From positions 1,890,001 through 1,922,000 of the forward strand of contig NZ_CP015137.1 of the NCBI RefSeq assembly GCF_001644705.1: a stretch of 32,000 bases of DNA, read 5' to 3'. This DNA is from Dickeya solani IPO 2222. GTDB taxonomy: Bacteria; Pseudomonadota; Gammaproteobacteria; Enterobacterales; Enterobacteriaceae. A program made the translations under genes and the position numbers. This document shows, piece by piece, positions 1-32,000 of this stretch (positions within the stretch are counted from its first letter, which is position 1; the number at the start of each line of letters is the position of its first letter). Under the pieces are notes generated by a model. That model was not told the DNA's origin, ran no database searches, and worked only from the letters and a program-made list of their open reading frames with translations.

Positions 1-329
1 GGGTGTTCCACGGACAGCATCTCGTAAACAGATGCCTCGCAGCCTCCACACCCTGGCGCTCGCGCGCCTGACGTAAACGCCAGCCAAATTGTATGTAGCC
101 GGATCAAGCGTGTCCAGCACACCGCCGGTAAAACAGCGACTCTGCCTGCTTTTTCGCTCATACGCTATCAGCACAGACTGAAAATCACCCGGATCATTAT
201 TAAACAACGCTAATGTTAATGCATTTAACACCCCTGTTAACACCCGTCCGCCGGGCAAATGGGCATTTTGTCGCTAATTACGCGAATGCGCGCATTTTCT
301 TGACGCATCACACACATTTTGATTTCGAT

Positions 330-349
330 ATTTCTCGTTTTCGAACATT
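330..349 (+). promoter_or_regulatory. Putative GlpR operator in the glpFK promoter region
   Basis: The 20-mer ATTTCTCGTT-TTCGAACATT is a near-perfect palindrome. It matches the remembered GlpR operator consensus WATKYTCGWW-WWCGARMATW with one mismatch, and lies about 145 nt upstream of glpF. Confidence 0.45.
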
Positions 350-492
350 AACGATAAATTCACATCCGGAATACAAAAAGAGTCTGCCCGTAAATCTTCT
401 CAAGACAGACGGGACAGACCAGCAACGCGCAGGTTATTCCATCGGCCTGCGTCAACCATCCATGCTGTAGCCTATAAGCAGGAACAAGCATT

Positions 493-1338
493 ATGAGTCA
501 ATCTGAACTTTCTACCCTTAAAGGCCAGTGCATCGCCGAGTTTCTCGGTACTGGCCTGTTGATTTTCTTTGGCGTTGGCTGTGTGGCGGCTTTGAAACTG
601 GCTGGCGCCAGCTTCGGGCAATGGGAAATCAGCATTATCTGGGGGTTGGGCGTCGCCATGGCGATCTACCTGACCGCCGCGATTTCCGGCGCGCACCTCA
701 ATCCGGCGGTCACCATCGCCCTGTGGCTGTTCGCCTGCTTCGATGGCCGCAAGGTGCTGCCTTATATCGTCTCACAGGTGGCCGGCGCATTCTGCTCGGC
801 TGCGCTGGTCTATGGCCTCTATCACAACCTGTTCGACAATATCGAGCAGACGCACAACATGGTGCGCGGCAGTGTGGAAAGCCTCGATCTGGCGGGCATC
901 TTCTCCACCTACCCCAACCCGCACATTTCGGTGCTGCAGGCGTTTCTGGTGGAAATGGTCATCACCGCCATTTTGATGTGCCTGATCCTGGCGTTGACCG
1001 ACGACGGCAACGGCATTCCGCGCGGGCCGCTGGCGCCGCTGTTGATCGGTATTCTGATCGCGGTGATCGGTGCCTCCATGGGGCCATTGACCGGATTTGC
1101 CATGAACCCGGCGCGTGATGCCGGTCCGAAGCTGTTTGCCTATTTCGCCGGCTGGGGCAAGATTGCACTAACCGGCGGGCGCGATATTCCTTATATGCTG
1201 ATACCGATTTTCGGCCCGATTGTCGGTGCCTGTCTGGGCGCGCTCAGCTATCGCACCCTGATTGGCCGCAACTTGCCCTGCGATGTCTGCGCGACAGACG
1301 ACGACACGGCAGCGTCAGCCCAAACCCGTAAGGTCTAA
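493..1338 (+). CDS. glpF: Glycerol uptake facilitator (aquaglyceroporin) GlpF
   Basis: 281-aa ORF with two aquaporin NPA motifs (HLNPAVT, MNPARD). It is colinear with E. coli GlpF (MSQ..STLKGQCIAEFLGTGLLIFFGVGCVAALK) and is followed directly by glpK. Confidence 0.97.
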   Translation: MSQSELSTLKGQCIAEFLGTGLLIFFGVGCVAALKLAGASFGQWEISIIWGLGVAMAIYLTAAISGAHLNPAVTIALWLFACFDGRKVLPYIVSQVAGAFCSAALVYGLYHNLFDNIEQTHNMVRGSVESLDLAGIFSTYPNPHISVLQAFLVEMVITAILMCLILALTDDGNGIPRGPLAPLLIGILIAVIGASMGPLTGFAMNPARDAGPKLFAYFAGWGKIALTGGRDIPYMLIPIFGPIVGACLGALSYRTLIGRNLPCDVCATDDDTAASAQTRKV

Positions 1339-1365
1339 CCCTACTCCGCTAATAGGATTACGTTT

Positions 1366-2877
<1,512 letters not shown>

Positions 2878-2897
2878 AATCATCGTTATCCTTGATC

Positions 2898-2921
2898 GGG
2901 CGCGGCTATCGCGCCCTTTTT
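2898..2921 (+). terminator. Rho-independent terminator after glpK
   Basis: Hairpin GGGCGCG-GCTAT-CGCGCCC followed by TTTTT, about 20 nt after the glpK stop. Confidence 0.7.
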
Positions 2922-3009
2922 CCTTTCCCCCCCACCCCGTCCGTCATTACGCCTGTGCTACCATAATGCCCCGACGATTCCTTTATTCCCCCGCTCAAGA
3001 CAGGTACCC

Positions 3010-4020
3010 ATGAAACGTGAATTAGCCATCGAATTCTCCCGCGTTACCGAAGCGGCCGCGCTGGCCGGTTACAAATGGCTGGGCCGTGGCGATAAGAACG
3101 CCGCCGACAACGCCGCGGTGCAGGCGATGCGCATCATGCTCAATCAGGTCGACATCAACGGTAAAATCGTCATCGGCGAAGGCGAGATCGATGAAGCGCC
3201 GATGCTCTACATCGGCGAGCAGGTGGGTACCGGACGCGGCGACGCAGTGGATATCGCCGTCGATCCGATCGAAGGCACCCGGATGACGGCGATGGGGCAG
3301 GCTAACGCACTGGCGGTGCTGGCGGTAGGCGAGCAGGGAACCTTCCTGCACGCGCCCGACATGTACATGGAAAAGCTGATTGTCGGCCCGCAGGCCAAAG
3401 GCGCCATCGACCTTGACCGCCCGCTGGAAGACAACCTGAAACGGGTCGCAGAACGATTGGGCAAGCCGCTCAACGAACTGACCGTGACTACGCTGGCCAA
3501 GCCGCGCCACGATCGGGTGATCGCCGACATGCAGCGACTGGGCGTAAAAGTGTTCGCCATTCCTGATGGCGACGTGGCCGCCTCTATTCTGACCTGCATG
3601 CCGGAAAGCGAGGTCGACGTGCTCTACGGCATCGGCGGCGCGCCGGAAGGCGTGATCTCGGCGGCGGTGATCCGCGCGCTGGACGGCGACATGCAGGGGC
3701 GTCTGCTGGCCCGCCATCAGGTGAAGGAAGACAATGCGGAAAACCGCCGGCTGGGCGAGCAGGAGCTGGCGCGCTGCCGTGAAATGGGCATCGAAGCCGG
3801 CAAGGTGCTGATGCTGGACGACATGGCGCGCAACGACAACGTGATCTTTTCCGCCACCGGCATCACCAAGGGCGATCTGCTCGACGGCATTTCCCGCCGC
3901 GGTAACATCGCGACCACCGAAACGCTGCTGATCCGCGGCAAATCGCGCACCATCCGTCGCATCAGTTCCACCCATTATCTGGACCGCAAGGATCAGGCGC
4001 TGCACGCCTTTCTGCTGTAG
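3010..4020 (+). CDS. glpX: Class II fructose-1,6-bisphosphatase GlpX
   Basis: 336-aa ORF with N-terminus MKRELAIEFSRVTEAAALAGYKWLGRGDKNAAD, typical of GlpX. Position is syntenic after glpK. Confidence 0.95.
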   Translation: MKRELAIEFSRVTEAAALAGYKWLGRGDKNAADNAAVQAMRIMLNQVDINGKIVIGEGEIDEAPMLYIGEQVGTGRGDAVDIAVDPIEGTRMTAMGQANALAVLAVGEQGTFLHAPDMYMEKLIVGPQAKGAIDLDRPLEDNLKRVAERLGKPLNELTVTTLAKPRHDRVIADMQRLGVKVFAIPDGDVAASILTCMPESEVDVLYGIGGAPEGVISAAVIRALDGDMQGRLLARHQVKEDNAENRRLGEQELARCREMGIEAGKVLMLDDMARNDNVIFSATGITKGDLLDGISRRGNIATTETLLIRGKSRTIRRISSTHYLDRKDQALHAFLL

Positions 4021-4129
4021 CCGCGACAAGGCACGAATTGTTTCACTGTTGTTAACAGATCGCGTATCGTAAAGTCTGGCTGTACGCAGCCCTGTGACAC
4101 CCGAGAGATCAAAACAGGAGCATAGAACC

Positions 4130-4876
4130 ATGGCAGAGTGGGTGACCGGCAAGGTTATTCAGGTTGAACACTGGACGGAAAACTTATTTAGTCTGCGGCT
4201 GGAAGCGCCGGTGGCGTCGTTTACCGCCGGGCAGTTCGCCAAGCTGGCGCTGGAGCTTGACGGCGAACGGGTACAGCGTGCCTATTCATACGTCAACGCC
4301 CCCAGCGATACGCTGCTGGAGTTTTATCTGGTCAACGTGCCGGACGGCAAGCTCAGCCCGCATCTGCACCGTTGCCAGCCAGGCGACGAGGTACTGGTGA
4401 CACAGGAGGCCGCCGGCTTCTTCGTGCTCGACGAAATCCCGGAGTGCGACACCCTGTGGATGCTGGCGACCGGCACCGCCATCGGCCCGTATCTGTCGAT
4501 TCTGCAGGAAGGACGCGGCCTGGAACGCTTCAAACACATCGTGCTGGTGCACGCCGCCCGTTTCGCCCGTGACCTGAGTTTTCTGCCGCTGATGCAACAG
4601 CTGGAACAACGCTATGACGGTAAGCTGCGCATCCAGACCGTGGTCAGCCGCGAGGAACAGCCCGGTTCACTCACCGGCCGTGTGCCAGCGCTGATTGAAA
4701 GCGGCGCGCTGGAAGCAGCGGTCGGCCTGCCGATGGACGCGGCGACCAGCCACGTTATGCTGTGCGGCAACCCGCAGATGGTGCGGGATACCCAGCAGTT
4801 GCTCAAAGACACGCGGCAGATGAGCAAACACCTGCGCCGTCGTCCCGGCCATATGACCAGCGAGCACTACTGGTAA
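4130..4876 (+). CDS. fpr: Ferredoxin/flavodoxin-NADP+ reductase Fpr
   Basis: Strong similarity to E. coli Fpr from MAEWVTGKV to the C-terminal HYW. The ORF track begins at GTG 4094, but ATG 4130 matches the E. coli N-terminus and is preceded by AGGAG at 4116-4120. Confidence 0.93.
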   Translation: MAEWVTGKVIQVEHWTENLFSLRLEAPVASFTAGQFAKLALELDGERVQRAYSYVNAPSDTLLEFYLVNVPDGKLSPHLHRCQPGDEVLVTQEAAGFFVLDEIPECDTLWMLATGTAIGPYLSILQEGRGLERFKHIVLVHAARFARDLSFLPLMQQLEQRYDGKLRIQTVVSREEQPGSLTGRVPALIESGALEAAVGLPMDAATSHVMLCGNPQMVRDTQQLLKDTRQMSKHLRRRPGHMTSEHYW

Positions 4877-4889
4877 CAGCAGGCGGGGC

Positions 4890-5315
4890 TCAGGAAGCGC
4901 GGAGCCGCAACGGCTCCGCCGCCGGTCCGAAACGGTTTCCAGTCGTACCGACGAACGCGCCGCAATCCAGCGCCATCATCACGGCAATCAACGTAGGCAG
5001 AAAACGCTCTAGTCCCCACTGACCGAGCGGCGGCAGCATCGACCAGTTGCCGTTACCCAGCATCCAGGCCACCACCAGCAATAATGCCCACCAGCCGCTT
5101 TTGTTGCGGTCATGCAGCCGTTTGACCAGTATCGCCGCCAGCGGCCACATCAACACCACCAGTACGAACGCCGCTTTCTGGGTTTCCAGCCAGCCGGTAC
5201 CGGCCAGCATGAACACCCCCACCATCAGCGCCAGCACGATCGCTATTCCTAACCAAAAATCCCGGCGGCCAACACGGCCGCGAAACGAAAAACACCATTG
5301 TTGTATCGTCATCAC
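4890..5315 (-). CDS. yiiR: DUF805 inner-membrane protein (YiiR-like)
   Basis: 141-aa hydrophobic ORF with the DUF805-type N-terminal motif FSFRGRVGRRDFW. It occupies the position of E. coli yiiR between fpr and yiiQ. Confidence 0.8.
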   Translation of the reverse strand: MMTIQQWCFSFRGRVGRRDFWLGIAIVLALMVGVFMLAGTGWLETQKAAFVLVVLMWPLAAILVKRLHDRNKSGWWALLLVVAWMLGNGNWSMLPPLGQWGLERFLPTLIAVMMALDCGAFVGTTGNRFGPAAEPLRLRAS

Positions 5316-5457
5316 TTTCCATCCCCGAATGCGGTTCTACGGGCATAAGTTTACCTTAAGTCAGGTGGTGTTTTTTACCGCACGTTTTGACAATCGATCC
5401 CGAATCCCGTTTTAATCACACAGCATGCCAACGATAAGTGACGATACTAATGAATTG

Positions 5458-6054
5458 ATGATGAAAAATGCCCTGTTGATTGTTTGTTGCCTGTCTGCTG
5501 GACTACTCTGCACTCCGTTTGCCCGAAGTGACGGTCTGTTCCAGCAAAAACCCCCGACCGCCGCGCCTTATCTGCTGTCAGGTTCTCCCACGTTCGATAT
5601 GAACATCATACAGTTTCGCACTCGCTATAACCTGAGCAACCCATCGTTGCCGATTAGCGAATACCGGGTGATCGATACCGGCGATGACTCGCCCAATCTG
5701 ACGCGCGCCGCCAGCCGCATCAACGATCGCCTGTATTCTTCCACCGCGCTGGAAAAAGGCACCGGCAAGATCAAAACCATGCAGATTACCTGGCTGCCCA
5801 AACCAAAAGACACCGACCAAAGCGGGCGACGCAAACAGGCTATCGGGTACATGGCGGCGCTGGTGCGTACTTTTATGCCGTCGTTGACCAACGAGCAAAG
5901 CCTGAAAAAGATCGAAACATTGCTGGAAAAAGGCAAAGGTCAGCGCTTTTACCAGCAAACGGAGGGAGCGTTGCGCTACGTCGTGGCGGATCATGGCGAA
6001 AAAGGGCTAACTTTCGCTGTTGAACCGATTAAGCTGGCGCTATCTGATTCGTGA
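5458..6054 (+). CDS. yiiQ: DUF1454 periplasmic protein YiiQ
   Basis: Clear similarity to E. coli YiiQ (APYLL.G.PTFD..I.QFR, NLTRAAS.IN..LY.STALE.G, GALRYVVAD.GEKGLTFAVEPIKLALS). The start is placed at MMKNALLIV, which gives a signal peptide; the ORF track begins at 5425. Confidence 0.85.
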   Translation: MMKNALLIVCCLSAGLLCTPFARSDGLFQQKPPTAAPYLLSGSPTFDMNIIQFRTRYNLSNPSLPISEYRVIDTGDDSPNLTRAASRINDRLYSSTALEKGTGKIKTMQITWLPKPKDTDQSGRRKQAIGYMAALVRTFMPSLTNEQSLKKIETLLEKGKGQRFYQQTEGALRYVVADHGEKGLTFAVEPIKLALSDS

Positions 6055-6195
6055 TCACATCGAGAATTAGGCACGAAAAACAGAGCCACCGTGCCATTTC
6101 AACTCTATACTATCGTCAGTTTTGTATCATCGTCAGATTGGCTGCCTGACGCAGCCATGTATTGATTAACTGGCAAATCGCCTGGAGGAAACAAG

Positions 6196-6966
6196 ATGCG
6201 ACACCCCTTAGTCATGGGCAACTGGAAGCTGAACGGCAGCACCAGCATGGTTCACGAACTGATTGCCGGCCTGCGTAACGAACTGAGCGCCGTTACCGGT
6301 TGTGGCGTGGCCATCGCGCCGCCGGCTATTTATCTGGATCAAGCTAAACACCTGCTGGCAGGCAGCCGTATTGCACTGGGTGCCCAGAACGTGGACGTCA
6401 ACCTTGCCGGCGCCTTCACCGGTGAAACCTCCGCCGCCATGCTGAAAGACATCGGCGCCAAATACATCATCATCGGCCACTCCGAACGCCGTACTTATCA
6501 TCACGAAAGCGACGAATTCATCGCTAAAAAATTCGCCGTGCTGAAAGAAACCGGCCTGATTCCGGTACTGTGCATCGGTGAAACCGAAGCCGAAAACGAA
6601 GCCGGCCAGACCGAAGCCGTATGCGCGCGTCAACTGGATGCCGTGCTGAATACGCTGGGTGCAAAAGCGTTCGAAAACACCGTGGTTGCCTATGAGCCGG
6701 TTTGGGCCATCGGCACCGGCAAATCCGCCACCCCGGCGCAGGCGCAGGCGGTGCATAAATTCATCCGCAACCACATCGCTAAACAGGATGCAGCGGTAGC
6801 CGAGCAGGTAATCATTCAGTACGGCGGGTCGGTCAATGCCGCCAACGCCGCTGAGCTCTTCACCCAGCCGGACATCGACGGCGCGCTGGTTGGCGGCGCC
6901 TCGCTGAAAGCCGATGCCTTCGCGGTCATCGTCAAAGCGGCCGCCGAAGCCAAAAGCCAAGCCTGA
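6196..6966 (+). CDS. tpiA: Triosephosphate isomerase
   Basis: 256-aa ORF with [22 protein letters not shown] and [11 protein letters not shown] signatures. Confidence 0.98.
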
Positions 6967-6988
6967 TTAGCCCCGCTGATATCGCATA

Positions 6989-7017
6989 ACGGCTCCTCTT
7001 CGGGAGCCGTTTTTTTA
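6989..7017 (+). terminator. Rho-independent terminator after tpiA
   Basis: Hairpin ACGGCTCC-TCTTCG-GGAGCCGT followed by a run of T residues. Confidence 0.8.
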
Positions 7018-7054
7018 TGCCTTTTTTCCACCCATGCCGGCTGCATTCATCATT

Positions 7055-7073
7055 CTGTCATTTTCTCTGTCTA
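7055..7073 (+). promoter_or_regulatory. Pho-box-like direct repeat upstream of phoA
   Basis: CTGTCAT-TTTCT-CTGTCTA resembles the PhoB box CTGTCATAWAWCTGTCAY, with the spacer one nt longer than consensus. It lies about 50 nt upstream of the phoA start. Confidence 0.4.
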
Positions 7074-7120
7074 GGTTTTACCACACATGTTTATTTGTTA
7101 CTTAATTTAACAGCGAGTGA

Positions 7121-8575
7121 ATGACAATGATCCGTAAGGCTTTGATCCGCAAAACTCTGATCAACAAAACCCTGATCCACAAAACCCTGCTCTCTTCTCT
7201 GATGATGACGCTTATCGCCGGTAGCGCACTGGCCGCCAGCGCCGATTACCACCGTCAGGCTCAGGGCGACATCACTCAGCCCGGCGGCGCGCGCCGCCTC
7301 AGCGCCGATCAGACCGAGATGCTGAAAGCCTCACTCAACGCGAAAACCGCCAAAAACGTGATTCTGCTGATTGGCGACGGCATGGGCGACTCTGAAATCA
7401 CTGCCGCGCGCAACTACGCGCTGGGCGCAGGCGGTTTCTTCAAAGGCATCGACGCGCTGCCGCTGACCGGTCAGTACACCCACTACTCGCTGGACAAGAA
7501 AACCCGCAAACCGGACTACGTCACCGACTCCGCCGCGTCGGCCACTGCCTGGTCCAGCGGCGTCAAAACCTACAACGGCGCGCTGGGCGTGGATGTGGAC
7601 GGCAAAGACCACAGCACGCTGATTGAAATCGCCAAAGCGGCGGGCAAAGCCACCGGCAACGTTTCCACCGCCGAACTGGAAGACGCCACGCCGGCCGCAA
7701 TGGTGTCGCACGTAACGTCCCGTAAGTGCTACGGCCCGGAAAAAACCAGCCAGCAGTGCCCGACTAACGCACTGGAAAACGGCGGCCGCGGTTCCATCGC
7801 CGAACAGCTGCTGGTTAGCCGCGCCGATGTCACGCTGGGCGGTGGCGCGGCCACGTTCAAAGAAATCGCCAAAGCCGGTAAATATCAGGGTAAAAGCCTG
7901 AAAGAACAGGCGGACGCGCTGGGCTACCACCTCGTAACCGATCTGGACGGCATGAATGCCGTTACCGCCGCCAGCCAGAGCAAGCCGGTGCTGGGCCTGT
8001 TCGCCGACGGCAACATGCCGGTGCGCTGGCAGGGACCGAAAGCCAGCTACCACGGCAACCTCGATAAACCGGTAGTGACCTGTGAACCCAACGCCCAGCG
8101 CGGCGCCGGCGTACCGACACTGTCGCAAATGACCGATAAAGCCATCCAGTTGTTGAGCAAGAACAAAAACGGTTTCTTCCTGCAGGTGGAAGGCGCCTCT
8201 ATCGACAAGCAGGACCACGCCGCCAACCCGTGCGGTCAGTTCGGCGAAACGGTGGATCTGGACGAAGCGGTACAGAAAGCGCTGGAATTCGCCCGTCGCG
8301 ACGGTAACACGCTGGTGATCGTCACCGCCGACCACGCCCACTCCAGCCAGATCGTCGAAAACGGCGCCAAAGCACCGGGCCTGACGCAGGCGCTGAACAC
8401 CAAAGATGACGCAGTGATGACCATCAGCTACGGCAACTCGGAAGAAGAGTCGCAGGGCCACACCGGCACCCAGCTGCGCATCGCCGCCTACGGTCCGCAC
8501 GCCGCTAACGTGGTGGGACTGACCGACCAGACCGACCTGTTCTACACCATGAAAAACGCGATGGGACTGAAATAA
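7121..8575 (+). CDS. phoA: Alkaline phosphatase
   Basis: 484-aa ORF with the active-site motif [12 protein letters not shown] and metal-ligand regions ([23 protein letters not shown]). It has an N-terminal signal peptide with an unusual repeat-containing n-region. Confidence 0.93.
7127..7186 (+). repeat. 15-bp imperfect tandem repeat x4, in frame at the 5' end of phoA
   Basis: The units are ATGATCCGTAAGGCT, TTGATCCGCAAAACT, CTGATCAACAAAACC and CTGATCCACAAAACC. They encode [20 protein letters not shown]. Confidence 0.85.
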
Positions 8576-8613
8576 TCCCGGCATCCGATAGCATAGCCGT
8601 CGATCCGCAATCA

Positions 8614-8645
8614 TAAAAAAGGCAGGTACGAAACCTGCCTTTTTA
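8614..8645. terminator. Bidirectional rho-independent terminator between convergent phoA and aguA
   Basis: Hairpin AGGCAGGT-ACGAA-ACCTGCCT is flanked by an A-run upstream and TTTTTAT downstream, so it could serve both strands. Confidence 0.75.
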
Positions 8646-8669
8646 TCTGATAGACAACAACGGGTTACA

Positions 8670-9770
8670 TTACAACGAGTTCGCCGCCGGAATTTGCTGC
8701 GTAATACAGTGGATGTTGCCGCCGCCCAGCAGGATCTCACGGGCTGGCACACCGCTTACCAGGTAGTCAGGGAACATCTGTTGCAACAGCCCATGCGCCT
8801 GTGCATCGGTGCGTTCATCCAGCAGCGGGTAAATGATCTGCTGATTGCTGATCAGAAAATTGACGTACGACCCTGCCAGCCGCGACCCGGCGTTACGTTC
8901 AATGGCGTTGCCATCGGTCACGCCCGCCGCTTCTTCCGGCGTAGCGTACAGCGGACCCGGCGCCGGCAGTTTCCAGATTTTCAGCGCCCGTCCCTGCGCA
9001 TCCTTCACCTGCGATAGCACCTGATACGCCGCCAGAGAGCGGGCGTACTGTGGGTCGGTTTCATCGTCGGTCCAGTGCAACGCCACTTCGCCGGGGCGCA
9101 CAAAACAGCACATGTTGTCGATGTGACCGTCGGTTTCGTCGTTATACACGCCCTCTTCCAGCCAGATAAAGGCGGTGACGCCGAGATAATCCCGCAGCAG
9201 TTGTTCAATCTGCGCCTTGTTCAGGTGCGGATTGCGGTTCGGGTTCAGCAGGCACTCGGCAGTGGTCAGCAGCGTGCCTTCGCCATCGGTGTGGATGGAG
9301 CCGCCTTCCAGAATCAGCGGGGCGGCGTAACGCGCATCGCCGTGATACGCCAGCACCTGCGCCGCCACGTTTTCGTCACGACGCCAGTCTTCGTACAGTC
9401 CGCCCAAGTCACCGCCCCAGGCGTTGAACTGCCAGTCGACGCCACGGCGTTCGCCGGCGTCGTTCAGCACCACGGTTGGCCCGGTGTCGCGCATCCAGGC
9501 GTCGTCGCTTTCCATTTCCACCAGCGTGACGCCGGCCGGCATGACGCGTTTGGCCAGCGCCATCTGGTCGCGCGGTACGCCCATGATAACCGGCGTGGTC
9601 TGCGCAATCGCAGCGGCGACGGCGGCAAAGGTTTGCTGAGCCGGAATGGCATCCCCTTGCGAACGCCAGTTGTCGCGGCGATACGGCCACAACATCCATA
9701 CGGCGTCGTGCGGCGCCCATTCCGCCGGCATGGAGAAACCGTCCTGCAACGGCGTGGTCAGTTCAGACAT
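8670..9770 (-). CDS. aguA: Agmatine deiminase
   Basis: 366-aa ORF with the C-terminal catalytic-Cys motif [11 protein letters not shown] and an N-terminal [10 protein letters not shown] motif, both typical of AguA. Confidence 0.92.
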
Positions 9771-9773
9771 CGC

Positions 9774-10658
9774 TTATCTCCAGGTCTTGCCGTCAGACGT
9801 GCCGATTACGCCGTACATGTCCGGGCGGCGATCGCGGAACAGACCCCAGGAAGCGCGCTGCGCGGCAATAGCGTCCAGATCGAACTCGTGCACCAGCACC
9901 GCTTCATCCGTTTTATTGGCCTGCGCCACCAGCGCGCCGGTTTGATCGGCGATGAACGACGAACCGTAGAAGGTCATTTCCAGACCGTCGATATATTTGC
10001 TGGCTTCGGTACCGATACGGTTGGAGGCGATCACCGGAACCAGGTTGGCGGCGGCATGGCCCTGCTGTACGCGGGTCCAGTGCGGCTGGCTGTCGATGTC
10101 CGGATACGCCGGTTCGGAGCCGATGGCGGTCGGGTAGAAAATCAGCTCGGCGCCCTTGAGCGCCAGGCAACGGGCGGTTTCCGGGAACCATTGATCCCAG
10201 CAGATGCCCACGCCTACTTTGGCGTAGCGGGTTTGCCACACTTTGAAACCGGTGTCGCCCGGAATAAAGAACTGTTTTTCCTGATAGGCCGGGCCGTTCG
10301 GAATATGGGTTTTGCGATACACGTCCAGCACGCTGCCGTCGGCGTCGATCATCACCAACGAGTTGTAGTAGGCATTATTGGCGCGCTCGAAGAAGCTCAG
10401 CGGCAGCACCACTTCCAGCTCGGCCGCCAGCGCGGAGAAGTGTTGGATAAGCTCGCTGGTTGCCAGCTCCTGCGCCAGCGCATAATGCTCCGGACTCTGG
10501 TCGATGCAGAAATAAGGCGCAGCAAACAATTCCTGAATCAGAATGATTTGTGCCCCCTGAGCATGCGCCTGACGCACCAGCCTTTCGGCGTTTTCGATAT
10601 TGTTTGGCAAATCCCAGGTGCAGGCCATCTGCGTGGCGGCAACGGTAACTTTTGTCAT
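9774..10658 (-). CDS. aguB: N-carbamoylputrescine amidohydrolase (CN-hydrolase family)
   Basis: 294-aa ORF of the nitrilase/CN-hydrolase fold with the catalytic-Cys context GVGICWDQWFPE. It lies 3 nt upstream of aguA, consistent with an operon. Confidence 0.92.
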   Translation of the reverse strand: MTKVTVAATQMACTWDLPNNIENAERLVRQAHAQGAQIILIQELFAAPYFCIDQSPEHYALAQELATSELIQHFSALAAELEVVLPLSFFERANNAYYNSLVMIDADGSVLDVYRKTHIPNGPAYQEKQFFIPGDTGFKVWQTRYAKVGVGICWDQWFPETARCLALKGAELIFYPTAIGSEPAYPDIDSQPHWTRVQQGHAAANLVPVIASNRIGTEASKYIDGLEMTFYGSSFIADQTGALVAQANKTDEAVLVHEFDLDAIAAQRASWGLFRDRRPDMYGVIGTSDGKTWR

Positions 10659-10911
10659 GCGAAAACCTCAATAATTTCTGTATGGGTGCTCATGCCTGCG
10701 CCACCAGCGGCGTGGTAATAGCAAGAGTCTGGTAAAAAGTTTAGGTCAACAACTCACCCTGTGCCCGGCGAGCGCCGTCATGCGTGAAGCGGCACAGCAG
10801 GGCCGCGCCATTATGCCAGCGAATCATGACGGTGGGGATGCACTGCGCCTCCCGTTACCGGCTGCCGGCACGCGTATCGTTCGCCAATGATTTTGCCGTT
10901 TTCTATTTTCC

Positions 10912-10951
10912 AATAAGAAATCCCGCCTTGGTGAGCGGGATTTGCTTTTTT
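10912..10951 (-). terminator. Probable pfkA terminator (hairpin with T-rich flanks on both strands)
   Basis: On the minus strand, AAATCCCGC-TCACCAAG-GCGGGATTT is followed by CTTATT. On the plus strand the same hairpin is followed by GCTTTTTT. Confidence 0.5.
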
Positions 10952-10975
10952 GGCCCGGCCGTCGCCGGGCTCGCA

Positions 10976-11938
10976 TCAGAACAGCTTCTTGGCGGTATTA
11001 AGCCAGTCGCCTTTGAACGGGCGCTTCATGTTCTCGATGGCGTCGATAATATCATGATGGACCAGTTTTTCATTCTGGATCCCGACGCACCGGCCGCCGT
11101 AGCCTTGCTGCAGCAGTTCGATGGAGTACGCGCCCATGCGGGAGGCAAGGATACGGTCATACGCTACCGGCGACCCGCCGCGCTGGATGTGACCCAGCAC
11201 GGTGGCGCGGGTTTCGCGCCCGGTTTCCTGCTCGATGTAGCGCGCCAGTTCGCCCACATCGCACACCAGTTCGGTAATGGCCACAATGGCGTGCTTTTTG
11301 CCTCTGGCGATACCGGCTTTGATCTCTTCAACCAAATCTTCCGGTTTGAAATCCACTTCCGGCAAGACAATGAATTCACAGCCGCCGGCAATCGCCGCCG
11401 CCAGCGTCAGATCGCCGCAATGGCGCCCCATCACTTCCACGATGGAAATACGCTGGTGTGAAGAAGAGGTGTCACGCAGGCGGTCAATCGCTTCCACCAC
11501 GGTTTCCAGCGCGGTGAAATAACCGATGGTGTAGTCGGTGCCGGCAACGTCGTTATCAATGGTGCCCGGCAAGCCGATGCAAGGGAAGCCCATTTCCGTC
11601 AGGCGTTTGGCCCCCATGTAGGAACCGTCGCCGCCGATCACCACCAGCGCGTCCAGGCAGCGTTTTTTCATGTTTTCCACGCACACCTGACGCACCGCTT
11701 CTTCGCGGAACGCCGGAAAACGGGCGGACCCGAGGAACGTGCCGCCGCGGTTGATCACGTCCGACACGCTATAGCGGTCCAACTGCACCATGCGATCTTC
11801 GTACAAACCCAGATAGCCATCATAGATGCCGTATACGTCCAGGTTTTCCGCTAACCCTGCTCGCACCACGCCACGAATGGCCGCATTCATTCCCGGCGCA
11901 TCGCCACCGCTCGTCAGTACTCCGATTTTTTTAATCAT
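10976..11938 (-). CDS. pfkA: ATP-dependent 6-phosphofructokinase
   Basis: 320-aa ORF starting [26 protein letters not shown], with full-length similarity to E. coli PfkA. Confidence 0.98.
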
Positions 11939-12173
11939 GACAACCTCTGGATTTGTAGATGTAAACTCGCAGATTCTTCTATCTCAAGGCCCACAGGACA
12001 AAGCCTAACCGTTTATGAGCATATTATAACAAATACCCACAGCTGAATTGATTCAGGTCAGGCCTAATGCCCCATAAAAATCTACCGCATATCACATTTT
12101 TACAACACTTTCGGATATCGGCGGTGTTCTCTCGCCTGTTAGCCCGCCCTGAACGCAGTCGTGCGCCGCGGAC

Positions 12174-13076
12174 TTAAAGCACCCAGCGACCACGCTGTTC
12201 CTGAGGCACCACCGAAACGGGATCCTGATGAATGATAACGTCTGAACCGGGGAAACGCTTGAGCAATGCCTGCTCCAGTTCGTCCGCAATCTGATGTGAT
12301 TCCACCAGCGGCAGGTTATCCGCCATTTCGAGATGCAGTTGGATAAAGCGGGTCGGGCCTGAACGGCGAGTGCGCAGCTGATGCGCGCCGCTTACGCCCG
12401 GCCATGAGGACACGATATTGATGATTTCTTGCCGCTCCTCGTCCGGCAAGGCCCTGTCCAGCAACGCCTGAATAGCCTCATACGCCATTCGCATCGCACT
12501 GCCTAAAATATAGACGCCGATCCCCAACGCGAACACCGCATCGGCCCAATCAATACCTTTCCAGCTCAGCGCCAGCGACAGCAAAATCGCGCCATTCATC
12601 AGGACGTCCGACTGGTAATGCAGCATATCCGCCCGCACCGCCTGACTGTGGGTCTTGCGGATCACCCAACGCTGGAAGCTGACCAGCACACCCGTCACCA
12701 CCAGCGCAATGATCGTGATCCACATCCCCAGTTCAGGCCCTTGCAACGGCTGCGGATTAATCAGATGCTGGGCGCCGGTCAATAACAAAAACAGCGCCGA
12801 ACCGGAAATGAACATGCTCTGCGCCAACGCAGCCAGCGACTCGGCTTTGCCATGCCCGAACGTATGTTCCGTATCGGCGGGTTGCAGCGAGTAACGCACT
12901 ACCAACAGATTGACCAACGACGCCGCGATATCCACCAGCGAATCGACCAGCGACGCCAGCAAACTGACTGAACCGGTGTACCACCAGGCGTACACCTTCA
13001 TACCAAATAACGATAACGCCGTGGCGGTAGCCAAAAAAGCGGCTGTCGTCACCAGACGTGCGTAATGAGAATTCAT
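12174..13076 (-). CDS. fieF: Cation diffusion facilitator (Fe/Zn efflux) FieF
   Basis: 300-aa ORF with six predicted TM segments and CDF motifs ([25 protein letters not shown]). It is syntenic beside pfkA. Confidence 0.95.
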
Positions 13077-13205
13077 ACACTATTCCATCAAAACGAGGGG
13101 GCCAGTATACCGAATTCTGACGCTGGAAAACCGTGACACTTTATTTTCGGTTTCCCGATAAATTCCGGTTTCCCAGCATAAGCACGGCGTTCAATGATGA
13201 CAGGT

Positions 13206-13676
13206 TTATGGCTTGCGCAAGATTTTCTGCAACCGCTCCTGTTCCCAGCGCGACCAGCGATCGCGCAGCCAGAAAACCCGCGCCGCCCGGACCACCAGCA
13301 AACCGCCCCAAATCAGCAATGGCCATAGAAACCAGCGCGTTTGCGGGTTGACCAACAGATTGATGGCAAACAACAGCGCATTCACCGGTACAAACAGCAG
13401 CAGGCTGCGCCAGAAACGGCTCTCCTGCCCAACCTGCGTTCTGGCCTGCTCGATACGCTGCGCCAGCGATTCACCGCTCACCGCCTGCTCGCTGTCCTCC
13501 TCCATTAACGCCGTCACATTAACGCCAAACGCGGCAGCAATGGCGCTGAGCGTTTCCAGACTGGCGCGTTCCCCATTTTCGATTCGCTGGATGGTTCTGA
13601 CGCTCAACGCAGACAATTCAGCCAGTTGTTCCTGAGACCAGGCGCGAGCAAGACGCTGTGATTTGATCGTGTTCAT
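13206..13676 (-). CDS. XRE-family HTH regulator with a C-terminal two-TM membrane anchor
   Basis: The N-terminus RLARAWSQEQLAELSALSVRTIQRIENGE is a Cro/C1-type HTH. The C-terminal half has two hydrophobic segments (2TM-like). The start is placed at ATG 13676, preceded by AGGAG; the ORF track begins at 13757. Confidence 0.8.
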   Translation of the reverse strand: MNTIKSQRLARAWSQEQLAELSALSVRTIQRIENGERASLETLSAIAAAFGVNVTALMEEDSEQAVSGESLAQRIEQARTQVGQESRFWRSLLLFVPVNALLFAINLLVNPQTRWFLWPLLIWGGLLVVRAARVFWLRDRWSRWEQERLQKILRKP

Positions 13677-13878
13677 GATGTACTCCTGTTGAATTAAACC
13701 CCGCAAACAGCCTGCGCCAGCCCCTTTCAATACACCACGACAGTAACCGGACAGCAACCCGACAGTTGCCCGACATGCCCCGGCAACCGCGCCATCACAC
13801 GGATTTCACCTGCCGGCATGGACATCACTTCAGATGACGGGGAAAATACTGACTACCAGATATACGCCGGGAAACCTC

Positions 13879-14343
13879 ATGAAACGCCGACCTGCCTCAC
13901 GCCTGCTGATCCTCGATCCTGAGCAACGGGTGTTGTTATTCCTGTTCCATCATACCCGGGATGCCCTTGCCGGGGAGCGTTATTGGGCGACGCCGGGCGG
14001 CGCAGTGGAAAGCGGAGAAACGTTTGAGCAGGCGGCGTTGCGTGAACTGTGGGAAGAGACCGGCATCCGCCGTCAGGATCCCGGCCCCTGCCTCGCCGCC
14101 CGAACCTTTAACATGGCGATGCCCAACGGGGACACCGTGATTGCCGATGAACGGTTTTTTGTCATCCGCGTCACGGACAGCGCCATCCACACTGACGCAT
14201 GGACAGCACATGAACGGGAAGTGATGCGGGACCACCACTGGTGGAGCCGCGATGAACTGCTCGCCACGCAGGACCAGTTCTATCCGGAACAACTGGTTGA
14301 GATGCTGTGGCCGGCTACGGGCGAGGCATTCCTATCCAGTTAG
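13879..14343 (+). CDS. Nudix hydrolase
   Basis: Nudix box GGAVESGETFEQAALRELWEETGI. The start is placed at MKRRPASRLLILD (ATG 13879); the ORF track begins at 13834. Confidence 0.85.
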   Translation: MKRRPASRLLILDPEQRVLLFLFHHTRDALAGERYWATPGGAVESGETFEQAALRELWEETGIRRQDPGPCLAARTFNMAMPNGDTVIADERFFVIRVTDSAIHTDAWTAHEREVMRDHHWWSRDELLATQDQFYPEQLVEMLWPATGEAFLSS

Positions 14344-14960
14344 GAAGCCGGGGGAACAGGCCAGCTGATAGCTGGGGCACTGGCTGGGTCGGTGCGGTTT
14401 AACCGCACCAGATAGGTTTTCCAGTCTTTCAGTGCCTGTGTTTCCTGTTCGGTGGCAATATCCAATTCCTGCGCGTAAGTCAGCTCACGGATACGGTCAT
14501 GCGCCGTCTGACGCCGCATATCGCATTCCTGTCGGACTGCCTGCACCTGACTTGCCTGATGCGCCGCCGTATCCGTTACCCATTGCACACCATCCCAGCG
14601 GTCAAATTCGCTCGCTGGTGGCAACAAGGTCAAGTTGGCGGGTAACGGCCCCAGCTCACTCACCACCTGCGGCCGGCGCATCTGCGTATCGTAGGCAGTC
14701 TGCCCACGGAGATCCGGTACCTGTTCCCAACATAGGCCATCGGACGAACGGCGCAGTGCCTGTCTTTCCGCCACGGGCTGAGGCGGTTCATCGGCATAAC
14801 TGTGCGCCGGAATCCCTGTTCCCAACATCAGATATTCCTCGCTGCTACCATAATATTCACAGGTTACCGTATCCGCGTGATACACCCGTAGCCAGCCTGC
14901 CTCGGATGCCAGCCCATCCGCCGCCAGCACCGCGCGCGTTTCCTGCGTCGACACCACCAT
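14340..14960 (-). CDS. Phage tail-fibre assembly chaperone (Tfa / P2 gpG-like)
   Basis: About 206 aa with a pattern typical of Tfa proteins (YYGSSEEYLMLGTGIPAHSYADEPP, then a C-terminal region with W..Y...L.R). Its ATG overlaps the TGA of the upstream fibre gene (TGATG). Confidence 0.85.
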   Translation of the reverse strand: MVVSTQETRAVLAADGLASEAGWLRVYHADTVTCEYYGSSEEYLMLGTGIPAHSYADEPPQPVAERQALRRSSDGLCWEQVPDLRGQTAYDTQMRRPQVVSELGPLPANLTLLPPASEFDRWDGVQWVTDTAAHQASQVQAVRQECDMRRQTAHDRIRELTYAQELDIATEQETQALKDWKTYLVRLNRTDPASAPAISWPVPPAS

Positions 14961-16078
14961 CACGCAGCCCTCACGATGTAGTTAAAGGCAAGGTTACGGG
15001 GGCGTGCAACACCACAATAGGGATAGGGATCAGTTGCCGTTTGACCAGACACAATGTTAACTCGGATTGACGGATATTTGGCCGAGGTCAGTTCCGCGGT
15101 ATCCCAGCCTACATTGGCTTTTGTCGTTGCTTCGCCAACATTATTCAACGTCGCCATGTTCACATTGTTGGCAATATCGCCAACGATGAGTGATCCCGTC
15201 TGTGCTGACAAAATAGCGCGCCCGGCATCTACTCCTCGCCCATCATCCCAGCCACGAATAAATTCGCCGCGCAAATCCGGCAATACACCTGACGGATAGA
15301 CGACCGCCAGCCGTGGATACCGATTTTTATCAAACGCTTGACCGTTACATTTAAGCCAGCCCGCCGGGGCGGTAGCCTGCGGCCACGGCAATGGAATACC
15401 AACGATGTCATTAATATCCAGTTTTAGTTTGACGCTGTTGCCTGTTTGACCTGATAGCAAATTAATAGCGCCAGCAACAAACGCAGTGGTTGCCAGTTGT
15501 GTCGTATTGGTTCCTGCCACCGCTGTCGGCGCGGTGGGATTGCCGATTAACGCTGGGCTGGCAATCGGGGCATATTGCTTGTGCGGGTTGGCAGCCGCGA
15601 CGTGATCCGTTAACAGCGTGTCGGCATAGCGCCGCGTCGCCAGCGCCACTGTCGGATCAATATTCAGTGTTACCGCATCAGTACGGCTGACAATCAGAAT
15701 CATGCGCACCGTCTGTATCCGGCCCGACCCTTCCTTCAATTCTGGCTTATAGGTTTCCGGGCAGTTACCGACCGCGATCAGATTACCGTCCACATCGTAC
15801 AAACCGATTTCACGCAACCAGAACCCACCTTCATTTTCTGGAATCACTTGTTCGGCAATAATCTGGTTAGCATTGTTAGAATCAACAGTGAGCGAATTAA
15901 TTTTCCCGCGCCGTTTTTCATTGATCAGTTTGACCTGACTCGGGTCCGGCACCAACAGCGCACCGCCCCCATCTCCCACCCCCATCTGGGTAATTTCCAG
16001 TGGTTTTCCGGTCGAAATCGCTTCAGCCAATTTGAGCTCACCGACTCGGGTGAGCAACGTAAAGTATTTAATACCCAT
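14960..16078 (-). CDS. Tail fibre 1: P2 gpH-like N-terminal module plus a phage tail-collar C-terminal domain
   Basis: The N-terminus MGIKYFTLLTRVGELKLAEAI..LEITQMGVGDGGG..GGFWLREIGLYD resembles the P2 gpH / DUF3751 attachment domain. The C-terminus carries the collar motif PAGWLKCNGQAFDKNRYPRLAVVYPSGVLPDLRGEFIRGW. The start is at ATG 16078. Confidence 0.88.
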   Translation of the reverse strand: MGIKYFTLLTRVGELKLAEAISTGKPLEITQMGVGDGGGALLVPDPSQVKLINEKRRGKINSLTVDSNNANQIIAEQVIPENEGGFWLREIGLYDVDGNLIAVGNCPETYKPELKEGSGRIQTVRMILIVSRTDAVTLNIDPTVALATRRYADTLLTDHVAAANPHKQYAPIASPALIGNPTAPTAVAGTNTTQLATTAFVAGAINLLSGQTGNSVKLKLDINDIVGIPLPWPQATAPAGWLKCNGQAFDKNRYPRLAVVYPSGVLPDLRGEFIRGWDDGRGVDAGRAILSAQTGSLIVGDIANNVNMATLNNVGEATTKANVGWDTAELTSAKYPSIRVNIVSGQTATDPYPYCGVARPRNLAFNYIVRAA

Positions 16079-16160
16079 AGTTTCTCTCATCAAAATTACT
16101 TACCTGGGAAAGTCATACGACTTCGAGGGTGTGCTACTCATGAAAGAAAATGAAACGCTA

Positions 16161-16263
16161 TTTTTTTCAAGCGATTCATGCTCGTTATCATCGTGAACAA
16201 CATTATGCTATATGCCTGAGGAAATAACGCGATATGAGAGGTGTGGCATTCATGACACAACAG
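16161..16263 (-). promoter_or_regulatory. Conserved element A: candidate Ogr-type late promoter for fibre 1
   Basis: One of four homologous elements. On the gene strand it has CATAAT (complement of 16202-16207) with no -35, and a perfect TGT-N12-ACA dyad at 16242-16259 (-64..-47). Confidence 0.4.
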
Positions 16264-16303
16264 AGAAAACACTTAGAATGAGTGACTAATACTTTTTCTT
16301 GCC

Positions 16304-16333
16304 AAAAAAATGGTCTCAATCATTAATGAGACC
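16304..16333 (-). terminator. Rho-independent terminator of fibre 2
   Basis: On the minus strand, hairpin GGTCTCA-TTAATGAT-TGAGACC is followed by ATTTTTTT, about 80 nt after the fibre 2 stop. Confidence 0.7.
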
Positions 16334-16415
16334 AATGAATAAAAACCTAAAAAATGAATATCAGAAAAGAGAATAAGACAGAAAAATCCTCATAAACTCA
16401 TCATCAACCAGAATC

Positions 16416-17702
16416 TCATATAGCATATTTAGATATGGCAATAATAACCGTCGCATTTCCTGATGTTGCGTTACTCGCAGAAGCTACGATATGTCCCTCA
16501 TCAACAATCAGAATATCAGCATAATTATTTGACACCTCCATATTTGCAAACACATAATTTGTTGCCTGCTGACCGGAAACAGGACTCAGATTACTAGACA
16601 CTGTTATGGATAAAAGGCCATCTGCCGTACTACTCTGCCGTAATACCCCACTAATAGTTCTTGTATTCAATGGAATGAATTTACTAACGGGAATATCAAT
16701 ACCTGATGTATTTGGCAATCCAGAATAGACTCTTGTTCCAGGAATATGCACCTGCCTTCCAAAGACAGATAATACGGTAAACTTACCCGCCTTGACCGGC
16801 ACAACCGTCAATAATGCCGATGCTGCGTATCCATCCGGCATACTGGCTCCATTATAGATCTCCGGCAATTTAACTGAGGTGGCGTTAACCGCGAGCAAGC
16901 CAGACAACATCGTTACCGGATTATAAATGGCATAAATCCCGACAAACCCTTCATCAGGGACCGTTCCGGTATCCATCCCCCCAACGCCATTTTTTGTCAG
17001 ATCGATCGTCTTCTTGAATAAACCAATTCGATATTGGTTTCCCCCCAGAGCAGTTCCAACAATTATCTCATCGGCAGTAAATGTGGCGCTGGAAGAAGCG
17101 GAGGGAATATTCATCGTGGCATTTCGCGTCATGCCAATTACACCGGAGAATGAGCTCCTCACACCCAAATTCTCTATAAACTGAGCTTTATTCGTAATAT
17201 CCGTACCATTTTGAGCTTTAGCCAGTTTTCCGTCAGCCATGTTATCTACATACTGCCGGCTAGCCAGCACCACCGCCGGGTCGATTTTCAGCGACACCGC
17301 ATCAGTCTGACCGACCGCCAGAATCATGCGTACCGTCTGCACGCGGCTGGAGCCTTCCTGCATCTGCGGTTTATAGGTTTCGGGGCAGTTGGCCACCGCC
17401 ACCAGATTGTCATCGGCGTCATACAAACCGATTTCACGCAGCCAGAATCCACCTTCATGATCCGGAATTACCTGCTCGACAATAATCTGATTGGCGTTAG
17501 TCGGGTCGATACTCAATGAATTGATCAGCGCGCGCCGTTTTTCGTTAATCAGTTTGGTCTGTGCCGCATCCGGTGTCGGCAGCGTGCCACCAGCGTCTCC
17601 CACCCCCATTTGGGTAATTTCCAGCTGTTTTCCCAGCGCAATCGCATTCGCCAGCCTGGCTGCCCCCACCTGGGTAAGCAGAGCGGTATATTTTGTGCTC
17701 AT
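16416..17702 (-). CDS. Tail fibre 2: P2 gpH-like N-terminal module with a different, chaperone-less distal part
   Basis: 428 aa from MSTKYTALLTQVGAARLANAIALGKQLEITQMGVGDAGG, the gpH/DUF3751-like start. The ORF track extends 26 codons further upstream into the leader. It is about 95% identical by eye to fibre 3, except for the last 116 or so codons. Confidence 0.85.
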   Translation of the reverse strand: MSTKYTALLTQVGAARLANAIALGKQLEITQMGVGDAGGTLPTPDAAQTKLINEKRRALINSLSIDPTNANQIIVEQVIPDHEGGFWLREIGLYDADDNLVAVANCPETYKPQMQEGSSRVQTVRMILAVGQTDAVSLKIDPAVVLASRQYVDNMADGKLAKAQNGTDITNKAQFIENLGVRSSFSGVIGMTRNATMNIPSASSSATFTADEIIVGTALGGNQYRIGLFKKTIDLTKNGVGGMDTGTVPDEGFVGIYAIYNPVTMLSGLLAVNATSVKLPEIYNGASMPDGYAASALLTVVPVKAGKFTVLSVFGRQVHIPGTRVYSGLPNTSGIDIPVSKFIPLNTRTISGVLRQSSTADGLLSITVSSNLSPVSGQQATNYVFANMEVSNNYADILIVDEGHIVASASNATSGNATVIIAISKYAI

Positions 17703-17898
17703 AACGTGTCTCATCAGAATTAGCGATAAAGGGACCCATGCAAGGGTATGGAACAGATACCGCCACGCCTGTCGATACACGCTTTTCCAAGCGATTTCAG
17801 CCCGTTGTGGCAGTGGAGGACATTATGCTGACGAGCCAGCAAAAACGCGCGTCATAGGGGTTGGCGCAGTCATGGCACAACAGCGTGAAGAAAAGGCA
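16765..17898 (-). repeat. Direct repeat copy 1 (about 1.13 kb): fibre 2 body, leader and promoter element B
   Basis: Near-identical to 19741-20865 with one 9-bp indel (DGK). Homology ends at 16765 on the 3' side and at the IS boundary on the 5' side. Confidence 0.85.
17781..17883 (-). promoter_or_regulatory. Conserved element B: candidate Ogr-type late promoter for fibre 2
   Basis: Almost identical to element D. It has CATAAT (complement of 17822-17827) and a TGT-N12-CCA dyad at 17862-17879, with the same spacing as A and D. Confidence 0.4.
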
Positions 17899-17977
17899 GT
17901 GTAAGTATCCCGCTAAACCGAACCATTCATTTTTAGAGATCTTCCGACATACTGTTTATGTCCTCGAGGAGATCACC

Positions 17978-18244
17978 ATGCGTAAAGCCCGATTCACTGA
18001 GCACCAGATCATCGCCGTTCTCAAGTCCGTCGAAGCCGGACGTACCGTCAAGGATGTCTGCCGCGAAGCCGGCATTTCCGAAGCCAGCTATTACAACTGG
18101 AAAGCGAAGTTTGGTGGTATGGAAGCCTCTGATATCAAAAAGATGAAAGATCTGGAGGATGAGAATCGCCGTCTGAAACAGATGTTTGCCGATCTGAGTC
18201 TTGAGAATCGGGCATTAAAAGACGTCATTGAAAAAAAGCTTTAA
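17978..18244 (+). CDS. IS3-family transposase OrfA (HTH)
   Basis: MRKARFTEHQIIAVLKSVEAGRTVKDVCREAGISEASYYNWKAKFGGM is typical of IS3/IS407-group OrfA. GAGGAG precedes ATG 17978. A leucine-zipper-like C-terminus ends at the slippery site 18232-18238. Confidence 0.9.
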   Translation: MRKARFTEHQIIAVLKSVEAGRTVKDVCREAGISEASYYNWKAKFGGMEASDIKKMKDLEDENRRLKQMFADLSLENRALKDVIEKKL

Positions 18245-18249
18245 AACCA

Positions 18250-19089
18250 GTGATAAAGCGTGAGCTCGTCAGCTATCTGACGGCGGAATTTACGATGAGC
18301 ATCCGCCAGGCATGCAGGACGTTATCACTGAGCAGGACGGTATTCCGTTATCAGCCGGATACGCGACGTGGTGAGCCGGTGATTATGGCACTGACCGTGG
18401 CGGCTGAACGCTATCCGCGATATGGATTTAAAAAGCTTTTTCAGGTAATTCGCAGGCAGGACAATATCTGGAACCATAAAAGAGTTCACCGGATTTACTG
18501 CCTACTGAAACTGAATTTTCGCCGTAAGGGAAAGCAACGTCTGCCGGTGCGCAATCCGGCTCCGCTGGCGACGCCGAAGGCACTTAACCAGAACTGGTCG
18601 ATAGATTTTATGCATGATGCGCTGATCTGTGACAGACGCTTCCGGACCTTCAATGTGGTGGATGACTTTAACCGCGAAGCGCTGGCGATTGAAATTGACC
18701 TGAATATCACTGCGCAGCGGGTCGTTCGGGTACTTGACCGAATCGTGGCAAACCGCGGATATCCGATGAAGATGCGTATGGATAACGGGCCAGAGCTGAT
18801 CTCGCTGACGCTGGCACAATGGGCAGAAGAGCATGGTGTGATGCTGGAATTTATCAGGCCCGGCAAGCCAACGCAAAATGCATTTATCGAGCGCTTTAAC
18901 CGGACGTACCGGACAGAAATACTGGATTTTTATCTGTTCAGAACGCTGAATGAAGTACGGGAAATAACAGAGCGCTGGCTGACTGAATATAACAGCGAAC
19001 GGCCTCATGAATCCCTGAATAACCTGGCGCCGGAAGAATACCGGCTGATGACTGAAAAACCGGATATCTCAAAAAGTGCGTGGAATTAA
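18250..19089 (+). CDS. IS3-family transposase OrfB (DDE integrase domain), probably made as an OrfAB fusion by -1 frameshifting
   Basis: DDE motifs WSIDFMHD, MDNGPE and NAFIERFNRTYR are present. The frame is -1 relative to orfA and stays open back to the A AAA AAG heptamer. Confidence 0.9.
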   Translation: MIKRELVSYLTAEFTMSIRQACRTLSLSRTVFRYQPDTRRGEPVIMALTVAAERYPRYGFKKLFQVIRRQDNIWNHKRVHRIYCLLKLNFRRKGKQRLPVRNPAPLATPKALNQNWSIDFMHDALICDRRFRTFNVVDDFNREALAIEIDLNITAQRVVRVLDRIVANRGYPMKMRMDNGPELISLTLAQWAEEHGVMLEFIRPGKPTQNAFIERFNRTYRTEILDFYLFRTLNEVREITERWLTEYNSERPHESLNNLAPEEYRLMTEKPDISKSAWN

Positions 19090-19150
19090 AACGGGTGCAC
19101 TTACAACACAACACCGGTATGAAATGCTTATGAAAGAAAATGGAATACCA

Positions 19151-19269
19151 TATTTTTCAAGCGATTCATGCCCGTTGTTATCGTTAACAACATTATGCTG
19201 AACGCTTAACGCAATAACGCAATAACGCAATAACGCAATATAGGAAGCGTGGTGTTTATGGCACAACAG
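19151..19269 (-). promoter_or_regulatory. Conserved element C: orphan, spacing-altered copy of the promoter-like element
   Basis: It has the same blocks as A (CATAAT is the complement of 19192-19197, and CTGTTGTGCCAT the complement of 19258-19269). The spacing between dyad and -10 is 16 nt longer, and the element is followed by the IS rather than by a gene. Confidence 0.35.
19207..19238. repeat. Perfect octanucleotide tandem repeat (TAACGCAA)x4
   Basis: Read directly: four contiguous identical 8-mers inside element C. Confidence 0.95.
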
Positions 19270-19307
19270 AAAAAACTCTTAGCTTGTGTTACCCATCACA
19301 TTCTTTA

Positions 19308-19337
19308 CAAGAAAATTGCCTCATTTATTAATGAGGC
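19308..19337 (-). terminator. Probable rho-independent terminator of fibre 3
   Basis: On the minus strand, hairpin GCCTCATT-AATA-AATGAGGC is followed by AATTTTCTT, about 55 nt after the fibre 3 stop. Confidence 0.6.
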
Positions 19338-19391
19338 CAATGAATAAATCTAGAAAAAATTAATTTTATAAAAAATCGGCCTACTCATAGA

Positions 19392-20669
19392 TTATATTAA
19401 ATATCTAGAAACATGAGCTTCAAATGTTGGATTTCCTGATGTTGCATCACTTGTGGCAATAGAAACATAACCATCATTAACGATTACAACATCAGCATAA
19501 TTCTGCGAGATAAGTCCATTTGCTATAGTATAGGCTGTCATCTGCTGTCCAGATAAAACATTTTCACCACCACAAATTGTCATAGATAATAATCCAGAAG
19601 CAGTGCTACTTTGTCGAACATACCCACTTATAAGTTTAGTATTTAATGGAACAACACTACTAATAGAAACATTAAAATTTGTTGTGATTTTTAAAGTAGA
19701 ATATATTCTCTTGGGTGATATATATACGCATCGTCCTCGAACAGATAATAAGGTAAACTTACCCGCCTTGACCGGCACAACCGTCAATAATGCCGATGCT
19801 GTATATCCACCCGGCATATTGGTTCCGTTATAAATTTCCGGCAACTTGACCGAGGTGGCGTTAACCGCGAGCAAGCCAGACGCCATCGTCGCCGGATTAT
19901 AAATGGCATAAATCCCGACAAAACCTTCATCAGGGACCGTTCCGGTATCCATTCCCCCAACGCCAGTTTTTGTCAGATCGATCGTCTTTTCGAATAAACC
20001 AATTCGATACTGGCTGCCTCCCAAAGACGTCCCAACAATGATTTCATCGGCAACAAACCTGGCATTAGAAGAAGCGGAGGGGATATTCATCGTGGCATTT
20101 CTCGTCATGCCAATGACACCGGAGAATGAGCTCCTTACGCCCAAATTATCTATAAACTGAGCTTTATCGGCAATATCCGTGCCATTTTGAGCTTTAGCCA
20201 GAGCCATGTTATCTACATACTGCCGGCTAGCCAGCACCACCGCCGGGTCGATTTTCAGCGACACCGCATCAGTCTGACCGACCGCCAGAATCATGCGTAC
20301 CGTCTGCACGCGGCTGGAGCCTTCCTGCATCTGCGGTTTATAGGTTTCGGGACAGTTGGCCACCGCCACCAGATTGTCATCGGCGTCATACAAACCGATT
20401 TCACGCAGCCAGAATCCACCTTCGTGATCCGGGATCACCTGCTCGGCAATAATCTGATTGGCGTTGGCCGGGTCGATGTTCAATGAATTGATCGGCGCGC
20501 GCCGTTTCTCGTTAATCAGTTTGGTCTGTGTCGCATCTGGCGTCGGCAGCGTGCCACCAGCGTCTCCCACCCCCATTTGGGTAATTTCCAGCTGTTTTCC
20601 CAGCGCAATCGCATTCGCCAGCCTGGCTGCCCCCACCTGGGTAAGCAGAGCGATATATTTTGTGCTCAT
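19392..20669 (-). CDS. Tail fibre 3: paralogue of fibre 2 with a divergent C-terminal tip
   Basis: 425 aa from MSTKYIALLTQVGAARLANAIALGKQLEITQMGVGDAGG. It is colinear with fibre 2 and diverges sharply after ..VPVKAGKFT. Confidence 0.85.
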   Translation of the reverse strand: MSTKYIALLTQVGAARLANAIALGKQLEITQMGVGDAGGTLPTPDATQTKLINEKRRAPINSLNIDPANANQIIAEQVIPDHEGGFWLREIGLYDADDNLVAVANCPETYKPQMQEGSSRVQTVRMILAVGQTDAVSLKIDPAVVLASRQYVDNMALAKAQNGTDIADKAQFIDNLGVRSSFSGVIGMTRNATMNIPSASSNARFVADEIIVGTSLGGSQYRIGLFEKTIDLTKTGVGGMDTGTVPDEGFVGIYAIYNPATMASGLLAVNATSVKLPEIYNGTNMPGGYTASALLTVVPVKAGKFTLLSVRGRCVYISPKRIYSTLKITTNFNVSISSVVPLNTKLISGYVRQSSTASGLLSMTICGGENVLSGQQMTAYTIANGLISQNYADVVIVNDGYVSIATSDATSGNPTFEAHVSRYLI

Positions 20670-20865
20670 AACGTGTCTCATCAGAATTAGCGATAAAGGG
20701 ACCCATGCAAGGGTATGGAACAGATTCCGCCACGCCTGTCGATACACGCTTTTCCTAGCGATTTCAGCCCGTTGTGGCAGTGGAGGACATTATGCTGACG
20801 GGCCAGCAAAAACGCGCGTCATGGGGGTTGGCACAGTCATGGCACAACAGCGCGAAGAAAAGGCA
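19741..20865 (-). repeat. Direct repeat copy 2: fibre 3 body, leader and promoter element D
   Basis: Near-identical to 16765-17898. Confidence 0.85.
20748..20850 (-). promoter_or_regulatory. Conserved element D: candidate Ogr-type late promoter for fibre 3
   Basis: It has CATAAT (complement of 20789-20794) and a TGT-N12-CCA dyad at 20829-20846. It lies immediately downstream of the cpxP terminator. Confidence 0.4.
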
Positions 20866-20880
20866 CCACAGAATGCGGGC

Positions 20881-20907
20881 AAAAAAAAGCCCTCCATCAA
20901 GGAGGGC
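20881..20907 (-). terminator. Rho-independent terminator of cpxP
   Basis: On the minus strand, GCCCTCC-TTGAT-GGAGGGC is followed by TTTTTTTT. Confidence 0.88.
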
Positions 20908-21015
20908 GAAAGACAGGGATGGTGTCTATGGCAAGGAAAACAGGTTACTTCTCTACACACTACTCTCAGCACTACTCTCACTACTCGGAAAAACACGCAT
21001 TACTCGGTACTATCA
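20881..21015 (-). ncRNA. cpxQ: cpxP 3'UTR, candidate CpxQ-like 3'UTR-derived sRNA
   Basis: Position only: a 135-nt stretch between the cpxP stop and its terminator. In E. coli and Salmonella, CpxQ is processed from this part of the cpxP mRNA. The sequence here is repeat-rich and I cannot align it from memory. Confidence 0.35.
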
Positions 21016-21594
21016 TTACTCAGTACTATCATCCTGCCCCTGACGGGACAGTTCCAAATTCTGGCTACGTGATCCGGATGCCGACATCTGCTGCCGTACG
21101 CTCTGCATCACCTGTTCATGCTTCTGGTTCAGAATCGATTTCTGCTCCGGCGTCAGCATGTTGTACATCTGGTTGCTCACCCGAGCGATTTCCACCTGGC
21201 GAGCAATCTGCGCCTGAACCATTCTGGCGACCTGCGCCTGCACCGCCGGGGCGTCGAATTTTTCCGCCGTCACCAGTCGATGCATAATTTCCACATCGTT
21301 CGCATCATAGACGGGCTGCTCATGGCGGACTTGCCGCATCAGGTCACGCATTTGCTGACGCTGATGTTCCGTCAACTTCACACCGTCAAACATGCCTTGC
21401 TGACTCTCTTCGCGTTTCATGGCAGAGTCATCGCGATAGCAGCGCCCCAACTCGGGGGCTTTGTTTTCGGTCGATAAATTGCTTTCGGTCGATAAATTAT
21501 TTTCGTCGGAGAAATTGTTTTCGGCTGCCATCACGGCGCCGGTTACCAACATCAGCAGTGAAGCAAAAGATAACGTGATGATGGTGCCCCGCAT
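21016..21594 (-). CDS. cpxP: Periplasmic Cpx-pathway inhibitor/adaptor CpxP
   Basis: The core [27 protein letters not shown]...[11 protein letters not shown]...IARQVE.A.V.NQMYN.LTPEQ matches E. coli CpxP. The start is placed at ATG 21594, 6 nt after AAGGAG; the ORF track begins at GTG 21615. A signal peptide is present. Confidence 0.9.
21461..21532 (-). repeat. 18-bp tandem repeat (about 3.5 units) inside cpxP, encoding hexapeptide repeats
   Basis: The plus-strand units are TTGTTTTCGGTCGATAAA, TTGCTTTCGGTCGATAAA, TTATTTTCGTCGGAGAAA and TTGTTTTCGGCTGCCATC. They encode [21 protein letters not shown] just after the signal peptide. Confidence 0.85.
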
Positions 21595-21735
21595 CAATGA
21601 CTCCTTTGTGTTCACATACTGTATTCACATACTGTACTCACGTACGTCTTGTGTTTGCGTACGGTGTGACGTGTACTGTTTGGCGAATCGATGGACTTAG
21701 TCTAATTGCCTTGCTGCAAACATGCGTCAGACGAT

Positions 21736-21750
21736 GTAAAACTACGTAAA
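21736..21750. promoter_or_regulatory. CpxR box in the cpxP-cpxR divergent promoter region
   Basis: GTAAA-ACTAC-GTAAA is a perfect match to the CpxR-P consensus GTAAA-N5-GTAAA. It lies between the divergent cpxP and cpxRA genes. Confidence 0.65.
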
Positions 21751-21804
21751 GTCATGGAATAGCGGCGATCTATGACGTATTTTGCCCGTGGAGGTAGGTA
21801 AATC

Positions 21805-22503
21805 ATGAATAAAATCCTGTTGGTTGATGACGATCGCGAGCTGACATCCCTGTTGCGGGAATTGCTCGAAATGGAAGGCTTTAACGTCGTTGTCGCCCAT
21901 GACGGCGAACAGGCGTTAAGCGTGCTGGATGACTCGGTTGACCTGTTATTGCTGGATATCATGATGCCGAAGAAAAACGGCATCGATACACTCAAGGAAG
22001 TGCGTCAGCGCTACCAGACGCCGGTAATCATGCTTACCGCCCGCGGCAGCGAGCTGGACCGCGTGCTCGGCCTGGAGTTGGGCGCGGACGACTATCTGCC
22101 TAAACCCTTCAACGATCGCGAGCTGGTTGCCCGCATCCGCGCTATTCTGCGCCGCTCCAACTGGACCGATCAACAGCAGGCGGGCGAAGCCAGCGCGCCG
22201 ACCATCGAGGTGGATGCGCTGCGGCTCAATCCGGGCCGTCAGGAAGCCAGCTTCGACAATGAAGTGCTGGATCTGACCGGCACCGAATTCACGCTGCTCT
22301 ACCTGCTGGCGCAGCGTCTGGGTCAGGTGGTGTCACGCGAACATCTCAGTCAGGAAGTGTTGGGCAAGCGCCTCACACCGTTCGATCGCGCCATCGATAT
22401 GCACATTTCCAACCTGCGGCGCAAATTGCCCGAACGCAAGGATGGGCTGCCCTGGTTTAAAACCCTGCGCGGTAGAGGCTATCTGATGGTTTCCACCGCA
22501 TGA
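21805..22503 (+). CDS. cpxR: Envelope-stress response regulator CpxR (OmpR family)
   Basis: 232 aa starting MNKILLVDDDRELTSLLRELLEMEGFNV, with full-length similarity to E. coli CpxR. Confidence 0.98.
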   Translation: MNKILLVDDDRELTSLLRELLEMEGFNVVVAHDGEQALSVLDDSVDLLLLDIMMPKKNGIDTLKEVRQRYQTPVIMLTARGSELDRVLGLELGADDYLPKPFNDRELVARIRAILRRSNWTDQQQAGEASAPTIEVDALRLNPGRQEASFDNEVLDLTGTEFTLLYLLAQRLGQVVSREHLSQEVLGKRLTPFDRAIDMHISNLRRKLPERKDGLPWFKTLRGRGYLMVSTA

Positions 22504-22519
22504 TTCGGGTTGCCATTGT

Positions 22520-23893
22520 ATGATCAACAGTCTTACTGCCCGAATCTTCGCCATTTTCTGGCTGACGCTGGCACTGGTGCTGATGCTGGTGCTGATGTTG
22601 CCCAAGCTGGACTCCCGGCAGCTCACGCCCTTGCTGGAAAACGAACAACGGCAGGGGCTGATGCTGGAGCAGCACATTGAAGCCGAGCTGGCGAGCGATC
22701 CGGCCAACGATTTATTATGGTGGCGACGTCTGTTTCGCGTCATCGAAAAATGGGCGCCGCCCGGCCAACGCCTGCTGCTGGTCACCAGCGAGGGGCGTGT
22801 GATTGGCGCCCAGCGCAATGAAATGCAGATGGTGCGCAACTTCATCGGCCAGTCCGACAGCGCCGATTTCCCGCAAAAGAAAAAATACGGTCGACTGGAA
22901 TTGCTGGGGCCGTTTTCCGTGCGCGACGGCGAGGACAGCTACCTGATGTACATGCTGCGCCCGGCCAGCAGCCCGCAATCCGATTTTATTAACCTGCTGT
23001 TCGACCGCCCACTGTTGCTGCTGATCGTCACCATGCTCACCAGCTCGCCGCTGTTGCTGTGGCTGGCCTGGAGTCTGGCGAAACCGGCGCGTAAGCTGAA
23101 AAACGCCGCCGACGAAGTGGCGCGCGGAAACCTGAAACAGCATCCGGAATTGGAATCCGGCCCGCAGGAATTCCGGGCGACCGGCTCCAGCTTTAACCAG
23201 ATGGTGAGCGCGCTGGAGCGGATGGTGACGGCGCAGCAGCGCCTGTTATCCGACATATCCCATGAGCTGCGCACCCCGCTAACCCGTCTGCAACTGGCGA
23301 CCGCGCTATTACGCCGTCGTCAGGGCGAAGGCAACGAACTGAACCGTATCGAAACCGAAACCCAGCGGCTCGACGGCATGATCAACGACCTGCTGGTGCT
23401 GTCGCGTAACCAGCACAAGAATGAACTGTTGCGGGAAGAGTTGCAGGCGGATGAACTGTGGAATGATGTGCTGGACGACGCCCGCTTTGAAGCCGAGCAG
23501 ATGGGTAAAACACTGGAGGTGTTGTCTCCTCCGGGTCCCTGGCCGCTGTTCGGCAACCCGACCGCGCTCGACAGTGCGCTGGAAAACGTAGTGCGCAATG
23601 CGCTGCGTTATTCGCACAGTCGCATCGCCGTGTCATTCTCGGTCGATGCGCAAGGCGTCACCATTGTCGTTGGCGACGATGGCCCCGGTGTCAGCCCGGA
23701 GGATCGGGAGCAGATTTTCCGGCCGTTCTACCGCACGGATGAAGCACGCGATCGCGAATCCGGCGGCACCGGTCTGGGGCTGGCGATCGTCGAAACCGCG
23801 ATTTCCCAGCATCGCGGCTGGGCCAAAGCCGATGAAAGCCCGCTGGGCGGTTTGCAGCTCACGCTCTGGCTGCCGCTCTATCAGCACAGATAA
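22520..23893 (+). CDS. cpxA: Envelope-stress sensor histidine kinase CpxA
   Basis: 457 aa starting MINSLTARIFAIFWLTLALVLMLVLMLPKLDSRQ, with H-box SHELRTPLTRL and G-box GGTGLGLAIV. It is nearly colinear with E. coli CpxA. Confidence 0.98.
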   Translation: MINSLTARIFAIFWLTLALVLMLVLMLPKLDSRQLTPLLENEQRQGLMLEQHIEAELASDPANDLLWWRRLFRVIEKWAPPGQRLLLVTSEGRVIGAQRNEMQMVRNFIGQSDSADFPQKKKYGRLELLGPFSVRDGEDSYLMYMLRPASSPQSDFINLLFDRPLLLLIVTMLTSSPLLLWLAWSLAKPARKLKNAADEVARGNLKQHPELESGPQEFRATGSSFNQMVSALERMVTAQQRLLSDISHELRTPLTRLQLATALLRRRQGEGNELNRIETETQRLDGMINDLLVLSRNQHKNELLREELQADELWNDVLDDARFEAEQMGKTLEVLSPPGPWPLFGNPTALDSALENVVRNALRYSHSRIAVSFSVDAQGVTIVVGDDGPGVSPEDREQIFRPFYRTDEARDRESGGTGLGLAIVETAISQHRGWAKADESPLGGLQLTLWLPLYQHR

Positions 23894-24129
23894 CCTGACT
23901 TTTCGGGCGCGGACACCCGCGCCCGCCATCACATCCATGCCGTCAACCGATTGAGTTTTTCCCCCGCTCGGGTAGAGTGAGAGCCTGTGCCGCCGGGCGA
24001 ATGGCCGCGAGAGATCGCACGCACAACCCCGCCGGCAAAAGAAATTATCCCTTCAGTCATGCATGAGCCCGCACATGCCTGATGGAATAAGTTCTTGATG
24101 TTGCCTGACACCCTGCACAGGAAAAGGAC

Positions 24130-26331
24130 ATGAAAGGATTAGCCTTACTGGCTGGAATCATCGCTACGCTGGTACAGATGCCGGCATACGCTTCCGGCGA
24201 TGGCGTATGCGGTTTTTCCGATGCCGATTGCGGTATGCCCGCGCTTCCCTATCTCCTGCCGGATAACGACACCCGCACCAATCTGGTGCTGCTGCAGAGC
24301 AGCCGTAATCGTATTCCGCTGCCGATCCCGCAGCCGGAGCCGGATCAAACCAGTTCCCGCGTAGACCCGTTTACCGCTTACCGCGTGATGGGACTGGCTG
24401 CCACCGAAGACAATAGCGATAGCGCGGAAACCAACGCGCCAGCCGACCCCAACGCCCCCTCGGACGACAAAGCCGACGCAGAGAATGCCTCGCTGCTGCA
24501 AAAAGCCACCCAGCTGCATTTTCCGGATGCCGAGCTGAGCAAGCTGCGCGACCTGACGCCGGTTGATCTGGACGGACGCTGGGTTTCCAACGATCTCACC
24601 ACGCTGGAGAGCTTTTTCGATCTGCTACTGGCGGACAAGGAACTGAACGATGCCCAGCGCACCCAACTGGCGCTGGTGCGAATGAGAATGCTGTCCAGCG
24701 AATACGGCGCCGACAACGCCAATACCGATCTGTCCAGCATACCGGACGTCGGCCACGCCGGTGAGCTGCGCCGCTACCTCGCCAACGCAGTGACATTTTA
24801 TGAAGGACAGTTGGAACAAGCGGACAAAGGCTTCCAGCAGTTGTTGCCAGCCAGCCAGCCGTGGGTAGCGGAAACGGCCCGTTATATGCTGATTAGGGTA
24901 TCGATTAATCTGGCGATGAAAGACGCGCTGGACGAATACAACATGTTCGATCCCCGCAAGATAGACAAGGCCGCCGGGAAACAGGCGGTTCAGCGTATCG
25001 ATGAGTACCTGAAACAGTATCCGCGGGGGAAATACGCCGACTCGGCCGAGGGCCTGTACCGCCGGGCCGAGTGGATCAGCGGCGACACCGTCGCGCTGGC
25101 TGGTCGTTTTAGCCAGGTACTGGCGTCCGCCAAAAGCGTGGATCAGTTGCAGGCCATCAGCAATGAAATCGACAACAAGCTGCTGGAAGACAACCAGTTT
25201 GTGACCTCGGCCGATACGCCGGTCCTGATGCTGGTGCAGGACATCAAACGCTTGCGCAGCCCTGACGGCTGGATGACGCTGCCCGCCTTGACGCAGGAGG
25301 AAATCACCCGTCAGCAACCGCTGTTTGAAAAAGCGGGTATGCAGGAAGAGTTTCACTATCTGCAGGCGGCGTTTCAGTATTATCAGCAGCGGGACTACGC
25401 CTCGGTACTGAAAACCTTGCCGATGACCACTGCGGAAGATATCACCGGCGTCACCGTCTTCAGCAGCCAGGTGCTGCGTGGGCTGGCGATGCAGCGGCAG
25501 AAACAGTGGGACGACGCGGAGGCGCACTGGCGCCATCTGCTGATGTTGAAAACCACCGATACCCAGCAACAGTTCCTGCAACTGATGCTGGCGCAAACTC
25601 TGGTGGACAGCGGCCAGCCGGGACGGGTATTCACGCCGGAAAGCCCGGTCAAAAACCTTCGTTTTCGCTCCGCCATCCTGAAAGTCAGCGCCGATGCCGA
25701 GCTGCTGCACCGGCAGACCGGCCCCCAGCAAACACATGAAGAACGTGCCATCGCCCTGCACACGCTGTTGACCAAGCAGCTGACACATCGCGATTACGCC
25801 GGTTTTCTCAAAGACAGCGAGCTGCTGAAAACCATCGCGCCGCTGAAAAGCACCGAGAACATGAGCTGGAACGAGGAAGACCTGACCGTATTCGGCTGGG
25901 ACGGCAGCGACACCGAGGAGGGGTACGAATGCCCAACCCTGCAGGAAACAGTCACCACCCTGAGCCAGAACGCCAATGACGCCCACGCCCTCAACTGTCT
26001 GGGCGAGTTCTTCCTGCGCACCGGCAACGGCGTCGGATTCGACTGGGGCGAAAGCAACATGCTCAACGGCCTGACGGACGCCGCCGCCCAGTATCCGGGC
26101 CAGGAATTCAATCGTCTGAACAACTACATGCAAGTGATCGCCGACGCGAAAGCTGCGCCGGAAGACAAGAGTTACGCGCTCTACCGCGCCATCTACTGTT
26201 ATGCGCCAAGCGGTTACAACGACTGCGGGTCGCAGGATATCAGCAAGGAAACGCGCAAGGCGTGGTTCCGGCAGCTTAAAACGGACTTTAAAGGCAGCCA
26301 ATGGGCGCGACAGCTCAAATACTATTGGTAG
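24130..26331 (+). CDS. Large secreted protein of unknown function (733 aa)
   Basis: Long ORF in the only sensible frame. It has an N-terminal signal peptide (..LVQMPAYA-SG), an acidic/proline-rich low-complexity region, helical TPR-like stretches (YPRGKYADSAEGLYRRAEW) and a Cys-containing C-terminus ending YYW. GGAAAAGGA precedes the ATG. Confidence 0.8.
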   Translation: MKGLALLAGIIATLVQMPAYASGDGVCGFSDADCGMPALPYLLPDNDTRTNLVLLQSSRNRIPLPIPQPEPDQTSSRVDPFTAYRVMGLAATEDNSDSAETNAPADPNAPSDDKADAENASLLQKATQLHFPDAELSKLRDLTPVDLDGRWVSNDLTTLESFFDLLLADKELNDAQRTQLALVRMRMLSSEYGADNANTDLSSIPDVGHAGELRRYLANAVTFYEGQLEQADKGFQQLLPASQPWVAETARYMLIRVSINLAMKDALDEYNMFDPRKIDKAAGKQAVQRIDEYLKQYPRGKYADSAEGLYRRAEWISGDTVALAGRFSQVLASAKSVDQLQAISNEIDNKLLEDNQFVTSADTPVLMLVQDIKRLRSPDGWMTLPALTQEEITRQQPLFEKAGMQEEFHYLQAAFQYYQQRDYASVLKTLPMTTAEDITGVTVFSSQVLRGLAMQRQKQWDDAEAHWRHLLMLKTTDTQQQFLQLMLAQTLVDSGQPGRVFTPESPVKNLRFRSAILKVSADAELLHRQTGPQQTHEERAIALHTLLTKQLTHRDYAGFLKDSELLKTIAPLKSTENMSWNEEDLTVFGWDGSDTEEGYECPTLQETVTTLSQNANDAHALNCLGEFFLRTGNGVGFDWGESNMLNGLTDAAAQYPGQEFNRLNNYMQVIADAKAAPEDKSYALYRAIYCYAPSGYNDCGSQDISKETRKAWFRQLKTDFKGSQWARQLKYYW

Positions 26332-27074
26332 TCCGTTGTACCGTTGTGCTGACGAGTCTGCTGTGCCTGAGTGTTACGGCGCACAGCGCCACCGTTGACG
26401 CCGCCCGCTATCAGGCCTTCTGGCTGTGGGCGGCGGTTCAGCCGCAACCGGTGTTGTCTCAGGCCGACACGCTTTACCTGCATCAGGGGGAAATCGCCCG
26501 CCGCGACGGCAAGGCCGTGTTTCTGCGTCAGGGGATCCCAGCCAGCGCATTGCCGGTCAGACACCTATGGTTGTCGTTTCGGGTGTCCGAACTGCGCCTC
26601 GGCGAACCGGAACTGCGGCGTCTGCTGCAACTGCGGCAGCGTTGGGCCGCCGCCGGCAACCGGGTCGACGGCATCCAGATCGATTTCGACGCCAAAAGCC
26701 ATCATCTGTCGCACTATGTCGCCTTTCTGCAAACGCTCCGCCAGCGGTTGCCGCCCGACTGTCGCCTGAGCGTCACCGGGCTGTTGGACTGGGCCAAAAC
26801 CGGCGATGTCCGGCAACTCAACCGTCTGAACGGGGTGGTGGATGAACTGGTGGTGCAGACCTATCAGGGACGGCGCACGGTGGAAAATTACGCCGCGTAT
26901 CTGCCGGCGCTGATGAACCTGAAGCTGCCGTTCCGTCTCGGGCTGGTGCAACACGGTAAATGGGATGAACAGTGGCAGCGGCGGCTGGCGGCGTCGCCGT
27001 TCTACCGGGGCGAGGTGGTGTTCCTGCTCAACCCGATACCGGCACGCCGCTCCCCCATCCTGCAACAGCGTTGA
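26301..27074 (+). CDS. Secreted hypothetical protein (possibly DUF3142 family; unverified)
   Basis: 257-aa ORF overlapping the end of the 733-aa gene. The start may instead be TTG 26325, giving the signal peptide VVRCTVVLTSLLCLSVTAHSA. The internal motif VDGIQIDFDAKS is reminiscent of TIM-barrel glycosidase-like families. Confidence 0.7.
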   Translation: MGATAQILLVVRCTVVLTSLLCLSVTAHSATVDAARYQAFWLWAAVQPQPVLSQADTLYLHQGEIARRDGKAVFLRQGIPASALPVRHLWLSFRVSELRLGEPELRRLLQLRQRWAAAGNRVDGIQIDFDAKSHHLSHYVAFLQTLRQRLPPDCRLSVTGLLDWAKTGDVRQLNRLNGVVDELVVQTYQGRRTVENYAAYLPALMNLKLPFRLGLVQHGKWDEQWQRRLAASPFYRGEVVFLLNPIPARRSPILQQR

Positions 27075-27091
27075 TATCGCGCGCCGGGCGG

Positions 27092-27646
27092 TCAGTCGTC
27101 CGGCAGAATCCCCGCTATAAAACGCTCAATATCTTCGCGGCTGTGCAGCATTATGCGCTGTGGCACCACCATGCGCTGCGATGGTGCCTCTGGAGCGCAC
27201 TGCTCAAACACCCGCTGATGCCCGCTGAACGAGCTGTTGCTCTGGCGCTCCCGGTACTCGCCCGCCCAGCGCAGCAACTCGGCCAGCGCCGCTTCGTCGC
27301 CGCCACGGCGCAACCCGCGCTGACGAATATTGTTCAGGCATTCATCCACCGGGATATCCAGCCAGATCAACGCCGTAGCCTGCTGCACCACTTCCTGCAT
27401 CAACCAGCCGTAAACCCCTTCCATGATCCAGCCTTCGGCTTGCGCCCGCTCCCGTGCTTCGGCCTTGACCAGCGCCCGCTCGCGCGCTTTCCCGTAGCCG
27501 CCCGGTTCCCAGTTGATCAGATCCAGGTCGATGGCGGGAACCTGTAGCCGGGCCGCCAGTTGCTCCGCCAGCCAGCTTTTCCCCGAACCGCTGTTGCCCA
27601 TGATCAGGGTGCGTCGCAGCACAGAAGCAGGTATCGAACGGGTCAT
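27092..27646 (-). CDS. P-loop NTPase / nucleotide-kinase-like protein
   Basis: Walker A motif GNSGSGKSW near the N-terminus; small (about 184 aa) kinase-like protein. The start is placed at ATG 27646, preceded by AGGAGG; the ORF track begins at 27685. Confidence 0.8.
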   Translation of the reverse strand: MTRSIPASVLRRTLIMGNSGSGKSWLAEQLAARLQVPAIDLDLINWEPGGYGKARERALVKAEARERAQAEGWIMEGVYGWLMQEVVQQATALIWLDIPVDECLNNIRQRGLRRGGDEAALAELLRWAGEYRERQSNSSFSGHQRVFEQCAPEAPSQRMVVPQRIMLHSREDIERFIAGILPDD

Positions 27647-27700
27647 CACGCGCCCTCCTGTTGGTCGTTCCCATTGGTTGGTCATGACAGGCGTGGCGCG

Positions 27701-28165
27701 TCAGCGCCGGCCGCCAAACCCATTCTGCCGCCAGGCCTCGTAGCTGATGATCGCCACCGAGTTGGACAGATTCAAACTGCGGCAGTTGGGTTCCATCGGG
27801 ATGCGGATACGGCATTCCGGCGTGAAGCCGTTGCGGATATCATCCGGCAGGCCGGCGGTTTCAGAGCCGAACAACAGCACATCGCCCGGCTGGTAGTCGG
27901 GTTCGTCGTAAGGACGGCTGCCTTTGGTGGTACAGGCGAAAATCCGGCGCCCCGCCACCGCCTGCAGAAAATCCTGATAGTTGCGATGACGGCTGACACT
28001 CGCCAGATCGTGATAGTCCAGCCCGGCCCGGCGCAGCTTTTTTTCCTCGAAATCGAAGCCCAGCGGCTCGATCAGATGCAACGAACAGCCATTGTTGGCC
28101 GCCAGACGGATAATATTGCCGGTATTGGGCGCAATCTGTGGCTCATAGAGCGCGATATGAAACAT
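27701..28165 (-). CDS. trmL: tRNA (cytidine/uridine-2'-O-)-methyltransferase TrmL (SpoU/TrmH family)
   Basis: 154 aa: [21 protein letters not shown]..., [36 protein letters not shown]. Colinear with E. coli TrmL (YibK). Confidence 0.93.
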
Positions 28166-28335
28166 GATAAGGTCAGGTACGAAAAAAGGTGGACGCCAGT
28201 ATAGCCTATTCCGCCCCCACGCCCCAGCCGCGGTCGGCGTCGCGAATCGTCCGACATGTCGGCGAAGACTGGGACGGCGCTGCGATTAACAGCTAGAATA
28301 AGGCGGTATCCGACAGCCGTTTCCCCGGAGGAATC

Positions 28336-28617
28336 ATGAAAATAATATCTCCCCTGATGCTACTCCTGAGCCTGCCGTTACTGGCGCAGGCCGCCACACA
28401 GCAGATATCGCCCCAGCAGCAACAGTTTGACAACGGCATCAGCAGCCAAAAGCGGCTGTTGCAGGACATGCAGCAAAACCAGGCGCTGCAACAACAGCAA
28501 CTGAATAGCGACATCCAGCAGCGCAGCCGTGAACAACAGCGCCAGTTGCAACAGCAACTGGAACAGAACCGCCAGCGCATCCAGCAATCCGCTCCGGGCA
28601 ATACCAGCCGGTACTGA
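28336..28617 (+). CDS. Small glutamine-rich secreted protein (YhhA/DUF2756-like; unverified)
   Basis: 93 aa with signal peptide MKIISPLMLLLSLPLLAQA, followed by a Q-rich mature part predicted to be helical. GGAGGA precedes the ATG. Confidence 0.65.
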   Translation: MKIISPLMLLLSLPLLAQAATQQISPQQQQFDNGISSQKRLLQDMQQNQALQQQQLNSDIQQRSREQQRQLQQQLEQNRQRIQQSAPGNTSRY

Positions 28618-28675
28618 TATCTTCCAGCCTGTTCCCGCCGGTCACCTCAGGATGACTGGCGGGTTGCGGATGAGG

Positions 28676-29632
28676 CTATACCCTGACGCCCATCAGCGTC
28701 AGAATCAGCGGCGTGGTAACCGCCGCCAGCGCCGTCGACATCAGCAGGCTGGCGGCGACCGGGCCGCCCAGCACATTGAATTGTCGGGACATCAAATAGA
28801 TATTGACGCCCACCGCCATCGACCCCAGCAGTACCACCACCCGTGTTTCCATCTCCGGCAAGCCCAGCGCGACCGCCAGCACCCACACCACCAGCGGCTG
28901 TACCACCAGCTTGATGAGACAAATAGCGACGCTGATTTGCCAGCCGTCGCGAATACGGTATTCCGCCAGCCCCATGCCCAGCGCCACCAGCGACAGCGGC
29001 ACGCCGATCTGGCTCAGCATACCGACAGGCTTATCGATGCTATCCGGCAGCGGCAATCCGGTGAGGCTATAAAACGTGCCGGACAGAATGCCGATGATCA
29101 GCGGGTTTTTCAGCACGCCGAGCGCGGTTTTGGTGAACCCCTGCATCGACAGCGAACCGTTGCGCGCCCACTCTACCGAGACGGTGACCAGCGTCCACAG
29201 AATCAGGCCATTGAACACCAGCACCAGCGCCACGGACGGAATCGCCTGCGGGCCGAGCATCAGGGTAGCGATCGGCAAGCCGAGCATCACGTTGTTGGAG
29301 AAAATCCCGCTGAGCGAGAACACCGAGCCGGAGACGCCATCCAGCCGAAACACCCGACTGGCGACAATCCGGCCAAGCACGAACACGATGAGACAACTGC
29401 CAAAGAAGGCGATCAGCAGCCGGGCGTCCACCGCCGGCCGTTTGGAGAAATCACACATCATGCGGAACAGCATGGCGGGCAACGCCACCGAAAACACGAA
29501 TTTGGTCAGCGCATCGGTCACCGTGGACGGCCAGCGGCCGAAGCGGATCAGGGCATACCCCAGCGCAATCAACACAAACAGCGGCAGTGAAAGAAAAATC
29601 TGGTGCCAGAGAGAAAGAATAAACGTGGGCAT
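28676..29632 (-). CDS. AEC (auxin efflux carrier) family transporter
   Basis: 318-aa polytopic membrane protein. The N-terminus ...LPLFVLIALGYALIRFGRW.......L..FVF.VALPAMLF is typical of the AEC family. Confidence 0.88.
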   Translation of the reverse strand: MPTFILSLWHQIFLSLPLFVLIALGYALIRFGRWPSTVTDALTKFVFSVALPAMLFRMMCDFSKRPAVDARLLIAFFGSCLIVFVLGRIVASRVFRLDGVSGSVFSLSGIFSNNVMLGLPIATLMLGPQAIPSVALVLVFNGLILWTLVTVSVEWARNGSLSMQGFTKTALGVLKNPLIIGILSGTFYSLTGLPLPDSIDKPVGMLSQIGVPLSLVALGMGLAEYRIRDGWQISVAICLIKLVVQPLVVWVLAVALGLPEMETRVVVLLGSMAVGVNIYLMSRQFNVLGGPVAASLLMSTALAAVTTPLILTLMGVRV

Positions 29633-29747
29633 CGCCCTTCCTTAAAAAACGCGCAGATCACCGGGCGAAGGCTGATGGCTTGTCACGACGGCGAGGCAAA
29701 GCCCCTCCGGGGAGCGGGCCGAACGGCCCAAGGTCATACAGGAAACG

Positions 29748-29780
29748 CCTGACGAAACACGCCGGTTATCGGCCGGCGTG
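29748..29780 (-). terminator. Possible terminator of the ugp operon
   Basis: On the minus strand, CACGCCGG-CCGATAA-CCGGCGTG is followed by TTTCGT. The U-tract is weak. Confidence 0.4.
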
Positions 29781-29837
29781 GCGCGTTTGTCGGAACAGAC
29801 GACATTCAGCCGGCGCTAAGTTTAATTAGCATTAATT

Positions 29838-30583
29838 TCAACTCGCATTAAATTGCGGTCCAATCAAATCTATCCGGTCCGTGCAGATGCAGTCAACGCC
29901 CCATAGCAACAGGTTGCGAGCGCGATCGGGTTGATTGACGGTATACACCAAAATGCGCAGCCCGGCGTCTTTCAGCAGCCTGACGCGCGCCTCATCCAGC
30001 AGTTGGTGATTAAGGTGAATCGACACGCAGCCAAGACGCTCGGTCAGGGCGCGCCAGTCGTCGTCCCACTCGTCCAGCAACAGACCGCGCGGCAATTCCG
30101 GCGCGGCCTGCTGCGCCGCGTCCAGTGCCGCAACCGAAAACGACGACAGCAGCGGCGCGACGGGATGGTTCTGCCACAGCGCGCGCGCGGCCAGCGCCAC
30201 CACGCGGCCGGTCTGATCCTCACAGCCGGTGGTCGGTTTGATCTCGATATTGGCCGCCATGCCATACTGCGCGCAGCGCTTCGCCACTTCCGACAGCAGC
30301 GGCAGGCGCTCGCCGTGGAACTGCCGGCTATACCAGCTGCCGACGTCCAGCCCTACCAGTTTGTCCCACGGCAGGTCGCCCGCCACGCCCCAGCCATTGC
30401 TGGTGCGTTCAAGCGTGTCGTCGTGTAGCAGGAAAATCTGTCCGTCCTGCGACAGCTTGGCGTCGAACTCGATCATTCGGTGACCGTGGTGCGCGCCGAC
30501 ATCAATCGCCGCCAGCGTGTTTTCCGGCGCCAGAGAACCGCCGCCGCGGTGGGCGACGATCGCGGGATAAGGCCAGTTCGGGG

Positions 30584-30587
<4 letters not shown>
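29838..30587 (-). CDS. ugpQ: Glycerophosphodiester phosphodiesterase UgpQ
   Basis: 249 aa containing [56 protein letters not shown], nearly colinear with E. coli UgpQ. Confidence 0.95.
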
Positions 30588-31660
<1,073 letters not shown>

Positions 31661-31666
31661 AAGATT

Positions 31667-32000
31667 CTATTTCTCACTATCAACCAGACCGCGAACAAAC
31701 CAGCGTTGCATCAGCAACACAATCAACAGAGGCGGCAGCATCGTCATCAGCATCGCCGCCATCACCTGATGCCAGGGCGTAGCGGTGTCGCCAGTAGCAA
31801 TCATGCTTTGAATCCCGGCCACCGCGGTGCCCAGATGGGGGTCGTTGACGATCAACAGCGGCCACAGATACTGATTCCAGCCGTAGATAAAGGTGATGAC
31901 AAACAGCGCCGCCAGATTGGTTTTAGACAACGGCAACACCATGTCGAAGAAAAAGCGCATCGGGCTGGCGCCGTCGATACGCGCCGCCTCCAGCAGTTCA
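31667..32000 (-). CDS. ugpE: sn-glycerol-3-phosphate ABC transporter permease UgpE (C-terminal part; 5' end outside the window)
   Basis: The frame stays open to the window edge (..[29 protein letters not shown]..). This is the EAA-loop region of a MalG-type permease, upstream of ugpC. Confidence 0.9.

Follow-up and report, generated by a model that had tools for sequence, protein, structure and literature searches.

Phage P2 expresses its fibre gene without a dedicated promoter, as fifth gene of the V-W-J-I-H-G operon. In the Ogr late regulon of P2 (pP, pO, pV and pF), promoters lack a -35 element, have a TGT-N12-ACA dyad some 55 nt ahead of the transcription start site (TSS) and depend on the zinc-finger activator Ogr. 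The late promoters of the satellite phage P4 (Psid and PLL) are trans-activated by Ogr of the helper P2, and these unlinked genes, which carry the helper's activator site, are thereby expressed at the same time as its morphogenetic genes. A consensus for the Ogr site of P2 and P4 late promoters is available (PMC3931495).

Repertoires of receptor-binding modules that diversify the killing range of one contractile particle occur as xenorhabdicin, carotovoricin-type and phage Mu/P1 cassettes, which lack an N-terminal anchor and lie inside the cluster; an adjacent invertase flips them site-specifically, and a single cassette is expressed at any moment. R2 pyocin accepts receptor-binding proteins in trans, with retargeted killing, if the cognate N-terminal anchor is present; efficiency falls when timing or amount is unbalanced (PMC11762384). 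In Dickeya, dickeyocin P2D1 of D. dadantii 3937 is the mitomycin C-inducible product of a genus-wide P2-like tail cluster (PMC10719855), and clusters of this type are widely conserved (PMC10719855; 10.1101/2024.09.28.615580, the bioRxiv version of PMC11974492). LC-MS/MS of eight gel bands excised from purified P2D1 of strain 3937 gave six phage-related proteins, both fibres being cluster-encoded (PMC10719855).

We analysed a 32-kb stretch of D. solani DNA (the window) in which three fibre genes and a chaperone gene lie beside cpxP. In our judgement this block is rather likely to be the D. solani form of a genus-wide, chromosomally fixed P2-type fibre array, detached but transcriptionally wired to the resident P2-like R-type tailocin of the P2D1 type. 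The array has the N-terminal fibre family of P2 gpH (PF12571), the chaperone family of gpG (for fibre 1) and the promoter grammar of the Ogr regulon, but differs from P2 in comprising several fibre genes, each transcribed as a late unit by itself and remote from any baseplate gene. It resembles P4 in joining unlinked genes to a helper-type activator site; P4, however, is a mobile satellite and redirects the size of the capsid, whereas the array is a fixed chromosomal locus of fibres and chaperones only. Unlike the invertible cassettes, its genes are complete, have a promoter each, are presumably co-expressed, and lie detached from the cluster with no invertase. The presumed partner machine is P2D1 and its relatives, which have the late-promoter core and a related fibre anchor in common with the array. 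The R2 pyocin system of chimeric receptor-binding proteins is artificial (plasmid and IPTG), whereas the Dickeya array is a natural locus and, if the proposed wiring is true, would solve the balance of timing and amount through the tailocin's own late-promoter logic.

No prior description of a detached fibre array was found in our literature search. The P2D1 literature searched treats the fibre as cluster-encoded only and does not mention the cpxP-side array, and a Xenorhabdus preprint explicitly names the D. dadantii locus as one that lacks extra fibre genes (10.1101/2025.04.19.648921).

Fibre genes and their surroundings

The original prediction described three minus-strand fibre genes with a common P2 gpH-type N-terminus of about 150 residues and two distal architectures, one with a Collar domain and an adjacent Tfa and one without a chaperone. 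Both the coordinates (Table 1) and the Pfam matches agree: all three proteins match PF12571 (Phage_tail_fib) over its entire length (residues 1-150 of 150, E 3e-60 to 4e-62), the distal parts of fibres 2 and 3 gave no Pfam match, and neither gene has a chaperone gene beside it. Tail fibres resembling the distal part of fibre 2 (42-52% identity) occur in Yersinia vB_YenM phages, in BcepMu (gp52) and in Ralstonia/Burkholderia phages. Fibre 3 is 96% identical to fibre 2 in its N-terminal part and 72% in its C-terminal part. Downstream of fibre 1, tfa overlaps it by 4 nt, from which we infer an arrangement consistent with co-transcription. Longer GTG-started open reading frames (to 17780 and 20747) were rejected as artefacts; the predicted ATG starts are real.

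The block was also said to stand without other phage genes between a Nudix gene and the cpxP terminator. Both boundaries were located, and besides the three fibres and Tfa no further phage gene was found in the window, the rest of which holds housekeeping genes only (glpF/K/X, tpiA, pfkA, fieF, cpxPRA, ugpQC and others). In E. coli, pfkA-fieF-cpxP-cpxR-cpxA are contiguous, as stated there for the direct neighbours fieF and cpxP.

Table 1. Features of the fibre block and its borders (window coordinates)
Feature	Position	Strand	Details
Nudix gene	13834-14343	+	4-nt overlap with tfa 3' end
tfa	14340..14963	-	Tfa-type tail-fibre assembly chaperone, 207 aa; PF02413, E 1e-31; PHROG 105
Fibre 1	14960..16078	-	372 aa; PF12571 N-terminal anchor, Collar-type distal part (PF07484)
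Fibre 1 P2-type late promoter	16195..16263	-	dyad TGTGTCATGAATGCCACA 16259->16242; -10 CATAAT 16207->16202; predicted TSS near 16195
Terminator after fibre 2	16311..16334	-	intrinsic; 8-bp stem, then TTTTTTT
Fibre 2	16416..17702	-	428 aa; PF12571 anchor, BcepMu/Yersinia-phage-type distal part; no chaperone gene
Fibre 2 P2-type late promoter	17815..17883	-	dyad TGTGCCATGACTGCGCCA 17879->17862; -10 CATAAT 17827->17822
IS3-family insertion sequence	17900..19105	+ (transposase)	1206 bp, between fibres 2 and 3; PF01527 and rve domains
IS3-family orfA	17978-18244	+	
IS3-family orfB	18250-19089	+	
Fourth promoter copy	19185..19269	-	relic without a gene behind it; dyad 19265->19248; reads into the insertion sequence
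Terminator after fibre 3	19318..19337	-	intrinsic
Fibre 3	19392..20669	-	425 aa; paralogue of fibre 2
Fibre 3 P2-type late promoter	20782..20850	-	dyad TGTGCCATGACTGTGCCA 20846->20829; -10 CATAAT 20794->20789
cpxP terminator	20889..20907	-	upstream boundary of the array

Late promoters of the array

Upstream of each fibre gene lies a P2-type late promoter, in which a TGT-N12-ACA/CCA dyad lies within TGTTGTGYCAT and GCATAATG follows 34-35 nt further on. No sigma-70 -35/-10 pair was found at these sites, which have no -35. The geometry is that of the annotated activator sites and TSSs of the P2 record AF063097: the core matches the activator sites of pO (CTGTTGTGTCA...), pV and pF, and the distance from dyad to TSS is about 55 nt in both. 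The predicted TSS of fibre 3, near 20782, would give a leader of about 113 nt. The sequence CTGTTGTGYCAT occurs four times in the window (0.03 expected), always on the fibre strand.

The fourth promoter copy went unmatched by the spacing-constrained pattern; an 8-nt repeat, TTGCGTTA, in about four copies (~19207-19240) widens the spacing of its dyad and -10 to 50 nt instead of 34.

Among the fibre genes of 14 sequences, 52 of 53 have the dyad and GCATAATG 147-181 nt upstream of the ATG; in the three tailocin-cluster fibres the -10 is CATACT and the distance to the ATG 168-293 nt. A composite promoter pattern run over 259 kb gave 47 matches, 43 of them upstream of a fibre gene, against a mean of 2.1 in shuffled sequence. 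In four tailocin clusters the promoter core is also found ahead of the gpX and sheath operons. The array promoters are kept as footprints, with variable sequence between dyad and -10.

The array and the tailocin across Dickeya

At the same cpxP-side site, each of 15 other Dickeya genomes (among them D. dadantii 3937, D. chrysanthemi Ech1591, D. undicola, D. oryzae and D. poaceiphila) has two to six full-length fibre genes, and no baseplate, sheath or any other phage gene was found there in the 16 genomes. The comparison of relatives proposed with the original prediction thus returned fibre-only arrays, never inside a prophage. N-termini are slot-specific and syntenic across species and form one clade in a neighbour-joining tree (without support values), while C-termini are swapped: fibre 1 and one D. 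dadantii array gene are 93% identical in the C-terminal part and only 71% at the N-terminus, which indicates module swapping. The D. solani array is reduced, being interrupted by the insertion sequence and having fibre 2 frameshifted in some assemblies (loci L003 and L004), so individual array genes are dispensable.

A P2-like baseplate elsewhere in the genome, for which a search had been suggested, is present. On D. solani contig JABAOP010000001.1, a P2D1-type tailocin cluster (8,882-29,493) lies 1.9 Mb from the array (1,915,265-1,936,383), in the order X-R-V-W-J-I-fibre...sheath-tube-E-T-U-D-Ogr. Its last gene encodes a 63-aa Ogr_Delta protein, 62% identical to P2 Ogr, with the exact CX2CX22CX4C motif. 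The N-terminus of the cluster's own fibre is related to those of the array, with 67-73% identity over 150 aa as against 51-53% to P2 gpH. With the array anchors at only 67-77% identity to that of the tailocin fibre, and fibres of P2-like prophages from other genera at 72-74%, the tailocin fibre is no closer, and sequence alone does not prove socket compatibility. For the anchor, an AF2 model (pLDDT 78) had its best matches in one chain of the tail structure of Haloferax HFTV1 and in the phage A511 baseplate protein gp105. Fibre 1 is, over its full length, 62-64% identical to the tailocin fibre, with the same Collar architecture and C-terminal end (RPRNxAFxYIVRAA). The D. solani tailocin cluster also encodes a Tfa, which is 50% identical to that of the array.

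D. dadantii 3937, the source strain of the P2D1 mass spectrometry, has a four-gene array. Since P2D1 peptides mapped to cluster-encoded fibres only, array fibres were either absent, minor or outside the eight excised bands.

Proposed role and alternatives

The original prediction read the block as a stand-alone store of receptor-binding proteins that dock on a P2-like baseplate encoded elsewhere. That reading is supported, with incorporation into particles and an effect on killing range still putative, and we suggest that the array probably supplies alternative targeting fibres to the P2D1-type tailocin. DNA damage derepresses the tailocin cluster, as published for P2D1, and the Ogr/Delta zinc-finger activator encoded there would then be made. 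Ogr would bind the TGT-N12-ACA-type dyads, whose centres lie about 55 nt ahead of the start sites in the -35-less promoters. This would switch on the gpX and sheath operons and the fibre gene of the tailocin itself, together with each array fibre gene beside cpxP. Fibres 2 and 3 would be made from monocistronic units with their own terminators, and fibre 1 together with its Tfa chaperone. With its conserved 150-aa anchor, each trimer may contend for the six gpJ/gpI baseplate sockets with the fibre that the cluster encodes; one induction would therefore give particles, or a particle mix, with several receptor specificities. Swaps of C-terminal modules among slots and strains, observed as mosaic identity, may give rise to new specificities.

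The array could instead serve P2-like temperate phages, resident or infecting, whose Ogr-type activator would switch the genes on and whose progeny virions would take up the fibres; the outcome could be a wider phage host range, or mis-targeted progeny as an altruistic anti-phage measure. Because their motif equals the P2 pO/pF sites, the array promoters should indeed respond to any Ogr/Delta-family activator, and the anchors are about as similar to other-genus prophage fibres as to the tailocin fibre. A second gpI homologue, possibly from a true P2-like prophage, also occurs in some genomes of D. solani and D. dadantii; its identity to the query gpI (Dickeya sp. CSL RW240) is only 69%. However, the array site is fixed and its slots are syntenic genus-wide, and the P2D1-type cluster is likewise widely conserved (PMC10719855; 10.1101/2024.09.28.615580), whereas extra P2-like prophages are sporadic. 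We regard service to such phages as unlikely in place of the tailocin, although the two readings are not mutually exclusive.

It is quite improbable that the array is a recombination reservoir, kept mainly to donate receptor-binding modules for gene conversion into the tailocin fibre gene and not for working fibres. The clear exchange of C-terminal modules between slots and species and the features common to fibre 1 and the tailocin fibre would suit such a role, and stored cassettes are known in Xenorhabdus and Pectobacterium; those, however, have neither N-terminal anchor nor promoter and lie beside an invertase inside the cluster (10.1101/2025.04.19.648921). The block has no invertase and no crossover repeats. 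Every array gene is full-length and has a start codon, its own late promoter, a terminator and often its own chaperone, and the anchors are under purifying selection.

Decay of an old prophage of the P2 type, or of a second tailocin, into a remnant without present function, to which the insertion sequence, the dead fourth promoter, the fibre 2 frameshifts and an AT-rich, foreign-looking composition (GC 0.39-0.47 between the genes and in their distal parts, with flanks at about 0.58-0.60) might point, is strongly disfavoured: of 50 surveyed array genes almost all are intact, the N-termini have a dN/dS of 0.06-0.15 at dS values up to 1.5 (close to the 0.05 of the tailocin's own fibre), the promoter footprints are conserved, and random decay is an unlikely source of a site where no other phage gene is left in any of 16 genomes.

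The IS3-family element lies outside the fibre system, at the junction of the fibre 2 and fibre 3 units. Its ends read TGTAAGT..., with no target-site duplication at them. An intergenic element of about 100 nt occurs in four copies in the block; this repeat, the IS3-family element and the fibre 2 and fibre 3 terminators were all absent from the original prediction. Within the span of the IS3-family element, an Rfam isrN match (143.6 bits) lies on the minus strand at 18243-18385.

Layout and proteins of the fibre array

The block beside cpxP had been described as three P2 gpH-type tail-fibre genes and a Tfa gene without other phage genes, and the domain searches confirmed this content. PF12571 lies at the extreme N-terminus of all three fibres (residues 1–149/150 of a 150-position profile, E 3e-60 to 4e-62), PHROG tail-fibre families match the fibres down to E 1e-130, and the distal part of fibre 1 contains a Collar domain (PF07484) and is accompanied by the Tfa gene. 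The remainder of the 32 kb window consists of housekeeping genes throughout, and fieF and cpxP are neighbours in E. coli. On these grounds the original prediction was right about the gene content, and it overlooked an IS element and a repeated intergenic element.

Features of the fibre array and its boundary with cpxP (window positions)
Feature	Position	Strand	Remarks
cpxP terminator	20889–20907	minus	upstream boundary of the array
Fibre 3	19392–20669	minus	own promoter before, terminator after
Terminator of fibre 3	19318–19337	minus	
Promoter copy	19185–19269	minus	no gene behind
IS3-family element	17900–19105		transposase on opposite strand to fibres
Fibre 2	16416–17702	minus	own promoter before, terminator after
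Terminator of fibre 2	16311–16334	minus	
Fibre 1	14960–16078	minus	own promoter before, tfa after
tfa	14340–14963	minus	3′ end overlaps convergent Nudix gene

Sequences identical to the three fibre proteins are present in about 34–43 assemblies, several of them D. solani. In their distal parts, fibres 2 and 3 are 42–52% identical to tail fibres of Yersinia vB_YenM, BcepMu (gp52), Ralstonia and Burkholderia phages, and give a weak match to the structure of Mu gpS. PDB sequence searches with the ~150-residue N-terminal PF12571 domain (the anchor), as a single sequence or as a profile, gave no meaningful match and no solved relative; modelled with AF2 (pLDDT 78), the anchor came closest to an HFTV1 tail chain (E 1e-5) and A511 gp105. 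By analogy with published work on P2 and R-pyocins, the anchor would dock on a baseplate. A P2 gpH-type fibre gene would be expected immediately downstream of gpJ-gpI, in the baseplate operon. The closest gpJ/gpI to the array is 1.9 Mb distant, and baseplate genes are absent from the window and from within 10 kb of the array in all 16 Dickeya genomes analyzed.

The ends of the IS3-family element read TGTAAGT..., and its flanks (CAG and ACA) show no target-site duplication, so a recombination junction, rather than simple insertion, may explain its position. Rfam identified no known RNA in the leaders of the fibre genes; the sole match above the gathering score, isrN (18243–18385, minus strand, 143.6 bits), lies inside the IS, antisense within the transposase region. 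Frameshifts divide fibre 2 in some D. solani assemblies (array loci L003 8474–9663 and L004 8379–9663), leaving pieces of 50 + 293 aa and 234 + 186 aa, which could reflect either strain-level pseudogenisation or assembly error. GTG-started ORFs at 20747 and 17780 are artefacts, as is the over-long annotation of ADM96385.1 in D. dadantii 3937 (L050 8001–9461), where the deposited start is 92 codons early (486 vs 394 aa) and the annotation spans the array fibre's own promoter.

Conservation and module exchange across Dickeya

Searches with the fibre anchor, with identical CpxR and with individual proteins covered 15 other Dickeya genomes (16 with D. solani), including D. undicola, D. oryzae, D. 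chrysanthemi Ech1591, D. dadantii subsp. dieffenbachiae, D. dadantii 3937 and D. poaceiphila. All 15 carry 2–6 complete PF12571 genes with chaperones between cpxP and the Nudix/fieF side, and none has baseplate, sheath or tube genes at this site. The fieF-cpxP interval of the relatives thus holds fibre arrays only; a complete prophage there, the arrangement that had been named as pointing to simple decay, was not found in any of the 15. The arrays comprise up to five syntenic slots, with up to six genes in one assembly. D. dadantii 3937 has four array genes at 181–199 kb and its tailocin at 2.73 Mb. The D. solani array is reduced and has been hit by an IS, with fibre 2 broken in some strains.

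The distal domains vary (Collar, Gp53-like_C, Gly_rich_2 or no Pfam match), and the chaperones (Caudo_TAP, Phage_tail_APC) vary too. Each anchor is specific to its slot and syntenic. The cpxP-adjacent slot always begins MSTKY(T/I)ALLT and is 84–97% identical across species whatever distal part it carries, and the later slots each have their own conserved anchor. In a neighbour-joining tree (no support values) the array anchors form a single clade adjoining the tailocin fibres. For orthologous slots, anchor dN/dS is 0.06–0.15 (dS 0.4–1.5), compared with 0.05 for the tailocin's own fibre.

The anchors of fibres 2 and 3 are 96% identical, and the two proteins are 72% identical beyond the anchor. 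Fibre 1 and a D. dadantii gene are 93% identical in their distal parts and just 71% identical in their anchors. As judged from these sequence comparisons, distal parts are exchanged between array genes.

The presumed partner tailocin and its P2-type late promoters

The P2-like baseplate predicted elsewhere in the genome was found on the same contig as the array, in a cluster of the type of dickeyocin P2D1, a P2-like R-type tailocin described in D. dadantii 3937 (PMC10719855). The D. solani cluster runs from a CI-type repressor through RepB, gpA, X, R, V, W, J and I to the fibre; an invertible stretch with cargo genes, a resolvase, a Collar fragment and Tfa follows, and then sheath, tube, E, T, U, D and Ogr. 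In JABAOP010000001.1 the cluster lies at 8.9–29.5 kb and the orphan block at 1.915–1.936 Mb. The expected kinship of the N-termini also held: over the first 150 aa the cluster fibre is 67–73% identical to the three orphans (P2 gpH, 51–53%), and fibre 1 is 62–64% identical to it over the full length. The anchors resemble the tailocin fibre no more closely than they resemble prophage fibres of other genera, and a homologue search with the anchor only, which returned mostly truncated or partial proteins, did not directly retrieve the tailocin fibre.

The tailocin's own fibre gene terminates within a ~5-kb segment whose orientation differs among D. solani assemblies (L030/L031 10970–17900 vs L032 10970–16510), giving a fibre of 401 aa or 386 aa. 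The segment carries phytase-like, MFS transporter and Smr genes, with alternative Collar-type C-terminal fragments at its flanks and an adjoining serine resolvase, and looks like an invertible fibre switch of the Mu/P1 type with captured metabolic genes. The tailocin region appears partly duplicated or rearranged in two D. solani complete genomes: in one, gpD is cut to 215 aa and joined to DUF2732-traR-gpA (L033 1–2500), and the other has a second Smr-MFS-phytase-Collar-resolvase copy (L036 10349–16495). In D. poaceiphila the tailocin region looks disrupted (L019) and four of five array genes are intact, in an old draft with possible frameshift errors.

The repeated intergenic element of the array contains the 12-mer core CTGTTGTGYCAT, of which the window has four copies, all of them on the fibre strand (0.03 expected). 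This core forms the left half of a TGT-N12-ACA/CCA dyad, which is followed after 34–35 nt by GCATAATG. The dyad of fibre 1 is exactly TGT-N12-ACA; those of fibres 2 and 3 are TGT-N12-CCA, like P2 pO and pF. The phage P2 GenBank record annotates Ogr sites at pO (GCTGTTGTGTCAGTGATAAGCCA), pV (ATGTTGTCTGGTAGTTCTACAA) and pF (GGTTGTGCTGTCGATTAGCCAAC) with the same motif as in the array. In P2, the distance between dyad centre and mapped start is 55.5–58.5 nt at pO and pF; in the orphan promoters the −10 element CATAAT lies 44–49 nt from the dyad centre and the predicted start at about +56, like the P2 geometry. No −35 element was found at the array fibre promoters.

Among the fibre genes surveyed, 52 of 53 carry this promoter upstream at a near-constant distance (consensus TGTTGTGcCAT.gc.G..aCAaC, 34/35 nt, GCATAATG). 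A scan of 259 kb gave 47 composite matches, of which 43 lie at fibre genes. Of the remaining four, three fall inside or at the edge of arrays, and two of these three precede a chaperone gene that has lost its fibre. At L038 near 6852 and L040 near 7199, a complete late promoter stands before a lone Phage_tail_APC chaperone gene, which suggests that the slot has lost its fibre. The fourth promoter copy in the window, directed into the IS, contains about four copies of the 8-nt repeat TTGCGTTA, which stretch the spacer between dyad and −10 to 50 nt (vs 34 nt); with such a spacer, this copy is probably inactive.

The same core precedes the gpX and sheath operons in four tailocin clusters (D. solani, D. 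dadantii 3937, Dickeya sp. CSL RW240 and D. poaceiphila assembly GCA_000406125.1). The tailocin's own fibre gene has a weaker version, TGTTGTC...ACAAC with CATACT (site TGTTGTCTCCCCACGCTAACAAC, L031 10613–10970), and in the same interval a terminator-like hairpin and a ~290-nt GC-rich stretch part it from gpI. With this hairpin and a late-promoter site of its own, the cluster fibre, too, appears to be an independent late unit. Whole-region alignment of the gpI-fibre spacer with the orphan intergenic element gave no overall homology, the short promoter motif alone being common to both. Directly upstream of the gpX-operon late promoter, L031 5900–5975 contains four tandem ~15-nt copies of TTGTTGTATTTCC-A/T-G, each including a TTGTTGT half-site; these could act as additional half-sites for the activator.

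Two features define P2 late promoters, the TGT-N12-ACA motif and a requirement for Ogr, a CX2CX22CX4C zinc-finger protein (PMC3931495). In the D. solani cluster, a gene after gpD at the far end encodes a 63-aa PF04606 protein that is 62% identical to P2 Ogr with exact CX2CX22CX4C spacing. A 73-aa ORF between gpA and gpX is not Ogr. Among loci lacking the far cluster end, tblastn with P2 Ogr matched Kosakonia-type prophages only, and a database search with a Kosakonia Ogr gave no Dickeya protein among the 120 matches listed. Enterobacterial P2-type fibre genes (anchor 68% identical) and an Ogr gene also occur on two contigs labelled Vagococcus sp. WN89Y (L007, L013), which are probably contamination of the assembly.

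Proposed deployment in trans and its alternatives

Beyond the observed gene content, promoters, activator gene, same-genome partner cluster, conservation and selection, we infer a mechanism in which Ogr, made upon tailocin induction, would fire the array promoters, and the array anchors would compete with the cluster fibre for docking on the gpJ/gpI baseplate, so that a single induction could yield several specificities. After mitomycin C treatment, transcript levels of the P2D1 fibre, tube and sheath genes are highest at 2 h (PMC12297226), and the R2 pyocin takes trans-supplied fibres with a cognate anchor, with an efficiency that needs balanced timing and amount (PMC11762384). Gel-band mass spectrometry of P2D1 particles from D. 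dadantii 3937 speaks against the mechanism, having reported cluster-encoded fibres only (PMC10719855) in a strain that itself carries the four-gene array. The similarity of the anchors to prophage fibres of other genera and the reduced, IS-hit array of D. solani also count against it. We regard it as evenly balanced whether receptor binding has been split from the cluster into a genus-old array of Ogr-answering late units. If each array gene is such a unit, one SOS event would release multivalent or mixed particles.

The array may also serve P2-like phages rather than the tailocin, a possible and not exclusive reading since any Ogr-type activator should work. That it is a silent reservoir for recombination is unlikely: the promoters, terminators, full-length genes and constraint on the anchors all speak against it. 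A decaying remnant of a defective prophage, which would be marked by leftovers of other phage modules, att sites or an integrase, and widespread pseudogenes, is strongly disfavoured, with only fibres and chaperones at the site in 16 genomes and anchor dN/dS at the low values of orthologous slots. A shufflon of invertible cassettes is excluded by the lack of an invertase, crossover repeats and anchor-less genes in the array: the window has no resolvase or invertase gene and no inverted repeats but a palindrome inside the IS, and the invertase present in D. solani lies within the tailocin cluster.

All of the components belong to known kinds (P2 fibre, Tfa, Ogr promoter, tailocin), but their arrangement does not: complete fibre genes, each a predicted independent late unit, stand in an array that is detached, organised in slots and conserved across the genus. 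The published P2D1 literature that we searched makes no mention of fibre genes outside the cluster, and the phrase 'orphan tail fiber' was absent from the papers listed by a literature search that matched on either of its terms. In a Xenorhabdus preprint, the tailocin locus of D. dadantii is counted among those without extra fibre genes and contrasted with the internal, anchor-less, invertase-driven cassettes of the xenorhabdicin cluster. Invertible cassettes (Mu/P1, carotovoricin, xenorhabdicin) are anchor-less, flanked by crossover repeats and adjoined by a serine invertase, whereas all Dickeya array genes are anchored.

Deployment of the array by the tailocin would be the first example in nature of tailocin fibres that are encoded in trans and coupled through a regulon. 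The slot-specific anchors, retained from the divergence of the genus onwards, would then point to docking or assembly roles that are not redundant. The in-cluster fibre gene is the usual basis for judging tailocin specificity; if Dickeya particles use 2–6 fibres encoded megabases away, prediction of the killing spectrum from the cluster alone is incomplete. Such use would be a candidate explanation for the reported poor match between fibre sequence and killing range in soft-rot bacteria, and could explain P2D1 killing of many Dickeya species and even Pseudomonas. The promoter sequences suggest that a phage late-activator regulon can reach fixed chromosomal genes far from the phage-derived cluster. 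Together, anchor and late promoter would form a portable unit, a design from nature for making tailocins multivalent that bears on bacteriocins engineered to protect crops.

Downstream of cpxA, a 733-aa protein without a Pfam match is followed by a DUF3142 protein (24130–27074), and this pair is kept at the same position in every Dickeya locus seen.

Follow-up and report, generated by a model that had tools for sequence, protein, structure and literature searches.

Tail-fibre genes of a Dickeya solani island have predicted Ogr-type late promoters that a tailocin activator likely fires

Three tail-fibre genes on the Dickeya solani chromosome are each preceded by a copy (A, B or D) of a ~100-bp element with the layout of an Ogr-type late promoter of phage P2, and we consider it likely that these promoters are fired by the Ogr protein of the P2D1 tailocin and that the fibres would join the tailocin particle. 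The island that holds these genes is best read as a fibre regulon, unlinked to the tailocin cluster, that would answer to the tailocin's late activator. Promoters of this type are known already; the arrangement appears to be undescribed. Dickeya are crop pathogens, and their tailocin, a phage-tail weapon, could turn on extra targeting fibres from a distance.

Four repeated elements in a fibre-gene island

The window analysed, a 32,000-nt stretch of the D. solani IPO 2222 chromosome, contains an island of phage tail-fibre genes between cpxP and fieF, with no link to a phage or tailocin cluster. D. dadantii and D. dianthicola have the island at this very site in the chromosome (in a degraded form in D. 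dianthicola), and it is kept across the genus. No ogr gene lies within the window, no recombinase is encoded in the island, and satellite functions (replication, capsid-size determination, integrase) are absent from the island. Its features, in window coordinates, are listed here.

20889..20907, minus strand: intrinsic terminator 3' of cpxP, just upstream of element D (GCCCTCCttgatGGAGGGC then T8)
20748..20850, minus strand: element D, predicted activator-dependent late promoter of fibre 3; predicted activator site 20849-20827 (TGTTGTGCCATGACTGTGCCAAC), -10 CATAAT 20794-20789, predicted start ~20782, leader 113 nt
19392..20669, minus strand: fibre gene 3, 425 aa, N-terminal P2 gpH-type domain PF12571
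19318..19337, minus strand: terminator 3' of fibre 3
19151..19269, minus strand: element C, apparently decayed orphan copy; leader truncated by the IS, heads no gene
17900..19105, plus strand: IS3-family insertion sequence between C and B
17781..17883, minus strand: element B, predicted late promoter of fibre 2; predicted activator site 17882-17860, -10 17827-17822, predicted start ~17815
16416..17702, minus strand: fibre gene 2, 428 aa
16311..16334, minus strand: terminator 3' of fibre 2
16161..16263, minus strand: element A, predicted late promoter of fibre 1 and the assembly gene; predicted activator site 16262-16240, -10 16207-16202, predicted start ~16195
14960..16078, minus strand: fibre gene 1, 372 aa, PF12571 and Collar domain
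14340..14963, minus strand: tail-fibre assembly chaperone gene (Caudo_TAP), overlapping the fibre 1 stop codon

A formal multiple alignment with MAFFT, together with a repeat finder, reproduced the four copies that an initial annotation had placed at these coordinates, with successive spacings of 1620, 1370 and 1597 bp that agree with the A-to-B and B-to-D distances given there (1620 and 2967 bp). The alignment recovered the shared blocks as described (CTGTTGTG(C/T)CAT, AGCATAATGT and ..ACG(G/A)GC..GAATCGCT.G.AAAA); two plus-strand words are indeed 51 nt apart in A, B and D, and the dyads are as claimed: TGT-N12-ACA in A (16242-16259), TGT-N12-CCA in B (17862-17879) and D (20829-20846), and TGT-N12-ACG in C. 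Elements B and D are 98% identical and A and C 82%, with about 70% identity between the two types. A 39-nt degenerate pattern spanning blocks 2 and 3 has 4 matches against 0.00 expected, and the family consensus of the upstream site, TGTTGTGYYAY-N7-MCA, has 3 against 0.01 expected; the recurrence is therefore not due to chance.

The idea of one element per fibre gene holds for A, B and D and fails for C, there being four elements and three fibre genes. Element C has 16 extra nt between the site and the -10, since 4.2 copies of an 8-nt unit occupy 19207-19240. On the gene strand it is followed by the IS3-family element and then directly by element B, and since its leader is cut by the IS, no gene follows it; C looks like an inactivated, dead copy. 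No target-site duplication flanks the IS, inside which the sole Rfam match in the window (isrN) lies; the lack of a duplication suggests that the gene once served by C was lost in a rearrangement. Elements A, B and D each follow the intrinsic terminator of the preceding gene, so that every fibre gene is, as judged from this layout, its own transcription unit; the chaperone gene is probably co-transcribed with fibre 1 from element A. The repeat finder also identified fibres 2 and 3 with their flanks as a ~2.97-kb duplicated unit. The promoter plus N-terminal domain makes up about 600 bp of sequence repeated in direct orientation. One D. solani assembly has a frameshift in fibre 2, and the fibre ORFs are mostly intact in several species. 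Sites of the invertase or shufflon kind (gix/cix/hix type) were rejected, the copies being direct and the island lacking a recombinase.

Late-promoter architecture of elements A, B and D

The late promoters of P2 carry TGT-N12-ACA and depend on Ogr (PMC3931495), as the initial annotation had correctly stated. For the comparison, activator sites and transcription starts were taken from the annotated P2 record and the sequences were aligned on CATAAT as the -10. Elements A, B and D carry a predicted site TGTTGTG(Y)CAT-N7-(A/C)CA(A/C)C, a partial dyad of the TGT-N12-ACA type centred at -55.5 relative to the CATAAT -10, the start position being predicted from that hexamer. The first T of TGTTGTG is at -67 in the window elements, at -67 in P2 pO and at -68 in pV, and the upstream site TGTTGTG(Y)CAT-N7-(A/C)CA has the spacing of the Ogr sites annotated for P2 pO, pV and pF; element B also resembles P2 pF in sequence (ccttttctt..GTTGTG..GCCAACC). 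The TGT-N12-ACA dyad is perfect in A, is matched by TGT-N12-CCA in B and D, and is not matched by C, with its ACG. The CCA right half-site of B and D counts against an Ogr reading, although P2 pO and pF likewise have CCA. A consensus scan of the gene strand found no -35/-10 pair in A, B or D, bearing out the earlier statement that there is no acceptable -35; direct reading shows GCGTTA and GCGCGT at the -35 position. The -10 hexamer is preceded by an invariant G in all three, and the genes downstream, gpH-type fibres and a fibre assembly chaperone, are of the tail-morphogenesis kind that late promoters drive.

Taken together, these features support the assignment of A, B and D, three of the four copies, to the P2-family activator-dependent late promoters. 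Of the proposal that each fibre gene has its own such promoter, the P2 comparison thus bears out the promoter architecture at A, B and D, and we infer activation by Ogr. The conserved block downstream of the -10 is unaccounted for by a late-promoter model and counts against it. The elements share with P2 PP/PO/PV/PF and P4 Psid/PLL, which are activated by the Ogr/Delta/Pag/B zinc-finger family, the TGTTGT half-site, the partial TGT-N12-ACA dyad (at about -55 from the predicted start), the missing -35 hexamer, the position ahead of morphogenetic genes and, with the start predicted here, the site-to-start distance of P2 pO and pV. Promoters of that family need the activator and its contact with the alpha subunit of RNA polymerase. 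The island elements differ in a strong, nearly invariant -10 (GCATAAT), in a half-site extended to TGTTGTGYCAY and in serving genes unlinked to a phage or tailocin cluster. There is also one promoter per fibre gene here, unlike P2, where H, as had been noted, sits within an operon (V-W-J-I-H-G in the annotated record).

The element might instead be a leader with a cis-regulatory RNA function, or a standard constitutive promoter of sigma-70 or CRP type, but the chance of this seems very slim. Such readings would fit the long leaders (about 85-120 nt), the partial conservation of the downstream block among close relatives and the dyad of element A (TGTGTCATGAATGCCACA), which is loosely CRP-site-like. 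However, no Rfam family matches at the elements and RNAalifold found no shared structure in 12 leaders (energy 0.0, no consensus pairs), on which grounds an RNA leader was rejected, and no TTGACA-like hexamer was found 16-18 nt upstream of the -10. CRP sites lie at -61.5 in class I and -41.5 in class II promoters; with a predicted dyad centre at about -55.5, a CRP site was rejected on spacing. An RfaH ops look-alike in the leader of B, GGCGGTATCTG, was set aside as it is not conserved in D.

Conservation among Dickeya islands and P2-like prophages

Counted from the first T of the site (T1), the last base of the -10 falls at nt 61 (nt 60 in one subtype) in 28/28 island elements from six related Dickeya loci. 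The same 61-nt geometry is found in the P2D1 promoters pF (CACTAT) and pH (CATACT), and of the 21 sheath promoters from unrelated P2/186-like prophages that have any candidate -10 hexamer, 19 have a -10-like hexamer with its end at nt 61. Over 19 non-redundant elements, TGTTGT, C20, A21 and C23 are invariant and the -10 motif GCATAAT is mostly so, its second-last base varying; mean pairwise identity is 0.66 for the site and 0.74 for the -10, versus 0.30 for the flank, 0.38 for the spacer and 0.37 for the downstream region.

This pattern bears on whether the elements are non-functional relics, left by a decayed P2-like prophage or by tandem duplication and conserved only through recent common descent, which we regard as distinctly improbable. 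The duplication of fibres 2 and 3, the visible decay of element C, the degraded D. dianthicola island and the fibre 2 frameshift would all suit relics; invariant core bases and a fixed length do not, nor does a pairwise identity of 66-74% in the site and -10 of elements in which divergence has left 30-38% in the spacer, flank and leader, nor do the mostly intact fibre ORFs of several species. It is more improbable still that the conserved 5' blocks serve mainly as homology for shuffling fibre cassettes or as sites of a site-specific recombinase. In favour of this stand the ~600-bp direct repeat, the tail-fibre recombination documented in the sister genus (PMC13195805) and the invertase that P2D1 has beside a fibre fragment; against it, none of the repeats is inverted, the island has no recombinase gene, and what is conserved is mainly a pair of short blocks, set at fixed promoter distances, and not a whole homology tract.

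The extended half-site TGTTGTGYCAY is essentially confined to island and P2D1 promoters. The window has 4 copies and the other islands have 22; a further 8 were counted in 76 kb of P2D1 sequence, each of them at a sheath or X-operon promoter position. P2 has 0, other P2-like prophages yielded 3 over 811 kb, and other P2-like contigs yielded 0 over 252 kb. When element B was compared by BLAST with 50,697 phage records, only chance matches of 19-24 nt came up, and E. coli genomes share only the IS with the window. The element pattern, with 4 matches in the window, had none in a genome collection from which Dickeya seems to be missing; a scan of its contigs with the L003 Ogr returned 46 P2-like prophages, none of them from Dickeya. 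A pattern match at locus L004 was discarded as a chance occurrence in GC-rich DNA.

Link to the P2D1 tailocin

The initial annotation had suggested that a resident P2-like element could switch on the locus in trans, and such an element exists in Dickeya: P2D1 encodes a 63-aa Ogr homologue (L066 1-192; DDA3937_RS12140 is listed for D. dadantii 3937), and D. solani strains carry the P2D1 cluster with 95% coverage and 93% identity (PMC10719855 supplements). We located P2D1 DNA through published qPCR primers and read its promoters in L066 and L089-L092; the published P2D1 papers do not give promoters. The motif that should recur at the late operons of such a cluster is present at the sheath and fibre-H promoters, which share both site and 61-nt geometry with the island elements, the sheath promoter having an identical 12-mer, CTGTTGTGCCAT, and the same 11-nt gap to CCAAC. 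The expectation falls short at the baseplate (V) promoter, whose weak version of the site counts against the tailocin activator. Over their first 150 aa, the island fibres share 68-74% identity with P2D1 H and 51-53% with P2 H. Protein searches did not reach P2D1: the P2 sheath protein brought up only closer relatives, the fibre N-terminus returned short partial fibres only and led to L054-L056, and the P2D1 Ogr had no Dickeya entry among the matches listed.

Two hours after mitomycin C treatment, expression of the P2D1 fibre, sheath and tube genes is up ~190- to 900-fold, according to a study that mentions PrtN and states the regulators of the Dickeya tailocin as unknown (PMC12297226). We propose that the likeliest activator is the Ogr-type zinc-finger protein of P2D1, which would be made after DNA damage and would switch on the unlinked island together with the tailocin sheath and fibre operons. 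Because the island fibres join a P2D1-type N-terminal baseplate-attachment domain to differing C-terminal tips, they would, on this proposal, be fitted to tailocin particles and bring further killing specificities. In purified P2D1 particles, mass spectrometry of eight gel bands found cluster-encoded fibres only (PMC10719855), which counts against such incorporation.

Alternatively, the promoters may be of genuine Ogr type with the relevant activator coming from P2-like phages, infecting or resident as prophages, which the island exploits or sabotages, its fibres either changing host range when built into virions or acting as decoys that hinder tail assembly. We rate this as unlikely, though it is compatible with the tailocin reading. 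TGTTGT and the 61-nt geometry are common in P2/186-like prophages of many genera, which makes cross-activation plausible, and in L003 a distance of 2.7 kb separates an island-type fibre and its element from the gpD-ogr end of a P2-like prophage, a flank also found in L005-L007. Against it, P2D1 promoters too have TGTTGTGYCAY, which other P2-like phages almost entirely lack, the fibre N-termini are nearer to P2D1 H than to P2 H, and the island, like P2D1, is a fixed chromosomal feature of the genus.

Activation by the P2D1 Ogr would name a likely tailocin activator, with a predicted binding site and geometry, and extend its proposed regulon to a second, unlinked locus that apparently nobody had tied to the tailocin. 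If P2D1 uses the island fibres, its target range is set by genes outside the cluster now analysed in comparative studies, and engineering could add specificities by placing a fibre behind the ~100-bp promoter anywhere in the genome. More tentatively, and with slightly less than even confidence, we suggest that the island is an unlinked library of receptor-binding proteins for P2D1, wired solely through the late activator's binding site, from which one induced cell would equip its particles with three to six additional types of fibre. Were this true, it would explain how P2D1 kills beyond the species and even the genus, and the gain, loss and decay of fibres at the island would be the main driver of killing-spectrum evolution in Dickeya; in a variant, the island would also capture the activator of incoming P2-like phages and re-target or poison their tails.

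The island resembles dickeyocin P2D1 (PMC10719855) in the promoters and fibre N-terminal domain that they share, and differs from it in lying at cpxP-fieF, outside the described 22-kb cluster. As in the reciprocal transactivation of P2 and P4, late promoters of one element would be fired in trans by the activator of another, although the island lacks satellite functions. In Pseudomonas aeruginosa, the SOS-triggered PrtN activates the pyocin tailocin cluster and unlinked bacteriocin genes bearing its P-box. The regulon proposed here would work alike; the activator family and box differ, and the unlinked genes there encode soluble S-pyocins, whereas here they encode alternative fibres for the same particle. 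The invertible Mu G and P1 C segments, the fibre inversion of carotovoricin Er and the variable fibre region of xenorhabdicin also combine several alternative receptor-binding tips with one conserved N-terminal attachment part, and switch between them by DNA inversion inside the cluster, with a single tip expressed at a time. Unlike these, the island consists of complete tandem fibre genes, each with its own terminator and promoter, which could all be expressed simultaneously, and so offers a clean natural case of a promoter-per-fibre design in place of DNA inversion.

Gene content of the fibre island

The window is enterobacterial chromosome. Pfam scans give, in order, pfkA, fieF, genes for an HTH-2TM and a NUDIX protein, then on the minus strand a chaperone for fibre assembly and three fibre genes of the P2 gpH type, and finally cpxP-cpxR-cpxA. 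Exact-sequence look-ups assign the fibres and PfkA to Dickeya solani, and the source contig belongs to assembly GCA_016404895.1. Because these scans found no phage genes in the window besides the chaperone and the fibres, the locus is an orphan fibre island between cpxP and fieF; the window also contains no reading frame resembling Ogr, the zinc-finger late activator of the P2 family. On the gene strand, the order is as follows:

cpxP terminator
20748-20850, minus strand, element D
20670-20692, CTGATGAGAGAAA-like sequence directly upstream of the start of fibre 3
19392-20669, minus strand, fibre 3
terminator
19151-19269, minus strand, element C, containing an 8-nt repeat at 19207-19240
17900-19105, IS3-family element, containing isrN at 18243-18385, minus strand
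17781-17883, minus strand, element B
17703-17725, CTGATGAGAGAAA-like sequence directly upstream of the start of fibre 2
16416-17702, minus strand, fibre 2
terminator
16161-16263, minus strand, element A
16079-16100, CTGATGAGAGAAA-like sequence directly upstream of the start of fibre 1
14960-16078, minus strand, fibre 1
chaperone

Alignment and repeat finding bore out the four copies that the initial annotation had placed here, as well as the distances of 1620 bp (A to B) and 2967 bp (B to D), and the three blocks said to be shared are present in the alignment; patterns derived from the blocks gave 4 and 3 matches versus 0.00 and 0.01 expected. B and D form a near-identical pair (98%), A and C make up a second type (82% alike), and the two types are ~70% alike. 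The proposal of one element per fibre gene holds for A, B and D, but C heads no fibre, leaving four copies for three genes. Recombination sites, considered as an explanation of the repeats, failed a direct test by repeat finding. The CTGATGAGAGAAA-like sequence lies directly 5' of the start codon in most island fibre genes of all types, including those of relatives, and constitutes a conserved translation-initiation region; two fibres of the related locus L005 carry AAAAGGAAAAT instead.

Anatomy and conservation of the putative promoters

With CATAAT taken as the -10 and the predicted start set 7 nt downstream, the elements were compared with the RefSeq record of phage P2, in which the activator sites and transcription starts of the late promoters pP, pO, pV and pF are annotated. 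TGTTGTG starts at -67 in A, B and D, versus -67 in pO and -68 in pV, in agreement with the P2 geometry originally claimed, and the TGT-N12-(A/C)CA dyad is centred at -55.5 from the predicted start, versus -55.5 in pO and pP, -56.5 in pV and ~-57.5 in pF (compare element B, ccttttcttcacgcTGTTGTGccatgactgcGCCAACC, with P2 pF, ccttttctttaccggtgGTTGTGctgtcgattaGCCAACC). A two-hexamer scan of the gene strand found no sigma-70 promoter at A, B or D, confirming the missing -35; a sigma-70 or CRP promoter fails a direct test. The consensus rule for P2 late promoters and its tie to Ogr are stated in the literature (PMC3931495). In other genera, 19 of the 21 P2/186-like prophage sheath promoters with any candidate hexamer have a -10-like hexamer that ends at nt 61, counted from the first T of TGTTGT, so the 61-nt geometry characterises the phage family as a whole. 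The anatomy of the elements matches that of P2 and P2D1 promoters, a type that is in itself textbook P2 biology, and we consider it likely that the elements are Ogr-family late promoters.

Four related loci (L003 and L005-L007) came from pattern scans of IMG/VR, and protein look-ups showed that D. dadantii also has the cpxP-fieF island and that D. dianthicola has it in decayed form; fibre 3 was also found in D. dadantii by exact-sequence look-up. L005-L007 each have six fibre genes, some with chaperones, and an element before every one. Counted from the first T of TGTTGT, the -10 ends at 61 nt in all 28 elements, apart from one subtype in which it ends at 60 nt and is followed by an additional G. 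The invariant positions in 19 non-redundant copies are TGTTGT, C20, A21 and C23, plus most of the -10 motif GCATAAT, whose second-last base varies. Mean pairwise identity is high in the site (0.66) and the -10 region (0.74) and low in the flank (0.30), the spacer (0.38) and the sequence after the -10 (0.37). This footprint is that of two protein-contact blocks whose spacing is fixed, rather than of recent duplication. This pattern contradicts the notion that the elements are pure relics, which we regard as very improbable.

The third block described initially is present in all four elements but is not conserved beyond close relatives: family-wide, what persists after the -10 is limited to GTTGT, an ACAAC-like word at about +10 and GCTTG at about +33. 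The leaders share no common RNA fold and have no Rfam match, so an RNA leader was rejected; the sole Rfam match in the window is isrN (143.6 bits), within the IS. Downstream of the -10, each element has a block CACAACGGGC..GAAATCGCTTGGAAAA at +8..+40 (e.g., 17783-17814). Around the predicted start, GTTGT...ACAAC repeats the activator half-site in inverted orientation, with perfect 7-bp arms in C, and CCACAAC is found at the matching downstream position in P2D1 pF.

The tailocin P2D1 as candidate partner

Dickeyocin P2D1 is a P2-like tailocin made by Dickeya, and D. solani strains have its cluster (95% coverage, 93% identity). The cluster contains homologues of V, W, J, I, H, FI, FII, E, U and D and, in DDA3937_RS12140, an ogr homologue whose product shares 60% identity with P2 Ogr; I and H are separated by a 356-nt gap (PMC10719855 and its supplement). 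Its fibre, sheath and tube genes are induced ~190- to 900-fold 2 h after mitomycin C, and its regulators are stated by the authors to be unknown (PMC12297226); neither "promoter" in this sense nor "Ogr" occurs in the main text of either paper.

For D. solani, P2D1 promoters and ogr were taken from the literature and from P2D1 fragments of other Dickeya sources, pulled from IMG/VR by pattern searches with the published qPCR primer sequences. Segment L066 matches all four primers for sheath and tube, and its minus strand encodes, in order, an invertase, a fibre fragment, a chaperone, sheath, tube, E, a 367-aa ORF, U, D and a 63-aa Ogr. The L066 sheath promoter, cgcgttctcCTGTTGTGCCATcccataCCCAAC...CACTAT, shares an identical 12-mer with B, C and D, keeps the island's 11-nt gap to CCAAC and has a -10-like hexamer that ends at nt 61. 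In four further segments (L089-L092), gpI is followed by a terminator, TGTTGT-N12-ACA(AC) (CCA in L092), CATACT ending at nt 61 and then H, an arrangement implying that the tailocin's own fibre probably also has a private promoter. The P2D1 X/R operon promoter carries TGTTGTG(C/T)CAT as well. In these other Dickeya sources the motif recurs at the sheath, H and X/R promoters of a P2-like cluster; the V promoter is a weak match. The extended half-site TGTTGTGYCAY is nearly exclusive to island and P2D1 promoters: it has 4 matches in the window, 22 in other islands and 8 in P2D1, whereas P2 has none, 811 kb of other prophages yield 3, and 252 kb of other P2-like contigs yield none. Over their first 150 residues, identity of the window fibres is 68-74% to P2D1 H and 51-53% to P2 H.

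P2 Ogr recruits RNA polymerase to late promoters that lack a -35. On DNA damage, the P2D1 homologue would be made, bind the TGTTGTG...(A/C)CA site that A, B and D carry near -55 and recruit polymerase in the same way; each fibre would be its own transcription unit between terminators, and the P2D1-type N-terminal domain would attach the fibres, giving the particle extra specificities. Activation, start sites and fibre incorporation are inferred here, and the wider proposal that the island is a remote fibre library serving the tailocin is tentative, its probability a shade short of an even chance. Alternatively, the activator could be a phage-borne Ogr, and the island's target phages instead of the tailocin: in L003 (9077-12645), 2.7 kb separate the end of a P2-like prophage (gpD C-terminus and an 82-aa Ogr) from an island-type fibre and its element. 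The P2D1-specific half-site, however, favours the tailocin, and we judge the phage alternative unlikely. That 82-aa Ogr is ~91-93% identical to the Ogr of Serratia and Symbiopectobacterium prophages, and the 167 nt 5' of the first fibre in L005-L007 match the L003 flank at 94%.

What is new is the one-promoter-one-fibre layout and the presence of such promoters on an island that is conserved in the genus although no phage or tailocin genes are linked to it; the implied regulon would be the first concrete regulatory model for P2D1. A full-text literature search found no paper linking tailocins, Ogr and such an island, or mentioning Dickeya cpxP-side fibres.

The L066 invertase gene (Hin/Gin-type) adjoins a fibre C-terminal fragment and a chaperone (5483-7530), and no element was detected in the ~170-nt gap upstream of the fragment; the region looks like an invertible fibre tip, a second route to specificity variation. 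The 367-aa ORF (1970-3073) is Gly/Ala/Ser-rich and lies between E and U, in the place of the tape-measure gene T in P2; T is listed as absent from P2D1 (PMC10719855).

Element C and island variation

In C, the right half-site is changed to ACG, and an 8-nt unit, TAACGCAA, present once at the equivalent place in A, has expanded to 4.2 perfect copies, which lengthens the distance between activator site and -10 by 16 nt. Its leader runs into the IS3-family element (ends TGTAAGT.../...ACTTACA), which separates it from B; in L003, a C-type element heads a fibre-1-like gene. Taken together, these features argue that C is a dead promoter, left over from a rearrangement. The IS has no target-site duplication (flanks cag/aca), which suggests an IS-mediated deletion of a fibre-1-like gene.

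In another D. solani assembly (L054, 10001-11285), fibre 2 is broken into frames of 234 and 186 aa, so the island is polymorphic inside an otherwise clonal species. A 733-aa protein without a Pfam match (window 24130-26331), followed by a DUF3142 protein, is kept beside cpxA in three species (D. solani, D. dadantii and D. dianthicola). The decayed D. dianthicola island (L056) contains fibre fragments, a methyltransferase and transposase pieces, and retains three intact-looking elements, at 8313, 9672 and 13568.
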